This document shows, piece by piece, positions 1 through 64,000 of a DNA stretch of 64,000 nucleotides. Position 1 is the stretch's first letter; the number at the start of each line of letters is the position of its first letter. Origin of the DNA: Planctomycetota bacterium (GTDB taxonomy: Bacteria; Planctomycetota; UBA11346); assembly GCA_038213805.1 (NCBI GenBank), contig JBBQSO010000008.1, positions 36,597-100,596 of the forward strand, written 5' to 3'. A program made the translations under genes and the position numbers. Under the pieces are notes generated by a model. That model made no database searches and was not told where the DNA came from. It saw only the letters and a list, made by a program, of their open reading frames with translations.

Positions 1-279
1 GGGGGCAGGCCGCTGCTGCGGCCGTGCTGTCATGGACGAAGATCAGCTGGCATGAGCCGCATTGCAGGGAGACGGGCATGGGCATTTTCCAGCCTCTGCC
101 CGCACCCCGGCATTGCCATAAGGTTCCCGGCGCCGCGGCGCAGGGGCGGGTCGACTGTCGGACACAGGCGGAGTGAGCCGTGAAATGGATGGCGGGGCGG
201 GACGGCGGGCGCAGCATGGGCAGCAGCGGCGGCGCATGCTGTCGCCCCAGCGCCTGCGGCGCCTTCCTCCGGAATCCCC

Positions 280-1191
280 ATGAGCACCGATCCCGCGCCC
301 GCCCCCGCCACCTCAGTGATCCCAGGCGTGACCCTCACCACCGGTGACGGCGGCCTGCCCGCGCTGGCCATCGACACGCCGCTGGCGAGCGCGCTGATCT
401 ATCTGAACGGCGCGCACCTCGCGCGCTGGCGCCCACGCGGTCACGACGAGGTGCTGTGGCTGAGCGCCACCAGCCAGTACCTGCCGGGCCGCCCGATCCG
501 CGGCGGCGTGCCATTGTGCTGGCCGTGGTTCGGCGGCCACGCACAGCGTCCCGAATTGCCCGCACACGGCTTCGCGCGCACCAGCTCCTGGACCCTGGCC
601 GCGACCGAGGCCCTGCCCGACGGCCGCGTGCGCATCGGCCTCAGCCTGTCTGACGACGCTGCCAGCAGCCGGATGTGGCCTCATCCTTTCCTCATCATCA
701 ACACCGTCACCATCGGCGAGACCCTGGAGATGGAGCTGGTGGTGCGCAACCCCGGCACGGCGCCCTTCACCTGCGAAGAAGCGCTGCACACCTATTTCGC
801 AGTCGGCGATGTGCGCCGCTGCGCCATCCACGGCCTCGCCGGCACCACCTACATCGACAAGGTGCGCGCCCAGCAGCGCTTCGTCGAGGGCCAGGCCCCC
901 CTCGCCTTCTGCGGCGAGACCGATCGGGTCTATGTGGACACCGACGCCACCTGCCGACTTGAGGACCCCGTCCTAAAGCGCACCATCACGGTCGCCAAAG
1001 AGGGTTCCAAGGCCACCGTGGTATGGAATCCCTGGATCGACAAAGCCAAGGCCATGAAGGACTTCGATGACGAGGGCTGGCCCGGCATGGCGTGCATCGA
1101 AAGCGCCAACGCAGCGGAGGTGGCGATCACCGTGCCGCCCGGCGGCGAGCACCGCCTGGGAGTCCGGATCAGCGTTCAGCGCCAGCCCTGA
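280..1191 (+). CDS. D-hexose-6-phosphate mutarotase (aldose 1-epimerase, YeaD family)
   Basis: Motifs IRGGVPLCWPWFG, HGFAR, ALHTYF, VVWNPW, CIE. Confidence 0.9.
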   Translation: MSTDPAPAPATSVIPGVTLTTGDGGLPALAIDTPLASALIYLNGAHLARWRPRGHDEVLWLSATSQYLPGRPIRGGVPLCWPWFGGHAQRPELPAHGFARTSSWTLAATEALPDGRVRIGLSLSDDAASSRMWPHPFLIINTVTIGETLEMELVVRNPGTAPFTCEEALHTYFAVGDVRRCAIHGLAGTTYIDKVRAQQRFVEGQAPLAFCGETDRVYVDTDATCRLEDPVLKRTITVAKEGSKATVVWNPWIDKAKAMKDFDDEGWPGMACIESANAAEVAITVPPGGEHRLGVRISVQRQP

Positions 1192-1291
1192 CGGCGCCGA
1201 GGAGCAGGGCGTGCAGCGCTGGAACAAACCCACCCGTGCGTTACCTTGCCGGCAGTCCATGCGGCCCCTGCCGTAGCGAAAGGACCCCTCC

Positions 1292-1891
1292 ATGACCGCT
1301 CTCCATCCCCTGCTGCTGGTCCTCGCACTTGTTGCCGCACTGCCGGCGGGTGCGAGCGCGCAGAACTCCGATGGCATGACCTCGACGCAAACCACGCAAG
1401 CCTGGATGCCAGGCCAGTGGGTGCAGTCGGGCAACCAGTACACCTGGCAGGCTGGGCATTGGCAGACCTCCACCACTACCACCGCAGTTGCGGGCCAGCC
1501 GGTGTGGTTGGCGGGACGCTGGGAACAGAATCCCTCGGGCGGCTGGACCTGGATCGAGGGCCACTATGAGTCGCCACCGCCGCTCCTCGCCCAAGGGCCG
1601 ACACAGCCGCCGCCCCAGCCGGTGGTGCAACAGCAGCCGGTCGTGATCCAGCAGCAGCCGGTGTATGTGCAGCAGCCGGTCTACGTCCAGCAGCCGCAGC
1701 CGATCTATGTGTCGCAGCCGCAGACGGTGTACGTCGAACAGCCGGTCTACTACTCGCGGCCCTACTGCAATCCTGCGCCCGCCTTCGGGCTCGGCATCGG
1801 CCTTGGTCTGGGACTCGGCTTCGGGTTCGGCCACTGGGGTGGCTATGGCGGCGGTTATCACGGCTATCATGGCGGCCGGTATTGCCGCTGA
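1292..1891 (+). CDS. Secreted YXWGXW/WXXGXW-repeat protein with QQPVYV repeats and Gly/His/Tyr-rich tail
   Basis: Signal peptide; WMPGQW..YTWQAGHW and WLAGRW..WTWIEGHY repeats; AAGGA RBS upstream. Confidence 0.75.
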   Translation: MTALHPLLLVLALVAALPAGASAQNSDGMTSTQTTQAWMPGQWVQSGNQYTWQAGHWQTSTTTTAVAGQPVWLAGRWEQNPSGGWTWIEGHYESPPPLLAQGPTQPPPQPVVQQQPVVIQQQPVYVQQPVYVQQPQPIYVSQPQTVYVEQPVYYSRPYCNPAPAFGLGIGLGLGLGFGFGHWGGYGGGYHGYHGGRYCR

Positions 1892-2022
1892 GCCGTACGG
1901 CACAGCATTAAGGATCGCGCGACGCCCGCGGCAGGATCTGCCGCGGGCGTCTGCTTTTCGGCCCGACACACCGCTGGCAAAGGACAGCTTGGGCGCGCGC
2001 GGTAGGCGCATATGACCGGGGC

Positions 2023-2940
2023 ATGGAAGCGATCCTCTCCGCGCGCGGCTTGAGCAAGCGCTACGGCCCGTTCCAGGCTTTGCACGAGGTCAGCCTCGAA
2101 CTGCAGCGCGGCGAGGTGGTCGGCTTCCTCGGTCCGAACGGCGCGGGCAAGTCCACGACCATGAAGATCCTCACCGGCTTCGTGGCGCCCAGCGGCGGCA
2201 GCGCGACCATCGCCGGGCACGATCTGGTCGGCGATCCCCTCGCCTGCCGGCGCGCCATCGGCTACCTGCCCGAGGAGCTGCCGCTCTATCTCGACATGAC
2301 CGTCACCGGCTACCTCGATCATGTCGCGCGCCTGAAGGGCGTCGCGCCCGGCGCACGGCGCAAGGAAGTGGTCGAGGCGATCGAAGCCGCGTGGCTGGGC
2401 GAGAACGCCAAGCGCCACATCCGCAAGCTGTCGAAGGGCAACCGCCAGCGCGTCGGGCTGGCGCAGGCGCTGCTCGGCCGGCCGCCGCTGCTCATCCTCG
2501 ATGAACCGACTTCGGGTCTGGACCCCGCGCAGGTGGCGAACTTCCGCGAACTCATCAAGAACCTGGCGCAGCGTCACACCATCCTGCTTTCGACGCACAT
2601 CCTGGGCGAGGTCGAGGCGACCTGCGCGCGCGTGGTGGTGGTGCACCGCGGGCGCACCGTCGCCTGCGAAGGCATCGACGCGCTGCGCAAACGTGCGCGC
2701 CAGGTCTCCCGCCTGCGCGTGCGCGTGCGCGACGGCGCGACCGCACCGCTGTGCGCCGCGCTCGCGGGTGGCGGCTGGGCGACGGTCGTCGAGTCCCAGG
2801 GCGACGGCGTGCTGCTCGACGCGCCCGAGGAGCGCAGAGGCGAACTGGTCGCGCTCATCGAGGCGCACGGCGGCCTGCGCGAGCTGAGCGAGGAACGGCG
2901 CAGCCTGGAAGAGGTCTTCCGCGACCTCATCGCGGGCTGA
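2023..2940 (+). CDS. ABC-2-type transporter ATP-binding protein (GldA-like)
   Basis: Walker A GPNGAGKST, signature LSKGNRQ, Walker B LILDEPT, H-loop STH. Confidence 0.9.
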   Translation: MEAILSARGLSKRYGPFQALHEVSLELQRGEVVGFLGPNGAGKSTTMKILTGFVAPSGGSATIAGHDLVGDPLACRRAIGYLPEELPLYLDMTVTGYLDHVARLKGVAPGARRKEVVEAIEAAWLGENAKRHIRKLSKGNRQRVGLAQALLGRPPLLILDEPTSGLDPAQVANFRELIKNLAQRHTILLSTHILGEVEATCARVVVVHRGRTVACEGIDALRKRARQVSRLRVRVRDGATAPLCAALAGGGWATVVESQGDGVLLDAPEERRGELVALIEAHGGLRELSEERRSLEEVFRDLIAG

Positions 2941-2947
2941 GGCGGCC

Positions 2948-3658
2948 ATGTTCGCAGCGCTCGCCACCGCCACCCTCGACCTGCTGTTGCCGGCGGTCTG
3001 CCCCGGCTGCCAGGTCGCGCAAGGGCCGGGGCTGTGCGCGGCCTGCGCAGGCGCACTGCCGATCCTTGAGCACCCCTGCCCGTGGTGCGCGGCGCCGCGA
3101 CGCGACGCCCACGCGACCTGCCGCGACTGCGCGGGGGCGGGCCTCGCCCACCTCGACCGGGTGCTGGTCGGCCATCCCTACGCCGGCCTGGTCGCGCAGC
3201 TGATCGGCGACGCCAAGGCGGGCAGCCGGCCGGCGGCGCTGCGCGCCCTGGGCGCGTGCATGCCGAAAGTGCCGGCCGAGCTCTTGACCGCACCGCAGGC
3301 GGTGGTGGTGCCGGTCCCGCCGTCGCCCGGCCGGCGACCCGGCGCCCATCTCGGCAGCGCCCTGGCGAACGCCTGCGCGCGCCGCGCGGGCCTGCCCTGC
3401 CGGGCGCTGCTGCGCACCACGCGGCTCGCCGCCGAGCAGCACCTGCTGGGCGTGACCGCGCGCGCCGCCAACGTCGCCGGGTTGTTCGCCTGCCGCGGCC
3501 CGGCGCCCGCACGCGTGGTGCTGGTCGACGACCTGGTCACCAGCGGTGCCACCGCGACGGCGGCCGCCAAGTGCCTGCGCGCCGCGGGGGCACACCACGT
3601 CACGCTGGTGTGCCTGGCCCGTACGCCGGGTCATGGGGATCCGGTCGCGGCACCATAG
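2948..3658 (+). CDS. ComF family protein (double zinc ribbon + phosphoribosyltransferase)
   Basis: CPGC/CAAC/CPWC/CRDC Cys pairs; PRPP loop VLVDDLVTSGAT. Confidence 0.85.
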   Translation: MFAALATATLDLLLPAVCPGCQVAQGPGLCAACAGALPILEHPCPWCAAPRRDAHATCRDCAGAGLAHLDRVLVGHPYAGLVAQLIGDAKAGSRPAALRALGACMPKVPAELLTAPQAVVVPVPPSPGRRPGAHLGSALANACARRAGLPCRALLRTTRLAAEQHLLGVTARAANVAGLFACRGPAPARVVLVDDLVTSGATATAAAKCLRAAGAHHVTLVCLARTPGHGDPVAAP

Positions 3659-3710
3659 GCCCCGCGCAACAGCGGTTGCCGGACCCGCGTAGCGTGTACA
3701 TTCCTCGCCC

Positions 3711-5096
3711 ATGACGCCGTCCGCCGCAACCGAAGCCGAGCCTCTCATCCCGGTGTTGCCTGCGCGCACCGTGTACATCGAGACCTTCGGCTGCCAGATG
3801 AACTTGGCCGATACCGAGGTCGTGCTCGCGCGCCTGGGTGAGGCGGGCTACCGCCGCGTCGACGAGGTCGAGCAGGCCAGCCTGGTGCTGTACAACACCT
3901 GCGCGGTGCGCGACCACGCCGAGGCCAAGGTGCGCGGCCGGCTCGGCGCGCTCAAGGGCCTCAAGCGCCGACGTCCCGAGCTCAAGATCGGCATCATGGG
4001 CTGCATGGCGCAGCGCGAGAAGGAGCAGCTGCTCGCCGCCTACCCGCACGTCGACCTGGTGGTCGGCACCGACCAGTTCGTGCGCATGCCGCAGCTGCTT
4101 GACCAGCTCGAGGACCACGGCCGCCTCGCCGCCACCGGCTTCGGCGACTTCGAGGATCGGATGTGGAGCGCGACGCGTTCCTCGGGGGTCAACGCCTGGG
4201 TGCCGATCATGCGCGGCTGCAACTACAACTGCACCTACTGCGTGGTGCCATTCACGCGCGGCCGCGAGAAGTCGCGCGCGCCAGCGCAGATCGAGGACGA
4301 GGTCCGGCGCCTGGTCGACGAGGGCTTCGCCCAGGTGACGCTGCTCGGCCAGACCGTCGATTCCTATGGCAAGACCCTGGGCGACGGCACCACCCTGGCC
4401 GCGCTGTTGCGCCGCGTGCACGCCATCGACGGGCTGAAGCGCCTGCGCTTCGTCACCAGTCATCCCAAGGACATCACTGACGAGCTGCTCGACACCATGG
4501 CCGCGCTGCCCAAGGTCGCGAAGCACCTGCACGTGCCGGCGCAGTGCGGCAGCGACCGCATCCTGCGCCTGATGGGCCGGCGCTATTCGCGCGACGACTA
4601 CCTGGACATGGTGCGGCGCGCCCGCGCGCGCATGCCGGAAATCGAGCTCCTCACCGACCTCATCGTCGGCTTCCCGCGCGAGACGGACGAGGATTTCGCG
4701 CAGACCGTGGCGCTGATGGAGGAGGTGCGCTTCGCCGGCGCCTACGTGTTCATGTACTCGCAGCGCCCGGACACGCCCGCCGCCAACCTCTCCGACGATG
4801 TGCCCATCGAGATCAAGAAGGCGCGCTGCAACCACCTTCTCGACCTGCAGCTCATCCACCAGGGCCAGGCCTACGCGCCACTCACCGGCCGCGTCCTGCA
4901 GGTGCTGGTCGAAGGCCCGAGCAAGAGCGACGAGGCCATGCTGCACGGCCGCTCGCTCGGCAACCTCAACATCGTCTTCCCGCGCGTGGACGCCGCTGGT
5001 GCCGGACGCGATGACCTGATCGGTCAGCTCGTGGACGTGCGTATCCAGCGCTCGACGAGTTTGACGTTGTTCGGGGATTTGACGGCTGATAGCTGA
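3711..5096 (+). CDS. miaB: tRNA-2-methylthio-N6-dimethylallyladenosine synthase
   Basis: TFGCQMN, NTCAVR, radical-SAM CNYNCTYC, C-terminal TRAM domain. Confidence 0.93.
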   Translation: MTPSAATEAEPLIPVLPARTVYIETFGCQMNLADTEVVLARLGEAGYRRVDEVEQASLVLYNTCAVRDHAEAKVRGRLGALKGLKRRRPELKIGIMGCMAQREKEQLLAAYPHVDLVVGTDQFVRMPQLLDQLEDHGRLAATGFGDFEDRMWSATRSSGVNAWVPIMRGCNYNCTYCVVPFTRGREKSRAPAQIEDEVRRLVDEGFAQVTLLGQTVDSYGKTLGDGTTLAALLRRVHAIDGLKRLRFVTSHPKDITDELLDTMAALPKVAKHLHVPAQCGSDRILRLMGRRYSRDDYLDMVRRARARMPEIELLTDLIVGFPRETDEDFAQTVALMEEVRFAGAYVFMYSQRPDTPAANLSDDVPIEIKKARCNHLLDLQLIHQGQAYAPLTGRVLQVLVEGPSKSDEAMLHGRSLGNLNIVFPRVDAAGAGRDDLIGQLVDVRIQRSTSLTLFGDLTADS

Positions 5097-5267
5097 TGGC
5101 TGATGGCTGATGGCTGATGGCTGATGGCTGATGGCTGATTGAACCCAGCGTTGATCCCAAGTTTCAGTGTTATGCTGAGGATGTCCCCTGGAGTTCAGCC
5201 GCTCTGATGTCCTGAAGCGCCGTGTCTGAACCATCAGCTAGCAGCCATCAGCCATCAGCCATCAGCC
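5085..5267. repeat. Palindromic element: (GCTGATR)x8 arm, ~90-nt spacer, (CATCAGC)x5 arm
   Basis: Read directly: arms 5085-5140 and 5232-5267 are reverse complements. Confidence 0.9.
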
Positions 5268-6202
5268 ACCGCCGACAAGCGGTTGCAGTCCCGCCCTTCA
5301 CCCCCACCCACTCCCCCACCCCCAAGCCCCCCGCCGTCGTCGCCCACAATGGCCGCGGCAACCCCCCAGCCCAAGCCACCGTCAGCGTGCTCGATCTCGG
5401 CTTCCTGCGTGGCGTCGGCGCCTTTGAGACCCTGCGCACCTACGCCGATGGCCTGCCGCACCTGCTCGGCGAACACCTGCGCCGCATCTGGGAGAGCGCC
5501 GCCGCCTTCGGCCTGGCGCCATTCTTCAGCGAGGCCGAGGTGCGCCGCCTGATCGGCGAGATCCACCGCCGCAGCGGCCACGGCGAGCTGCGCGTCAACC
5601 TCATCGTCACCCCGGGTGAAAACACCTCCGGGGTGTTCGGCGCGGAGCGGCCGACCTGGGTGATGATCGCGCGCGAGGTGCACGCGCCGCCGGCGGAGCT
5701 GTACGAGCAGGGCGTCACGGCGGTGACCTTCGACGCCACCCGCCACCTGCCGACGCTGAAGACCACCAACTACCTGGTCGGCAAGACCGGCCTGCTGCTG
5801 GCGGACCAGCGCGGCGCGCACGAGGCATTCTACGTCGATCCCGCCGGCTACGTCACCGAGGGCGTGACCAGCAACGTGCTGGTGGTGCGCGGCGGTCGGG
5901 TGATGACGCCGGTGCAGGACTGCCTGCCGGGCATCACCAAGGCCGGCCTACGCCCGGTCGCCGAGGCCGCCGGCCTGGCCTGGTACGAGTGCAACCTGAC
6001 GCGCGATGACGTCTACACCGCCGACGAGGTGTGGATCACCTCCGCCGTGCGCGAACTGCTGCCAGTGGTGAAGGTCGACGACCGCGCCATCGGCCACGGC
6101 GGCGTCGGGCCGTGGGCGAAGCGCCTGCGCCCGCTCTACCACCAGCGCTGCATCGCCGAGGCGCGGCGCGACGCGGTGGCCGCGACGGCCGCCGCCGGCT
6201 GA
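5222..6202 (+). CDS. Class IV PLP aminotransferase (BCAT/D-amino acid/ADC lyase family); start uncertain
   Basis: NG..ATVSVLDLGFLRGVGAFET, LKTTNY (PLP Lys), EGVTSN, LPGIT, ADEVWITS. Confidence 0.85.
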   Translation: MSEPSASSHQPSAISHRRQAVAVPPFTPTHSPTPKPPAVVAHNGRGNPPAQATVSVLDLGFLRGVGAFETLRTYADGLPHLLGEHLRRIWESAAAFGLAPFFSEAEVRRLIGEIHRRSGHGELRVNLIVTPGENTSGVFGAERPTWVMIAREVHAPPAELYEQGVTAVTFDATRHLPTLKTTNYLVGKTGLLLADQRGAHEAFYVDPAGYVTEGVTSNVLVVRGGRVMTPVQDCLPGITKAGLRPVAEAAGLAWYECNLTRDDVYTADEVWITSAVRELLPVVKVDDRAIGHGGVGPWAKRLRPLYHQRCIAEARRDAVAATAAAG

Positions 6203-6245
6203 TGGCTGATGGCTGATGGCTGGCAGCCGACGGCTGACGGCAGAT
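6198..6245. repeat. Single degenerate (GCTGATG/GCTGACG)n arm overlapping the aminotransferase stop
   Basis: ggctgatggctgatggctgatggctggcagccgacggctgacggcag. Confidence 0.75.
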
Positions 6246-7455
6246 GACACTCCGGACCGAGCGCCTCCCCCCCATGACGATACAGCCCATGACCAACGCT
6301 TCGCCCCAGCTGCTGCCCGGTCCGGCCCACTTCCAGGTCGTCGAAGAGCCCGCCTACGCGCCGTCCGGCAGCGGCGAGCACCTCTACGTGCTGATCGAGA
6401 AGGAGGGCCTGACCACCGACGCGGTAGCCGAGGCTTTGGCGAAGACCCAGGGCAAGCGCGGCATGGACGTCGGCTACGCCGGGCGCAAGGACCGCCACGC
6501 CGTCACCAGCCAGTGGTTCAGCGTGCACTTCGGCGACGAGAGCCGCCTGCCTGCACTCGCCGAGCACAGCGCGCGCGGCCGCATCACCGTGCGCGAGGTG
6601 GCGCGCCACGCCAACAAGCTGCGCCTCGGCCACCTCGCCGGCAACCGCTTCCGCCTGGGATTGGGCGGCGTCGCCGACCCGCAGGCCCTGCAGGGCGGCC
6701 TCACGGCGCTCGCCCACCAGGGCATCCCCAACCGCTTTGGCGCGCAACGCTTCGGCGTCCATGGCGCGACCTTGGCGATCGCCCGCGCCTGGGGCGGCGG
6801 CGACACCGCGGCGGCGGTCGCGTGCATCGTCGCGCCCGACGGCAGCTGGACGCCGGGCCAGCCCCTGCCCGAAGGCTTCCGCCCCGGCCCCGATGGTCGC
6901 GTGCTGGGCGCGCTGCGGCGCCGGCCCGACGATCTCGCCGGCGCCCTGCGCGCGGCCGGCGACCAGTTGCAGAAGCTGGTCGCCTCGGCGGCGCAGAGCG
7001 CGGTGTTCAATGCGGTGCTCGACGCGCGTACGGCGGCGGGGCTGCTCCACCGGTTGCGCCCGGGTGATCTCGGCTGCACCACGCGCGGCGCGCCCTTCTT
7101 GGCCGATGAGGCGACGCTCGACGACACCAACCGCCGGGCCGCGCCCGGGGTGCTTGACGCCTTCACCACCGGACCCATGCCCGGCGGCAACCGCCTGCGT
7201 CCCTTGCCGCCCATCGACGCGGAGGAGCGCGCCTGGGCGGCGGAGACCGGCGTGGTGTGGTCGTGGTTCGAGCGCGGTGGAGCTTTGGAAAGCCCGGGCG
7301 AGCGCCGGCCATCGGTGGTGCCCTTCCGGGCGGCACCGGTGGTCAGCGCCGCGGGCGACGTGACTTGGGTGGAGTTCGCCCTGCCTTCGGGCAGCTATGC
7401 GACCACCGTGCTGGAGCAGGTCGGCGTCGCGATACCGGCGGACCGGCGGGGCTGA
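6244..7455 (+). CDS. truD: tRNA pseudouridine(13) synthase (alternative starts 6274/6289)
   Basis: F.V.E, GEH, YAGRKDRHAVTSQW, GNRF, PNRFGAQRFG, FALPSGSYAT. Confidence 0.9.
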   Translation: MTLRTERLPPMTIQPMTNASPQLLPGPAHFQVVEEPAYAPSGSGEHLYVLIEKEGLTTDAVAEALAKTQGKRGMDVGYAGRKDRHAVTSQWFSVHFGDESRLPALAEHSARGRITVREVARHANKLRLGHLAGNRFRLGLGGVADPQALQGGLTALAHQGIPNRFGAQRFGVHGATLAIARAWGGGDTAAAVACIVAPDGSWTPGQPLPEGFRPGPDGRVLGALRRRPDDLAGALRAAGDQLQKLVASAAQSAVFNAVLDARTAAGLLHRLRPGDLGCTTRGAPFLADEATLDDTNRRAAPGVLDAFTTGPMPGGNRLRPLPPIDAEERAWAAETGVVWSWFERGGALESPGERRPSVVPFRAAPVVSAAGDVTWVEFALPSGSYATTVLEQVGVAIPADRRG

Positions 7456-7691
7456 CAAGCCGGGAGCGCGCTGGACGGCACGCGACCACCGGTGGAATGC
7501 CGATGGCGCATGGCATGCACGCAGCTGTGTGCCGGCCGTGGCCGTCGCGTCAGCTTTCCACCGCCTGCGCCAAGACCTTCCGTGAAACCATCTCATCCCA
7601 CCGCGCCATCAGCAGTTCCGTCCAGCGGTGCAGCTCAAGGTTGGCGAGAGGCTGGTAAACAGCGCACGCTGCCGGCGGTACACTCTTGTCC

Positions 7692-10253
7692 ATGAGCCAG
7701 TCGCCGATCATACCGACCGTCCGTGGCCGCCTCCTGGCGCTGGCGGCCGCCGTCGGACTCGCGGGATGCGTGAGCACGGCCGCTGCCGCCGACACCGCCG
7801 GCATCGACTTCTTCGAGCACGCGGTGCGTCCGCTGCTCGCCGACAAGTGCTACTCCTGCCACAGTGCTGGGGCCAAGAAGATCAAGGGCAGCCTGCGCCT
7901 CGATACCTATGCCGGCATGATCGGCGGCGGCGAGTCTGGCAAGCCGGCAGTGGTCCCGGGCAAGCCCGAGAGCAGCCAGATCATCACCGCGGTGCACCGC
8001 AGCACCGAGGACCTGGCGATGCCGCCCAAGGAGGCGGACAAGCTCAGCAACCAGGAGCAGGCCGACCTCGAGAAATGGGTGGCGATGGGCGCGCCCCATC
8101 CCGAGGCCAATGGTGCGGTGGCGGCGCCGGTGGTCGATCGCGCCGCGTTGATGGCCAAGGGCAGAGAGTTCTGGTCATTCAAGCCGCTCGCGGAGGTCGC
8201 CGTGCCCGCGGCCGGCGCGGGCTGGGCCGACAGCGACATCGACCGCTTCATCGCCGCCGGCCATAAGGACAAGGGCCTGACTCCGACGCCCGACGCCGAC
8301 CGTCGCACGCTCATCCGCCGCGCAACCTACGACCTCACCGGCCTGCCGCCGACTCCCGAAGAAAGCGACGCCTTCGTCGCCGACCAGGCGCCAGACGCCT
8401 ACGCCCGTCTGGTCGACCGCCTGCTCGCTTCGCCGCGCTATGGCGAGCAGTGGGGCCGGCACTGGCTGGACGTGGCCCGTTACGCGGACACCGCCGGCGA
8501 CAGTGCCGACTACCCGGTGCCGCAGGCGTGGCGCTACCGCGACTGGGTGATTTCCGCCTTCAACCGCGACCTGCCCTACGATCACTTCATCCGCGCCCAG
8601 ATCGCCGGCGACCTGTTGCCGGCGGGCGACGACGAGGAGCGCCGCGGCAATCTCGTCGCCACCGGCTTCATCGCGCTGGCCAAGCGCTTCAGCGTGGCGC
8701 CCGAGCGCGAGAAGCAGCTCACCATCGAGGACACCATCGACACCCTCGGCCACGCGGTGCTGGGTCTGAGTCTGAACTGCGCGCGCTGCCACGACCACAA
8801 GTTCGATCCCATCCCGACCACCGACTACTACGCGCTGTACGGGATCTTTGACAGCACGCGCTACCCGTTCGCCGGATCGGAGGAGAACCACCGCCCCTTC
8901 GACCTGGTGCGCCTGGTCTCGGAAGAGGAGGAGGCCAAGGCGACGGGCGGCAAGGCGGCGGAGATCCGCGCCGAGCAGGAGCACCTGCAGGCGCTGTGGA
9001 AGGAGCGCGACGGCGGCAAGCGCGCGCGGCGCAAGGCCGCCGAGAAGGCCAGGCTCGCCGACCACGGCGACGGCAAGGAGCTCAAGCCCGAGGAGCAGGC
9101 GGCGCTGGCCGAGCAGGCGAAGAAGGATGCCGAGGCCCACGCCGCCGAAGACGGCAAGCGCCGCGATGACGGCGCGATCAAGCATGAGATCGAGGAGACC
9201 CAGAAGCGCCACCAGGGCCTGGTCGACAACCTGCCCGACTACCTGCAGGCCTACGCCTTTGCGGTCGGCGAGATGGAACAGCCCCACGACGTCCAAGTGC
9301 AGAAGCGCGGCGACCTGTCGAAGCTGGGCGATCAGGTGCGGCGCGGCTTCCCGACCGTGCTGGGCGGCCAGAAGGTGGCCGCGGGCACGACCGGCAGCGG
9401 CCGGCTGGAGCTGGCCGGTTGGCTGAGCGAGCCAAGCAACCCGCTGACCGCGCGCGTGATGGTGAACCGCCTCTGGCATTGGCATTTCGGCCGCGGCCTG
9501 GTCGCCACCACCAACGATTTCGGAACGCGCGGCGCGGCTCCGGTCAATCCGGCGCTGCTCGACTGGCTGGCGAAGCGCTTCATCGCCGAGGGCTGGTCGG
9601 TCAAGCGCCTGCAGCGCGAGATCATGCTCTCGCGCACCTACCGCCAGGGTTGGTCGGGGGATGAACACAACCGCACCATCGACCCCGACAATACGCTGTG
9701 CTGGCGCTTCGACCGCCGTCGCCTCTCAGCCGAGGAGATCCGCGACAGCATGCTCGCGGTCAGCGGCCGCCTCGACCTGTCGAGCGCCGGCCCGCACCCG
9801 TTCCCGCCGCTCAAGGACTGGGGCTACAGCCAGCACGTGCAGTTCTTCGCCGTCTACCCGAGCAGCCACCGCGCCGTATACGTGATGCAGCAGCGCCTGC
9901 GCAAGCACCCCTTCTTCGAGCTCTTCGACGGCGCCGACACCAGCTTCTCGACAGGCGTTCGCGCCAGTGCGTCGACGCCGCTGCAGTCGCTGTTCCTGAT
10001 GAACGACCGCTTTGTCTTCGACCAGGCGCAGGCCATCGCGGAACGCGCACCCGGCGACGCAGCCGAACAGGTCGCAAACGTCTACCGCAATGTGCTCGGG
10101 CGCGCCGCCAGCGCCGACGAGGTGCAGGTCGCGAGCACCTACCTGGCGCGCTTCCAGGCCGAGGCCGGCGCCGCCGGAATGGACGCCAAGGCCGGCGTCG
10201 CCAGCCTCGCGCGCGCCCTGCTCGCGAGCAATGAATTCATGTTCCTGGAGTGA
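7692..10253 (+). CDS. Planctomycete cytochrome c + DUF1549/DUF1553 (PSD1) protein
   Basis: CYSCH, LIRRATYDLTGLPP, YGEQWGRHWLDVARYAD, CARCHDHKFDP, NPLTARVMVNRLW. Confidence 0.92.
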   Translation: MSQSPIIPTVRGRLLALAAAVGLAGCVSTAAAADTAGIDFFEHAVRPLLADKCYSCHSAGAKKIKGSLRLDTYAGMIGGGESGKPAVVPGKPESSQIITAVHRSTEDLAMPPKEADKLSNQEQADLEKWVAMGAPHPEANGAVAAPVVDRAALMAKGREFWSFKPLAEVAVPAAGAGWADSDIDRFIAAGHKDKGLTPTPDADRRTLIRRATYDLTGLPPTPEESDAFVADQAPDAYARLVDRLLASPRYGEQWGRHWLDVARYADTAGDSADYPVPQAWRYRDWVISAFNRDLPYDHFIRAQIAGDLLPAGDDEERRGNLVATGFIALAKRFSVAPEREKQLTIEDTIDTLGHAVLGLSLNCARCHDHKFDPIPTTDYYALYGIFDSTRYPFAGSEENHRPFDLVRLVSEEEEAKATGGKAAEIRAEQEHLQALWKERDGGKRARRKAAEKARLADHGDGKELKPEEQAALAEQAKKDAEAHAAEDGKRRDDGAIKHEIEETQKRHQGLVDNLPDYLQAYAFAVGEMEQPHDVQVQKRGDLSKLGDQVRRGFPTVLGGQKVAAGTTGSGRLELAGWLSEPSNPLTARVMVNRLWHWHFGRGLVATTNDFGTRGAAPVNPALLDWLAKRFIAEGWSVKRLQREIMLSRTYRQGWSGDEHNRTIDPDNTLCWRFDRRRLSAEEIRDSMLAVSGRLDLSSAGPHPFPPLKDWGYSQHVQFFAVYPSSHRAVYVMQQRLRKHPFFELFDGADTSFSTGVRASASTPLQSLFLMNDRFVFDQAQAIAERAPGDAAEQVANVYRNVLGRAASADEVQVASTYLARFQAEAGAAGMDAKAGVASLARALLASNEFMFLE

Positions 10254-11641
10254 TGACGATGGACCGCCTGCCACTCCTCACCCGCCGCCAGGCGGTGTCC
10301 TCCTTGCTCGCCGGGTCGCTGCTGCTGCCGGGGCTGGGCGGTGGCGGCGCGGGACTGTGGGCCGGCGAGACGCCTGCGCCGACCGATCCACTCGCGCCGC
10401 GCGCGCCGCACTTTCCGGCCAAGGCCAAGCGCGTGATCATGATCTACCTCAGCGGCGGCATGTCGCACGTCGACAGCTTCGACTACAAGCCGAAGCTCTA
10501 CAGCGCGGCCGGCACCAAGGTGAACAACAAGTTCATCAAGCGCCCCGACTGGGAGTTCAAGCCGCGCGGGAAGTGCGGCGCGCAGATCAGCGAGCTGTGG
10601 CCGCACCTCGCGGAGAAGGCCGATGAGCTGTGCATCATCAACTCGCTGAGGGCCGATCACGGCAACCATTTCGAGGCCGCTCTCGGCATCCACACCGGTT
10701 CGGTGACGCTGGCGCGCCCAAGCCTGGGCGCGTGGGTCAGCTACGCGCTGGGCACCAACGACAAGAACCTGCCCTCGTTCGTGGTGCTGGCGCCTGAGCT
10801 GCCCTACGCCGGCGGCCAGGTGTGGAGCGCGAACTTCCTGCCGCCCTGCCACCAGGGCGTGCGCATCACGCCCGGCGACGAGCCCATTCCCGACATCATC
10901 CGCCGCCTGCCCACCGCCGGTTTGCAGGGCCTGGAGCTGGGCCTGGTGCAGAGCCTCAACCAGCGCCACCTGCAGGGCCGGCCCGACCAGGCCCTGAGCG
11001 GTCGCATGGACGCCTTCACCACCGCCGGCGGCATGCAGAACGAGGCGCCCGAGGTCTTCGACCTGACTACGGAGAGCGACGCCACGCATGAGCTGTACGG
11101 CCTCAAGCGCGGCGAGAAGAAGGGCTTTGCGTGGCAGGCGCTGGTCGCGCGCCGCCTCGCCGAGCGCGGCGTACGCTTCATCGAACTGATCGACGTTGGC
11201 GCGAACTCCGGGCACAACTGGGACGCGCACGGCGACATGGCCACGCACACCCCGCTGGCGAAGAACGTCGACCAGCCGACCGCGGCGCTGCTCACCGACC
11301 TGCGCCAGCGCGGCATGCTCGACGACACCCTGGTGATCTTCACTACCGAATTCGGCCGCACCCCGACCGTCGACGGCGAGAAGAACAAGGGCCGCGAGCA
11401 CCACCCCAACTGCTTTACCTCGTGGCTGGCGGGCGGCGGCGTGAAGGCGGGCATGACTTATGGTGCGAGCGACGAGCTCGGCATCGAGGTCGCCGAGAAG
11501 CTGGTCCACGTCAACGACTTCCACGCCACCATCCTGCACCTGCTCGGCCTCGACCACGAGAAGCTGACCTACCGGTACGGCGGCCGCGACTTCCGGCTCA
11601 CCGATGTGGCGGGGAATGTCGTCAAGGACATCGTTGCTTAG
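10250..11641 (+). CDS. DUF1501 sulfatase-like protein with Tat-like signal
   Basis: LTRRQ, AKRVIMIYLSGGMSHVDSFDYKP, WDAH, TEFGRTP, DFHATILHLLG; overlaps upstream stop. Confidence 0.92.
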   Translation: MMTMDRLPLLTRRQAVSSLLAGSLLLPGLGGGGAGLWAGETPAPTDPLAPRAPHFPAKAKRVIMIYLSGGMSHVDSFDYKPKLYSAAGTKVNNKFIKRPDWEFKPRGKCGAQISELWPHLAEKADELCIINSLRADHGNHFEAALGIHTGSVTLARPSLGAWVSYALGTNDKNLPSFVVLAPELPYAGGQVWSANFLPPCHQGVRITPGDEPIPDIIRRLPTAGLQGLELGLVQSLNQRHLQGRPDQALSGRMDAFTTAGGMQNEAPEVFDLTTESDATHELYGLKRGEKKGFAWQALVARRLAERGVRFIELIDVGANSGHNWDAHGDMATHTPLAKNVDQPTAALLTDLRQRGMLDDTLVIFTTEFGRTPTVDGEKNKGREHHPNCFTSWLAGGGVKAGMTYGASDELGIEVAEKLVHVNDFHATILHLLGLDHEKLTYRYGGRDFRLTDVAGNVVKDIVA

Positions 11642-11646
11642 CAGTA

Positions 11647-11752
11647 CGGAAGTCCGGGGTCCGGACGTCCGGAAGTCTCGTTTGACGGGATGCCTCGTGG
11701 ATTCCAACGATGGTGGTCGATCGCGGCTGTCCGACTTCCGGACTTCCGGACC
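11647..11752. repeat. Palindromic element with (CGGAAGTC)n and (GACTTCCG)n arms, copy 1
   Basis: Arms 11647-11677 and 11733-11752. Confidence 0.85.
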
Positions 11753-11757
11753 CTCCC

Positions 11758-12231
11758 CTAAGCCCCTTCGCGCGCCACCGGTCGCAGGCCGCCCGGCAGG
11801 CCGCCGAACAGCCAGCCGATGCCCATCGCCGCGAGCGCGGTGAGGCCGGTGGTCGTGCACTGGGTCTGCCAGACACTGTCGCCGGCGCCGTGCAGCCAAC
11901 GGTCGGTGCCCTGCACCAGCAGGCTGGCGATCGCCGCCCACACGCCCCAGCCGGCGACGCGGGTGCGGAAGACCAGATTGCGGATGGGCAGGTAGGCGAG
12001 CGCGAGCAGCACGTAGGCGATGCTGGCGAAGATGTCCGGGGTGGGATCGACGAGGTCGGTGATGCCGCCGACCAGCCAGGCGCGCCAGATCACCCCGCGC
12101 GCAGTGCCGTCGACCATCGCCCAGGCGGCAAGCGCGAGCGGCAGGTCGGGGGCAGCGCGCCAGCCGGACAGCACGCTGAACTGCGCCAGGGCCGCGAGCA
12201 GCGCGATGATGCCGAGGATGACGTAGCTCAC
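11758..12231 (-). CDS. MreD-like integral membrane protein
   Basis: About 157 aa, hydrophobic; Q..(x)..PDLPL and G.i.DL pattern typical of MreD; GTG start. Confidence 0.55.
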   Translation of the reverse strand: MSYVILGIIALLAALAQFSVLSGWRAAPDLPLALAAWAMVDGTARGVIWRAWLVGGITDLVDPTPDIFASIAYVLLALAYLPIRNLVFRTRVAGWGVWAAIASLLVQGTDRWLHGAGDSVWQTQCTTTGLTALAAMGIGWLFGGLPGGLRPVAREGA

Positions 12232-12569
12232 GTGCGGCAGCGTAGCAGGATGCCCGGGATTGGCGACCCCACTCCGCCAGGCTGCCCACGGGCGCGCGGC
12301 GCGCGGCGGATGCGGCATGCGCAGGGCATTCGCATCCGTCCAGCAGGATCGCCGACGCGCTCGACCGGATTCCGCCTGAGGTGCCGCCACGGTTCGTGGC
12401 AGAGACTGCTGCGCAGCTCCACATCCTTTGCCCCGGACTGGGAACCGGCCATTCGAATGTGCATATACCCACTGCGCAGGACGAAAGCGGAAGTGCTGCG
12501 CAACCGTTCCAAAGCGCTGCATGGTTGGGACTTCCCGCTCCCGCACGGCCGCTTAGCGTGCCGGTCATC

Positions 12570-13472
12570 ATGTTGCTCGCCGGAATCGATGAAGCAGGGT
12601 ACGGACCGACGCTCGGGCCGCTGGCGGTGGTCGCCACGCGCGTCCACGCCGATAGCGTCGCAGCGCTCGTCGCCGGCTTCGCGGCGTCCGGCACGGGACT
12701 CGCCGACAGCAAGCGCGTGCACCGATCTGGCGACCTCGCACCCCTTGAACGCGTCGCGCTGGGCGGCCTCACGTGGCTTAGCGGTGCCCCGCCGCGCAGC
12801 GCGGCCGAGGTCTTCGCCCTGCTCGGCGAGGAGCCCGCCCAGCGCGCCGACATCGCCTGGATGGCCGGCGCAGACGAGCTCCTGCTACCGGTGGCCGCCG
12901 CGGAATGCCCGGCGTGGCGCGTCGCCGGCATCGTCCCCGCGGGCGTCGCGGGCAGGCTGGTCCAGCCCGCGACCTACAACCGCACGCTGCGCGCTGGCCG
13001 CAACAAGGCGGAGCTTGAACTCGACCTGGTCGGCGCCCTGCTCGCCTGGGTCGGTGCGCACGCGGGCGAGATCGCCGTCGACCGCCTGGGTGGCCGCCGG
13101 TATTACCGCGACGCGCTGCAAGCGTGTTTCCCGGCGGCCATGATCCTGATCGAGGAGGAGAGCACGGTGCTCAGCCGCTACCGCGTCTGCCACGGGGACT
13201 GCGACCAGAACGTCGCCTTTGCGGTCGACGGCGAGAGCCTCAATCCACTCACCGCGCTGGCGAGCTGCATCGCCAAGTACGCGCGCGAGCTGCACCTGCT
13301 CCTGCTCAACCGCCACTGGTGCGCGCGCTGGCCGCAGCTCCGCCCCACCGCCGGATATCCCGAGGACGCCCGCCGCTGGCTGGCCGCGATCGGCCCGCTC
13401 AGCCCCGAGGTCGCGCACGCCCTGGTGCGCACCGAAACCCCGCGCGACCAGCGAAAGGTCGCAAGTATTTGA
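12570..13472 (+). CDS. RNase HII-family protein (divergent)
   Basis: AGIDEAGYGPTLGPL, ADSKRV, VDRLGGR, ALASCIAKYARE, GYP. Confidence 0.8.
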   Translation: MLLAGIDEAGYGPTLGPLAVVATRVHADSVAALVAGFAASGTGLADSKRVHRSGDLAPLERVALGGLTWLSGAPPRSAAEVFALLGEEPAQRADIAWMAGADELLLPVAAAECPAWRVAGIVPAGVAGRLVQPATYNRTLRAGRNKAELELDLVGALLAWVGAHAGEIAVDRLGGRRYYRDALQACFPAAMILIEEESTVLSRYRVCHGDCDQNVAFAVDGESLNPLTALASCIAKYARELHLLLLNRHWCARWPQLRPTAGYPEDARRWLAAIGPLSPEVAHALVRTETPRDQRKVASI

Positions 13473-13491
13473 CAAGTAGTAGGTGCAAATA
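13466..13491. promoter_or_regulatory. Inverted repeat TATTTG-N14-CAAATA overlapping a TTGACA hexamer; candidate operator/promoter of the BlaI-like gene
   Basis: AT-rich patch tatttgacaagtagtaggtgcaaata about 80 nt upstream of the ATG. Confidence 0.35.
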
Positions 13492-13572
13492 TGCCTCGCG
13501 TCGGGGCGATTCAGCCCTAAGGCAGTGACTCGAAATCATCCCGATTCCCACCCTAGCCCCGGAACCGTCGTC

Positions 13573-13971
13573 ATGGAGACCATCGGCCCGCTGCAGCTCA
13601 GAGTCATGCACTACCTGTGGAAGAACGGACCTGCCACGGTGCATGCGGTACTCGAGCACCTCAACCACCAGCCGGGGTGCACCGCCCTGGCTTACACCAC
13701 CATCCTGACGGTGATGCGCAATCTGGCGCGCCGCCACTTCCTCAGCCAACAGCCTGCAGGGCGCAGCCACATCTTCGCCCCGCTGGTCGACGAGTACACG
13801 TACAAGCTTGGCATGCTCCAGCAGCTGCGCCGCGACCTCTTTGGCGGCGACGTGGACTGGATGCTGACCTACCTCGGCAAGGACGAGGAGATCGACCAGG
13901 ACAAGCGCACGCGCATCGCCGCTCTGGGCGGTGAACAGCCGGTCACGCGCGTCGCGGAAGTCCCGTCGTGA
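13573..13971 (+). CDS. BlaI/MecI/CopY family transcriptional repressor
   Basis: GPLQLRVMHYLW..GPATV, LAYTTILTVMRNL, lfGG. Confidence 0.88.
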   Translation: METIGPLQLRVMHYLWKNGPATVHAVLEHLNHQPGCTALAYTTILTVMRNLARRHFLSQQPAGRSHIFAPLVDEYTYKLGMLQQLRRDLFGGDVDWMLTYLGKDEEIDQDKRTRIAALGGEQPVTRVAEVPS

Positions 13972-14267
13972 AGCCGCTGCCGCCGGAAGCCGTCGATGCC
14001 GCCCTGGGCACGCTGCCGGGGTGGGCCCGCGCCGGAGACGCCCTGGAACGCACCCTGCGCTTCCCCGGGTTCACTGGTGCGATCGCATTTATGCACGACT
14101 GCGCGCCGGAGATCGACGCCCTCGATCACCACCCGGAATGGACCAACGTCTACAACACCGTGCGGGTGCGACTGACCACGCACGACGCTGGCGACCAGAT
14201 CACCGATCAGGATTTGACGCTAGCGCGGCTGATCTCAGCCAAGGCGCTGCTGCACGGCGGGGCCTGA
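13968..14267 (+). CDS. Pterin-4-alpha-carbinolamine dehydratase (PhhB/PCD family)
   Basis: DHHPEW.NVYN.V...LTTHD; GTGA overlap with upstream gene. Confidence 0.9.
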   Translation: MKPLPPEAVDAALGTLPGWARAGDALERTLRFPGFTGAIAFMHDCAPEIDALDHHPEWTNVYNTVRVRLTTHDAGDQITDQDLTLARLISAKALLHGGA

Positions 14268-14289
14268 TTCGGAGGGTGGGCATTATCAT

Positions 14290-14421
14290 CGCCAAGACGC
14301 CAAGGGGACGACAGGAGAGAGCATCGGTCTGAAGTCCCGCATGCTCATGTACATCCTGCTCACCTATCAGACCGCGTCTTATACATCGACGGCCCTTGGC
14401 GGGCTGGGCGTCTAGGCGGCT
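14290..14421. repeat. Degenerate palindromic element with CGCCAAG-type (9-nt period) arms
   Basis: cgccaagacgccaag ... cttggcgggctgggcgtctaggcg. Confidence 0.5.
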
Positions 14422-14476
14422 TGATCTGCGAGTCGGTGCAGGTCCTACCAACGACGGCCTGGCGGCCTGATCCGCC

Positions 14477-17185
14477 TCAGCGTCCCACGGGCGCCAGGTT
14501 CAACGTCTGGATGAGGTGCGCGCGCAGGGTTTCCGCCGCCTCGTCGCTCAGCTTGCTGCCGTCTCGGTAGACGTAGAAGACGTCGACCGCGACGTCACCC
14601 ATGGTGTTGATGCAGGCATAACTGATCTCGCAGCCGTGCGTTGAAATGGCGCGGCACAGCTTGCTGAGCAGGCCGACTTCATCCTTGGTGTGGATGTCGA
14701 CGATGGTGTAGTCCTCGCTGGTGCGCTGCTCGACCTTCACCGCGGGGTCGTCAAAGCCGCTATCGGCGGGCTTGGTCAGGGTCAGGCTGTTGCGACGCTT
14801 CTCGAGCAGGGTCTCGGCCGACAGTCGCCCCTGCGATACCGCGAACAGGTCGGCACGGAAGCGCGTCCACGGCGCCTCCTCATTCAGGCGCGACGGGTAG
14901 ATCGAGGACAGCCGGTAGCTGTAGATGACCATGCCCGAGACGCTGACCCAGGTGCGCGCATCGATGATGTCGAACCCGTGGCCGCTGAGCGTGGCAGTGA
15001 CGTCGGCGAAGAGCGCGTGTCGGTCGGGCACGGCCGCGACCAGGAACACCGACTTGTCCTTGAGCTCGTAGTGCAGGCCGACGCCGGAGGCACGCGCCTC
15101 CTGCAGCACGGTGTAGTGGCGGACGATCTCGCCGGCCGCGACCTGGTGCAGGTAGCTGTGCGGCAGATCCTGGAGGAAGGCCTCGGCGCGCTCGGTGGGG
15201 ACGCCGCTGACGACCAGCGCCGCTGCGAGGCGCTCGTGGCGGCTGCCGATGGTCGCGCCGGCGTCACGGAAATGCGCGCTCAGGGTCTGGTAGAGGTCGC
15301 TGAGCAGCGCCTCCTGCCAGCCGGTGAGGATGCCCTCGCCGACCGCGCGCGCGTCGCCGTAGGTCAGGCAGTAGAGCGCTTCAAGGTTGTCCTGGGTGCC
15401 GATCTTCTCGGCGAAGGCGCGCAGGAAAGACGGCTCGTGAAAGTCGCGCATGCGGCTGGCGTCGGAGAGCGCGACGTGGCGCTCGACCAGGAAGTAGAAC
15501 AGCTCGGTCTCGCGCTCGTCCAGGCCGAAGCGCTCGGCGACGCCGCCGGCCATGATCGCGCCGCGCGCAACGTGGCCGCGCCCCATGTACTTGCCCATGT
15601 CGTGCAGCAGCAGACTGAGGCCGAGGATGTCCTTGCGCTTCTGGCGCGCGAAGATCGCGGCCATGCCCGGCAGGCCGGCGATGGTGCCGTTCGCCACCGC
15701 ATCGAGATTGCCCATCGCGAACAGCGTGTGCTGGTCGACGGTGAACTGGTGGTAGCTGTCGAACTGCATGTGGCAGGTGAGATTGCCGAACTCGGGCAGG
15801 TAGGCGCCGAGCAGGCCGGCGTTGTGCATGTCCTCGAGGATCAGCTGGGTGCGGCCGAAGTCGCCGATGAGTTCAAGGAAGACCCGGGCCAGCGCGCGGT
15901 CGCCGCGCACCGCGTCGGTGAAGACGCCCAGGTGGGTCTTGATCGCGCGCTGCAGTTCCAGGCTCAGGCGCATGCCGCGCGTCTGGGCCAGGCGGCACAT
16001 GCGCACCAGGCGCGCGCCGGCATCGGGCAGCGACCAGAAGTCGGCGTGGCTGAGGTAGACCTGGCCCTGCACCGCCGTGAAGTCCTTGTCGAGCACCTTG
16101 CGCGTCTTGATCAGCAGCGTCCAGCGCCCGAGGTGCCCGGTGGCCTTCAGACGGCTCACCGCCAGCTCGAGGATCTGGTGGACGTGCAGGACCCGGGCGT
16201 AGTGCTCCTTCATGAAGTGCTCGACCGCGCGCAGCTGGCTGAGATCGGAGTAGCCGAGCTGCTTGGCCACGCGCACCTGGTCGGCGAGCTGGAAGATGTC
16301 CTGCTTGCGGCCGTGGTGGAAGTGCAGCAGCGAGCGCAGGCAGAGCAGGTGGTCGTTGGTCGACTCGACCGCGGCGAGGTCATGCTGGGTGATGACCTCG
16401 AGGTCGGCGACGCGCGCCAGTTCGCGGCTGCCGAAGGCGATGAAGGCGATGTTGCTGAGCAGCTGGACGTCGCGCAGGCAGCCAGGGTTGGTCTTGAGGT
16501 TGGGCTCCATCTGGAACAGGCTGACGCCGGCCTGGGAGCGGCGCTTGGCGAGCTCCTCGAGCTTGAACTTCAGGAACGGCACGCTGCGCTTGCGGCGCAG
16601 GCGCGCCAGAATGTCGGCGAGCGCCGCGATCGGACGCGGGCCGGCAAGCAGCGGGCGCTGTTCGATGACCGCGGTGGCGGTGACGAAGTCGTCCTCAAGC
16701 AGGCGGTCGAGCTCGCCGGCGCCGCGCGAACTCGCGCCGACGGTGAACTTGACGTCCCACATCAGGGCCTGGAACTCGGCATTGCCCTTGGTCAGCCATT
16801 CGGGCGCACGGCTGTCGGCCGCGAGCACCAGCAGGTCGATGTCGGACTGCGGATTGAGTTCGCCGCGGCCATAGCCACCGAGCGCGAAGATGCCGACGCC
16901 GTCTTCCCAACCGGCGGGTGCGCCGACCTTGGCGAAGGCGCGGCGCGCGAGCGCGCGGATGATCACGTCGGTGAAGCCGGTGATGGCGAGCGCCACCGCA
17001 CCACCGCCGGCGGTCGAGGTGAGGCCCTCGAGCTGCTGCCGGGCGATGGTGGCGAGCTCGCGCGCGCGCAGCTCCTTGATCGCCGCCACCGCTTCGGCGC
17101 GCGGCCGGGATTCGAGCCGCCCGACCTCGAGGACGAACTGGGCCGACTCGGGGATGGACAGCGTGCGCGAGGTGATTTCCGGCAT
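14477..17185 (-). CDS. glnD: [Protein-PII] uridylyltransferase / uridylyl-removing enzyme
   Basis: ALGGYGRGEL.PQSDIDLL, EPNLKTNPGCLRD, YHQFTVDQH, LLHDMGK, two C-terminal ACT domains. Confidence 0.93.
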   Translation of the reverse strand: MPEITSRTLSIPESAQFVLEVGRLESRPRAEAVAAIKELRARELATIARQQLEGLTSTAGGGAVALAITGFTDVIIRALARRAFAKVGAPAGWEDGVGIFALGGYGRGELNPQSDIDLLVLAADSRAPEWLTKGNAEFQALMWDVKFTVGASSRGAGELDRLLEDDFVTATAVIEQRPLLAGPRPIAALADILARLRRKRSVPFLKFKLEELAKRRSQAGVSLFQMEPNLKTNPGCLRDVQLLSNIAFIAFGSRELARVADLEVITQHDLAAVESTNDHLLCLRSLLHFHHGRKQDIFQLADQVRVAKQLGYSDLSQLRAVEHFMKEHYARVLHVHQILELAVSRLKATGHLGRWTLLIKTRKVLDKDFTAVQGQVYLSHADFWSLPDAGARLVRMCRLAQTRGMRLSLELQRAIKTHLGVFTDAVRGDRALARVFLELIGDFGRTQLILEDMHNAGLLGAYLPEFGNLTCHMQFDSYHQFTVDQHTLFAMGNLDAVANGTIAGLPGMAAIFARQKRKDILGLSLLLHDMGKYMGRGHVARGAIMAGGVAERFGLDERETELFYFLVERHVALSDASRMRDFHEPSFLRAFAEKIGTQDNLEALYCLTYGDARAVGEGILTGWQEALLSDLYQTLSAHFRDAGATIGSRHERLAAALVVSGVPTERAEAFLQDLPHSYLHQVAAGEIVRHYTVLQEARASGVGLHYELKDKSVFLVAAVPDRHALFADVTATLSGHGFDIIDARTWVSVSGMVIYSYRLSSIYPSRLNEEAPWTRFRADLFAVSQGRLSAETLLEKRRNSLTLTKPADSGFDDPAVKVEQRTSEDYTIVDIHTKDEVGLLSKLCRAISTHGCEISYACINTMGDVAVDVFYVYRDGSKLSDEAAETLRAHLIQTLNLAPVGR

Positions 17186-17341
17186 CTCCGAAGCGTACGC
17201 TGGGCTGGGGGTCGACAAGGGGCGGCGAGCCGGGTGTCCGACGGCGCGCCCGCACGGCGAGGCCGTCCTGCGCCGCTTGCGCTCGCCGCCCCTCGCCTCC
17301 CCTCCCCTTGCGGGTGCGGCGCTCGCCACGATCCTCCCGCC

Positions 17342-18631
17342 ATGCCCGCCGCGCCGCTCTCGATCCCAACCCTGGCCCGTGGCCAGCGCACCACCTGGAC
17401 GGTTCCCGGTTCGAAGAGCATCACCAACCGCGCACTGGTGCTGGCGGCGCTGGCCGATGGCACCTCGGTGCTGGAAGGAGTGCTGGAGAGCGACGACACC
17501 CGGCACATGCGCACCTGCCTCGCTGCGCTGGGCGTGGCCATCCGCGACGGCGCGACCCACCAGCTGATCGTCGACGGCGGGCGGGGACGGCTGCACGCGC
17601 CCGCGGACGCGCTATTCGTCGGCAACAGCGGCACCACGGTGCGATTCCTCGCCGGGCTGGCCGCGCTCATCCCCGGCGCGCTGACTTTCGTCGGCGACGC
17701 GCACATGGCCAAGCGCCCGATCCAGGACCTGGTCGACGGCCTGCGCCAGCTCGGGGTGCGCGTGGACTGCCCGACCGGCTGCCCACCGCTGACCATCCAC
17801 GGCGGCGTGGTCGCGGGCGGTGCGGTGCGCATGCGCGGCGACCGCTCCAGCCAGTACTTCTCGGCGTTGCTGCTGTCGGCGGGCTTCGCCCAGCGCGACC
17901 TCGCGGTGGCCATCGAGGGCACCCTGGTCAGCCGCCCCTACGTCGAGATGACGCGGCGCATGGTCGCCGACTTCGGCGGGCGCATCGACGACAGCGCCGA
18001 TGGCTTCATCGTGCGCGCAGTGGCCGCCTACCGCGCACGCACGTACCGCATCGAGCCGGACGCCTCCTCGGCCAGCTACCCCTTCGCGTGGGCGGCGGCG
18101 GGCGGGCACACCGTCACCGTGCCCAACCTCACCGCGGCCTCGCTGCAGGGCGATTACGGTTTCCTAAGGGTCCTGGAGCAGGCCGGCGCGCGCGTCGCCA
18201 GCAACGACCAGGGCACCACGGTCAGCGGCCCGGCACAGCTGCGCGGTGTCGACGTCGATATGCACCACATCAGCGACACGGTGATGACCCTGGCCGCGAT
18301 CGCGCCGCTCTGCTCCGGGCCGACCACCATCCGCAACATCGCCAACATCCGCATCAAGGAGACCGACCGCCTGGCCGCGACGGTCGCCGAGTTACGCCGC
18401 CTTGGCCAGGAGGTCGAGCACGGCGAGGACTGGCTGCGCGTCCATCCCCGCCCGCTGCGCCCGGCCGTGGTCGAGTGCTACGCGGACCACCGCATGGCGA
18501 TGAGCTTCGCCGTGCTCGGCACCCTCGCCCCTGGTGTGGCGATCGCCGATCCGGCGTGCACCGCGAAGACGTATCCTGGGTTCTGGGATGACCTGGGTGG
18601 ACTGTATCCTGATAGGGAGAAGCCATGGTGA
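17342..18631 (+). CDS. aroA: 3-phosphoshikimate 1-carboxyvinyltransferase (EPSP synthase)
   Basis: PGSKSITNR, GNSGTTVRF, SSQYFS, RIKETDR, DHRMAMSF, KTYPGFW. Confidence 0.95.
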   Translation: MPAAPLSIPTLARGQRTTWTVPGSKSITNRALVLAALADGTSVLEGVLESDDTRHMRTCLAALGVAIRDGATHQLIVDGGRGRLHAPADALFVGNSGTTVRFLAGLAALIPGALTFVGDAHMAKRPIQDLVDGLRQLGVRVDCPTGCPPLTIHGGVVAGGAVRMRGDRSSQYFSALLLSAGFAQRDLAVAIEGTLVSRPYVEMTRRMVADFGGRIDDSADGFIVRAVAAYRARTYRIEPDASSASYPFAWAAAGGHTVTVPNLTAASLQGDYGFLRVLEQAGARVASNDQGTTVSGPAQLRGVDVDMHHISDTVMTLAAIAPLCSGPTTIRNIANIRIKETDRLAATVAELRRLGQEVEHGEDWLRVHPRPLRPAVVECYADHRMAMSFAVLGTLAPGVAIADPACTAKTYPGFWDDLGGLYPDREKPW

Positions 18632-18633
18632 GC

Positions 18634-18761
18634 GGTCCGGAAGTCTGGAAGTCCGGAAGTCCGGAAGTCGGACAGCCTTGCGGAACCAGTGATCGCTGGG
18701 GGGCACGGACGATCCCGTCCCACGAGACTTCCAGACTTGCGGACTTCCGGACCTCCGGACC
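18634..18761. repeat. Palindromic (CGGAAGTC)n element, copy 2, opposite orientation to copy 1 with homologous spacer
   Basis: Arms 18634-18678 and 18724-18761. Confidence 0.85.
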
Positions 18762-18779
18762 CATCGGCGCGGAGCGCCC

Positions 18780-19373
18780 ATGCTGAGAATCATCGCCGGC
18801 ACCTGGAAGGGCCGCCGCCTGCTCGCCCCGCCGGGCCTCGAGACCCGGCCGTTGCCCGACCGCATCAAGCAGTCGCTGTTCGATCTGCTCGGGCAGCGCT
18901 GCGACGGCTTGGCGGTCGCCGACGTATGCGCCGGCTCCGGTTCGTTCGGGTGCGAGGCGCTCAGCCGTGGCGCGCGCGTCGTGCACCTCATCGAGTCGGG
19001 CCGCCACGCCATCGGCATCATCCAGGCGAACCAGCGCACCCTCGGCAGCCCGGCGGCGCTGGTCCTGCACACCCGGCCGTTCCAGACCGCGCTGGCCGCG
19101 CTGCGGGAGCTCGACCTGGTGTTCTGCGATCCGCCCTTCCCATGGTTCCAGAGCGAGCCCGCGACGCTGAGTGAATTGCTGCGCCTGGGAGCAGCTGCGC
19201 TCGCCCCGGGCGGGCGGCTGGTGGTGCGCGGCGAGCGCGGCTTCGACCTGCCACCCCTGCCGGCGACCCTGCGCGAGAGCGACCGGCGCTTCTATGGACG
19301 CAGTTGGGTGGTGGTGCTGGTCGGAGTGCGGAAGGTGCCGGCTCCGCCGCAGGTGGGAGCGGCACCTGGCTGA
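18780..19373 (+). CDS. rsmD: 16S rRNA m2G966 methyltransferase
   Basis: LRIIAGTWKGRRL, TRP..DRIKQSLF, DVCAGSGSFG.EALSRGA, DPPF. Confidence 0.88.
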   Translation: MLRIIAGTWKGRRLLAPPGLETRPLPDRIKQSLFDLLGQRCDGLAVADVCAGSGSFGCEALSRGARVVHLIESGRHAIGIIQANQRTLGSPAALVLHTRPFQTALAALRELDLVFCDPPFPWFQSEPATLSELLRLGAAALAPGGRLVVRGERGFDLPPLPATLRESDRRFYGRSWVVVLVGVRKVPAPPQVGAAPG

Positions 19374-19402
19374 GAGGGTCCGCGTCATCCGGCGGTGAGG
19401 CG

Positions 19403-19765
19403 CTAGCCCTTCTCATCCGCATGGAACTGGTGCAGGAAGCGGTGCGCGATCGGTGTGGCGGCGACCCCGATCAGGGCGATGAAGAAGACGCCACTGAACA
19501 GCGCGTACGCGGAGGCGAAAAGTTTGCCGGCGACGCTGTGCAGCTCCGCAGCGGGGCCCATGCCGGAGAGGATCATCGCGGCGTTGACCAGGGCATCGAT
19601 CCAGTCCATGCCCTCGCTGAGCCGGTAGCCGATCACGCCGATGCCAAGGGCCAGGGCGAGCAGCGCTGCCATCAGCAGTCCGGCGCGGGCCATGCGCCGG
19701 GCAAAGGCGGCGCGCGTGAGGACGTGCTCGCTGCGGTGCTCGAAGATGCGTGGCCGGGCTTTCAT
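19403..19765 (-). CDS. Small two-TM membrane protein, potassium-channel (Ion_trans_2)-like
   Basis: TM-EGMDWIDALVNAAMILSGMGP-GKLFASAY-TM layout. Confidence 0.6.
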   Translation of the reverse strand: MKARPRIFEHRSEHVLTRAAFARRMARAGLLMAALLALALGIGVIGYRLSEGMDWIDALVNAAMILSGMGPAAELHSVAGKLFASAYALFSGVFFIALIGVAATPIAHRFLHQFHADEKG

Positions 19766-19769
19766 GGCG

Positions 19770-21302
19770 TCATTCCACGGTGGGCGATTCTGTGGGAGCC
19801 GCTCCCGGCGCGACCGGGCGCCGGGAGCGGCGCAGCCAGCCGGTGCCAGCGATGGCGAGGTAGACACCCATGCCCAGGGCCACGGCGGCGGCGAGGCGCA
19901 ACGCGGCATGGCCGGAGCCGTGGCCAGGCGGCTGCGGCCACAGCCGCAGCAGCGCCACGACCGCGGCGCCCATGGCCAGCGCACCAAGCAGCGGCCGCAG
20001 CAGGCCGCTCCAGCCGATCACACCGCCGGTGCCGCGCAGGTGGAGCAGGCGCAGGTAGAGTGCGCATCCTACGAAACTTGAGATCGCGGTGGCCAGGGCC
20101 AGCCCGGCCTCGCGTAGCGGGGTGCGCACCAGCACCAGGTTGAGCGCCAGGTTGAGCGCGACCATGGCCAGGCTGATGCGCATCGGCGTGCGCTGGTCGC
20201 GGCGTGCGTGGAAGGCGCGCATCAGCAGCTTGGCCAAGGCGATCGGCACCAGCGCCAGGGCGAGCATCTGCGTCACCAGCACGGTGCGCGCCACCGCCGC
20301 ATCGTCGAAGCGGCCGCTCTGGTAGATGGTGCGCACGACCGGCTCGGCCGTGGCGAGCAGGCCGACCGCCGCCGGCAGCAGCCAGAAGGCGAGCAGGCGC
20401 GAGGCTTCGCGCAGACCGGCGCCGGTCGCCGCCCAGCCCTCGGCGGCGCGGCTGGCGAGCTCCGGGTAGGCGGCGGTGGTCACGCCGTGGCCGATCAGCG
20501 CCATCGGGAACTGCAGCAGGCGGTTGCCGAAGTAGAGGATCGCCACCGCGCCGTCGCCGGGGATGAAGATCATCGCGATGACGCTGTCGAGGTAGGCGTT
20601 CACCTGGTAGATGCCGCTGGCGACCACCGTCGGTGCCAGCGCGCTGCGCAGTTCGCGCAGCTCGGGAGTGCTGGCGGTGGCCAAGGGCGGCACGCCGCCG
20701 GGGGTGCGCGCCAGCGCCCACAGCAGCAGCGCCACCTGCAGGACGCCGGCCGCGAGCACCGCGTAGGGCAGCAGCCAGGCTTCGGCCTCGGGCGACATCC
20801 ACACCGTCGCGATCATGCACAGGTTCATCACCACCGGAGCCGCCGCCGGCGTCCAGAAGTGGCGGCGCCCATTCAACACCCCCGACATGATCGCCGCGAC
20901 GCAGATGAAGATCAGGAACGGGATCTGCGGGATGGCCATCGCCGCGACGATCACCACCTTGCCGGTGCCGCAACGCACCAGCACGCCCGCCGCCACCATG
21001 CCGAGCGCCGCGAATACGCTCAATCCCAGGGCGAGGCGGGTGATGACCAGACCGGCGAAGCGCTCTGCCGCTTGCGGATCACGGTCGCGTCCCTGCACGT
21101 AGCGCGGCACGAAGGCCGCCGCCAGCGCACCTTCACCGAAGAGATTGCGCAGCAGGTTGGGCAGCGCGAAGGCCATTAGGAAGCAGTCGAGCATCAGCGA
21201 CCCGCCCATCGCCCCCGCCCACAGCCGGTCGCGCACCAGACCGAGGATGCGGCTGGCCAGGGTCCAGCTGCTGACGGCGAAGGCGCGCTTGGCGAGGCTC
21301 AC
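19770..21302 (-). CDS. murJ: Lipid II flippase
   Basis: TLASRILGLVRD, AFALPNLLRNLFGEGAL.AAFVP, NRLLQFP. Confidence 0.92.
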   Translation of the reverse strand: MSLAKRAFAVSSWTLASRILGLVRDRLWAGAMGGSLMLDCFLMAFALPNLLRNLFGEGALAAAFVPRYVQGRDRDPQAAERFAGLVITRLALGLSVFAALGMVAAGVLVRCGTGKVVIVAAMAIPQIPFLIFICVAAIMSGVLNGRRHFWTPAAAPVVMNLCMIATVWMSPEAEAWLLPYAVLAAGVLQVALLLWALARTPGGVPPLATASTPELRELRSALAPTVVASGIYQVNAYLDSVIAMIFIPGDGAVAILYFGNRLLQFPMALIGHGVTTAAYPELASRAAEGWAATGAGLREASRLLAFWLLPAAVGLLATAEPVVRTIYQSGRFDDAAVARTVLVTQMLALALVPIALAKLLMRAFHARRDQRTPMRISLAMVALNLALNLVLVRTPLREAGLALATAISSFVGCALYLRLLHLRGTGGVIGWSGLLRPLLGALAMGAAVVALLRLWPQPPGHGSGHAALRLAAAVALGMGVYLAIAGTGWLRRSRRPVAPGAAPTESPTVE

Positions 21303-21354
21303 GGCATCAAGGTCTGGAGCGGTTGCGCGGGGACAAGGGGATCATCGCTGGGTG

Positions 21355-21509
21355 CGAAGTCCGGAAGTCCGGAAGTCCGGAAGTCTCAGCGAACGCGATG
21401 TCATGGGCGAACCGCTGCGATGACGCTGGAATGCTATCCCACGCGGCGGAATGGGGCCGACCCGGTACTCATGGACTTCCGGACTTCCGGACTTCCGGAC
21501 TTCCGGACC
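21355..21509. repeat. Palindromic (CGGAAGTC)n element, copy 3, different spacer
   Basis: Arms 21355-21385 and 21473-21509. Confidence 0.85.
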
Positions 21510-22935
21510 CGCCGGCGGCCCCGCCGCCGAGCGTCTCGATCTGCTTGCCGGCGAGCCCGACCAGATTGGCGACCATCAGCGCCCCGGTATTCCGCCACTC
21601 TCCGCCTGAGTTGGTCGCGAGTTTGAGGTAGCAGCTGCGCGGGATGCCGGGATACGCGCTGTCGAGATGCACCCAGCGCCCACCAATGTAGGCGCTGTTC
21701 CAGGCGTGGCCGACCCAACCGCCGAAGTCCGCCGCGAAGACCAGGCCATCCTCGACGCGCGCCGGGATGCCGGCGATGCGCAGGGCGGCGCAGAGCAGGT
21801 TGGCGTGCTCGGTGCAGTCGCCGGTGCGCGTGCGGAAGGCTTCGAGCGCCGAGGCGTCGCCCTTGCTCAGGTCCTTGGTGGTGATGTGGCCGCGCACCGC
21901 CAGGCGCAGCTGCTCGGCGAGATCGGCCTGATCGGCCTCGTGCCCCTTGGCGACGCCCTGCACCCAGGCGCGCAGCGCCGCATCATCGGTTTCGAGCTGC
22001 GGCGTGGCGCGCAGCAACGGCGCGGGATCGGCGAGGGGCGCTGGCGCAGCGCGGGCAGTGACGGTCACCACGCCATCCGCCAGGTGCTGGAACTCGTCCT
22101 CGGCGACGGTGCCACCAGGCGGCATGCGGTAGCGGTTGACCGGGCCGGCGGCGGGCGCGGGGCCGCGAGCATCGACCAGACCGGTCGGGGACAACTCGGC
22201 GCCCTCGAGCGGAACCGGACCGGGACTGGGGAGCAGCTCCAGCACCATCGGTCCGATGCTCAGGCCGACGCCAGCGAGTTGGCCCGTCGGCGTGACGGTG
22301 GTCGACATCGGGATCGGCATCTGGTCCATCAGCATGGTGAAGACCAGGTTCCCGGCCGGGGTGGTGCGTACGAAGGTCGCGGTGATATCGACGATCTGCA
22401 CCTGGTTGCCGAGCAGGTTGATACCCGAAAAGCGTTCCTGCTGGCCGGCCTTCCATGGGTGCGCGACGAGCAGCTCCTGTCCGGCCTGCTGGCCGAGCAG
22501 GCGCGTGCCGGGCGGAATGGGCAGGCGCTGCTCGGTGGTGCGATCGAGGTGATGGACAGTGGCGACCACCTCGTCGCCCACCACCTTGCCGACCGCACTG
22601 GTGGTCTCGCCACCCTCGACGTGGTCGAAGTGGAACGCGACGATGCGGCCGTCGGCACCATCGACATAGGCCTGGGACTCGCGCGTCTCGAAGCGCATGG
22701 CGGAGGCGCCGAGGGTGCGTGAGATCAGGAAGACCATCTCCGAGGTGTCGCTGCGCGTCCCATCGGCGTGCTTCGTCACCGCCGCATGGATGGTCATCGC
22801 CGGCTGCGCGTTGAGCCTGCCGACGAACCACAGGTCCGACTCCAGCACGTCGCTCTCAGCCGCTGCCAGAGCGCCGCAGAGCAGCAGGACGGCGTGGAGG
22901 CGGCAGACAGCAGGCAGCATGCGGAAAATGGGCAT
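21469..22935 (-). CDS. Secreted transglutaminase-like domain protein
   Basis: Signal peptide; GDCTEHA..ALRIAGIPAR, HAWN, WVHLD (Cys-His-Asp triad). Confidence 0.85.
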   Translation of the reverse strand: MPIFRMLPAVCRLHAVLLLCGALAAAESDVLESDLWFVGRLNAQPAMTIHAAVTKHADGTRSDTSEMVFLISRTLGASAMRFETRESQAYVDGADGRIVAFHFDHVEGGETTSAVGKVVGDEVVATVHHLDRTTEQRLPIPPGTRLLGQQAGQELLVAHPWKAGQQERFSGINLLGNQVQIVDITATFVRTTPAGNLVFTMLMDQMPIPMSTTVTPTGQLAGVGLSIGPMVLELLPSPGPVPLEGAELSPTGLVDARGPAPAAGPVNRYRMPPGGTVAEDEFQHLADGVVTVTARAAPAPLADPAPLLRATPQLETDDAALRAWVQGVAKGHEADQADLAEQLRLAVRGHITTKDLSKGDASALEAFRTRTGDCTEHANLLCAALRIAGIPARVEDGLVFAADFGGWVGHAWNSAYIGGRWVHLDSAYPGIPRSCYLKLATNSGGEWRNTGALMVANLVGLAGKQIETLGGGAAGGSGSPEVRKSGSP

Positions 22936-23032
22936 GGGTGGCTCCGCATGCCATGATGGCGTCTGCCGATTCACCAGGAAGGCCGGAGATGGGGAGGCGT
23001 GACAGCGGCGCCCGTGGGGATTTCGCGACTCC

Positions 23033-23527
23033 TCAGGCGAGCGGCCACTCCAACCGCCCCTCCCACTCCGGATCCCGACCCGCCTGGATCGAGTCCATGG
23101 CGCGGTTGGTCAGCGCATCGACGCGCTCGTTCCCAGGATTCCCCGCGTGCCCCTTCACCCATTGCCAGCGCACCGTGTGCTGCTGGGTGAGCACGTCGAG
23201 CTCCTTGAGCAGGTCGACGTTCTTGAGCGGGCCGTCCTTCTTTTTCCAGCCCTTGGCCTTCCAGCCGGGCATCCACTCGCTCACCGACTTGATCAGATAT
23301 TGGCTGTCGCTGTGGATCAGCACCGCCAGCCCCGGCTTGCGCAGCGAGCGCAGGCCCATGATCGCGGCCAGCATCTCCATACGGTTGTTGGTGGTCTCGC
23401 GCTCGCCGCCGCAGCGCTCGAGCGCCTGATGGCTGAGCGGATTGATGGCCAGGAAGCCCCAACCGCCCGGCCCGGGGTTACCACGGCAACCGCCGTCGGT
23501 GTAGAGGACGACGTCGGGCTGGGTCAT
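23033..23527 (-). CDS. rnhA: Ribonuclease HI
   Basis: YTDGGCRGNPGPGGWG, TTNNRME, DSQY, WVKGHAG..GNERVD. Confidence 0.95.
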   Translation of the reverse strand: MTQPDVVLYTDGGCRGNPGPGGWGFLAINPLSHQALERCGGERETTNNRMEMLAAIMGLRSLRKPGLAVLIHSDSQYLIKSVSEWMPGWKAKGWKKKDGPLKNVDLLKELDVLTQQHTVRWQWVKGHAGNPGNERVDALTNRAMDSIQAGRDPEWEGRLEWPLA

Positions 23528-24243
23528 GGGGCCACCTCGTCCGCATCCGCCCAGGCGAGTCCTGGGGGCAGCGGCGCAGCGCACCATTCGACGTGCAGGA
23601 CGCGCCGCTGTCCAGGGGCGAGCGCCGGCGCGGAGGCGTGCAGCAGCAGCGGATGGACGGCGAGAACCTCGCCACGCGCTGCCGTCAGGAAGCTGCGCGG
23701 AACGCGTGCGCACCAGCGCTGGATGCCGTCGGCCTCGAGCGGACCGTCGCGGTGCGAGCCCGGCAGCACCTCCAGCGGTGCGTTATCCGCGCCGCAGTCG
23801 TCCAAGTGCAGGCGCAGGGCCAAGCGCTGGACGCTGTGCAGGTCCGGCAGGCGCACATGCGGGCGGCCGTCTTTGATCGACCACAGTACCCAGCCGGGCA
23901 GGTCGAGGCGCGCGCGCAGCGGCGCCGTCAGGTCCTGGTGCCAGGGCACGCGCCAATTGGCCTCCGGCTGCTTATCGAACAGCACCGCGCTGATCGCCGC
24001 CGCTCCGGGCGCAAGCAACGCCGCGACGACAGCCTGGACCGGCGCACAGCGCACCCATGCGGCGACCGCCGGCAGGGCCAGCAGGTCGCGCGCCGCGTAG
24101 GCCGCGCGTCCCGGGCGCTGGTGACGCGAAGTCGCCAAAGTCAGGGCCGACACCAGGTCGTTGAGCTGCGCAGGAGTGACCAAGCCGGTCAACAGGGCAT
24201 GACCAGCGCTCTGGTATGCGTCCCTTACAGCCGCCTCAACCAT
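23524..24243 (-). CDS. Phytanoyl-CoA dioxygenase (PhyH) family Fe(II)/2-oxoglutarate oxygenase
   Basis: FDK...NW.VPWHQD, RLHLDD, LEVLPGSH, LLHAS, RRVLH. Confidence 0.85.
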   Translation of the reverse strand: MVEAAVRDAYQSAGHALLTGLVTPAQLNDLVSALTLATSRHQRPGRAAYAARDLLALPAVAAWVRCAPVQAVVAALLAPGAAAISAVLFDKQPEANWRVPWHQDLTAPLRARLDLPGWVLWSIKDGRPHVRLPDLHSVQRLALRLHLDDCGADNAPLEVLPGSHRDGPLEADGIQRWCARVPRSFLTAARGEVLAVHPLLLHASAPALAPGQRRVLHVEWCAAPLPPGLAWADADEVAP

Positions 24244-25405
24244 CGGCGGGAACAGTCTCTTCCGGGGCCTTGTCGGCGTACCCAGCACGGAAGCGCGCCG
24301 CAAACTCCGCGCTGCGGCCGGCGCGGATCGCGGCGCGCAGCCGCGCCATCAGCTGGCGGTAGTAGGCGAGGTTGTGCACGCTGAGCAGCTGCCCGCCAAG
24401 GATCTCGCCGCTTTTCAGCAGGTGATGGAGGTAGCCGCGCGACACCCGGCTGGCCTGGCTCGCCGTGCCCGCGTCGAGCGGTGCGGTGTCGCCCGCGAAC
24501 TCGCCGCGCTTGACGCGCAGAGGACCATGGTCGGTATAAGCGATGCCGTGACGGCCCATGCGCGTGGGCAGCACGCAGTCGAACTGGTCGATGCCGCGCA
24601 CCACCGCCTCGACCAGGTCGAGCGGCGTGCCCACGCCCATCAGGTAGCGCGGCTTGGCCGCCGGCAGCAGCCCGGCCATCCAGTCGAGCACACGCAGGCG
24701 GTCGGCAAACGTCTCGCCCACCGCCAGGCCGCCGAGCGCATAACCGGGCAGGTCGTGCGTCAGGGCGTCGGCGAGCGAGGCCTCGCGCAGGTCGCGGTGC
24801 AGGCCACCCTGGATGATGGCGTAGAGCGCCTGGCTGGTGGCGCCGCCGGGCAGTGCGGCAGTGGCCGGCGCGCGCCACGCCGCGACCGAGCGCGCCAGCC
24901 ACAGCGCGGTGCGGCGGTTGCAGGCCTCGACCGCGTCGCGCGCGGCGTCGGCCGGCGGGCACTCGTCGAAGGCCATGATGATGTCGGCGCCAAGCAGGCG
25001 CTGGATGCGCACGCTTTCCTCGGGGGTGAGCAGGAAGGGCGCGCCGTCAAGATGGCTGCGGAAGGCCACCCCCTCGTCGCTGATCTTGCGCTGCGCGGCC
25101 AGGCTGAACACCTGGTAGCCGCCGGAATCGGTGAGCATCGGCCCGCGCCACCCGGTGAAGGCGTGCAAGCCGCCGAGGTCGTGCACGCGCTGCGCGCCCG
25201 GGCGCAGTGCGAGGTGGTAGGTGTTGCACAGCATCACACCCTGGCCGAGTTCCTCGGCCTGCTGCACGGTCACGCCCTTGAGGCCGCCGAGAGTGGCGAC
25301 CGCCATGAAGCAGGGCGTGGGCACGCGGCCGTGCGGGGTCTCAAGCACGCCAGCGCGCGCGGGGCCGTCAGTCGCGACCACTGAAAAGCCGAGCGGCCCG
25401 TTCAC
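24236..25405 (-). CDS. tgt: tRNA-guanine(34) transglycosylase
   Basis: NTYHL, LTDSGGYQVFSL, AFDEC, QGG, GGLAVGE, RYLMGVG, FDCVLPTR. Confidence 0.93.
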   Translation of the reverse strand: MNGPLGFSVVATDGPARAGVLETPHGRVPTPCFMAVATLGGLKGVTVQQAEELGQGVMLCNTYHLALRPGAQRVHDLGGLHAFTGWRGPMLTDSGGYQVFSLAAQRKISDEGVAFRSHLDGAPFLLTPEESVRIQRLLGADIIMAFDECPPADAARDAVEACNRRTALWLARSVAAWRAPATAALPGGATSQALYAIIQGGLHRDLREASLADALTHDLPGYALGGLAVGETFADRLRVLDWMAGLLPAAKPRYLMGVGTPLDLVEAVVRGIDQFDCVLPTRMGRHGIAYTDHGPLRVKRGEFAGDTAPLDAGTASQASRVSRGYLHHLLKSGEILGGQLLSVHNLAYYRQLMARLRAAIRAGRSAEFAARFRAGYADKAPEETVPADG

Positions 25406-25426
25406 GAACGTGATCTCCGCACAGCG

Positions 25427-25461
25427 CCGCACTCCGCACTCCGCACTCCGCACTCCGCACA
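25427..25461. repeat. Heptamer tandem repeat (CCGCACT)x5
   Basis: Read directly, between the SpoIID-like gene and tgt. Confidence 0.85.
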
Positions 25462-25487
25462 CGCGCGTCTGATCATCTCCGTTGTCA

Positions 25488-26972
25488 TCACCACTTCGGC
25501 ACCAGGCGCACACGCGGATAGAAGAAGCGTAAGATCTCGGTCGCGAGTCGGCCCTGCTGGGCCATCTCCCATGCGCTGATCTGGCTCATGCCCACGCCGT
25601 GGCCGTAGCCGAGGCACTCGATGCGGTAGTCCTTGCGCAGCGGATCATCCTTGGCGTCGATCTTCTCAGGACTGCGCGCCGACCACAGCGTCGAGCGGAT
25701 GCGGCCGTTGCCGATCATGCGCCGGAACCACGCCGCCGGCAGCTCGATCGGCTCACCCAGGGTATGGTCGATGATCACCGTCTCGACGCGGTTCGACTGC
25801 GGGTTGCGCCGGCCGACGCGCAGGTTCTTGGTGTGGCCGATGGGGCGCGCGTCGCCGAGCTGCTTGAAGAGCTTGATCAGGCCGCTGCGGATGTCGGCCG
25901 GGCGGATGACGTCGCTGGTGACCCAGTGGGTGGCAAGGTAGCCGAGCTGGTCAGCGCCCGCTTGGCAATAGGGATCGGCCTGCGCGGGCATGATCTCCGG
26001 CGGCAGCGCGTGCCCGTAGGCATCGTGCGCGTCAGGGAACACCGACGCGACGCTGGCGGTGTAGCCGCCCGAACTCGCCGAGAAGTACGGTGCGAAGGGG
26101 AACGAACCGTCGCTCTGGTCGGTGCAGGTGATGGTGCCGCGGGTCTCGACCACCGCCCGCGTGACCAGGTCGGTGCCGTTGCCGTGGCCGCGGTAGTCCT
26201 GGTCGTCGACGCCGTCGACGATATCGAAGGGCTGGCGGGCGTAGCGCGCCGCCCAGGCACGCGCGTAGGCGTAGCTGCGGCTCACCACGGCCTGGGCCTT
26301 GAGCGCTTCAATCGGGAAGCTCGGCGACATCTCGACCGCCACTACGCCGTCCACGTAGGCCTCCATGGGCAGGCAGTCGATCACCATCAGCTGCTTCTCG
26401 CTCTTCCACAGGATCTCGGCGCTGCCGCGATAACGGCGGTCGGTCAGGCCGAAGACCGGCTGGCTGTCCGCGGCCTCGAAGCCGGTCGGGTCGAGGTGGC
26501 CCGGCGCGGCCTTGGCGTTCTCGGCCGTGGGGCTGAGCGTGGTGCGCTGTGGCTGCACGCGCACGCGATTGACGTTCCAGCGCACCTCTTTGCCGCCGCT
26601 GCCCCACTCCTTGCTGGACAGGGTCATGCCGTCGGGGCCGTCGACCAGGATGAAGAGCTTGGCGCCGCTGCGCAGGGTCAAATGCCGCTCGGCGTTGTCG
26701 GGGTCGTCGGGGGTGACGACGTCGACGTCCTGGAAGATGGTCAGTTCGACCTGCTCCTGGGTGCGGCTGGGCTCGGCGAGCGGATCCTTGCCGGAGCGGT
26801 TGCTGAGCAGCACGCGCACCCCGGGGTCCTGGCCGGCACCTTTGGCGTAGGGGCCGAAAACGCCATCGTCGTGCTCCTTGACCAGCCCCTGGATCAAGCT
26901 GACCACGAAATAGGCGAGCAGGCCGAGCAGCATCACCCCGCGCACCCATTTGAAGACCACGTCGGCGTTCAT
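25488..26972 (-). CDS. SpoIID/LytB domain protein with N-terminal membrane anchor
   Basis: YRG, EAYVDGVVAVEM..SFPIEALKAQAVVSRSY, Q.YRG, GYGHGVGMSQ. Confidence 0.9.
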   Translation of the reverse strand: MNADVVFKWVRGVMLLGLLAYFVVSLIQGLVKEHDDGVFGPYAKGAGQDPGVRVLLSNRSGKDPLAEPSRTQEQVELTIFQDVDVVTPDDPDNAERHLTLRSGAKLFILVDGPDGMTLSSKEWGSGGKEVRWNVNRVRVQPQRTTLSPTAENAKAAPGHLDPTGFEAADSQPVFGLTDRRYRGSAEILWKSEKQLMVIDCLPMEAYVDGVVAVEMSPSFPIEALKAQAVVSRSYAYARAWAARYARQPFDIVDGVDDQDYRGHGNGTDLVTRAVVETRGTITCTDQSDGSFPFAPYFSASSGGYTASVASVFPDAHDAYGHALPPEIMPAQADPYCQAGADQLGYLATHWVTSDVIRPADIRSGLIKLFKQLGDARPIGHTKNLRVGRRNPQSNRVETVIIDHTLGEPIELPAAWFRRMIGNGRIRSTLWSARSPEKIDAKDDPLRKDYRIECLGYGHGVGMSQISAWEMAQQGRLATEILRFFYPRVRLVPKW

Positions 26973-27266
26973 GCGCGCAGCACCGTACGTGGCCCCCGCC
27001 ATGTGGCTACTGGCAACCCCCCGGCTCCGCAGGGTGCTGGACGGCACCCGACGAGACCGCTGGCAGTGCGCTGGCAAAGGCCGGGATGCGTCCTGCTCAC
27101 GGTGCAGATTGCGGGAATTCCCTACATCCCGCGCCCAGGACCACGCTCCATTCGGGATCGGAAACTGCATATTCCCGCACGGATCCGCATAGCGAAGCAG
27201 GGAATGCTCCTGCGCGTGCGTAGCGCTGCGGCTAGACTCGTGGGACCTTCACCGCTGGACCGCGCC

Positions 27267-29846
27267 ATGCCCTCCGCCTTTGCCCGTCGCGCCGCCGTGC
27301 GCCCCCTGCTCGCCGCGACCCTGCTCGCGCTCGCCCGTCTGGCCGGCGCCGAGGACATGCCAGATCCCCTGCCGCTGAGCAAAGTCCCGCCGGCGCCGGT
27401 GGTACCGCCCGCGCAGGGCGTGGCGACCATGACCGTGGCGCCCGGTTTCAGGGTCGAGCTGGTGGCGAGCGAGCCCCTGGTCGACACCCCGGTGGCGATG
27501 GCCTTCGATGGCGACGGCCGGCTGTGGGTGGCCGAGATGTGCGGCTTCATGCCCGACGTCAACGGCACCAACGAGGAAAAACCGATCGGCAGGATCGTGA
27601 TCCTGGAGGACACCGATGGCGACGGGAAGATGGACAAGGCCACTACCTTCATGGACGGCCTGGTGCTGCCGCGCGCCATCAGCCTGACCCAGGGCGGCGC
27701 GCTTATCGCCGAGCCGCCGACGGTGTGGTTCGCCAAGGATACCGACGGCGACGGCAAGGCCGACGTCAAGACCGCAGCGTTCGCCGGGTACGGCGGCCGC
27801 GGCAACATGGAGCACACCGCCAATGGGCTGATGCGCGGCCTCGACAATTGGCTGTACAGCGCCAACCACGTCGCGCGCTATCGTTTCCAGGACGGCGCCT
27901 GGCTCGCGAAACCTTCCGCCAACCGCGGGCAGTGGGGTGTCAGCCAGGACGACCTCGGCCGCCTCTACCACAACAACAACAGCGATTGGCTGAGCGGCGA
28001 CGCGGTGCCGGCAGATTGGTACGGCCGCAATCCGGCGCTGAGCGCGATCAAGGGCCACACCAGCGGTTCCGGCGAACAGATCATCCACAATCAGGCGGTG
28101 TGGACCGGACGCATGAATCCCGGCGTCAACCGCGGCTACCGCAAGGGCCAGCTGCGCGACGATTTCCGCCTCGCCACCTGCACCGCGGCCTGCGCCCCGT
28201 TCGTCTACCGCGGCGCCGCCATGCCCGACTGCGTCGGTGACGTGTTCATCTGCGAGCCCTCCGGCAACACCGTACGCCGCGCCAAGATCGTCGACCAGGA
28301 CGGCAAACTCACCGGCGCCAACGCCTATGACAGCCAGAAGAAGGAGTTCATCACCTCGACCGACGAGCGCTTCCGCCCAGTCAACTTCGCCGAGGGCCCC
28401 GATGGCGCGCTCTACCTGGCCGACCTCTACCATGGCGTGCTTCAGGACAAGGTCTTCATCACTCCATATCTGAAGCGCCAATCGCTGGCGCGCGGCCTGG
28501 ACAAGCCACTCGATCTCGGCCGCATCTACCGCATCGTCCCCGACAAAGGCTGGAAGCAGACGCCGCGACCGGCGCTGGAAAAAGCCACAATCCCGGTGCT
28601 GATCGCGCACCTGACCGACGACGGCGGCTGGTGGCGCGACACCGCGCAGCGCCTGCTTGTCGAGCGTGCCGACAAGACTGCGGTGGCGCCACTGCAGGCG
28701 CTGGCGGTCAACGCCACAGCCAAGCCGCTCGGGCGCATGCACGCGTTGTGGACGCTCGAGGGCCTCGGCGCCGCCGACGCTCAAACCCTGGCCAAGGCCC
28801 TGGCCGACGCCGATCCGCGGGTGCGCACCGCCGCCGTGCGCATCGCCAGCGCGCTGCCCGCCGCAACGCGCGCGCCAGTGCTTGCGCCCCTCGCCGCGCT
28901 GGTGGGCGACAAGGATACCCAGGTCCGCCTCGCCCTCGCAGCGTCGCTGGGCCCGATCGGCGATGCGGGGACCGATGCCGCGCTGCTCATCCTGGTGCGC
29001 AGCCACTCCGAGCAACCCTACCTGGTCGACGTGGCGCTCAGCGGCCTGTCCGGGCGCGAGACCGCGCTGGTCAGCCGCATCGCCAGCGACGCCGCCTGGG
29101 CCTCCGCCGGCGCGGACCGCTTCGTACGCGGCCTGGGCACCAGCGTGGCCGCGCGCGGCGGCACGGGCGGCGACCTGGGCGCGATGCTCAGCCTGGCCGC
29201 CAGCAGCAAGGGCTGGCTGCAGGAGGCGATCCTTGGCGGCGTCATCGCCGCGCGACCGAAGAATGCCGGCGACGGGTCGCTGGCGCTGTCCGCTGCACCC
29301 GCCGGTTGGGCCGCCCTCAGCAGCTCCGCCAGCGGCCCGCTCAAGGCCCAGGTCCAGGCCATCACTGCCTGGGCGTCATGGCCGGGCGGCACGGTCGCGG
29401 CCAAGGTCGCGGTCTCACCGCCCCTGACCGGCGCGCAGCTGACGCGCTTCAATGCTGGAAGGACGCGCTTCCTCGGTCTGTGCGCCGCCTGCCACCAACC
29501 GACCGGCCTCGGTCTCGCGAACCTCGCGCCGCCGCTGGTAAATTCGGAGTGGGTCGACGGCGCGGAGCAGCGCCTGATCCGCATCGCCCTCAATGGCGTG
29601 CGCGGCCCGATCCCCGTCGACGGCCAGACCTTCACCGGCGCAGTCGAGATGCCGGCGCTGGCCGCGACCCTCGACGACACGGCCATCGCCGAGATCCTGA
29701 CGTACATCCGCCACGACTGGGGCCACCAGGCCCCGCCGATCGAGACCGCCACGGTCGCGGCCGTGCGCGCCGAACTGGTCAAGATCAAGCGCAGCGAGGC
29801 GTGGACGGTGGATGAGCTGAATGCCGTGGAGGAGAAGGAGAAGTGA
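27267..29846 (+). CDS. PVC-type membrane-bound dehydrogenase domain protein with HEAT-like repeats and cytochrome c
   Basis: GFRVELVASEP, EDTDGDGKMD, ERFRPV, GRIYRI, C-terminal CAACH; signal peptide. Confidence 0.88.
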   Translation: MPSAFARRAAVRPLLAATLLALARLAGAEDMPDPLPLSKVPPAPVVPPAQGVATMTVAPGFRVELVASEPLVDTPVAMAFDGDGRLWVAEMCGFMPDVNGTNEEKPIGRIVILEDTDGDGKMDKATTFMDGLVLPRAISLTQGGALIAEPPTVWFAKDTDGDGKADVKTAAFAGYGGRGNMEHTANGLMRGLDNWLYSANHVARYRFQDGAWLAKPSANRGQWGVSQDDLGRLYHNNNSDWLSGDAVPADWYGRNPALSAIKGHTSGSGEQIIHNQAVWTGRMNPGVNRGYRKGQLRDDFRLATCTAACAPFVYRGAAMPDCVGDVFICEPSGNTVRRAKIVDQDGKLTGANAYDSQKKEFITSTDERFRPVNFAEGPDGALYLADLYHGVLQDKVFITPYLKRQSLARGLDKPLDLGRIYRIVPDKGWKQTPRPALEKATIPVLIAHLTDDGGWWRDTAQRLLVERADKTAVAPLQALAVNATAKPLGRMHALWTLEGLGAADAQTLAKALADADPRVRTAAVRIASALPAATRAPVLAPLAALVGDKDTQVRLALAASLGPIGDAGTDAALLILVRSHSEQPYLVDVALSGLSGRETALVSRIASDAAWASAGADRFVRGLGTSVAARGGTGGDLGAMLSLAASSKGWLQEAILGGVIAARPKNAGDGSLALSAAPAGWAALSSSASGPLKAQVQAITAWASWPGGTVAAKVAVSPPLTGAQLTRFNAGRTRFLGLCAACHQPTGLGLANLAPPLVNSEWVDGAEQRLIRIALNGVRGPIPVDGQTFTGAVEMPALAATLDDTAIAEILTYIRHDWGHQAPPIETATVAAVRAELVKIKRSEAWTVDELNAVEEKEK

Positions 29847-29852
29847 GGGGTT

Positions 29853-30068
29853 GCTGATGGCTGATGGCTGATGGCTGATGGCTGATGGCTGATGGCTGAT
29901 GGCTGATGGCTGATGGCTGATGGCTGATGGCTGATGGCTGATGGCTGATGGCGAAGCCGGTGCGAACCGGCATGACCATATCTGAAAGGAGACCAAGCGC
30001 TGCGAACCAGTTTTTTTTCCAGAAGAAGGCTTGGTCAGCTATCAGCTATCTGTCAGGAGCCATCAGCC
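29853..30068. repeat. Palindromic element: (GCTGATG)x14 arm, spacer, degenerate (CATCAGC)n arm
   Basis: Perfect units 29853-29950; degenerate arm 30033-30068. Confidence 0.9.
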
Positions 30069-30112
30069 CTCCCTCCATCGACCAGCAGCCCCCTCCCCAT
30101 AGCCTGTCACCT

Positions 30113-31057
30113 GTGAAGATCACCTTCCTCGGCACCTCCTCCGGCACGCCCACGCGGCTGCGCAACGTCACCAGCCAGGCGCTGACCCTGGACAACGGCG
30201 ACCTGTGGTTGCTTGACGCGGGCGAGGCGACCCAGCACCAGCTGATGCGCGCCGGGCTGCGCGCCTCGCGCATCGCGGTCATTCTCATGACCCACCTGCA
30301 CGGCGACCACCTCTACGGCCTGCCCGGGGTGCTGGCGTGCATGACCATCCACGAGCGCGACGAGCCGGTGCTGCTGGTCGGCCCGGTCGGCCTGCGCGAA
30401 TTCGTCCACACCGTGCTGCGCCTGTCCGAGAGCGGCGTGCCCTTTCCGCTTGAGATCATCGAGTTGTCTGCTGACCACCACGCGGTCGGCACGCGCAGCG
30501 GGTGGACGATCAGCGCGCACCGCATCGACCACCGCGTCGCCTGCTACGGCTACGACCTGCGCGAGGCGCCACGGCCGGGCCGCTTCGACCTCGACAAGGC
30601 CAAGGCCCTGGGCATCCCCGCCGGGCCGCTCTACCGGCGCCTGCAGGACGGCGCCACGGTGACCCTCGACGATGGTCGCACCATCGCCAGCAACGCGGTC
30701 TGCGAGCCGCCGCGGCCGGGCCGCCACGTCGTGCTGCTGGGTGACACCGCAGATGCCAGCGGCATCGCCGCGGCTGCCCAGGATTGCGACCTGCTGGTGC
30801 ACGAGACCACCTACGACCGCGAGCGCACCGCCAAGGCCCGGCAGTGGGGCCACAGCACCACCGCGATGACCGGCGCCTTCGCGCGGCGCGTGCAGGCCCG
30901 CACCCTGATCATCACCCACTTCAGCTCGCGCTACACTGATGGCGAGGGCCCCATGGGCGTGCCCCAGCTGGTCGCCGAAACCCAGGCCGAGTGCCCGGAC
31001 ACCGCCGTCCACGCCGCCGACGACCTGTGGAGCTTCGTACTGCCGCCGAAGGGGTGA
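30113..31057 (+). CDS. rnz: Ribonuclease Z (ElaC)
   Basis: FLGTSSG.PT..RN, DAGEATQ, THLHGDH, GP exosite, GDT, HETTY, GHST, THFSSRY. Confidence 0.92.
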   Translation: MKITFLGTSSGTPTRLRNVTSQALTLDNGDLWLLDAGEATQHQLMRAGLRASRIAVILMTHLHGDHLYGLPGVLACMTIHERDEPVLLVGPVGLREFVHTVLRLSESGVPFPLEIIELSADHHAVGTRSGWTISAHRIDHRVACYGYDLREAPRPGRFDLDKAKALGIPAGPLYRRLQDGATVTLDDGRTIASNAVCEPPRPGRHVVLLGDTADASGIAAAAQDCDLLVHETTYDRERTAKARQWGHSTTAMTGAFARRVQARTLIITHFSSRYTDGEGPMGVPQLVAETQAECPDTAVHAADDLWSFVLPPKG

Positions 31058-31065
31058 GGACAGCC

Positions 31066-31180
31066 GGATAGAACCGCCAAGGCGCCAGGAATAGGCAGGA
31101 TTGCCGGCACTTCGGCTCTTCTGCGATCTGCTTCCCCTCCTCCTCTTCCTTGGCGTCTTGGCACCTTGGCGGTTCTATCC
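31066..31180. repeat. Palindromic element with CGCCAAG-type arms; perfect 17-bp outer inverted repeat
   Basis: ggatagaaccgccaagg pairs with ccttggcggttctatcc. Confidence 0.8.
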
Positions 31181-31261
31181 TTCCTCACGGCCGTCCTTGC
31201 CGGGGGGTGAAGGTTGCCTCCGGGAAGCCCGGCCTAGGCTCGCCGGCCGCGAAAGGTTCAC

Positions 31262-32560
31262 ATGAACGTACTGGTGATCGGCAACGGCGGGCGCGAGCAC
31301 GCCCTGGTGTGGAAACTGAAGCAGAGCCCGAAGGTCGACCGGATCTTCATCGCGCCCGGCAATCCCGGCACCGCTCAGATCGGCACCAATGTGCCGATCG
31401 CGGTTGAAGAATTGGAGAAGCTCGCCCAGTTCGCGGTCGAAAACCAGGTCGGCCTGACTGTGGTCGGGCCCGAGGTGCCGCTGACTCTCGGCATCGTCGA
31501 CGAGTTCAAGCGCCGCGGCCTGCGCGCCTGGGGCCCCAGCAAGGCGGCCGCCAACCTGGAGGGCAGCAAGGTGGCGATGAAGGAGTTCCTGCGCCGCCAC
31601 AACATCCCGACCGCCGCCTTCAAGATCTTCAACAAGGCCGCCGACGCGCACGCCTACATCACCGAGGTCGACGGCCCGCTGGTGGTCAAGTGCGACGGCC
31701 TGGCCGCGGGCAAGGGCGTGACCGTGGCGAAGACCGCCGACGAGGCGCACGCCGCCATCGACCGCATCATGGTCGCGCACGAGTTCGGCGCCGCCGCCGG
31801 CCGCCAGGTGGTGATCGAAGAGATCCTCAAGGGCGAGGAGATCAGCGTCTTCGCCTTCTGCGACGGCCGCAATGCGGTGCTGCTCGACTACGTCCAGGAC
31901 CACAAGCAGGTCCACGACGGCGACGAGGGCCCCAACACCGGCGGCATGGGCGCGTTCTCGCCCGTCCCCGGCCTGGTGCGGCAAAAGGATGAGGACGAGA
32001 TGGTGCGGCGCATCCTGGTGCCGACCATGTCCGGGCTGCTGCACGAGGGCCGGCCGTATGTCGGCTTGCTCTATATGGGCCTGATGCTCACCGACGGCGG
32101 CCCCAAGGTCATCGAGTACAACGTGCGCTTCGGTGACCCCGAATGCCAGGCGTTGATGCTGCGCCTGAAGACCGACCTGGTCACGGTCATGGAGGCCTGC
32201 CTCGACGGCACCCTCGACACCGTCGACCTTGACTGGCATCCCGGCGTCGGCATCTGCGTGACGCTGGCCAGCGGCGGCTACCCCGGCAAGTACCCCAGCG
32301 ACCTGCCGATCAGCGGCCTGCCAGCGACCATGCCCGCGACGACCACCACCGACCAGGCGGTGGTCTTCCACGCCGGCACCAAAGAGAAGAACGGCCAGCT
32401 TCTCACCGCCGGCGGCCGCGTGCTGTCGGTGTGCGCGCTCGGCTCGACCCTCGACGAGGCGCGTGCGCGCGCCTACGCCGCCTGCGACGCCATCCAATTC
32501 ACCGGCAAGCACTGCCGGCGCGACATCGGCAAGCGCACGGAGGCGCGCAAGGGGCGATGA
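31262..32560 (+). CDS. purD: Phosphoribosylamine-glycine ligase
   Basis: GNGGREHAL, VGPE, LEGSK, GLAAGKGV, GPNTGGMGA, EYNVRFGDPE. Confidence 0.96.
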   Translation: MNVLVIGNGGREHALVWKLKQSPKVDRIFIAPGNPGTAQIGTNVPIAVEELEKLAQFAVENQVGLTVVGPEVPLTLGIVDEFKRRGLRAWGPSKAAANLEGSKVAMKEFLRRHNIPTAAFKIFNKAADAHAYITEVDGPLVVKCDGLAAGKGVTVAKTADEAHAAIDRIMVAHEFGAAAGRQVVIEEILKGEEISVFAFCDGRNAVLLDYVQDHKQVHDGDEGPNTGGMGAFSPVPGLVRQKDEDEMVRRILVPTMSGLLHEGRPYVGLLYMGLMLTDGGPKVIEYNVRFGDPECQALMLRLKTDLVTVMEACLDGTLDTVDLDWHPGVGICVTLASGGYPGKYPSDLPISGLPATMPATTTTDQAVVFHAGTKEKNGQLLTAGGRVLSVCALGSTLDEARARAYAACDAIQFTGKHCRRDIGKRTEARKGR

Positions 32561-32994
32561 GGATCCTGGCGCTCTGCACCGGCAACACCTGCCGCAGCCC
32601 GATGCTGATGACCCTGCTGCTCGAGGAGCTGCGCAAGCGCAGCCGGGCCGACGTCAGTGTCGAGAGCGCCGGCACCGGCGCCTCCGGCGGCGAGCCCGCC
32701 TCACCCGAGGCGGTCGCGACCATGGCGCGCCGCGGCCTCGACCTGCGCGCGCACCGCAACCGCAACCTCCTTGATCTCGACATCGCCATCTACGACCGCG
32801 TGTACGCCATGACTTCCGGCCACGCTGCCTACGCGCGCTCGCGCGGCGTGCCGGCCGCGCGCCTCGCCGTGGTCAACGCCGCCGGCGGCGGCATCCCCGA
32901 CCCGTTCGGCGGCGGCATGGCCGACTACGAGGCCTGCGCGCTGGCGCTGGAAGCGGCGGCGAAGGGGATCGTGGGGGAGTTGGCGGCGGGGTGA
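32557..32994 (+). CDS. Low-molecular-weight phosphatase, YwlE-like (probable protein-arginine phosphatase)
   Basis: P-loop CTGNTCRS, SAG, IPDPFGG; ATGA overlap with purD. Confidence 0.8.
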   Translation: MRILALCTGNTCRSPMLMTLLLEELRKRSRADVSVESAGTGASGGEPASPEAVATMARRGLDLRAHRNRNLLDLDIAIYDRVYAMTSGHAAYARSRGVPAARLAVVNAAGGGIPDPFGGGMADYEACALALEAAAKGIVGELAAG

Positions 32995-33020
32995 CGCGAG
33001 CGAGAACCGTTCGCTGTGCG

Positions 33021-33779
33021 TCATTTCACCCAGTTCCCGCGATCCCCACCCTGGCCAGGAGACAGCTGATCTCCGTCATCTCCCGCAGGCGAATAGATGT
33101 TGTCGATCATACCGTCCTTGCCGACGCCGTCCGGATTGCCGACGATGGTCGTCACCGGCGCGCCATCGTTGTCCTCGGTGACCATACCGGTGGCCGTTCC
33201 TGGGATGCTCTTGAGGGCCTTGGTGTGGGAGTCGCCGTACACCACCATCGCCTTGCCCTTGTGGTTGGCCGGCGAACGGTCGGCGCCGATCACTCGCGCT
33301 GATCCCGGGTCTGCGACGGATGCCCAGTCCCAGGCGTAGGAGACGGCGTGGTCCGGAGCGGCACCCCAGAGCAAGGCGCCCGCGCGATCGAGAGTCGGCT
33401 TGCCGACGGGACCAGCCCGTAGGCAACTCGGGCACTTGAATAGAGAATTTGGCAGAGTCATGACCGTCGCGAGAATCGAGAAGGTGTGGACGGTGGTCAG
33501 TCTGGCTTCGTGCGCGTCGGCGATGTGGATGGTCGGAAGGTCCTTGCCAGTCGGCCACGGGCTCGGCCAGGGCGCCTCCTCGGTCGTGCTGTAGGCGACG
33601 CAGGCACCCATTATCTGGCTGAGATTCTTGCTGCATTTGGTTTGGATGGATGGACCCTCGCCGCCACGCATCCCTCCGAACAGCGTCCACAGCACGCTTG
33701 CGAGCACGCCGAGCAGCGCGATCACCAGCACCACTTCGGTCAGCGTCAATCCCTGTCGTGGCGATACGGTGCGGTCCAT
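33021..33779 (-). CDS. Prepilin-type N-terminal cleavage/methylation protein (PVC DUF1559-like)
   Basis: RQG|LTLTEVVLVI, CSKNLSQI, FKCPS, C-terminal H-x9-D motif HKGKAMVVYGDSH. Confidence 0.8.
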   Translation of the reverse strand: MDRTVSPRQGLTLTEVVLVIALLGVLASVLWTLFGGMRGGEGPSIQTKCSKNLSQIMGACVAYSTTEEAPWPSPWPTGKDLPTIHIADAHEARLTTVHTFSILATVMTLPNSLFKCPSCLRAGPVGKPTLDRAGALLWGAAPDHAVSYAWDWASVADPGSARVIGADRSPANHKGKAMVVYGDSHTKALKSIPGTATGMVTEDNDGAPVTTIVGNPDGVGKDGMIDNIYSPAGDDGDQLSPGQGGDRGNWVK

Positions 33780-33986
33780 ATGTCCATGTTACCCGTCCTC
33801 ACACCCCGACGCCACCGGATTACCGCGCGCGCCGGGAGAGGCGAGCCCCAGCTCGCCTTGCCTTCGTGCCTCCAAGCACCATCTCACTCTTCACGGATCG
33901 CGCGCATCGCGAGTACACGCATTGCAAGGTGACCCAGGCGAGCTGGGCTCGCCTCTCCCGGCGCGCTCCCGGTCTGCTCGTGGCCC

Positions 33987-34841
33987 TTACCCAAAGATCG
34001 TCAACTGCTGTCCCTTGATGCGATCGAAGTCCACCTCCTTCGCGTGCGGCGTGTAGACCTTCTCCCACTTCTTGCGGTAGACGTGCGCGGCGAACTCGCG
34101 CAGGTTCACGCAGTCGGCCTTGCAGTAGGTGGTCAGGCGCTTGTAGGCGGCGAGATCGCCGCCCTTCCACGAGCCCCACAGCTGGATGGCCTCGAGGCCG
34201 CGCATCTCTTTGATGTCTGCGGGGCGCTCGATGCCGATCTGCTTTTCCATATCCTTCAGGCCGCCGCCCAGGCCGAGCGAGCGCGCCGGCCACAGCAGAT
34301 CCAGGTGCGGCTGCTCGAAGCGGAAGCTGGCGTCGCGGAAGTGCTTCTCGATGAACGGGATGTCGAAGTTGGCGCCGTTGAAGGTCACCACCAGGCTGTA
34401 GCCCTTGATGATCTCTCGGAACTTGTCGAGGGTGTCGTCGCCCGGCTGCGGGCGCCCGGCGACGAAGACGCGACTGCTCTGCGCGGTTGGACAGGCGTCG
34501 GCCAGGCCGATCACGGTGATCTGATCGTAGCCGGGCGTCAGGCCGGTGGTCTCGATGTCGACCAGGGCGATGCGCGGGCCTTCGCACAGGCCCATCCACA
34601 GGCGCCACAGCTCGCGCTCGGGCCAGTTGGCTTTGAACCAGGCGTGGTCGTGGCGCTCCAGCGCCAGCTGGGCCTCGGCGACGGACTCGACGAGCTTCTG
34701 CCCGCGCGAGGTGCCGAGCACCTCGGCGGCCTCACCGGGCTGCTTGCGCAGCACGTCCCACGAAGTCACGCCACGGCCCCACAGGGCGCGTTCCAGCTCC
34801 TCGGTCATGCCTTTGGCGAAGATGAAGCTGCGGGTCAGCAT
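33987..34841 (-). CDS. YprB-like RNase H-fold (RNase_H_2) exonuclease
   Basis: ERALW..G...W, DIETTGL, TFNGANFDIPF, HLDL, GGLK..EKQIGIER, YC.AD. Confidence 0.85.
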   Translation of the reverse strand: MLTRSFIFAKGMTEELERALWGRGVTSWDVLRKQPGEAAEVLGTSRGQKLVESVAEAQLALERHDHAWFKANWPERELWRLWMGLCEGPRIALVDIETTGLTPGYDQITVIGLADACPTAQSSRVFVAGRPQPGDDTLDKFREIIKGYSLVVTFNGANFDIPFIEKHFRDASFRFEQPHLDLLWPARSLGLGGGLKDMEKQIGIERPADIKEMRGLEAIQLWGSWKGGDLAAYKRLTTYCKADCVNLREFAAHVYRKKWEKVYTPHAKEVDFDRIKGQQLTIFG

Positions 34842-35031
34842 GGCGGGTCCTCGCCCCGGAGGGCCGTGCCCGCGCAGGCGGCCAGCCGGCGGGTGGGGCG
34901 ATCGTCGCGCGAGCCACGCCCCGGCAAGCGCGGAATTGGGTCGCATGCCGAAGCCTACTCGCACCCGCCCCTTGCCCTCACGCGGCGTGGGCATCGACTC
35001 CACCGCGCGATCCACCCGACCAGGAGGCCCC

Positions 35032-35487
35032 ATGGCCAAGTTCCCCGCCTTCTCGCTGTCCGGCTCCGACGGCCAGACCCATTCGCTGAAGAGCCTGAAG
35101 GGCAGGACTTTCGTGATCTACTTCTATCCGAAGGACGACACGCCCGGCTGCACCACCGAGGCCTGCGACTTCCGCGACCAGCTCGCCACCTTGTCCAAGC
35201 TCGGGGTGCCGGTCTATGGCGTCAGCCCCGACAGCCTGGCCAGCCACGCCAAGTTCATCGCCAAGCACGAGCTCAATTTCGTGCTGCTCGCCGATGAGGA
35301 CCATGCCCTGGCCGACAAGCTCAAGGTGTGGGGCGAGAAGAGCATGTACGGCCGCACCTTCATGGGCATCGAGCGCAGCACCTTCCTGGTCGGCGCCGAT
35401 GGCACCATCCTCAAGGAGTGGCGCAAGGTGAAGGTCGCCGGGCACGTCCTCGAAGTGTTGGATGCGCTGCGCGAGACGGCCGCCTGA
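35032..35487 (+). CDS. bcp: Thioredoxin-dependent peroxiredoxin (BCP)
   Basis: YFYPKDDTPGCTTEAC.FRD; AGGAGG RBS. Confidence 0.92.
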   Translation: MAKFPAFSLSGSDGQTHSLKSLKGRTFVIYFYPKDDTPGCTTEACDFRDQLATLSKLGVPVYGVSPDSLASHAKFIAKHELNFVLLADEDHALADKLKVWGEKSMYGRTFMGIERSTFLVGADGTILKEWRKVKVAGHVLEVLDALRETAA

Positions 35488-35594
35488 AATGGCGGAACCA
35501 GGAGCGCATCACCGGGCGCGTTTGCACCGCCCGGATGCCGCTTCCCTGCCTGTCCCGGAATGCGGATGATCGCCGTCATTCCGAGGAGGTCCCC

Positions 35595-36227
35595 ATGCGC
35601 TTCTCCGCTCTCGTTCCCGCCTGCTGCGCGCTGCTCGCCGGCGCCGCGTCGGCGTATGCCGCCAGCGAACCGCAGCTCAGCATCGCGCGCTTCGGCAATG
35701 CCCTGCTGGTGACCGCCCCGGGCGAGCCGGCAGGCGCCGCCGCCATGGCCGGCCACCTGCACCAGCGCGTCACCGTCGACTTCAAGGACGAGCGCGTCGA
35801 AGATGTGGTCGAGACCCTGCGCCAGCTCAGCGGCCTCAACTTTGTGGTGCTGCCGGCCGCCACCGCCGCCAACATCCCTGCGGTCTCGCTCAAGGCCAGC
35901 GACATGGAACTGGGCAATGTGCTGACCTGGGTGCAGACCCTGACCGGCCTGCACGTCAGCTATCTGAACGGCGCGGTGGTAGTCGCGGACAAGCCGCTCG
36001 CCGCGGCCTCGACCACGCGCATGTACGACATCAGCGACCTGACCCTGCCCATCCAGGACTTCCCCGGTCCGGAACTGGCCTTCAACGCCGGCGGCATGCA
36101 GGGCAAGGGCGGCGCGGGCGGACTGTTCGGCACGCCCAAGGACGACGCCAGCAGCCGCGCGCCAAGCAGCGACGAGATCGTCGAACTGCTGAAGAAGACC
36201 GTGGCCCCGGGGAAGTGGAAAGACTAG
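35595..36227 (+). CDS. Secreted protein with STN/secretin N-terminal-like domain
   Basis: Signal peptide; VTVDF..., TRMYDISDL...DFPGP; GAGGAGG RBS. Confidence 0.6.
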   Translation: MRFSALVPACCALLAGAASAYAASEPQLSIARFGNALLVTAPGEPAGAAAMAGHLHQRVTVDFKDERVEDVVETLRQLSGLNFVVLPAATAANIPAVSLKASDMELGNVLTWVQTLTGLHVSYLNGAVVVADKPLAAASTTRMYDISDLTLPIQDFPGPELAFNAGGMQGKGGAGGLFGTPKDDASSRAPSSDEIVELLKKTVAPGKWKD

Positions 36228-36240
36228 CGACGCTCAGCCT

Positions 36241-37197
36241 CTAGGCGCGGCGCTGCGACGGCCTCGCGCTGGTCACCGGCCGGCGCCCGCCGAGCAGCGA
36301 CAACGGGAAGACCGCGAGCGCGACCATCAGCATCAGTCCGGCGACGCTGCTCAGCTGCCAATCGAGGTAGTCCTCGGCGACGCGGATGTAATCGTTGGTC
36401 AGGCCGTATGAACCCGAATGCGCGTAGGTTTCACGCTGGCCGGCATCCCAGATCAGCCTGCCACACATCAGGACGTTGCTCCCGACCAGGTACCAGCCGA
36501 CGCAGCCGTAGAGCGAGCGCTCGGCGGCGCTGCTGGTGAAGCCGCCGGTGCGGGCGCGCCACAGCGCCACGCCGGCGAAGGTGAGTTCGCCGAGGTGGCC
36601 GCCGAGGGTGATCGCAGTGACGCGCGCGGTATCGTTCCAGGCGATCAGGGGCAGCAGCACGGCCGCGACCAGGGCTGGCCAGCGCAGCAGGGGCAGCGGC
36701 CACGCCTTCCATGCCAGCCACGCCACCAGCCCCTGCATGAACAGGGCCAGCGACCATACCTGCTGAAGGCCAACCGTGCATCCCTGCATGGTCAGAGAGA
36801 TGGTCGGAACCGCCGGACAGCCGGTGAGCAGGTCGACGACGAAGTGGCCGGTCTCGTGGAACAGAGCGGCCAGGAACCAACCCATGCGCCCGAGCAACGG
36901 GGTGGAAATGAAGACCACCGCCAGGGCGGCGCCTAGCGCGAGATGGAAGACCGGTTCGGTCAGACCTGCGATCCGGTGTGCGGGCTTTTCAACCGCGACA
37001 GCCGCAACACCCGCACCGCTCGCCACCATCGTGGGACCGGGCACCGGCACTGCGCCAGCGGGCGGCGCCACCGCCGCAGCACCAGCCGGGCCATCCTGCG
37101 GACCCGGCGCGTGCATGGTACCGCACAGCCCGCACACCTGCACCAGACCGGTATTGGGATACGAGCACGCCGGGCAGGACCACGCAGCGGGTTTCAC
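36241..37197 (-). CDS. RanBP2-type zinc finger fused to multi-TM HExxH (M50-like) membrane protein
   Basis: WSCPACSYPNTGLVQVCGLC; FHETGH; several TM segments; start uncertain. Confidence 0.7.
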   Translation of the reverse strand: MKPAAWSCPACSYPNTGLVQVCGLCGTMHAPGPQDGPAGAAAVAPPAGAVPVPGPTMVASGAGVAAVAVEKPAHRIAGLTEPVFHLALGAALAVVFISTPLLGRMGWFLAALFHETGHFVVDLLTGCPAVPTISLTMQGCTVGLQQVWSLALFMQGLVAWLAWKAWPLPLLRWPALVAAVLLPLIAWNDTARVTAITLGGHLGELTFAGVALWRARTGGFTSSAAERSLYGCVGWYLVGSNVLMCGRLIWDAGQRETYAHSGSYGLTNDYIRVAEDYLDWQLSSVAGLMLMVALAVFPLSLLGGRRPVTSARPSQRRA

Positions 37198-37398
37198 GGG
37201 GATGGATACGCCCGGACGGCGCTGCGGGCAAGCCCGCACCCCCTCCACCCGCACCCAGGGTCGCCTTGTGCGGACCACCGCGGGTCGTTAGGGTGCAGCA
37301 TCCGCGAAATCGCTGCGCACCCACGCGGCAGCGGAGCGGATGCGACCCGAGCCACGCGCTCGCGCCCACATCTCCGCCACCCCAGGTCGCACATCCCC

Positions 37399-38490
37399 AT
37401 GATCAAGAAGCCCCTCAAGATCGGTATCATCGGCGCCGGCGGCATCATGCGCGGAGTGCACATGCCGGGCTGGAAGGCGGCCGAGGACTGCGAGGTGGTG
37501 GCGGTATGCGACACCAACCGCGAGGTCATGGAGCGCTTCGCCGCGGACTTCGGCATCAAACAGACCTGCACGGACTTCACCGAGCTCGTCCAGCTGCCCG
37601 AGCTGGACATCATCGACATCGCCACGCCCAACCGCTTCCACACCCCGGCGGTGCTCGCCGCGCTCGAGGCCGGCAAGCACGTGCTGTGCGAGAAGCCGCT
37701 CGCGGTCACCACCGCCGAGGTGCGCGAGATGGGCGAGGCCGCGCGGAAGGCCGGCCGGCTGCTGATGACCGCGCAGCACCACCGCTACGGCGCGCCGGCC
37801 GTGGCGCTCAAGCGCTGGGTCGACTCCGGCGCGCTCGGCGAGGTCTACTACGCGCGCGTCCACGCCACGCGCCGCAACTGGCTGCCGACCCCGCCGACCT
37901 TCATCGCCGAAGAGCTGGCCGGCGGTGGCCCGTGCATGGACATCGGCGTGCACGCGCTCGACACCGCGCTGTGGCTGATGGGCTTCCCCAATCCCGTGCG
38001 CGTCACCGGCACGTGCCTGACCAACTTCGCCAAGGGCGACACCATCCCAGGCGCGTGGGGCGAGTGGGACCGCAAGAAATTCACCGTCGAGGACTTCGCC
38101 TCGGGTTTCGTGCACTTCAGCAACGGCGCGACCATGGTCATCGAGTGCTCGTGGCTGCAGCACCAGCACGAGGACGAGGACTTCAGCGCCCGCCTGTTCG
38201 GCAAGAAAGCCAGCGTGCAGTGGCCCGCCGGCGACTTCAGCTCCACCATCAACCGCACCCTCTTGGACGGCACTATCAAGCCGGTCGGCGGCCTGCGCCC
38301 GCCGCACAGCGAGGAGATCGCCGCCTTCGCCGACGCGGTGCGGCACAACAAGCCCTCGCCCATTCCGGTCGCGGAGACGCTGAAGGTCATCGCCATCCTG
38401 GAAGGCATCTACGAGAGCGCCCGCACCGGGCGCGAGGTGCTGCTGCGCGGGGATGATCTGCAGGTGCCGGTGAAGAAGACGAAGAAGTGA
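37399..38490 (+). CDS. Gfo/Idh/MocA family oxidoreductase
   Basis: IGIIGAGGI, ATPN..H, GKHVLCEKP, GGG..MDIGVH..D. Confidence 0.92.
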   Translation: MIKKPLKIGIIGAGGIMRGVHMPGWKAAEDCEVVAVCDTNREVMERFAADFGIKQTCTDFTELVQLPELDIIDIATPNRFHTPAVLAALEAGKHVLCEKPLAVTTAEVREMGEAARKAGRLLMTAQHHRYGAPAVALKRWVDSGALGEVYYARVHATRRNWLPTPPTFIAEELAGGGPCMDIGVHALDTALWLMGFPNPVRVTGTCLTNFAKGDTIPGAWGEWDRKKFTVEDFASGFVHFSNGATMVIECSWLQHQHEDEDFSARLFGKKASVQWPAGDFSSTINRTLLDGTIKPVGGLRPPHSEEIAAFADAVRHNKPSPIPVAETLKVIAILEGIYESARTGREVLLRGDDLQVPVKKTKK

Positions 38491-38496
38491 ATCGGG

Positions 38497-38667
38497 GCTG
38501 ATGGCTGATGGCTGGCGGCTGGCCGCGGACAGCCTGCGGCAACCAGCTCGCAAAAAATGCAGTCGTGCGGGCTCGTGAAAATTAACGGAAACCCGGCGCT
38601 TCGCGCCAGGTTGTCAGCCATCAGCCATCAGCCATCAGCCATCAGCGATCAGCGATCAGCGATCAGC
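38497..38667. repeat. Palindromic element: (GCTGATG)-type arm, spacer, (C/GATCAGC)x8 arm
   Basis: Arms 38497-38524 and 38612-38667, between convergent genes. Confidence 0.88.
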
Positions 38668-39433
38668 GCGTCCGCTCGTACACCACCATCACCCGCTCCG
38701 GGTCCCCTTCCTCCAGCACCACCTTCTTTTCGACGACGAAGCGGTAGCCCAGCTTGTTGGCCGTGTTCATGGCCGTCTCGCGCTCGGGCCCCGCGAAGCC
38801 GGGCCCCTTGTAGATCACGACGTGACCACTCTTCTGCAGCAGATCGGCGGCCTCGGTGAGAACCTCCGAAGCCTGGCCCATGGCGCGGCAGGTGACGAGC
38901 TGGCAGTTGCGCTGCAGGTCGGAGGCACGCGCCGAGACTTCGCTGCCGCGCAGGTGGCGTGCGCTGACACGTGGCGCGCCGAAGCCGGCAAGCAGCGCGG
39001 CCGCGGCCTCCAGGAAATCGACCTTCTTGCGCCGCGTGTCGACCAGCACCCACGGCACGGTGGGATGCCACAGGGCGAGCGGCAATCCAGGATATCCGCC
39101 GCCAGCGCCGAGATCGACGCACGGCGCGCCTTCTGACAGGTGGCGCAGCCGGGTGTCCGGCTCCAGCACCAGGCTGTCGAGCAGGTGCTGCTTGAGGAAA
39201 TCGCGCGGCGCCGTGATGGTGGTCAGATTGAGCCAGCGGTTGACCCCGACGAGGTGCCCGTAAAGCGCCTGCAGCGCCGCCCGCCGCGGCCCTGCCCCGC
39301 TGATCGCCAGCGCATTGCAGCGCGCCGTGAACCACGCCCAGTCCGCATCTGGAAAGGCCACCGGCGGATGCAGGGCGGGATCGACGCTGCCCATCGCAGG
39401 ATCGTCGGCAGGCTGTTCAGCGCGCTTGGGCAT
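38663..39433 (-). CDS. rsmG: 16S rRNA m7G527 methyltransferase
   Basis: N..LNLT.I, HLLDSL, DLGAGGGYPGLPL, D...KKV.FL, VTCRA, YKG. Confidence 0.9.
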   Translation of the reverse strand: MPKRAEQPADDPAMGSVDPALHPPVAFPDADWAWFTARCNALAISGAGPRRAALQALYGHLVGVNRWLNLTTITAPRDFLKQHLLDSLVLEPDTRLRHLSEGAPCVDLGAGGGYPGLPLALWHPTVPWVLVDTRRKKVDFLEAAAALLAGFGAPRVSARHLRGSEVSARASDLQRNCQLVTCRAMGQASEVLTEAADLLQKSGHVVIYKGPGFAGPERETAMNTANKLGYRFVVEKKVVLEEGDPERVMVVYERTR

Positions 39434-39633
39434 GGTCTCGTTTCACCGGTCTGCCCGACCAAACCAGCCGGGCCCGCGCAATGTGGGAGCCCGACCCCCC
39501 ACGCAAACCGCATTTCCCGTTCCCAGCTTCCAGACGCGAGTCTCGGGTCTCGGGTCTCGCGCCTAGCGGCTGGCACCTTCCCCACTCCCCCGTCCCCCTT
39601 GCCCCGCCCCCAGCCCCGCCATCATCCCCTCTC

Positions 39634-40809
39634 GTGGACTACCTCGTCATCGCCCGCAAGTACCGCCCGCAGACCTTCAGCGAGGTCACCGGGCAGGACA
39701 TGGTGGCGCGCACGCTGAGCAACGCGATCACCTCCAACCGCGTCGCCCACGCCTACCTGTTCACCGGCCCGCGCGGCGTCGGCAAGACCAGCATGGCGCG
39801 CATCCTGGCCAAGGCGCTGTGCTGCGACAACGGCCCGACCACCACCCCCTGCGGGGTGTGCGCCAACTGCCGGATGATCACCGACAGCACCCACCCCGAC
39901 GTCGCCGAGATCGACGCGGCGCGCTTCAACGGCGTTGACGCCATCCGCGAGCTCTCCGACGGTGCGAGCTTCTCGCCGTCGCAGGCGCGTTTCCGCATCT
40001 ACCTGCTGGACGAGGTGCACATGCTCTCGACGGCGGCGTGGAATGCGCTGCTCAAGCTGCTCGAAGAGCCGCCCGCGCACGTGCGCTTCATCTTTGCCAC
40101 CACCGAGGTGGAGAAGGTCCTGCCGACCGTGCTGTCGCGCTGCCAGCGCTTCGACTTCCGCTCCATCGACCTCGACAACATCGTCAAGCGCCTGCGCGAG
40201 ATCTGCGCCGCCGAGAAGGCCGAGCTCAGCGACGCGGTGCTGTTCCGCATCGCGCGCGCGGCCGGCGGCGGCATGCGCGACGCGCAGACCCTGCTCGACC
40301 AGTTGATCGCCGCCAGCGACGGGCCGGTGCGCGAGGAGGACCTCAACCTGCTGCTCGGCGCGGCGCGCGGCGAGGATCTCGAACTGGTCGTCGAGCGCCT
40401 GCTGGCCGGCGACGCCAAGGGCGCGCTCGAGGCGCTCGACCGCATCAGCGCCGGCGGCGTGGCCGGAGCCACCTTCCTTGGCCAGCTCGTCGATCACGTG
40501 CGCACCATGCTGCTGGTCCAGGCCTGCGGGCCAGACTCGCCCGCGGTGCGCCGCCTGGGCAACGCCGGACCGGGGCTGCTCGCGCACGCCAAGACGGCCG
40601 CGCCTGAGAAGACCCTACGCATCTGCCAGGTGCTGATCGGCAGCCAGCAGGCGATGCGCCACGGCGTCGACCCGCGCCTGCAGCTCGAACTCGCCTGCGT
40701 GCGCATCGCCGGGCTTGGGCAGATGGTCGACGCCGACGCGTTGCTGCGCCGCCTTGAGCGTCTGGAATCCAGCGGCCTCGCCGGGGTGGGTGCCGCAAAC
40801 CCCAGGTAG
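39634..40809 (+). CDS. dnaX: DNA polymerase III gamma/tau, 0-frame part (gamma-like, 391 aa)
   Basis: ARKYRPQTF, GPRGVGKTS, CGVCANC, DEVHML, LSRCQRF, GGMRDA; GTG start. Confidence 0.95.
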   Translation: MDYLVIARKYRPQTFSEVTGQDMVARTLSNAITSNRVAHAYLFTGPRGVGKTSMARILAKALCCDNGPTTTPCGVCANCRMITDSTHPDVAEIDAARFNGVDAIRELSDGASFSPSQARFRIYLLDEVHMLSTAAWNALLKLLEEPPAHVRFIFATTEVEKVLPTVLSRCQRFDFRSIDLDNIVKRLREICAAEKAELSDAVLFRIARAAGGGMRDAQTLLDQLIAASDGPVREEDLNLLLGAARGEDLELVVERLLAGDAKGALEALDRISAGGVAGATFLGQLVDHVRTMLLVQACGPDSPAVRRLGNAGPGLLAHAKTAAPEKTLRICQVLIGSQQAMRHGVDPRLQLELACVRIAGLGQMVDADALLRRLERLESSGLAGVGAANPR

Positions 40810-40842
40810 GGCCGGAGCGGGCGGCCAGCCCGCTGCCGGCCC
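40783..40842 (+). other. Putative programmed -1 ribosomal frameshift cassette in dnaX
   Basis: GGGGTG 40783-40788; heptamer A_AAC_CCC 40797-40803; 5-nt spacer; hairpin 40809-40842. Confidence 0.7.
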
Positions 40843-41453
40843 GGGGAGGCGAACGTGGCGTGCTCTCGGCCAATCCGCGGCCGCCGAACGACGGGCTCTT
40901 GCCGGCCGCGCCGCTGTCGCGTCCCGCGCCCGCACCGACGGCCGCGGGGGCCCCCGTCGACGAACCGCGCAGCCCCGCCCGCGCCGCCCCACCCCCAGAC
41001 GCTTCACCCCAGGCCCTGCTGCCCCTGTTGCAGGCGCGCTGGGGCGAACTGCCGCGCATCGCCATGCGCGACCAGCAGGTCGAGCTCGCCACCGCCCTCG
41101 CCACCAGCAATCCGGTGGCGCTGGCGGTCGACCTGCTCACCGTCGAATTCGCGGGCGCCTTCAGCGAGCGCTTCAACTCCGCTCCCGAGCTGCAGCGCAT
41201 CCTCGAGGCCCTCGTCGAGCTGCTTGCGGGGCGGCGTCTGCGCGTGGTGGCGCGGCGTCCGGGCGGCAGCGGCGCGGACGAGCGCGGCCGACGTTACCAG
41301 GCGGCCCAGGCCAACCCGCTGGTGAAGGCCCTGCTCGGCCGCTTCGGCGCCGACATCGTCGCGCGCGAGATGATCGCGCGCGACGACTGGCTGCAGCGTC
41401 TCAATGCGCCGCCCATCCGTCCGGACGATTCCGCGACCACTGCCCCGGAGTAA
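40803..41453 (+). CDS. dnaX: DnaX tau C-terminal part in the -1 frame (Pro/Ala linker + tau C-terminal domain)
   Basis: Frame open 40758-41453; W..L..LATAL...L.VEF and A.ANPLVK.LL.RFGA.IV patterns typical of tau C-termini. Confidence 0.75.
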   Translation, partial: QVGPERAASPLPARGGERGVLSANPRPPNDGLLPAAPLSRPAPAPTAAGAPVDEPRSPARAAPPPDASPQALLPLLQARWGELPRIAMRDQQVELATALATSNPVALAVDLLTVEFAGAFSERFNSAPELQRILEALVELLAGRRLRVVARRPGGSGADERGRRYQAAQANPLVKALLGRFGADIVAREMIARDDWLQRLNAPPIRPDDSATTAPE

Positions 41454-41627
41454 GCGCATAAGCCCGCAGTGGGGGTCGCGATGCCCGTGCTGGTCATGCC
41501 CATGCTGGTCCTGCCCCGTTCAGGCCTGGTGCCCTATCCATTGATAGGGTATGTACTTGCCCAACTGTCGCAGAACTCCCATGGCTCCGTTAACCCGCTG
41601 ATCTAGGCTGCGACGACCCGAGCGCGC

Positions 41628-44450
41628 ATGAACATCGACCCGATCAGCGTCGCCAACGTGCACGCCCCGCCTGCGGCACGGGACGAGGCCGGGGACATGC
41701 CGGCCAGCAGCGGCCGCCAGCCCGTCCAGATCGGCCCTTACCGCATCGAGCGGGTCATCGGCCGCGGCGGCATGGGCACCGTCTACAAGGCCCTGGTGGT
41801 GGTGTCCTGCGAGGTGCCGATCGGCTCGCACGTGGCGCTCAAGCTGCTGCGCGAGACCGAACCCCAGGAACGCCGCCGCTTCGCGCGCGAAGCTGGGTAC
41901 CTGCAGGCACTGCGCCACCCCAACATCGTGCGCGTGCTCGACGCCGGTGAGTACGAGGGCCAGCCCTATCTGGTCATGCAGCTGATCGAAGGGCACCACG
42001 CCGACGACCTCGTCATCGAGGGCCGGGCAGTCGACCAGCAGCGCGTCGCCGACCTCGCCATCCAGGCGCTCGACGCGCTGCAGGTCGCGCACCACGCCGG
42101 CATCCTGCACCGCGACATCAAGCCCGGCAACATCATGATCACGCCGGCCGGACAGGTGAAGCTGGTCGACTTCGGTCTCGCCCAGTACATCGACGCCGAG
42201 TCGCACCTCACCGCCACCGGTGCGGTCGTCGGCACGCCCGCCTACATGAGCCCGGAGCAGGCGAGCGGCCGGCGCGACGAGATCAGCCGGCGCTGCGACA
42301 TCTACAGCATGGGCGCCTGCCTCTACGAACTGCTCACCGGCGAGCAGCCGTTCACCGCCGACAACTCGGTGGCGCTGCTGCGGCGCATCATCGAGGAACC
42401 GCTGGTGCCGCCCAGCCGGCTGCGCCGCGACCTGCACCGGGACCTTGAGACCATCGTGCTCAAGGCCATGTCCAAGGACCCGCGCGACCGCTACGCCAGC
42501 GCTGCCGAGATGGCCGCCGACCTGCGCCGCTTCCAGGTCGGCGTGCGCGTGCGCACCAAACGGCCCGGCCCGCTGCGCCCGCTGCTGCGCACCTTGTGGA
42601 ACCAGCGCGCAACCCTGGCGGCGATGGGCCTGGTGCTGTTTGTCGCCGCCGCCGCCGCGGTGCTGGCCGTCAACCGCGGACTGCGCCGCGCCGAGATCCA
42701 CGACCCGGGCACCACGCCGAGCATCCTCACCGCCGGCCAGCCGGTCGAGGTCGAACCACCGCCGCCCGCCGACCCGTGGTTGGTCGAGTGGGCGCAGGTG
42801 CCGGCCCTCGACGCCAAGGGCAGCCGCGTGCAGCTCAAGCCGCTGCCGACCTTCGGCAAGGACGTGATGAGCACGGTGGGCATGCCCGCGGTGTCGGGCC
42901 CGGTGCGCCTGAGCGCGACCATCAACATCCTCGCCGCCGAGTGCCAGGTGAACCTGCTGATCTGCGATAGCGATATCGGCAACGGCTACCGTCTGCGCCT
43001 GGTCGGCGCCAAGGCCAACGACCGCCTTGAGCTGATGCGCGAGAACAAGGTGGTGGCGTTCCGCGACCTCGGCCAGCTGGTGCGTGGCAACCGCCCGCAG
43101 CGCCTGCGCATCGAGCGCGTCGACGACACCGTGACGGTGGCCCTCGGCACGCGCGAGCCGATCGTCTTCCCCGACCTCATCCCGATCGAAAGCATGGAGG
43201 CCGACGGCGTCTACATCGCCTACGACCCCAGCCAGGTAAAGGTCAGCGACGTGCTGCTGCAACGCCAACGTGGCGGCCTCACCATCAGCGCGCTGACCCA
43301 GGCCGACAGTTTCCGCCAGACGCGGCGCTACTACCGCGCCAAGGAGCTCTACGAGAATTTCCTGCGCGACCACCCCGACTCCAAGCAGGTGCGCGACGCC
43401 GACCTGCGCATCGCGCTGTGCCTCGAGGGCCTGAAGGACGACGAGCAGGCGCTGGCCAAGTTCGTCGCCGTGGCCAGCGCCAATCGCGACGATCCGCGCT
43501 ACGTGCTGACCGCGACCTTCCACGCCTGGGGCTGCGCGCTGCGCCTCAAGCTGTTCAAGGACGCCGAGGAGTACTTTGAGGCCATCCGCCGCAAGTACGA
43601 CATCCCGACACTGCTCGCAACGGTCAACGAGAAGGTGGTGCGCGAGCTGGTGAAGGACTACCTGGAGCGCGCCGCCACGCTCAGCGACAGCGAGCCCGAC
43701 CGCGCCATCCGCCTCTACGCGACCGGCGCGGATTTCGCCACCTACCTGCTGCAGCAGCCGGACATCGCAAACGACCCGCGCATCGTCGAGACCATCGCCA
43801 AGGCGCACGTCGGCGCCGGCGACCTGCTGCGTACGAACGGCCGCGCCGGCGAGGCCCTCGACCACTACCAGATCGCCGCCGCGCAGAAGGATCTGCCCAC
43901 GCCGCTGCGCCTGACCACGCTGATGCGCCTCGCGGAAGTCCACCGGCTGCTCGACAACCTCGATGCCGCCGAGGTCGCCTATCAAATGGTGGTAGCGACC
44001 ACGCCAGACGTCGACGACGCCCAGCTATGGGCGAGACTGTGGCTCGGCGACCTTGTCGCTTTGCGCGGCAACCGCCCGCGCGCCTTCGAAACCTGGGCCA
44101 AGGCCGGCACCAGCGACCACCTGCCGGCGCGCATCATGCGCCAGCTGGTGGTCGGCTATGAGCCGCTGCCACTGGAGGCTCCGCACGACCACGATGTCGA
44201 CATCCTCTACTTCAACGCGCGCCTGGCCTGGCTGCGCGGCCGTGAGGCCGACTACGCGGAACGCCTACAGGGCGTGATGGACCTGGGTACACCCAACGTC
44301 TGGCCCCGGCCACTGGCCAAGCAGCTGCTCGCCGGGCTGACCGTGCCGGTGCCGGCGCCGGACCCGGTACCGCCGAGCGACGACCCGGCCGGTGCGTCGA
44401 CGGCGCCGATCGGGGCGCCGTCGCCCCTGGGTTCCTCCCAGGTACCCTGA
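41628..44450 (+). CDS. Hanks-type Ser/Thr protein kinase with TM segment and TPR-like C-terminus
   Basis: IGRGGMGTVY, VALK, HRDIKPGN, DFGLA, GTPAYMSPEQ. Confidence 0.92.
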   Translation: MNIDPISVANVHAPPAARDEAGDMPASSGRQPVQIGPYRIERVIGRGGMGTVYKALVVVSCEVPIGSHVALKLLRETEPQERRRFAREAGYLQALRHPNIVRVLDAGEYEGQPYLVMQLIEGHHADDLVIEGRAVDQQRVADLAIQALDALQVAHHAGILHRDIKPGNIMITPAGQVKLVDFGLAQYIDAESHLTATGAVVGTPAYMSPEQASGRRDEISRRCDIYSMGACLYELLTGEQPFTADNSVALLRRIIEEPLVPPSRLRRDLHRDLETIVLKAMSKDPRDRYASAAEMAADLRRFQVGVRVRTKRPGPLRPLLRTLWNQRATLAAMGLVLFVAAAAAVLAVNRGLRRAEIHDPGTTPSILTAGQPVEVEPPPPADPWLVEWAQVPALDAKGSRVQLKPLPTFGKDVMSTVGMPAVSGPVRLSATINILAAECQVNLLICDSDIGNGYRLRLVGAKANDRLELMRENKVVAFRDLGQLVRGNRPQRLRIERVDDTVTVALGTREPIVFPDLIPIESMEADGVYIAYDPSQVKVSDVLLQRQRGGLTISALTQADSFRQTRRYYRAKELYENFLRDHPDSKQVRDADLRIALCLEGLKDDEQALAKFVAVASANRDDPRYVLTATFHAWGCALRLKLFKDAEEYFEAIRRKYDIPTLLATVNEKVVRELVKDYLERAATLSDSEPDRAIRLYATGADFATYLLQQPDIANDPRIVETIAKAHVGAGDLLRTNGRAGEALDHYQIAAAQKDLPTPLRLTTLMRLAEVHRLLDNLDAAEVAYQMVVATTPDVDDAQLWARLWLGDLVALRGNRPRAFETWAKAGTSDHLPARIMRQLVVGYEPLPLEAPHDHDVDILYFNARLAWLRGREADYAERLQGVMDLGTPNVWPRPLAKQLLAGLTVPVPAPDPVPPSDDPAGASTAPIGAPSPLGSSQVP

Positions 44451-44639
44451 CCCGATGTCAGCCGACGGCCGGTAAAGGAAGAAACACGGAGGCGCGCCTC
44501 CTGTTTCAGCCGCTCCCTGCCCAATCACGACGTGGTGCGCCGACGGCTGACGGCAACCAACGGAAAACCGCGTCGCGCCGCACGCGCAGGTGCGGATCGA
44601 CGCGGCCCAGGGGACATCGCCTGGGGATGACGGCCGGAA

Positions 44640-44810
44640 TCAGGCCTCCTCTTCCTCTTCCTCCTCCTCGTCGTCTTCGAGATCCTCGTCCATGTCCTCG
44701 TTCTCTTCATTGACGATGTCGACGAACTCGTCGAGGGCATCCTTGATGGCCTCGTTGACCTTGAAGCCCTCGTTCTTCACGAGTTTGATGATGTCTTCCT
44801 GCAAGCCCAT
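44640..44810 (-). CDS. 56-aa highly acidic small protein
   Basis: AAGGAG RBS 7 nt before ATG; GC3-rich codon usage; MGLQEDIIKLVKNEGFKVNEAIKDALDEFVDIV + D/E tail. Confidence 0.75.
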   Translation of the reverse strand: MGLQEDIIKLVKNEGFKVNEAIKDALDEFVDIVNEENEDMDEDLEDDEEEEEEEEA

Positions 44811-45030
44811 GGGCCAGCTCCTTCTCTTTGAGGCGGACGTGAATGGCGGTGCGTGTCGGTGTGGCGGTTTCCTAACAGCCCTATTCCGGAACGCCAGCAC
44901 GCACTTGGCGAGCGGCGAAATCAGCCCGGTGTCGCAGCGGGCCGCACTGCCGTCCGCACGACCTTTGCGGGCCACATGGTGGCGCGGCACGGTGCTTGGC
45001 CGCGCGGCGGACGGGCCTACACCTCAGGCC

Positions 45031-45573
45031 ATGTCCAGCCCCCGTCCGCCCGCGCGCATCGGCATCCTGACCATCTCCGACCGCGCCAGCGCCGGGGTTT
45101 ATGAGGACCTTGGCGGCCCGGCCATCCGCATCACCATGAACGCCTACCTGAGTTCGCCGTGGATCGAGGTCTACCGCTGCATCCCCGACGATCTCGCCGG
45201 CATCACCGCCGCGCTGATCGCCTTGTGCGACGACGAGCGCTGCGACCTGGTGGTCACCACCGGTGGCACGGGCCCGGCGCCGCGCGACGTCACCCCGGAG
45301 GCCACCGCCGCCGCCTGCCCCAAGCTGCTGCCCGGCTTCGGCGAGCTGATGCGCGCCACCTCGCTGCGCTTCGTCGCCACCGCCATCCTCTCGCGCCAGA
45401 CCGCCGGCATCCGCGGGCGGAGCCTGGTGATCAACCTGCCTGGCAAGCCGAAGAGCATCCGCGAATGCCTCGACGCGGTCTTTCCCGCGGTGCCATACTG
45501 CCTTGATCTGATCGGAGCGGCCTATCTGGAGACCGACCCGACCGTCATCACGGCATTCCGGCCCAAGAGCTGA
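45031..45573 (+). CDS. mog: Molybdopterin adenylyltransferase
   Basis: TISDRAS.G.YED, TTGGTGPAPRDVTPEAT, PGFGE, AILSRQ, NLPGKPKSI. Confidence 0.93.
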   Translation: MSSPRPPARIGILTISDRASAGVYEDLGGPAIRITMNAYLSSPWIEVYRCIPDDLAGITAALIALCDDERCDLVVTTGGTGPAPRDVTPEATAAACPKLLPGFGELMRATSLRFVATAILSRQTAGIRGRSLVINLPGKPKSIRECLDAVFPAVPYCLDLIGAAYLETDPTVITAFRPKS

Positions 45574-45595
45574 TGCGGGGATCCTGGGATCTCTG

Positions 45596-45715
45596 CCGCC
45601 AAAGTGCCAAGGGCAAGCCAGGGGAGTTGGAGAGCATCCCCGCATCCTCCGTGCAGAGTCAGGGGCATGAGTGCTGCTGGATTCCATGGCGGTAGTTGGC
45701 GTGCTTGGCCGTTGC
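45596..45715. repeat. Degenerate CGCCAAG-type palindromic element between convergent genes
   Basis: gccgccaaagtgccaagggcaagccagg ... ttggcgtgcttggccg. Confidence 0.4.
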
Positions 45716-45732
45716 AACCCTCTGCCGCTGCT

Positions 45733-48345
45733 TCAGCGCCACGTGGGAACGCGCCATTCTGCGCGCGCGAAGCGCAGCCGGGCCATGAGCTCGGCCATGC
45801 TCGCGGTCAGACCCATGGCGAGGGCGTCGTCGGCTATGGGCTGGACGCCAGGGACGCAGCGTGCGAAGAAGGCGGGCACCTCGCCGAGGTCGATGATCGG
45901 CAGCGCGGGCATTTGGCGGTGCAGGTCGAGGGTGAGGCGCTGCCAGGCCGCGCGTGCCGCGCCCTGCGGGCTGCTGGCGGCGAGGATGACGATCGGCACG
46001 GCGCCATGATCGCGCGTGCGCCGCGCCAGTTCCGCCAGATCCGCCGCTGCGATGTGCGGTTCGAGATCGGTCTCGAGCAGGATGGCCATCAGGTGAGGCG
46101 TGACCGTCCACGCGCGCGCGCACGCGGCGGGCAGGTCCAAAGCGTTGGCGTAGGCGATCTGCAGGCGCTCGTCGGGCACACCAGCCGAGGTCGGGTCGAG
46201 GTCGGCCAGGCCGGCGGCGAAGTGCACAACGAGACGTTGCGCGAGCTGGCGCGCTCCGCGTGGGCCGGGCCCATCGCCGGTGCGGATCGGCACCAGGATG
46301 CGTGCCCGCCCGGGCGCGGGGAAGTCGGTGTGGGCGGTCACCGCCACTCCGACCAGCGCGCGCAGGCCCTCTTTCTCGTGCGGGCTGCCGAAGGCACCGA
46401 AATCCATGCCCTGGAGCGCGCCGGGGACAGTGCCGAGGTCGGCGTAGCCCGGCACCCCACCGCTGGCGAATACCGCTTTGCCGACGATGAACGGATCGGC
46501 CGTGACCGCCACCAGGCGCACCTCGTCGACCGGCTGGTCGATCCCGCCCAGGGCGATGGACACGGGTGTCCATTCGTGACCGACGAGATGGATCCTCTGG
46601 ATCTTCCGCCACACCGTGCCAGCCAGGCGCTCGACCTCCAGGTCGCGATCAGCGAAGGCGCGCGGGTTGAGCAGGACGATCAGGCCGTCGTGCCCCGGAT
46701 GCTGCTGCCGTGGCGGGATCAGGCGCACCACCTGGCGACCATCGACGTCGCTGCTGCGCGTCATGGTGATGCCACCCAGCGGCACGCGCGAGGGGATGTC
46801 CGGGCGCCCTTCGCCGAGCGGCATGCCCACCAGTTGGGTTGCGGGGTCGCGTAGCTCCGTCACCTGCAGCGCGTGTGCGTGCATCGCGGCGGCCGCTGGC
46901 GCGGGCGTTGGCACTGCGGACGGTTCGGGCGGGGGCGGCGTGGCCGCGGACGGCACATCGGCCACCAGCGCGCCGGCAGCGGTCGCACCTGCGCCGGGCG
47001 CGGGAGCGGCCGCACCGTCGACCTCCGCCAGCGTAGCGATGCTGATGGGAGGGGCATCGCGCTGGAAAGCAGGTGATGAACCGGCAGCGGCGGGCGGCCC
47101 GCCACTGCTGGCCGCTGGCAGCGCCGCCGCGAGGTGATCGCGTCCGACAGCTGCTTGCGCAGGGGCGGGTGGCGCGCTGCCGGGCTCGCCGCTGCGCACG
47201 CGGTCGCTCGCCGGTGACGCTGGAGGAGCGGTGGACTCCGCGCTGAACACGGTGGCGGTCGGCACGGTGGACGGCGGCGCCTGGTGGCGCGGCCACACCA
47301 TCACCCCCAACGCGCACACCGCCGCAGCGATCAGCAGCGGAGCCGCCACCCGCCGTCCGGGCGCGCGCGGCCGCAACCGCACGCCTTCCTCAGCCACGCG
47401 CAGGGTCGCCTGCACCGGCAAGGTGCCGCGCGCGTCGTGGACCGGCTTCGTGGTGCCGGTCGGTTCCTGCGGCTGGAGTCCGCCGCCCACCAGCGCGTCC
47501 CCGGGGATGCCGGGCAGCGCCGCGCGCAGTGCGCTCGCGAAGTCCGCGGCGTCGGCGAAGCGGTCCGCGGAGCGCTTCGCCAAGGCGCGCGCCACCAGGG
47601 CGTCGAGCGCGCCGAGGTCGGCGCGCCGCGACGAGACCAGCGGCACCGGCGCGTGCACGTGCTGCTGCAGCGCGAGCAGCATGCTGGTCGAGGAGAACGG
47701 CGTGGTCCCGGTCAGCGCATGGAACAGCGAGCAGCCCAGGCTGTAGATGTCGGAGGCCGGACCCACCCCCTGGCCCTGGCAGGCCTCGGGGGACATGTAG
47801 GCGGGGCTGCCGAGCAGCGCGCCACTGCGCGTCAGCAGGGCCGCGTCGTCGGCCTTGGCCAAGCCGAAGTCGGCGAGCTTGGCCACCCCTTGGCGCGTGA
47901 CCATGATGTTCTCGGGCTTGATGTCGCGGTGGACGATGCCGAGGCGATGCGCCGCGGCCAGCCCATCGGCCGCTTGGCGGTGCAGGTCGAGGACCTTGCG
48001 CACGCTCAGCCGCTGCGCCCGGAGCAGGCTGCCGAGGCTCCACCCATCCACGTATTCCAGGACCATGACGAACATCGACCGGCCGTCCGGACCCGTGCAT
48101 GGCCCGATGTCGTGACAGGTGATCACATTCGGGTGCTGCACGCGGCCCAGGGTCTGCGCCTCGCGACTGAAGCGCTCAAGATGGGCGGGATCGCCGGTCA
48201 GATGCGGCGCGATGATCTTGATCGCGACGGTGCGGCCCAGCGCACGCTGGGTGCCGCGGTAGACCGCGCCCATCGCACCTTTGCCGAGCAGCTCGTCGAA
48301 ATGCAGCGTCGCGGTCGCGAATCCGCACAGGGGATCATCAGGCAT
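45733..48345 (-). CDS. Hanks-type Ser/Thr protein kinase with TM, Pro/Ala linker and unknown C-terminal domain
   Basis: LGKGAMGAVY, VAIK, HRDIKPEN, DFGLA, GSPAYMSPE. Confidence 0.9.
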   Translation of the reverse strand: MPDDPLCGFATATLHFDELLGKGAMGAVYRGTQRALGRTVAIKIIAPHLTGDPAHLERFSREAQTLGRVQHPNVITCHDIGPCTGPDGRSMFVMVLEYVDGWSLGSLLRAQRLSVRKVLDLHRQAADGLAAAHRLGIVHRDIKPENIMVTRQGVAKLADFGLAKADDAALLTRSGALLGSPAYMSPEACQGQGVGPASDIYSLGCSLFHALTGTTPFSSTSMLLALQQHVHAPVPLVSSRRADLGALDALVARALAKRSADRFADAADFASALRAALPGIPGDALVGGGLQPQEPTGTTKPVHDARGTLPVQATLRVAEEGVRLRPRAPGRRVAAPLLIAAAVCALGVMVWPRHQAPPSTVPTATVFSAESTAPPASPASDRVRSGEPGSAPPAPAQAAVGRDHLAAALPAASSGGPPAAAGSSPAFQRDAPPISIATLAEVDGAAAPAPGAGATAAGALVADVPSAATPPPPEPSAVPTPAPAAAAMHAHALQVTELRDPATQLVGMPLGEGRPDIPSRVPLGGITMTRSSDVDGRQVVRLIPPRQQHPGHDGLIVLLNPRAFADRDLEVERLAGTVWRKIQRIHLVGHEWTPVSIALGGIDQPVDEVRLVAVTADPFIVGKAVFASGGVPGYADLGTVPGALQGMDFGAFGSPHEKEGLRALVGVAVTAHTDFPAPGRARILVPIRTGDGPGPRGARQLAQRLVVHFAAGLADLDPTSAGVPDERLQIAYANALDLPAACARAWTVTPHLMAILLETDLEPHIAAADLAELARRTRDHGAVPIVILAASSPQGAARAAWQRLTLDLHRQMPALPIIDLGEVPAFFARCVPGVQPIADDALAMGLTASMAELMARLRFARAEWRVPTWR

Positions 48346-48469
48346 AGCGGCACGGTCGCATCATACCCCTAGTACGGCTGGTCGGCAGGTAAGACCGGAA
48401 CCCGGCCACCATGGCTGTGCAGGGTTCCTGCAGGTGGATGCTCGCCGCGATGCTGACCAGCGCCGGACC

Positions 48470-50263
48470 TTACGCCAGCGTGATCACCAACACCCGGCCG
48501 TCATACGTCGGCACCAGCAGCTTGCCGCCGACGGCCACCGGTCGGTTGAACTTGGGATGCAGGAATTCCCAGTTCCACGCTTGGCTGTCCCACAGCGGCA
48601 GCAGCGCGCCGCTGCCATCGGCCCACGTTGCGAACTGCGCCGCGTCGTACGCGAGCAGCCGGCAGTTGGTCGGGTAGCGATTGGCGTCGCCATAGGGGAT
48701 CATCGCCCAGACGATGCCGTCGCGCGTACCGTTGGCCGAGAGCGCGAGGCTCCATCCGGGCATGCCGCCGCCCGCCTCGGTCACCTGCGCCGAGGCGAAT
48801 TCGGCGCTGCAGCCCAGGTAGGACGAGGTCTTGGCCGGCGTCACCCGCCACGCGCGCAGGTTGCCGTTCTCGCCGCCGCAGAAGTGCATGCGCCCATGCG
48901 CCTGGCTGGTCCAGGCGAGCGGCGTGCCGTGCAGATGGCGGGTGCGGTTGCCGCTCAGCCAATTGAGGTTGCGCGGGTCCGGCGTGGCCGGGTCCATGCC
49001 GGGATCGTAATAGGTGTAGAGGATCGGCGGCGCGGCCAGTTTGGCGTAGTTGAAGGCGGCGGCCGCGGGCGCTGGGGCGAGGTCGGCCGGTTTCGTGTCA
49101 CCTGGGTTGGCGATGTCGATGGTGTAGAGGATGCCGTCCTTGCTCGACACCAGGGCGATGCCCTCGGCCTCGAGCAGCACGATGCCGCTCGCGCCGAGAT
49201 CCTGGTCGCCCCAGGCGCCGCCCATGTCCATGGCCGCCACGCCCGCGCGCGCCAGGTGCGGGACGGCGCGGAAGTTCGTCGCCTTGGGCAGCTTTGCCAA
49301 AGCCGCCGGCGCGGCGCGCGGTGCAGCCTGGGCGCGCGGCGCGGTGCGCGCCTTGTCGGTCCATGGCGACCACCAGCCGGTGACCGCGAGCTTCCCCGGC
49401 GTGCCCTGGGCCGGCGGATCGTAGCGCAGCCGCACGACGCACTGGCCCCAGTCGACCTGGCCGTCGAAATCGCCGTTGCCGGTGACCACCCAGATCGAAC
49501 CGTCGGCCTGGACCGCCGGTCCCGAACCCGACATCCAGATCCCACCGCCGCTGCCGCGCACTGTCGAGGTCCAGCACGCCGCGATCTTCCAGGTCGCGGC
49601 ATCGACCGCGATCACCCAGCCGCGCGCCGTCTGCGAGGTCTCTTGGATGGTGCCGAAGCTGATTACCACCGCGCCCTTCACCAGCGCGAGGGCCGCGCGC
49701 TGCTTGCGCTCCTGGCTGCTGAATTTCTGCACCGGCAGCCCATGCCCGGGCGCGTAGGTCGCACCATGCAGATTCAGCGCCGGATGGCGCGCGGCGCCGG
49801 TGACGATGTCCAAAGCCACCACCAGGTGCACCGCGGTCTGCCATTTCCCGGTGCCATCCGCACTGGTCCAGGCGCAGGCGTAGAGCACCCCGGCGGCGCG
49901 GTCGATGACCGGCGTCGAGAGGATGCCCCAGGTGATGTTGATCCGGTAGGCGTCAATGTCGTTGCTGCCGGTGACGGGCCTGCCGACGTTGCTCTTCCAT
50001 AATTCCTCGCCGCTGTCCGCATCCCACGCGTACACGGTGTTGCCCATGGTCGCCTGGTAGATGACGTTGCGCACCTTGCCGCGGATCTGCAGGCCGGCGA
50101 CGTAGAGCGGCTGGGCCTCCAAGCGCGGGTCGTCCGGCGTGCGCAGGGTCAGCGCCGTCCTGATCCCGCGGGTGCGCACCGCCGCAGGCGTCAAGGTGGT
50201 CTCGGCGAGATGGGCGCCGGAGCGGGCGGCGTCGCAGGAACGCGTCAGGACATCGGTGTTCAT
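48470..50263 (-). CDS. PQQ-like beta-propeller protein without signal peptide
   Basis: AQPLYV, VYAWDADSG..LW, GI.STPVID, GGIWMSG, D.DLG.SG, KFN.P; ATGA overlap with amylase gene. Confidence 0.7.
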   Translation of the reverse strand: MNTDVLTRSCDAARSGAHLAETTLTPAAVRTRGIRTALTLRTPDDPRLEAQPLYVAGLQIRGKVRNVIYQATMGNTVYAWDADSGEELWKSNVGRPVTGSNDIDAYRINITWGILSTPVIDRAAGVLYACAWTSADGTGKWQTAVHLVVALDIVTGAARHPALNLHGATYAPGHGLPVQKFSSQERKQRAALALVKGAVVISFGTIQETSQTARGWVIAVDAATWKIAACWTSTVRGSGGGIWMSGSGPAVQADGSIWVVTGNGDFDGQVDWGQCVVRLRYDPPAQGTPGKLAVTGWWSPWTDKARTAPRAQAAPRAAPAALAKLPKATNFRAVPHLARAGVAAMDMGGAWGDQDLGASGIVLLEAEGIALVSSKDGILYTIDIANPGDTKPADLAPAPAAAAFNYAKLAAPPILYTYYDPGMDPATPDPRNLNWLSGNRTRHLHGTPLAWTSQAHGRMHFCGGENGNLRAWRVTPAKTSSYLGCSAEFASAQVTEAGGGMPGWSLALSANGTRDGIVWAMIPYGDANRYPTNCRLLAYDAAQFATWADGSGALLPLWDSQAWNWEFLHPKFNRPVAVGGKLLVPTYDGRVLVITLA

Positions 50264-52023
50264 GGAAGCTCCTCGGCCGCCGTGTAGGTGACGGACAGTT
50301 CGAACGGGATCCCGGCGGCCGGCAGTCCGGCGCCAGTCATGCGCAGCTCGTGCCAGCCCGCGCTGGCGGCGGTGGCGTGCAGCGCCTCGGCCGCGCCATG
50401 CGCCACCATCGTCCAGGCGTGCGCGCCCAGCGCCACGGCGCCGGGCCCGACCAGCGCGACGGTCACCTCGGACTGAGGAGTCCACTGCGCCCCCGCGAGG
50501 TGGAGATGCAGATGGACGGTGATCGCCTTGCCCTTGGCGCACCAGATGCGCCCGCAGTGGGCGGTACCATTCACCGCTGGACCGAGGTCGAGGTCGTGCG
50601 CGCCGAAGAAGGTCTGGGTGGTGGTGCGCCGCGGCCGCGCCCCGCCGGCGCCGACGCCGGCGTGCGAAAAGCACAGGTAGGCCTGGCCGTCGCGGCGCCA
50701 GTTGCCCGGCAGGGTGAAGGTCGCGCGGCCCTGGCCGTCGGTCCAGATATCGCCATGGCGGCCGGTGTAGTCGTGCAGCTGGCGATTCGCGCCGAAGGCG
50801 GTTGGGCAGGTGATGGTGCGCGCGCCTTCTGCCGCGAAGTGCAGCGCGGTGAGCAGGCCAGGAGCGCCCAGGCGCTCGATCACCATGCAGCCACGATCAA
50901 GCCAGCGCGTCGCCGTCGCCCCCGCGGCGAGGTGCTCGTGGATCCACACCAGGTTGTCGATGAACGGCTTGAGCCCATACGCGCCCGGCCACACCGACGC
51001 GGGGAAGTAGTCCTTGCCGAAGACGAATGGATAGCCCTCGATGCTGAGGATGAAGGCGTAGGCGAGCAGCTTCTGCGCGATGATCGCCTGGCCTGGCTGC
51101 AGATCGGTGTCGGGGCTGTCGACGAAGGTGCAACTCAGCCACGGGCGCCAGGCGGTGTAGCCCGCGCCGTCGAGGCCGCTGGCGTCGCCGTTCTCGCAGG
51201 CGGCCTTGAGCGCGAAGTGCAGGGTGAAGTCCAGCACCAGCGAGCGCGATGACAGCGGCGCGCTGGTCGCCCACCAATCCAGATTGGCGGGATTGCCGTC
51301 GAAATACTCGGAGTACGCGAACTTCCCCGCCATGGTGCGGCTGCGTAGGAATTCGCTGACGAAGGGCGCCCAGGTGCCCTTGGTGTCGTCGATGCGCATG
51401 CCGTCCGCGGCGGTGGTGCGCAGCAGCCAGTCGCCGTAGTCGAGCGCATCGTCGGTGGTGTAGCGCGCCGGCTGGCAGTGCTGGTAGACCTTCTCGCGCC
51501 CGAACGGCTGGTCATCGGCCGGCACCGGCACCTGGTCCTGGGGGCGGTTGGCGGGCGGCACGTTGCGGAAGCAGCCGGCCTGCATGGCGCCGCGGCCGTT
51601 CAGGGTGTGGCCGTCGGCGCCGACATACGAGAAGCGCCCGGGACCGCCGTTCTCGCCGCTGAGCTGGTGCAGGACCACGTCGAGGTAGACGTCAATGTCT
51701 GCGGCGTGCGCGACCGCGACCAGGCGGCGCAGCGCCTCGGCCGTCCCGTAGCGCGTCGGTGTGCTGCCCTGCTGCGGTTTGCTGCCCAGGTCGCGCGGAT
51801 CGAAGAGGCCGTACCCGTCGCAGCCACGCCCGGCGCCGCCCTGGACCTTGCTCGCCGGCGGCAGCTGCAGGGCGGTGAAGCCGATGCGCCCCAGGGTAGC
51901 GGCCTCCCTGGCAAGGAAGTCCCACAACCACGGAGCGTGCGCATCGGTCGACGGCGCCGGGACGGTGATGTGGTTGCCCTTCGGGTCGATGAAGCGGCCC
52001 CAGGCGATCAGCGCGACTCCCAT
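50260..52023 (-). CDS. GH13 alpha-amylase family protein (atypical motifs) with extra C-terminal domain
   Basis: GFTALQLPP, GY..FDP.DLG, TRYGT, DGMRIDDTKG, SEYFD, FVDSPDTD, GYP.VF. Confidence 0.85.
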   Translation of the reverse strand: MGVALIAWGRFIDPKGNHITVPAPSTDAHAPWLWDFLAREAATLGRIGFTALQLPPASKVQGGAGRGCDGYGLFDPRDLGSKPQQGSTPTRYGTAEALRRLVAVAHAADIDVYLDVVLHQLSGENGGPGRFSYVGADGHTLNGRGAMQAGCFRNVPPANRPQDQVPVPADDQPFGREKVYQHCQPARYTTDDALDYGDWLLRTTAADGMRIDDTKGTWAPFVSEFLRSRTMAGKFAYSEYFDGNPANLDWWATSAPLSSRSLVLDFTLHFALKAACENGDASGLDGAGYTAWRPWLSCTFVDSPDTDLQPGQAIIAQKLLAYAFILSIEGYPFVFGKDYFPASVWPGAYGLKPFIDNLVWIHEHLAAGATATRWLDRGCMVIERLGAPGLLTALHFAAEGARTITCPTAFGANRQLHDYTGRHGDIWTDGQGRATFTLPGNWRRDGQAYLCFSHAGVGAGGARPRRTTTQTFFGAHDLDLGPAVNGTAHCGRIWCAKGKAITVHLHLHLAGAQWTPQSEVTVALVGPGAVALGAHAWTMVAHGAAEALHATAASAGWHELRMTGAGLPAAGIPFELSVTYTAAEELP

Positions 52024-52032
52024 GGCGGCGTC

Positions 52033-52542
52033 CTAGTGGAGGTAGAGCAGGGCGGCGCACGGCAGGAGCGCGCAGCCGGCGATGGCATGCGCACGCCGGG
52101 TGTCATCCAGCCGGCGCAGACCGCCGACCACCAGGCCGCCACACGACCAGATCGCGCTGACCAGGCCGAGCAGCGCCGCCTGGACGAGGAGATCGCCACC
52201 CGCCGTCGCGTGCTGCGCGCCGGCGACCAGGTTGTCGGCGCTCATCAGCGCCGGCAGGGCCAGGGCGATGCGCGCATCCGCGCGCACCGCCGCCCAGGAC
52301 GCGGCCGCCAGGCAGTAGCAGGCGTAGGCGACCACCAGCAGCGGGATGCCGATCCCGACGACGCCATCCAGACCCGCCGCCTGCGGCAGCATGCCGCCGA
52401 CGACGTAGGCCAGCGCATCGCAGATCCCGAACATGGCTGCGAACCGCCAGCGCCTGGGTGACCTCGCCAGCACCGGAGCCAGGGCGGCCGAAGCGATGAG
52501 GCTGTCGACGCTGAGCAGTCCAGCGCTGGCGAAGTCGAGCAT
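52033..52542 (-). CDS. MntP/LysE-superfamily-like membrane protein
   Basis: Two internal motifs LSVDSL and MSADNL, FG.CD, hydrophobic; GGAG RBS. Confidence 0.5.
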   Translation of the reverse strand: MLDFASAGLLSVDSLIASAALAPVLARSPRRWRFAAMFGICDALAYVVGGMLPQAAGLDGVVGIGIPLLVVAYACYCLAAASWAAVRADARIALALPALMSADNLVAGAQHATAGGDLLVQAALLGLVSAIWSCGGLVVGGLRRLDDTRRAHAIAGCALLPCAALLYLH

Positions 52543-52928
52543 GGGGGACTCCAAGGTGGCCGGACGGCAAGGGACGAAGGACGCGGCGACCAATCCCGGA
52601 CGGGTCCACGCGCGTCGACACCAGAGTACGGAGGACGACCGTGGTGAAGCGGAAGCCCGCACCGAGCAGGCGGGTTATCGCCACCAGCCGCGACGATTCC
52701 AGCCAAACCCGGCCGGCCGTAGAGCCATCAAGATTGCGTGAATTAGGCGCACCCGCCTCGCACGACCACGCACGGGGTTTGCAGATGCGGCGAGCGTCGT
52801 TGTCAATGCGCAGCGACTGCTGCTGCACTCCGCACGTTCACCTCACGGTGCAGGAACGTGCACGGGTCGAGGCGTTATTCTTGCTCCATCACTCTCAAGC
52901 CAATCAATGACTCGCACCTCGCACCTCG

Positions 52929-54557
52929 CTAAAGGATGTCCCGGAAGCTGTGCTGCGGATTCTGTCCCGCGCAATACCGCTTGTCCCATTCACCCGGAAA
53001 CAGCACCACCGGCTTGCCGCGGTGATCCCTGGCCAGCATGGAACCGTGCGTCGGCTTGAAGGTGTCGACGTCGCCGACCAGCCAGGCGCTGCACTGGAAG
53101 GGCAGCTCGCTGAGCTCGGTCTCGACGCCGTATTCGTCGCGCAGGCGGTACACCAGGACTTCGAACTGCAGGCGGCCGACCGCGGCGATGAACGGGTCGC
53201 CGGTGGGGTTGTCCCAGCTCCGGAGCACCTGCACGGCGCCCTCGCTGGCGAGCTGGAGCATGCCCTTGTCGAACGACTTGCGCTTGGTCAGGTCGGCGGG
53301 CTGGATGCGCGCGAAGACCTCGGGCGGGAACTGCGGCAGCGGCGCGTGTTCGAAGCCCTCCTTGGCCGGTCCGGCCTGGGCGAGGATGGTGTCGCCGATG
53401 GCGAAGCCCGCGTTGACCAGGCCGACCACGTCGCCGGGATAGGCGACGTCAAGGGTGGTGCGGTCGCGTGCGACCATGGTCTGTGGGCGGCTCAGGCGCA
53501 ACTCGCGCACGAACTCGCCGCGGTGGTAGTGCTTGACCACCAGGTCGCGCTCGAAGCGGCCGCTGACGATGCGCACGAAGGCCAAGCTGTCGCGGTGGCG
53601 CGGATCCATGTTGGCCTGGATCTTGAAAGCGTAGGCGCTGAACGGCGCGGTCAGCGGGTCGATGGTCACCGCCGTGCCATCAAGGCGCGTGGCCTGGCGC
53701 GCGCTGGGCGAAGGCGCGAGCTCGACGAAGGCGTCGTAGAACGGCTCGATGCCGAAGTTGGTCAGCGCCGACCCGAAGAACACCGGGGTGATGCGACCGG
53801 CGAGGAAATCTTCGCGCGTGAACTCGTTGCCGGCGATCTGCAGCATCTCGAGGTCGGTGCGCAGCTTGGCGGCCAGTTCGGGGCCGAGGATCTCGCCGGC
53901 GCGCGCCGCCGACAACGGCACGCGTTCAAGTTCGGCGCGCTGCGCGCCGCCAGCGGCGGTGCGACGGAAGGCGAGCAGGTCGCCGGTGCGGCGGTCGACC
54001 ACGCCGCGGAACTCCTTGCCCGAACCGACCGGCCAGTTCATGGCGCTGGCCTGGATGCCAAGCACCTCTTCGACCTCGGTCATCAGCTCCAGAGGATCGC
54101 GGCCGGGCAGGTCGCACTTGTTGATGAAGGTCAGCACCGGTACGCCGCGCAGTTTGCAGGCCGCGAACAGCTTGCGCGTCTGGGTCTCGACGCCCTTAGA
54201 GGCGTCCAGCACCATGATCGCGCTGTCGGCCGCGGTCAGGGTGCGGTAGGTGTCTTCGCTGAAATCCTGGTGGCCCGGCGTGTCGAGCACGTTGATGATG
54301 CAGCCCTTGTACTCGAACTGCATGGCCGAGGCGGTGATCGAGATGCCGCGCTCCTGTTCCATCGCCATCCAGTCCGAGGTCGCCATGCGCCCGGTCTTGC
54401 GGTTCTTGACCATGCCCGCGGTGCGGATCATGCCGGCATAGAGCAGCAGCTTCTCAGTAAGCGTGGTCTTGCCCGCGTCCGGATGGGCGATGATGGCGAA
54501 GGTACGGCGGCGCGCCGTTTCGGCGGGCAGCTCGGGGGCGGTCAGGGCGGCGGACAC
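52929..54557 (-). CDS. prfC: Peptide chain release factor 3
   Basis: RRRTFAIIAHPDAGKTT, SDWM.MEQERGIS, DTPGHQDFSEDTYR, G.LQFEV. Confidence 0.96.
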   Translation of the reverse strand: MSAALTAPELPAETARRRTFAIIAHPDAGKTTLTEKLLLYAGMIRTAGMVKNRKTGRMATSDWMAMEQERGISITASAMQFEYKGCIINVLDTPGHQDFSEDTYRTLTAADSAIMVLDASKGVETQTRKLFAACKLRGVPVLTFINKCDLPGRDPLELMTEVEEVLGIQASAMNWPVGSGKEFRGVVDRRTGDLLAFRRTAAGGAQRAELERVPLSAARAGEILGPELAAKLRTDLEMLQIAGNEFTREDFLAGRITPVFFGSALTNFGIEPFYDAFVELAPSPSARQATRLDGTAVTIDPLTAPFSAYAFKIQANMDPRHRDSLAFVRIVSGRFERDLVVKHYHRGEFVRELRLSRPQTMVARDRTTLDVAYPGDVVGLVNAGFAIGDTILAQAGPAKEGFEHAPLPQFPPEVFARIQPADLTKRKSFDKGMLQLASEGAVQVLRSWDNPTGDPFIAAVGRLQFEVLVYRLRDEYGVETELSELPFQCSAWLVGDVDTFKPTHGSMLARDHRGKPVVLFPGEWDKRYCAGQNPQHSFRDIL

Positions 54558-54607
54558 GGCGGGGTAGGCCTTGGGGATGAGGGAAGGGGAAGGGCGGAAG
54601 GGCGGAA

Positions 54608-54638
54608 GGGTGCGGGGTGCGGGGTGCGGGGTGCGGGG
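54608..54638. repeat. (GGGGTGC)n heptamer repeat in a G-rich tract upstream of prfC
   Basis: gggtgcggggtgcggggtgcggggtgcgggg. Confidence 0.75.
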
Positions 54639-54811
54639 AGAACGGGGCGGGGGAGGCGGCAGGGTCCGGGGGGATGGGGCGGGTGCAACCGGCAGGTCGG
54701 GAGAACGCGACGGGGACAGCGGCGCGGCCGGAGAACAAGTGCACGCCGCGCATGACCGGGTTGCGCCCATCACTGGTGGCATGCGCCACTTCGCGCGTAC
54801 GGTCGCCGCTG

Positions 54812-55426
54812 ATGCCGAGCAATGGACACGTACGTGACGATTCACCCGCTGGTCAGGCTGCAGCGTGGTCTGACCAGGATTTCCGCCATGCGCATCCCGA
54901 CGTGCCCGCGCACCTGCCGTACCAGCCTTTCTATTGTGAAGAGAACATCTGGCAGCTCTGCAGGCACGCGCAGCCCGGCCCGGGCGAGCGCCTGGTCGCC
55001 GTGGTCACCGGGTATGGCGGCCACTGCGCGCTCTGGCACCAGCGCACCGCCGCGGTGGCCGGCGACGCGGTGCTATGGGATTACCACGTGATGCTGTTCG
55101 CCGGTGGCCCAGATTGGCAGGTATGGGACCTCGACACCGACCTTGGCCTGCCGGTGCCGGCTGCAACTTACCTCGACGCCACCTTTCCGACCGGACCGCG
55201 CATCCCGGCCCGCTTCCTGCCGCGCTTCCGCGTGGTCGTTCCGGATGACTACCGCGCGCACCTGCGCAGCGACCGCTCGCACATGCGCGATGTGCACGGC
55301 GAACTGACCTGCCCACCGCCACCCTGGCCGCCGCCGGGCGGCGGCCGGGACACCAATCTCGCACGCTTCATCAGCGGGGATGGGACGGTGGTGGGCGAGG
55401 TGGTGGGGTTGTCTGGATTGAAGTAA
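54812..55426 (+). CDS. Protein N-terminal glutamine amidohydrolase (NTAQ1/WDYHV family); alternative start GTG 54902
   Basis: YCEENIW.LC, WDYHV, DLDT, FRV, SDRSHM, PPP.P, NL..FIS in the eukaryotic NTAQ1 order. Confidence 0.9.
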   Translation: MPSNGHVRDDSPAGQAAAWSDQDFRHAHPDVPAHLPYQPFYCEENIWQLCRHAQPGPGERLVAVVTGYGGHCALWHQRTAAVAGDAVLWDYHVMLFAGGPDWQVWDLDTDLGLPVPAATYLDATFPTGPRIPARFLPRFRVVVPDDYRAHLRSDRSHMRDVHGELTCPPPPWPPPGGGRDTNLARFISGDGTVVGEVVGLSGLK

Positions 55427-55434
55427 AAACTTGG

Positions 55435-55676
55435 GCTGTTGGCTGATGGCTGATGGCTGATGGCTGATAGCTGATAGCTGATGGCTGATGGCTGACGGCT
55501 GACGGCTGACGGCTGACGGCTGACGGCTGACGGCTGACGGCTCCCGTTGAGTGTCGATGGCGCGCTGATATCCGACCTGTCGAAACAGAAGGGATGCGCC
55601 AACGGCGCATCCCTTCTAGCCATCAGCCATCAGCCATCAGCCATCAGCCATCAGCCATCAGCCATCAGCCATCAGC
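55435..55676. repeat. Palindromic element: about 15 GCTGAYR units, spacer, (CATCAGC)x8
   Basis: Arms 55435-55542 and 55621-55676, between convergent genes. Confidence 0.92.
55587..55617. terminator. Perfect 14-bp hairpin, possible bidirectional terminator
   Basis: agaagggatgcgcc-aac-ggcgcatcccttct; no clear U-tract. Confidence 0.45.
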
Positions 55677-55679
55677 CCC

Positions 55680-58262
55680 TCAATAATACGACCCCGCCGC
55701 CGGCGCCGCCTTGAAGTCCGGCACCCGCGCCGACAGCTGGCGGAAGTCCAGGTACTTGTAGATCGACTTTTCGAACGGATTGATCGCCTTGGCCATGTGC
55801 TCGAGGTATTCGGCCGTGGTCGGCAGGCGGCCAAGGATCGAGACCACCGCGGCGAGTTCGGCGCTGCCCAGGTAGCACTGCGCGTCGCGGCCCATACGCC
55901 CGTCGAAATTGCGCGTCGAGGTCGAGAAGATCACCGCACCCGGGCGCACGCGCGCCTGGTTGCCCATGCACAGCGAGCAGCCGGGGATCTCGCGGCGCGC
56001 GCCGATCTTGCCGAACAGGCCGTAATGGCCCTCGTCATTCAACACCTTCTCATCCATGCGCGTCGGCGGGCAGATCCAGGTGACGGTGTTGAGATACTCG
56101 ACCTTGGTCTGCCGGTAGACGTTGGCCAGCGCGCGGAAATGGCCGATGTTGGTCATGCAGCTGCCGACGAAGACCTCGTCGACTTTCTCGCCGGCGACCT
56201 CGCTGAGGGTCTTGATCTTGTCTGGGTCGTTGGGGCAGGCGACCAGCGGCTCGGTGATGGTGGCGAGGTCGATCTCGAAGACCTTGGCGTATTCCGCGTC
56301 CTGGTCCGCGCGCAGCAGCGTCGGCTTGGCCAGCCAGTCCTCCATCGCCTTGATGCGCCGCTCGATGGAATTCTTGGCGCCGTACCCGTCCGCGACCATG
56401 GCCTTGAGCAGCTCGATGTTCGACTTGAGGTAGTCGGCCACCGACTGCTCGCTGAGGTTGACCGCGCAGGCTGCGGCCGAACGCTCGGCGCTGGCGTCGC
56501 TGAGCTCGAAGGCCTGCTCGGCGGTGAGGTGCTCGAGGCCCTCGATCTCGAGGATGCGGCCGTTGAAGACGTTCTTCTTGCCCTTCTTCTCAAGGGTCAG
56601 GTCGCCCGACTTGAGCGCCACCCACGGGATGGCGTTGACCAGATCGCGCAGCGTGACGCCCGGCTGCAGTTTGCCGGTGAAACGCACCAGCACCGATTCC
56701 GGCATATCGAGCGGCATGAAGCCGATCGCCGCGCCGAACGCGACCAGGCCCGAACCGGCCGGGAAGCTGATGCCGATCGGGAAGCGCGTGTGGCTGTCGC
56801 CGCCGGTGCCGACGGTGTCGGGCAGGCACATGCGGTTCAGCCAGCTGTGGATGATGCCGTCGCCGGGGCGCAGGCTGACGCCGTTGCGCTCGACGATGAA
56901 TTCCGGCAGCCAGCGGTGCATCTTGGCGTCGACCTCCTTGGGGTAGGCCGCGGTGTGGCAGAAGCTCTGCATCACCAGATCGGCGCTGAACCCCAGACAG
57001 GCGAGCTCCTTGAGTTCGTCGGCGGTCATCGGGCCGGTGGTATCCTGGCTACCGACGGTGGTCATCTTCGGTTCGCAGCTGATCCCCGGGCGCACCCCGG
57101 TCACGCCGCAGGCCTTGCCAACCATCTTCTGCGCCAGGGTGTAGCCCTTGCCGCTGTCGGTGTGGTGGACCGGGGTCAGGAACAGCGTCGACTCGGGAAG
57201 CCCCAGGTAGGCGCGCGCCTTGCTGGTCAGGGCGCGGCCGATGATCAGATTGGTGCGGCCGCCGGCGCGGAACTCGTCGGGCATTGACGGCGATTTGAGG
57301 CTGTAGGTGGCGATGACCTGCCCACCCTTGAGCAGCTTGCCCTCGAGCGGGCGCAGTTCGATGACGTCACCGGTCTCGAGCTTGCTGACATCGACGCCGA
57401 TGGGCAGGCCGCCGGCGTCACGGAAAGTGTCGAGGAAGATCGGCGCGATGATCGCGCCCAGCACCACCGAGGCACTGCGCTTGTTGGGCACGAAGGGAAT
57501 GTCCTCGCCGGTCGCCCACATCACCGAGTTGGTCGCCGATTTGCGGCTCGAGCCGGTGCCGTAGACGTCACCGACGACGATCACGCGGCCCTTGGCGGCG
57601 AGCGCCTGGGCGCGCTCGACGAACTTGGTCTTCTCGCCCTGCTGCTGGTCGCGCACCTCGTACATCGCCAGCGCGTGCAGTGGGATGTCGGGGCGGCTCG
57701 AGGCCTGCTGCGCCGGCGACAGATCGTCGGTGTTGGTCTCGCCGGCGATCTTGATCACGGTGCCGGTGATCGACGCGGGCAGCGGCTTGCGCGCGCTGAA
57801 CCACTCGCCATCGGCCCACGACCTGATCACTGCCTGGGCGTACTGATTGCCGTTCTCGGCGAGCTTGGCGACCACCGCGAAGTGGTCGAAGATCAGGATG
57901 ATACCCTTGAGCGCGGTGGCCGCCTGAGCCGCGTGCGGGCCGTCGAGCTCGCGCGTCAAGTAGGGCACGTTGTAGCCGCCGAGCATGGTGCCGAGCAGGC
58001 GGATGGCCTCCTCCTTGCCGATCACCGGGCTGGTCAGTTCGCCATGCGCCACTTTGCCCAGCCAGTCGGCCTTGACCTTGGCCGAGGGATCGACGCCCGG
58101 CGAGACGCGATCGGTGAGCAGCGCCTTGAGCACCGCGGCCTCGCCTGCTGGCGGCGCCGCAAGCAGCGCACACAGCTCCGTGGTCTGGACCGGGGTCAGG
58201 GGCAGGGGCGGGATGCCCAGCTTCTGGCGTTCGGCGACGTGTGCGCGGTAGGCGGCGAGCAT
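55680..58262 (-). CDS. acnB: Aconitate hydratase B
   Basis: YR.HVAER..LGIPPLPL, GTMLGGYN, SQDTTGPMT, QSFCHTAAYP, GSCMTNIG, PGCSLCMGNQ. Confidence 0.96.
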   Translation of the reverse strand: MLAAYRAHVAERQKLGIPPLPLTPVQTTELCALLAAPPAGEAAVLKALLTDRVSPGVDPSAKVKADWLGKVAHGELTSPVIGKEEAIRLLGTMLGGYNVPYLTRELDGPHAAQAATALKGIILIFDHFAVVAKLAENGNQYAQAVIRSWADGEWFSARKPLPASITGTVIKIAGETNTDDLSPAQQASSRPDIPLHALAMYEVRDQQQGEKTKFVERAQALAAKGRVIVVGDVYGTGSSRKSATNSVMWATGEDIPFVPNKRSASVVLGAIIAPIFLDTFRDAGGLPIGVDVSKLETGDVIELRPLEGKLLKGGQVIATYSLKSPSMPDEFRAGGRTNLIIGRALTSKARAYLGLPESTLFLTPVHHTDSGKGYTLAQKMVGKACGVTGVRPGISCEPKMTTVGSQDTTGPMTADELKELACLGFSADLVMQSFCHTAAYPKEVDAKMHRWLPEFIVERNGVSLRPGDGIIHSWLNRMCLPDTVGTGGDSHTRFPIGISFPAGSGLVAFGAAIGFMPLDMPESVLVRFTGKLQPGVTLRDLVNAIPWVALKSGDLTLEKKGKKNVFNGRILEIEGLEHLTAEQAFELSDASAERSAAACAVNLSEQSVADYLKSNIELLKAMVADGYGAKNSIERRIKAMEDWLAKPTLLRADQDAEYAKVFEIDLATITEPLVACPNDPDKIKTLSEVAGEKVDEVFVGSCMTNIGHFRALANVYRQTKVEYLNTVTWICPPTRMDEKVLNDEGHYGLFGKIGARREIPGCSLCMGNQARVRPGAVIFSTSTRNFDGRMGRDAQCYLGSAELAAVVSILGRLPTTAEYLEHMAKAINPFEKSIYKYLDFRQLSARVPDFKAAPAAGSYY

Positions 58263-58395
58263 GCGGTTACTCCAAGGAAAGCGGCGCGCCCCGATATCCA
58301 GGCGCGCTGCGGTGTGACGAGGGGCGTCTACCGCCCGACATCCATGACGATAGCCACCGGACAACACTATCCAATCGCGGCCGGGCACCCGAGCC

Positions 58396-58410
58396 ATAAG
58401 TAATGCTTAT
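58396..58410. promoter_or_regulatory. LysR-type operator ATAAG-N5-CTTAT (T-N11-A) between divergent acnB and lysR
   Basis: Perfect dyad ataagtaatgcttat in an otherwise GC-rich spacer. Confidence 0.65.
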
Positions 58411-58665
58411 CGCTCGACGAGGAGCCATTAGGTTGGAATCATCGCCGACACGTCCCTCCCCGGGTCCGCGCCAACGGTGCTCAGGCTGGATGCCCACTGC
58501 CGGCCTGCAATGCTTCACGCTTAGACGTGAAAGGCCCGCGGTCGTGGCGCGGCATGACGGGCCAGGTCCAACGCCGCATATCTGCGCCCGTGGACGACGC
58601 CGTGCCGCCGCATCACTTCACCATCCGCGATCCAGTATCTCGCGACTCAACTTCGAAAGGGCGCC

Positions 58666-59550
58666 ATGGAAACCGACAACCTCCGCAATTTCCTGGTGCT
58701 GGCCCAGACCGGTAACATGACGCGCGCCGCGGGCCGGCTCAATCTCACCCAACCTGCGCTCTCGGGACAGGTCAAAAAGCTGGAGCAGTCCTTGGGGGTG
58801 GCGTTGTTCCACCGTCAGGGGCGCGGCTTGGCGCTGACCCAGGCCGGGGAGACCTTCAGGCGCTACGCGGGCGATGCGCTGGACCTGCTCGCGGCGGGCC
58901 AGGAAGCCGTGGGTTCGCTCGGCAGACTCGCCAGCGGCACGCTGGCGATCGGCGGCGGCGCGACCTCGACCACCTGCCTGCTGCCCGCGATCATCGGTCC
59001 CTTCCACAGCCGCCATCCCGGCATCCGCTTCACCATCCGCGAGGCGCCCTCGCGCACCATCGTCGAGGCGGTGCTGGCCGGCGACCTGGACCTTGGCCTG
59101 GTGACGCTGCCGCTACCCGCGGCGGCGGCGGGGACGCGCCTGCTGGTCGAACCCTGGCTGGTCGACGAACTGGTGCTGCTGGTGCCGCCCGCGCATCCGC
59201 TGCGCCGGCGCCGCCGCTTCCACTGGCGCGACCTGCACAACCAGCCGTTGATCGCTTTCGAAAGTGGCTCCGCGGTGCGCCAGCTGTTGGACCGCCACCT
59301 CGCCGAGCACGCCGTCGCGCCGGCGCTGGTCATGGAGCTGCGCTCGATCGCCTCGATCACCAGCATGGTCGCGGCCGGCATCGGCCTGGGCTTCGTCTCG
59401 CGCCTCGCCGACCCCAGCGGCCAGGGCCTGCGCTGCGGCGATCGCCCCCTCACGCGTCAGCTCGCGCTGGTCGAGCGCCGCGATCGCAGCCGCTCCAGTG
59501 CGCTTGAAGCCTTCCGTGCCAGCCTGCTGGCATGGAAGCCGCCTGGATGA
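58666..59550 (+). CDS. LysR family transcriptional regulator
   Basis: G.MTRAA.RLNLTQPALS.QVKKLE..LG..LF.R...LT.AG; substrate-binding domain. Confidence 0.93.
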   Translation: METDNLRNFLVLAQTGNMTRAAGRLNLTQPALSGQVKKLEQSLGVALFHRQGRGLALTQAGETFRRYAGDALDLLAAGQEAVGSLGRLASGTLAIGGGATSTTCLLPAIIGPFHSRHPGIRFTIREAPSRTIVEAVLAGDLDLGLVTLPLPAAAAGTRLLVEPWLVDELVLLVPPAHPLRRRRRFHWRDLHNQPLIAFESGSAVRQLLDRHLAEHAVAPALVMELRSIASITSMVAAGIGLGFVSRLADPSGQGLRCGDRPLTRQLALVERRDRSRSSALEAFRASLLAWKPPG

Positions 59551-59850
59551 CGCGCAAAAGGGCGGACCGAGGACGTCACGGGGTGCCCAACGGGATCGCG
59601 CAGATTCGCCGGTCGCGCTCGCGAATACGAATTCCCGAATGCGAACCCGTGATTTGCACCACGCAAACAGAGGCCTCACAACTACCCACCCGGTAGCCAG
59701 GCTCCGCTCACCGTGACCTGCTGCCGACACGCGCCTGACATGGTTTGGGACCATGCGAAGTGCAGATGACCTTGGCGAAACGCATCTTGCCTGCAGGCGC
59801 GGCTGATCCATTCTAGCGAAGCTCTGGGGCCGGACCTCGTCCCGAAAACG

Positions 59851-59880
59851 CCCCATCTGCTGGGACCCCATCTGCTGGGA
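59851..59880. repeat. Exact 15-bp tandem duplication CCCCATCTGCTGGGA x2
   Basis: Read directly, 85 nt upstream of the kinase ATG. Confidence 0.8.
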
Positions 59881-59965
59881 TTTCGCGCCGTGCCTGCGCC
59901 GCCCATCGCACGCTGACCGCCTCCCATATTCCGCTTGTCAGCCTCCACTTCGACTGGATGCCGCG

Positions 59966-62476
59966 ATGGAATCAGCACTCTCCGCCCCCGATCGGCTCTC
60001 GGCCTTGCAGGCCGCATTCGATGCGCTCGGCGAGCCCGCGGCCATCCTCTCTGCTGAAGGCGCCATCGTCGCGGTCAACTGCGCCTGGATCGAAGCCAGC
60101 ATCGCCAACGGCGAGTGGGATGAGAGCGCCTGCACCGGCCGGCCGTACACCTTGGCGTGTCAGTTCGCTGACGGGCCCGGTCCCGAGCGCCAGAGCGAAG
60201 TGGGCGCCGGACTCGGCGAGGTCCTCCGCGGCCTGGCCCAGTCTTTCGACTTGGCCTATGCCGCGCGCAGCAGCCGTGGCGAGACGCCCTGGCTGCTCCA
60301 ACTGCGCCGCCTGCCCGGCGATGCCCCCGGTGCTTTGGCCGTGCACCGCCGCCAGGGCGCGGTCCCGGCGACGAACGGCGGCGACCAGCGCGATGACATC
60401 TTCGATGACATGGCCGACCGCGCGCCGGTGCTGATCTGGGTGAGCGATGCGCAGGGGCGCGCCTCGTGGTTCAACCAGCGCTGGCTCGAGTCCAGCGGCG
60501 GCACCCTTACGACCGAGATCGCCGCGGATTGGCAAGAACGCATCCACCCCGAGGACCGCGGCCGCTGCCGGGAACGGCTCGCGGTGGCGATGGCGCGCCG
60601 CGCCGAGTGCGCACGCGAATACCGTCTACGTGGCGCTGCGCGCGACCACCGCTGGATCCAGGAGCGCGCCAAGCCGCTCTACCACAAGGACCAGACTTTC
60701 GCCGGTTACATCGGTTCGTGCACCGACATCACCGAGATCAAGCTGGTCGAAGAGAATCTGCAGCGCCACCGCGACCACCTCAACCGCCAGCTGCACTTCG
60801 CCGGCACGCTCAACCGCATGACCCAGGCCATCACCGGCCTGGACAGCAGCCGCGGCATCCTCGACGCCCTGGCACGCATCCTCGGCGAGGCCCTGGCCAT
60901 CGAGCGCTGTTTGATCGTCGAGGTCTCACTGGCGCGGCGCCTGGCGCTGCGCTGCGCCGAATGGCGCAGCGCAGGCTGCCCACCGTCCGGGCACGCGGAG
61001 GGCGATCTCAACATCGATTCCTTCCCGGAAACCCTGCGCCACCTGTGGGAGATGCGTGCTGCCCTGGAGTCGCACGCCGACCACCCCAACCCGCGTTTCG
61101 CCAGCGAGGGCAGCGCGACCCTGCTGCACGAGCGCCAGGGCATCCGCAGCCTGCTGTGGTACCCGTTCGGCTTCCGCGCCGACGGTTTCTCGCTGTTCAT
61201 GCTCGACCACTTCTCGGCCCACCGCGCCTGGAACACCGACGAGCGCCACTTCCTCGAGGCGGTCGCCAACCAAGTCAACCTCGCCCTGCAGAAGATCCGC
61301 ATCCTCGCGGCGCGCGCCGAGGCCGAGGAGGCGCTGCGCCGCTCCCTGCAGATGGAGGCGATGAGCCGGCTCGCCGGCGGCGTGGCCAACGACTTCAACA
61401 ATCAGCTCACCGCGATCAGCGGCCACGCCGGCCTGCTCCGGGACGGGCTGGCCGAGAACGACCCCCTGCGCCGGAATGTCGACGCCATCCGCACCGCCAG
61501 CGAGCGCGCCAGCACCACCACGCGCCAGCTGCTCGCCTTCAGCCGCAGCCAGATCACGCGGCCCGCCGACGTCGATCCCGCGACCCTGCTCGACGATCTC
61601 GCCCGCACCCTGCGCCCGCTGCTCGGCGAGGACGTGGCCCTGGTCATCGCCGCCGAGCCGGGCCCTGGCATGCGCGCGGACGCGCGCCAGTTGGAATCGG
61701 CGCTGGTCAACGTCGCGATCAACGCGCGCGAGGCGATGCCGACGGGCGGCACCCTGAGGATCGCGACCAGCACGGCCACTCTCGACCGCGACACCGCGCA
61801 GCGCCACGGCGTCGCGCCCGGCGCCTTCGTCTGCATCCAGGTCGCGGACACCGGCGTGGGCATGGACCAGGCGACCCTGGCCAGCGTCTTCGAGCCCTAC
61901 TTCAGCACCAAGCAGCCGGGTGGCGCCGGGCTCGGGCTGTCCTCCGCGCACGGGCAGGTGACGGCGATGGGCGGATTCATCACCCTGGTCAGCTGCCCCG
62001 GGCGCGGCACCACGGTGTCGATCTGGCTGCCCAGTGCCGGGCTGGAAACGATGGAGAAGACCGGTCGCCGGCCCACCGCCCTCCTCCCCATCAGCAGCGG
62101 CGGCAGCGAGACCGTGTTGGTGGTCGAGGACGAGCCGGCGGTGCTCGACCTGGTGCGCGACACCCTCCGCCACGCCGGCTACAATGTGCTGGGCGCGCAG
62201 CACGCGCAGGAGGCCGAGCGTCTCGCCGCCCAACACCGCGGCGACATCCACCTGCTGCTCACCGACGTCGCCATGCCCAAGACGACCGGCACCGCCCTGG
62301 CCAGCCAGCTGGCCGCGACCCGGCCGACGATGCGCATCATCTTCATGTCCGGCTACGCCGCCGACGCCTTCGCGGTCGGACGGGAGCTCGGCACAGCGGG
62401 ATTCCTGGCCAAGCCGTTCACCATCGATGAATTGATGCGGGCGGTGCGGGTGGCATTGGATGTGGTGACTGGGTAG
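59966..62476 (+). CDS. PAS-PAS-GAF hybrid histidine kinase/response regulator (CckA-like) with H-box His replaced by Asn
   Basis: IHPED PAS, GAF, LAGGVANDFNN, NAREAM, DTG.GM, GAGLGL, receiver VEDE/LTDVAMP/KPF. Confidence 0.9.
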   Translation: MESALSAPDRLSALQAAFDALGEPAAILSAEGAIVAVNCAWIEASIANGEWDESACTGRPYTLACQFADGPGPERQSEVGAGLGEVLRGLAQSFDLAYAARSSRGETPWLLQLRRLPGDAPGALAVHRRQGAVPATNGGDQRDDIFDDMADRAPVLIWVSDAQGRASWFNQRWLESSGGTLTTEIAADWQERIHPEDRGRCRERLAVAMARRAECAREYRLRGAARDHRWIQERAKPLYHKDQTFAGYIGSCTDITEIKLVEENLQRHRDHLNRQLHFAGTLNRMTQAITGLDSSRGILDALARILGEALAIERCLIVEVSLARRLALRCAEWRSAGCPPSGHAEGDLNIDSFPETLRHLWEMRAALESHADHPNPRFASEGSATLLHERQGIRSLLWYPFGFRADGFSLFMLDHFSAHRAWNTDERHFLEAVANQVNLALQKIRILAARAEAEEALRRSLQMEAMSRLAGGVANDFNNQLTAISGHAGLLRDGLAENDPLRRNVDAIRTASERASTTTRQLLAFSRSQITRPADVDPATLLDDLARTLRPLLGEDVALVIAAEPGPGMRADARQLESALVNVAINAREAMPTGGTLRIATSTATLDRDTAQRHGVAPGAFVCIQVADTGVGMDQATLASVFEPYFSTKQPGGAGLGLSSAHGQVTAMGGFITLVSCPGRGTTVSIWLPSAGLETMEKTGRRPTALLPISSGGSETVLVVEDEPAVLDLVRDTLRHAGYNVLGAQHAQEAERLAAQHRGDIHLLLTDVAMPKTTGTALASQLAATRPTMRIIFMSGYAADAFAVGRELGTAGFLAKPFTIDELMRAVRVALDVVTG

Positions 62477-62752
62477 GCAGGTCGCGGACCGCGGCATGGG
62501 ACGACGCGCCGGCACTACTTCAGATCATGGCCTGTGAGCGCTGCTCCAGCGCCAGGGCCGCCTGGGCACATGGCATCGCCTCCCTACCTTCCGCTTGTCC
62601 CACAGCGCCCACCGTAGGTGAGCGCAGAAGGTGCCCCCGGCCCCGCTGCCAACGCTTCCACAAGTTAGCTCCTGCATACTTGTCAGCCCCGATCGCTGGA
62701 TAGGGTGCAGCCGATTCTTTGCCATTTCGATCTCCGCCCCGGGGCTATAACC

Positions 62753-64000
62753 ATGAGATTCCTCCTTCGCGCGCTCATCCTGGCGGCCATCAGCTGCGGA
62801 GCCGCTTCCGCCGCGACCGTGAACTGGACCGGGCCAGCTACCGGGAACTGGAGCGTCGCGTCAAACTGGACCCCCAGCGGCATCCCCAACTTCTCCAATG
62901 ATGTGGTCATCCCGGCCGGAGTTACGACCACGGTCGACCTCAGCATCCCGATCAACTCGCTGACCTCGGCGGGAGATGTGATCATCACCGGCCAAGGCAC
63001 CTTAGTCACTCAGAGCGTGACCATGACCGGTCAGCTGAAGCTGAGTGGTGGCACCCTTGCATCCGCGACACTCAATACGGGCACCGGCGGCAGTTATGTC
63101 GGCACGGCCGCCAACAGCACCATCAGCGGCGTCACCATCGCGACCGGGACCATCCTCGATCTCAGCCAGATCAACGGCACCCAACTCAACGTCATCAACG
63201 GCCTGACCATCAACGGCACCGGTCAGATCCTGATCGGCTCCAGCGATGGGACACGGACCGCCCAGCTGTTCTCCGGCAGCACCCAGACCTGGGCCGGCAC
63301 CGGCAGCATCGTCTTTGGCGGCTCGACCAGCGACCTCATCCGGCTCAGCGTCGACGCGACCACACTTACCAACCAGGTCACCATCCGCGGCAAGTCCGGT
63401 CAGTTCTTCTCGCAGAACACCGCAACCGCGCTCGCGAACCAGGGCACCATCAGCGCCGATGTCAGCGGCGGCACCATCAACATCCTCGCTGCGATCTCGC
63501 CCCTCACCAATTCCGGGACCAGGCTGGCCAACACCGGCGGCACCCACACCGTCGGCTCCCCCTCCGGGTGGGGCACGGGGCCGCTCAACGCCAATACTGG
63601 CGGCATCCTTCAGCTCGGCGGCGCCTTCGCGACCGCCACCGCCCAGAGCGTCGTGCAGAGCGGTGGCACCGTCCAGCTCGTCGGTACCTTGAACAATATC
63701 GGCAACGTCTTCACTCCGGCGTCCACCGGCGGCCCCTGGGTCCTTGCCGGCGGCACCCTCAATGGCGGCACCCTCAGCGGGGCGAGCGCGCTCGTCGGCA
63801 GCGCTTCCGGCGGCACCCTCAATGCCGTCACTGTCGCCTCCGGCGCCAGCGTCGACCTGACCCAAACCAACGGGGCGAACTGCACCATCACCGGCGGGCT
63901 CACCCTTACCGGCACCGCCACCATCCTGATCGGCTCCAGCGATGGCACCCGCACTGCCCAGCTGTTCTCCGCAGGTACCCAGACCTGGGCCGGCGCCGGC
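62753..64000 (+). CDS. Large secreted beta-strand-repeat protein (adhesin/autotransporter-passenger-like), truncated by window end
   Basis: MRFLLRALILAAISCGAASA signal, W.G...GNWS.ASNW, G/T/S-rich; I translated the frame by hand and saw no stop; absent from the ORF track because it has no stop in the window. Confidence 0.85.
   Translation, partial: MRFLLRALILAAISCGAASAATVNWTGPATGNWSVASNWTPSGIPNFSNDVVIPAGVTTTVDLSIPINSLTSAGDVIITGQGTLVTQSVTMTGQLKLSGGTLASATLNTGTGGSYVGTAANSTISGVTIATGTILDLSQINGTQLNVINGLTINGTGQILIGSSDGTRTAQLFSGSTQTWAGTGSIVFGGSTSDLIRLSVDATTLTNQVTIRGKSGQFFSQNTATALANQGTISADVSGGTINILAAISPLTNSGTRLANTGGTHTVGSPSGWGTGPLNANTGGILQLGGAFATATAQSVVQSGGTVQLVGTLNNIGNVFTPASTGGPWVLAGGTLNGGTLSGASALVGSASGGTLNAVTVASGASVDLTQTNGANCTITGGLTLTGTATILIGSSDGTRTAQLFSAGTQTWAGAG

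Follow-up and report, generated by a model that had tools for sequence, protein, structure and literature searches.

A conserved proline tetramer and GC hairpin at the −1 frame break of dnaX in a Planctomycetota clade: a probable programmed ribosomal frameshift

Described routes to two DnaX products

The tau subunit of Escherichia coli couples the polymerase to the clamp loader. In E. coli and other enterobacteria, dnaX gives rise to two products with a common N-terminus through a −1 shift at the domain III boundary, and the signals comprise a lysine heptamer (A_AAA_AAG), an SD-like element on its 5′ side and a stem-loop a few nucleotides past the slip site. The 0 frame encodes tau, and the shift yields gamma. 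Tetranucleotide sites of the A_AAG type, at which a single tRNA slips by −1, occur in bacterial IS elements, and sites of the C_CCU_UUU type are found in viruses. The cassette described here may resemble both in that one tRNA would move onto an overlapping cognate codon, aided by a 3′ structure, and in that a CCCU core is involved; the genes, tRNAs and organisms are different.

A "reversed" arrangement, in which dnaX consists of two ORFs and tau requires recoding, was reported by Antonov et al. (2013; NAR 41:6514; PMC3711429) and repeated by Atkins et al. (2016). As far as the accessible text of the former goes, 17 such genes are known from 12 genera; 12 of them (Chlorobi and others) carry a poly-A run of 7–10 A, for which transcriptional realignment was proposed, whereas the other five are not described there. 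The accessible parts of the same two papers list further routes to two DnaX products per gene: RNA polymerase slippage at a nine-nucleotide A/T run in Thermus thermophilus, and ClpXP-type proteolysis as the source of gamma in Caulobacter. In both of these, tau is encoded by a single ORF, unlike at the locus presented here, and ribosomal slippage is not involved. Neither a C_CCY site nor a GC hairpin nor a case from the Planctomycetota is mentioned in the portions of Antonov et al. (2013) and Atkins et al. (2016) available to us, and a literature search retrieved neither a report of dnaX frameshifting in Planctomycetota or at C_CCY nor any bacterial −1 site of this type with experimental proof. 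The reversed layout of dnaX is already known, while the combination of C_CCY and hairpin and its distribution in the Planctomycetota were not found in print.

Two reading frames of dnaX in the window and its relatives

The window analyzed is a stretch of 64,000 nucleotides from a Planctomycetota bacterium. On its plus strand, the 0-frame ORF of dnaX (39634–40809) begins with GTG, ends with TAG (40807–40809) and encodes 391 amino acids ending in ...AANPR. The ORF matches the Pfam families DNA_pol3_delta2 (5.9e-46), DNAX_ATPase_lid (6.6e-12) and DNA_pol3_gamma3 (2.6e-9) as well as NCBIfam TIGR02397 dnaX_nterm (408 bits; cut-off 250); it is a DnaX with the N-terminal AAA+ module, the lid and domain III, corresponding to the clamp-loader domains I–III. 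Homologues of 380–431 amino acids cover 93–100% of it. The −1 frame is open from 40758 to its stop codon at 41451–41453. Read after a shift, it would extend over 40800–41453 (plus strand, 217 codons plus TAA) and contains a Pro/Ala-rich linker, a middle module at about 41013–41252 and a conserved terminal motif at about 41277–41402. The shift would add 216 residues past the slip-site proline and yield a predicted product of 389 + 217 = 606 amino acids with the junction ...AANPQVGPER, in which the break falls between P and Q; the corresponding predicted junction of the relatives reads X-P-[S/Q/P]-[L/V]-G-P. The earlier note, made from the sequence alone, had described a 391-aa ORF ending at TAG 40807–40809, an open −1 frame at 40758–41453 with a tau-like C-terminus and a tau of about 606 amino acids with this junction peptide; the coordinates were reproduced, the product length was recomputed, and homology of the −1 ORF to the DnaX C-terminal region was found. 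Its "inverted logic", in which the frameshift makes the long tau, is borne out as a layout, but had been published before (Antonov et al., 2013; Atkins et al., 2016; both as far as accessible). In this layout, the predicted product of the shift is the longer, tau-like one and not the shorter gamma of an E. coli-type cassette.

The −1 ORF of the window matches positions 402–580 of 585 of the NCBIfam model PRK14950 DnaX (E 1.2e-7), which is also matched by the −1 ORFs of 17 of 33 relatives. A profile built from 33 −1 ORFs (alignment A4) matches the C-terminal ends of continuous DnaX proteins of 522–597 amino acids, and in six of seven such proteins checked, Pfam DnaX_C lies at or overlaps the stretch matched by the profile. 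By these matches, the −1 ORF is the tau-specific C-terminal region of DnaX. Matched directly against Pfam DnaX_C, the window's −1 ORF gave no hit at E ≤ 0.1; the C-terminal HMM found nothing significant in ten outgroup loci (best E 0.08, the continuous DnaX of L043), and a PDB profile search gave only weak matches (DnaA domain I, E 0.029). A search for longer, fused relatives of the C-terminal ORF yielded none at E ≤ 1e-3; this search was weak, as low-complexity words crowded the candidates. Fused forms were recovered later by the profile search with the −1 ORFs.

The junction was compared in the window and in 35 related Planctomycetota MAG loci that reach it, which stem from different MAG projects and share 62–97% identity with the N-terminal part of the window's DnaX. 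The same frame break is present at 36/36 junctions with the C-terminal part always in the −1 frame, a count of loci related by descent and not of independent events; no continuous dnaX ORF was found among them. Homology to the C-terminal part lies in the −1 frame in all 28 loci with both tblastn hits, and all 33 complete −1 ORFs align. The distance from the slip-site proline to a conserved phenylalanine takes 29 distinct values (39–212 codons), and the frame is unchanged throughout. The 0-frame stop (TAG in 30 loci, TGA in five, TAA in one) follows the proline codon directly in six loci and after one codon in 30. The best 120 protein-cluster hits agree with this picture: 119 are 380–431 amino acids long and one is a 294-aa fragment, and the C-terminus reads ...PR or ...P in 109 and P plus one residue in five more. 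Among continuous forms, even the nearest (L038) does not exceed about 52% identity. In a quick tree of 51 rows, from which the N-terminally truncated L033 and L047 were left out, a branch with SH-aLRT support of 100 separates the split forms from the remaining rows. In these comparisons, a monophyletic group of Planctomycetota MAGs has retained the split and its −1 direction together with the putative slip tetramer, the stop next to it and a hairpin that covaries. All 36 junctions share adjacent ORFs, the −1 relation and a gamma-type 0-frame stop zero or one codon after the shift site with the genes of Antonov et al. (2013), as described in the accessible text. The comparative evidence from all of them supports the core of the earlier note's proposal: the gene is truly split, its 0-frame product is the short, gamma-like form, and nothing but a −1 shift shortly 5′ of the stop would attach the tau-like C-terminus. 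Our reading, with a probability of roughly 0.85, is that this is a real dnaX expressed via programmed −1 ribosomal frameshifting.

An improbable alternative takes the two ORFs as separate genes, with the short DnaX as the sole clamp-loader ATPase. The downstream ORF would then be translated by itself, either from its own start or by termination–reinitiation, and act in trans or in another role. In gene calls, the downstream part does appear as free-standing proteins with 48–199 amino acids (top 75 profile hits), and a weak SD-like GGGGAGG is located 3′ of the hairpin. The start codon that the earlier note had named for this case, an in-frame GTG at 40860, lies 20 codons 3′ of the slip site, but is common only to the window and the 97%-identical L001. 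A conserved start codon of the −1 ORF was not found at the 36 junctions: the ORF of L029 is devoid of any ATG, GTG or TTG, those of L025 and L028 have start codons only within the conserved terminal motif, and the 0-frame stop is neither overlapped nor directly flanked by a start codon. The constancy of the −1 relation despite 29 linker lengths also argues against separate genes, as does the conservation of C_CCY and of a hairpin at a fixed distance, which would be left without a role. From what is established for tau in E. coli, a C-terminal region that is not tethered should be unable to link polymerase and clamp loader.

Slip tetramer, hairpin and SD-like motif at the junction

In the window, the putative slip site is the tetramer C_CCC (40800–40803, plus strand), and the 0-frame stop follows one codon 3′ of the slip codon. 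C_CCN is found at 36/36 junctions, with the clade consensus C_CCY, and is the sole candidate shared within the smallest frame overlaps (22–31 nt). The proline codon is CCT in 25 loci, CCC in ten and CCG in one (L020). CCT makes up 5.4% of the proline codons elsewhere in the same ORFs, and the base 5′ of the slip codon is C in 36/36 loci versus 32% before other proline codons. The codon preceding the slip proline is more variable (CGC 14, AAC 8, CAC 8, GGC 5, AGC 1). The P-site codons CGC, CAC, GGC and AGC are unable to re-pair in the −1 frame, so that canonical tandem slippage is impossible in most loci. The X_XXY_YYZ heptamer A_AAC_CCC proposed in the earlier note is present in the window (AAACCCC, 40797–40803), but tandem re-pairing is not a property of the 36 junctions, with AAC in only eight of them, and C_CCY alone is conserved. 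C_CCY cannot suffice by itself, because it occurs in frame 61 times among the 13,599 other codons of these ORFs. The poly-A run of 7–10 A known from the genes of Antonov et al. (2013; accessible text) is absent from 36/36 junctions. The outgroup locus L041 has a run of A10 5′ of its stop. A scan of the 64,000-nt window for tRNA genes found none.

The slip codon is followed by a 5-nt spacer (AGGTA, 40804–40808) and a putative stimulatory hairpin (40809–40842, plus strand) of 14 bp with one bulged G and the 5-nt loop GGCCA; the G of the TAG stop codon opens the hairpin. With −32.1 kcal/mol, it is the most stable 42-nt window of the entire dnaX (0 of 579 others as good, z −4.1). Together with the recurrence of the arrangement in all 35 related loci, this exceeds a chance expectation. 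GC hairpins of 10–17 bp are present at 36/36 junctions with a spacer of 2–7 nt (5 nt in 20 loci). Ranked against the other windows of its own gene, the hairpin comes first in 20 loci; 27 of the 36 place it within the top 1% and 35 within the top 5%. It ranks lower in L009–L012, where 9 to 54 of about 570–597 other windows are as good, and L010 is the sole locus outside the top 5%. Covariation was assessed in 11 hairpins of one length, which were extracted sequence by sequence and aligned without gaps (A2). Seven of 13 pairs change on both sides, 93.4% of the alignment cells are paired versus 23–52% with slid partners, and the covariation score was reached by none of 500 shuffles. A 31-nt group of six sequences (A3) was aligned as well, but left out of the covariation count. 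Aligning the whole junction with MAFFT (A1) and folding it with RNAalifold gave only five basal pairs, since loop and stem lengths vary, and the per-sequence extraction took its place. The 14-bp GC hairpin after a 5-nt spacer that the earlier note had described lies where it was placed and has counterparts throughout the clade, with compensatory changes among the aligned hairpins. A 3′ stem-loop, which in an E. coli-type dnaX cassette lies about 5–9 nt past the slip site, is present at 36/36 junctions, and energy rank and covariation support it. A role as terminator or promoter was rejected, as the hairpin lacks a T-run and the region 40600–41700 contains no promoter-like or terminator-like site. 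Against all 4227 Rfam families (E ≤ 1), cmscan of 39300–41700 gave two sub-threshold matches on the minus strand, which are unrelated to frameshifting and of which chrB-b (40708–40804) overlaps the slip region; no family matches the cassette.

The SD-like GGGGTG (40783–40788, plus strand), which lies 8 nt 5′ of the heptamer as noticed before, may act as a 5′ stimulator in the window, but it is not conserved. With a generic anti-SD probe, which is not the 16S rRNA of this organism, its pairing energy is −9.5 kcal/mol (top 4% of the ORF positions). The same probe gave a median rank of 0.22 over the 36 junctions, with ranks ≤ 0.1 in nine of them; the motif is good in the window, L003, L016 and L032, and absent from L011, L017, L022 and L023. 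The SD-like motif was not retained as a conserved element of the cassette.

The frame could also be repaired at the RNA level, if the RNA polymerase slipped at the C run or the transcript were edited, and ordinary translation would then give tau. Precedents exist: transcriptional realignment is documented for Thermus dnaX and proposed for the two-ORF dnaX genes with poly-A, and, in the accessible part of Atkins et al. (2016), context-dependent slippage is reported at a T5C5 run of a Roseiflexus IS element. The run at the junctions, however, comprises only 3–5 C and reads CCCT in 25/36 loci, whereas the reported dnaX runs are 7–10 nt long. Moreover, the conserved structure follows the site at a distance of 5 nt, as is typical for stimulators of ribosomal slippage, and the predominance of T over C as the fourth base leaves a shorter homopolymer, the reverse of what polymerase slippage should favor. 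We regard such a repair as very improbable.

An indel introduced by sequencing or assembly, or a recent pseudogenizing mutation in a continuous dnaX, has a negligible probability as the origin of the break: although the break adjoins the short homopolymer CCCC, where one extra base would fuse the frames, the comparison with relatives that the earlier note had called for contradicts an indel, with the same break at 36/36 junctions from many independent assemblies, local sequences that differ and often read only CCC then T, 119 of the best 120 protein hits at about 390 amino acids and continuous forms no closer than L038, and both ORFs are intact and conserved.

Proposed frameshift and its implications

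Under programmed −1 frameshifting, ribosomes that stay in frame would read ...Asn-Pro-Arg, stop at TAG 40807 and release a 391-aa gamma-like subunit with domains I–III only as the default product. The strong GC hairpin 5 nt downstream would stall a fraction of the ribosomes during translocation of the proline codon, and tRNA-Pro would slip from CCC or CCU to the overlapping CCC of C_CCY (in the window, from 40801–40803 to 40800–40802). These ribosomes would continue in the −1 frame through the Pro/Ala linker into the DnaX C-terminal region and produce the 606-aa tau as the frameshift product. The predominance of C_CCU points to a slip that replaces 0-frame wobble pairing by a Watson–Crick pair in the −1 frame. 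We infer the ribosomal mechanism and the identity of the slipping tRNA from these features; the frameshift efficiency, as the earlier note proposed, would set the tau:gamma ratio.

Compared with E. coli dnaX, the same gene would be shifted in the same direction at the same domain boundary, and slippage toward the better-pairing codon, described for A_AAG in E. coli (Atkins et al., 2016, accessible text), would have a parallel in C_CCU. In contrast to E. coli, the roles of 0 frame and shift are reversed, C_CCY with a presumed tRNA-Pro replaces the lysine heptamer, the P-site codon is mostly unable to re-pair, and the SD-like element is not conserved. Tentatively, C_CCU or C_CCC with a GC hairpin might represent a new class of bacterial −1 site, with single tRNA-Pro slippage from wobble to Watson–Crick pairing as the sole means of making an essential replisome subunit and a tau:gamma ratio tunable by translation; we consider this full proposal doubtful. 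If it holds, translation would tune how many polymerases are tethered to each clamp loader, and tau:gamma, instead of being fixed at 1:1, could respond to the supply or modification of tRNA-Pro, to EF-P or to the growth state.

If tau works as in E. coli, an essential replication protein of a whole uncultured lineage would be made only by recoding. The cassette would add a proline tetramer to the −1 shift sites known in bacteria and offer a strongly conserved natural system for −1 slippage by tRNA-Pro, which the literature found treats almost only in the context of +1 shifts. With signals that differ markedly, the clade apparently represents a separate, independent instance of the reversed dnaX layout, which supports the idea that two DnaX products are selected for as such. 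In these genomes, automatic annotation gives a truncated "gamma/tau" of about 390 amino acids and an orphan small ORF; the genes of Antonov et al. (2013) are likewise not annotated as recoded, according to the accessible text. A clade-specific rule could be added to annotation pipelines.

The split dnaX gene and its conservation

The dnaX gene in the window occupies two reading frames of the plus strand. The 0-frame ORF (39634..40809, 391 aa) starts at GTG, terminates at TAG 40807-40809 and ends in AANPR*. Although the longest called ORF begins at ATG 39481 (442 aa), GTG 39634 is the better start, because the alignment to relatives of about 390 aa begins at the first residue of the GTG form. 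The 0-frame product contains three clamp-loader modules (Pfam DNA_pol3_delta2, DNAX_ATPase_lid, and DNA_pol3_gamma3) and passes NCBIfam TIGR02397 (dnaX_nterm) with 408 bits (cut-off 250). An open −1 frame extends from 40758 to its stop codon at 41451-41453. The overlap holds an SD-like GGGGTG (40783-40788) and AAACCCC (40797-40803), directly followed by the 5-nt spacer AGGTA and a 14-bp hairpin with one bulge (40809-40842, dG −32.1 kcal/mol). Sequence and folding confirmed these frames and elements as listed in the earlier note. A slip at the Pro codon gives a computed product of 606 aa with the junction AANP|QVGPER, in agreement with the tau of about 606 aa proposed there.

The gene is flanked by the divergent rsmG upstream (38663-39433, minus strand; Pfam GidB, 1.4e-26) and downstream by a gene for a Ser/Thr protein kinase of 940 aa that contains TPR repeats (41628-44450, plus strand). 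The ybaB-recR pair, commonly located 3' of dnaX in other bacteria, is absent from this neighbourhood in the window. Short tandem repeats adjoin the 5' side of the dnaX start (39540-39629), namely GTCTCGG (2.9 copies, 39540-39559) and C-rich 7- and 12-nt repeats (39586-39629). A 15-nt tandem repeat, ATGCCCATGCTGGTC (2.4 copies, 41481-41516), starts 28 nt past the tau stop codon in the gap before the kinase gene.

The best 120 protein-cluster matches to the N-terminal part (60-97% identity) were 380-431 aa long, except for one 294-aa fragment; among them, the C-terminal ends were PR (83), P (26), P plus one residue (5), or other (6, fragment included). With each GTDB species represented by one genome, a scan yielded 47 loci, 37 of which belonged to the same Planctomycetota MAG group (62-97% identity). 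Two of these (L034, L036) stop short of the junction, which left 35 junctions plus that of the window. The 0-frame stop lies at 380-412 codons in all 36 junctions (length counted in loci holding the whole ORF), and the −1 frame is open across it in each. Both halves were detected by tblastn in 28 loci, with the C-terminal half in the −1 frame in 28/28. The distance from the slip-site Pro to a conserved Phe took 29 different values (39 to 212 codons) with the frame unchanged; therefore, all of the many linker indels preserved the frame. The check on related genomes suggested in the earlier note thus returned the same −1 break in 36/36 junctions; these comparative data contradict an assembly error, which is excluded, and indicate that the dnaX break is real.

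L038, likewise from Planctomycetota, has the nearest continuous dnaX in the scan, at just 52% identity. A quick maximum-likelihood tree was built from 51 N-terminal sequences (truncated L033 and L047 omitted). In it, the 34 split forms constituted one side of a branch with an SH-aLRT of 100, which fits a single origin of the split dnaX; the tree is unrooted, and the tool warned of long branches meeting at the split-form branch.

The downstream reading frame

The −1 ORF of the window matched C-terminal positions 402-580 of the 585 positions of NCBIfam PRK14950 (DnaX; E 1.2e-7). The same model was matched by 17 of 33 −1 ORFs of relatives. Pfam DnaX_C gave no match to the −1 ORF of the window at E ≤ 0.1. 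A profile built from an alignment of these 33 ORFs was searched against 1.84 billion representative proteins and retrieved 929 at E ≤ 1e-3, of which the best 75 (E ≤ 1e-10) were stand-alone ORFs of 48-199 aa; from E 1.5e-10, continuous proteins of 522-597 aa appeared, matched at their C-terminal ends. The continuous matches checked were DnaX in 7/7 cases, and in 6/7 Pfam DnaX_C lay at the matched stretch or overlapped it. Because of the PRK14950 match and the profile matches to the C-termini of continuous DnaX, the −1 ORF is assigned as the tau-specific part of DnaX. By analogy with E. coli, where tau needs its C-terminal region to hold the polymerase, tau of this clade would need it as well.

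All 33 complete −1 ORFs are alignable and end with a conserved motif, RY..A..HPLV..L.KRF.ADIV.RE....W. In L007, L016, L022, L023, L025-L031, and L035, the tau extension comprises only 61-150 aa; linker and terminal motif (about 45 aa) are kept without the middle module (window about 41013-41252). The tau C-terminus is thus modular within the clade. The profile of the middle module gave a weak PDB match to DnaA domain I (4tps_B, E 0.029), and the two may have a small fold in common.

Translation of the downstream ORF on its own is disfavoured. No start codon adjoins the 0-frame stop, L029 lacks ATG, GTG, and TTG in the entire −1 ORF, and L025 and L028 contain start codons only within the terminal motif. 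GTG 40860, named in the earlier note as a possible start in the window, was found elsewhere only in L001.

Slip site and hairpin

Alignment of the junctions on the 0-frame stop codon (n = 36) separated conserved from variable parts. The conserved slip motif was the tetramer C_CCN. At the Pro codon, 25 junctions have CCT, 10 have CCC, and one (L020) has CCG, whereas CCT accounts for only 5.4% of 558 other Pro codons in the same ORFs. The preceding base is C in 36/36 (32% before other Pro codons). The heptamer A_AAC_CCC (X_XXY_YYZ) proposed earlier is not conserved as such, the preceding codon being CGC (14), AAC (8), CAC (8), GGC (5), or AGC (1). The stretches open in both frames are shortest in L033 (22 nt), L021 (28 nt), and L013 and L032 (31 nt each); within these, C_CCY (Y = T/C) is the sole common slip candidate. 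Transcriptional slippage as the means of restoring the frame is disfavoured, since just 3-5 C occur in a row and the favoured T shortens the run.

The 0-frame stop, TAG in 30/36 junctions, follows the slip Pro immediately in six loci and after one Arg codon in 30 (CGC 15, CGG 8, AGG 6, CGT 1). The hairpin begins with the G of TAG 40807-40809, which, read in the −1 frame, belongs to the conserved [V/L]-G-P, so that one trinucleotide has three uses.

A hairpin of 10-17 bp lies 3' of the slip site, with a 5-nt spacer in 20/36 loci (range 2-7). By folding energy, it ranks first among the 42-nt windows of the whole gene in 20/36 loci and falls within the top 1% in 27 and within the top 5% in 35 (median z −3.5). 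The basal stem GGGCCG/CGGCCC is nearly invariant; the inner stems vary by lineage yet stay paired. Across 11 equal-length hairpins (7 distinct), 93.4% of cells pair vs 23-52% with partners slid. The covariation sought in the earlier note was present in these hairpins: 7/13 pairs change on both sides, and 0/500 shuffles reached the observed score. The peptide encoded across the hairpin is highly variable; protein conservation therefore does not account for the structure.

No T-run accompanies the hairpin, and no terminator-like or promoter-like site was detected in a scan of the region. No Rfam family matched the cassette; two sub-threshold matches in the region were unrelated and on the minus strand. 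Scored against a generic anti-SD string, the SD-like motif of the window ranks high, within the top 4% of positions, but it does not appear to be a feature of the clade (median rank 0.22 over 36 loci, ≤0.1 in 9/36, absent from four).

Frameshifting model and known reversed dnaX genes

The best-supported explanation is a hairpin-stimulated −1 ribosomal frameshift in which tRNA-Pro slips on C_CCY. It would be single-tRNA rather than tandem slippage, because the P-site codon is unable to re-pair in most loci. With the Pro codon in the A site, the 5-nt spacing would put the stem base at the mRNA entrance, the same stem-to-slip-site geometry as established for E. coli dnaX (passages in Atkins et al., 2016). 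The strong CCT preference at a genome G+C of about 70% suggests that a tRNA reading CCY would improve its third-position pairing on the overlapping CCC, comparable perhaps to tRNA-Lys on A_AAG. Non-slipping ribosomes would terminate at once and release the gamma-like protein, whereas slipping ribosomes would continue with P-[S/Q/P]-[L/V]-G-P, followed by the linker and the C-terminal region of DnaX. The evidence, all of it comparative, supports the main proposal of the earlier note, gamma as default and tau by −1 slippage.

The inverted logic described there had already been published as reversed dnaX for 17 genes of 12 genera (Antonov et al., 2013); 12 of these genes have poly-A runs, and transcriptional realignment was proposed for them. 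Atkins et al. (2016) restate this layout and name Chlorobium phaeobacteroides with E. coli-like signals (unpublished). The pertinent passages of both mention no C_CCY site, GC hairpin, or Planctomycetota. Full-text literature searches yielded no C_CCY or Planctomycetota dnaX frameshift, although the supplement of Antonov et al. may list the five non-poly-A genes, and these might include one. On the alignments presented here, the cassette needs to be redefined as C_CCY, adjacent stop, and hairpin.

In an outgroup Opitutales MAG (L041:4044-4110, Verrucomicrobiota), dnaX ends with CCC GAA AAA AAA AAG TAG; ten A directly precede the 0-frame stop at 366 codons, and the −1 frame is open for 94 codons more. 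This gene resembles the poly-A reversed dnaX type of Antonov et al. (2013). In further Verrucomicrobiota outgroups (L042, L044, L045, L046), the 0-frame DnaX ORF is short (353-369 codons). After the stop, a long ORF is open in another frame in L042 (+1, 133 aa), L044 (+1, 125 aa), and L045 (−1, 166 aa); these ORFs may be the next genes or parts of more split dnaX genes.
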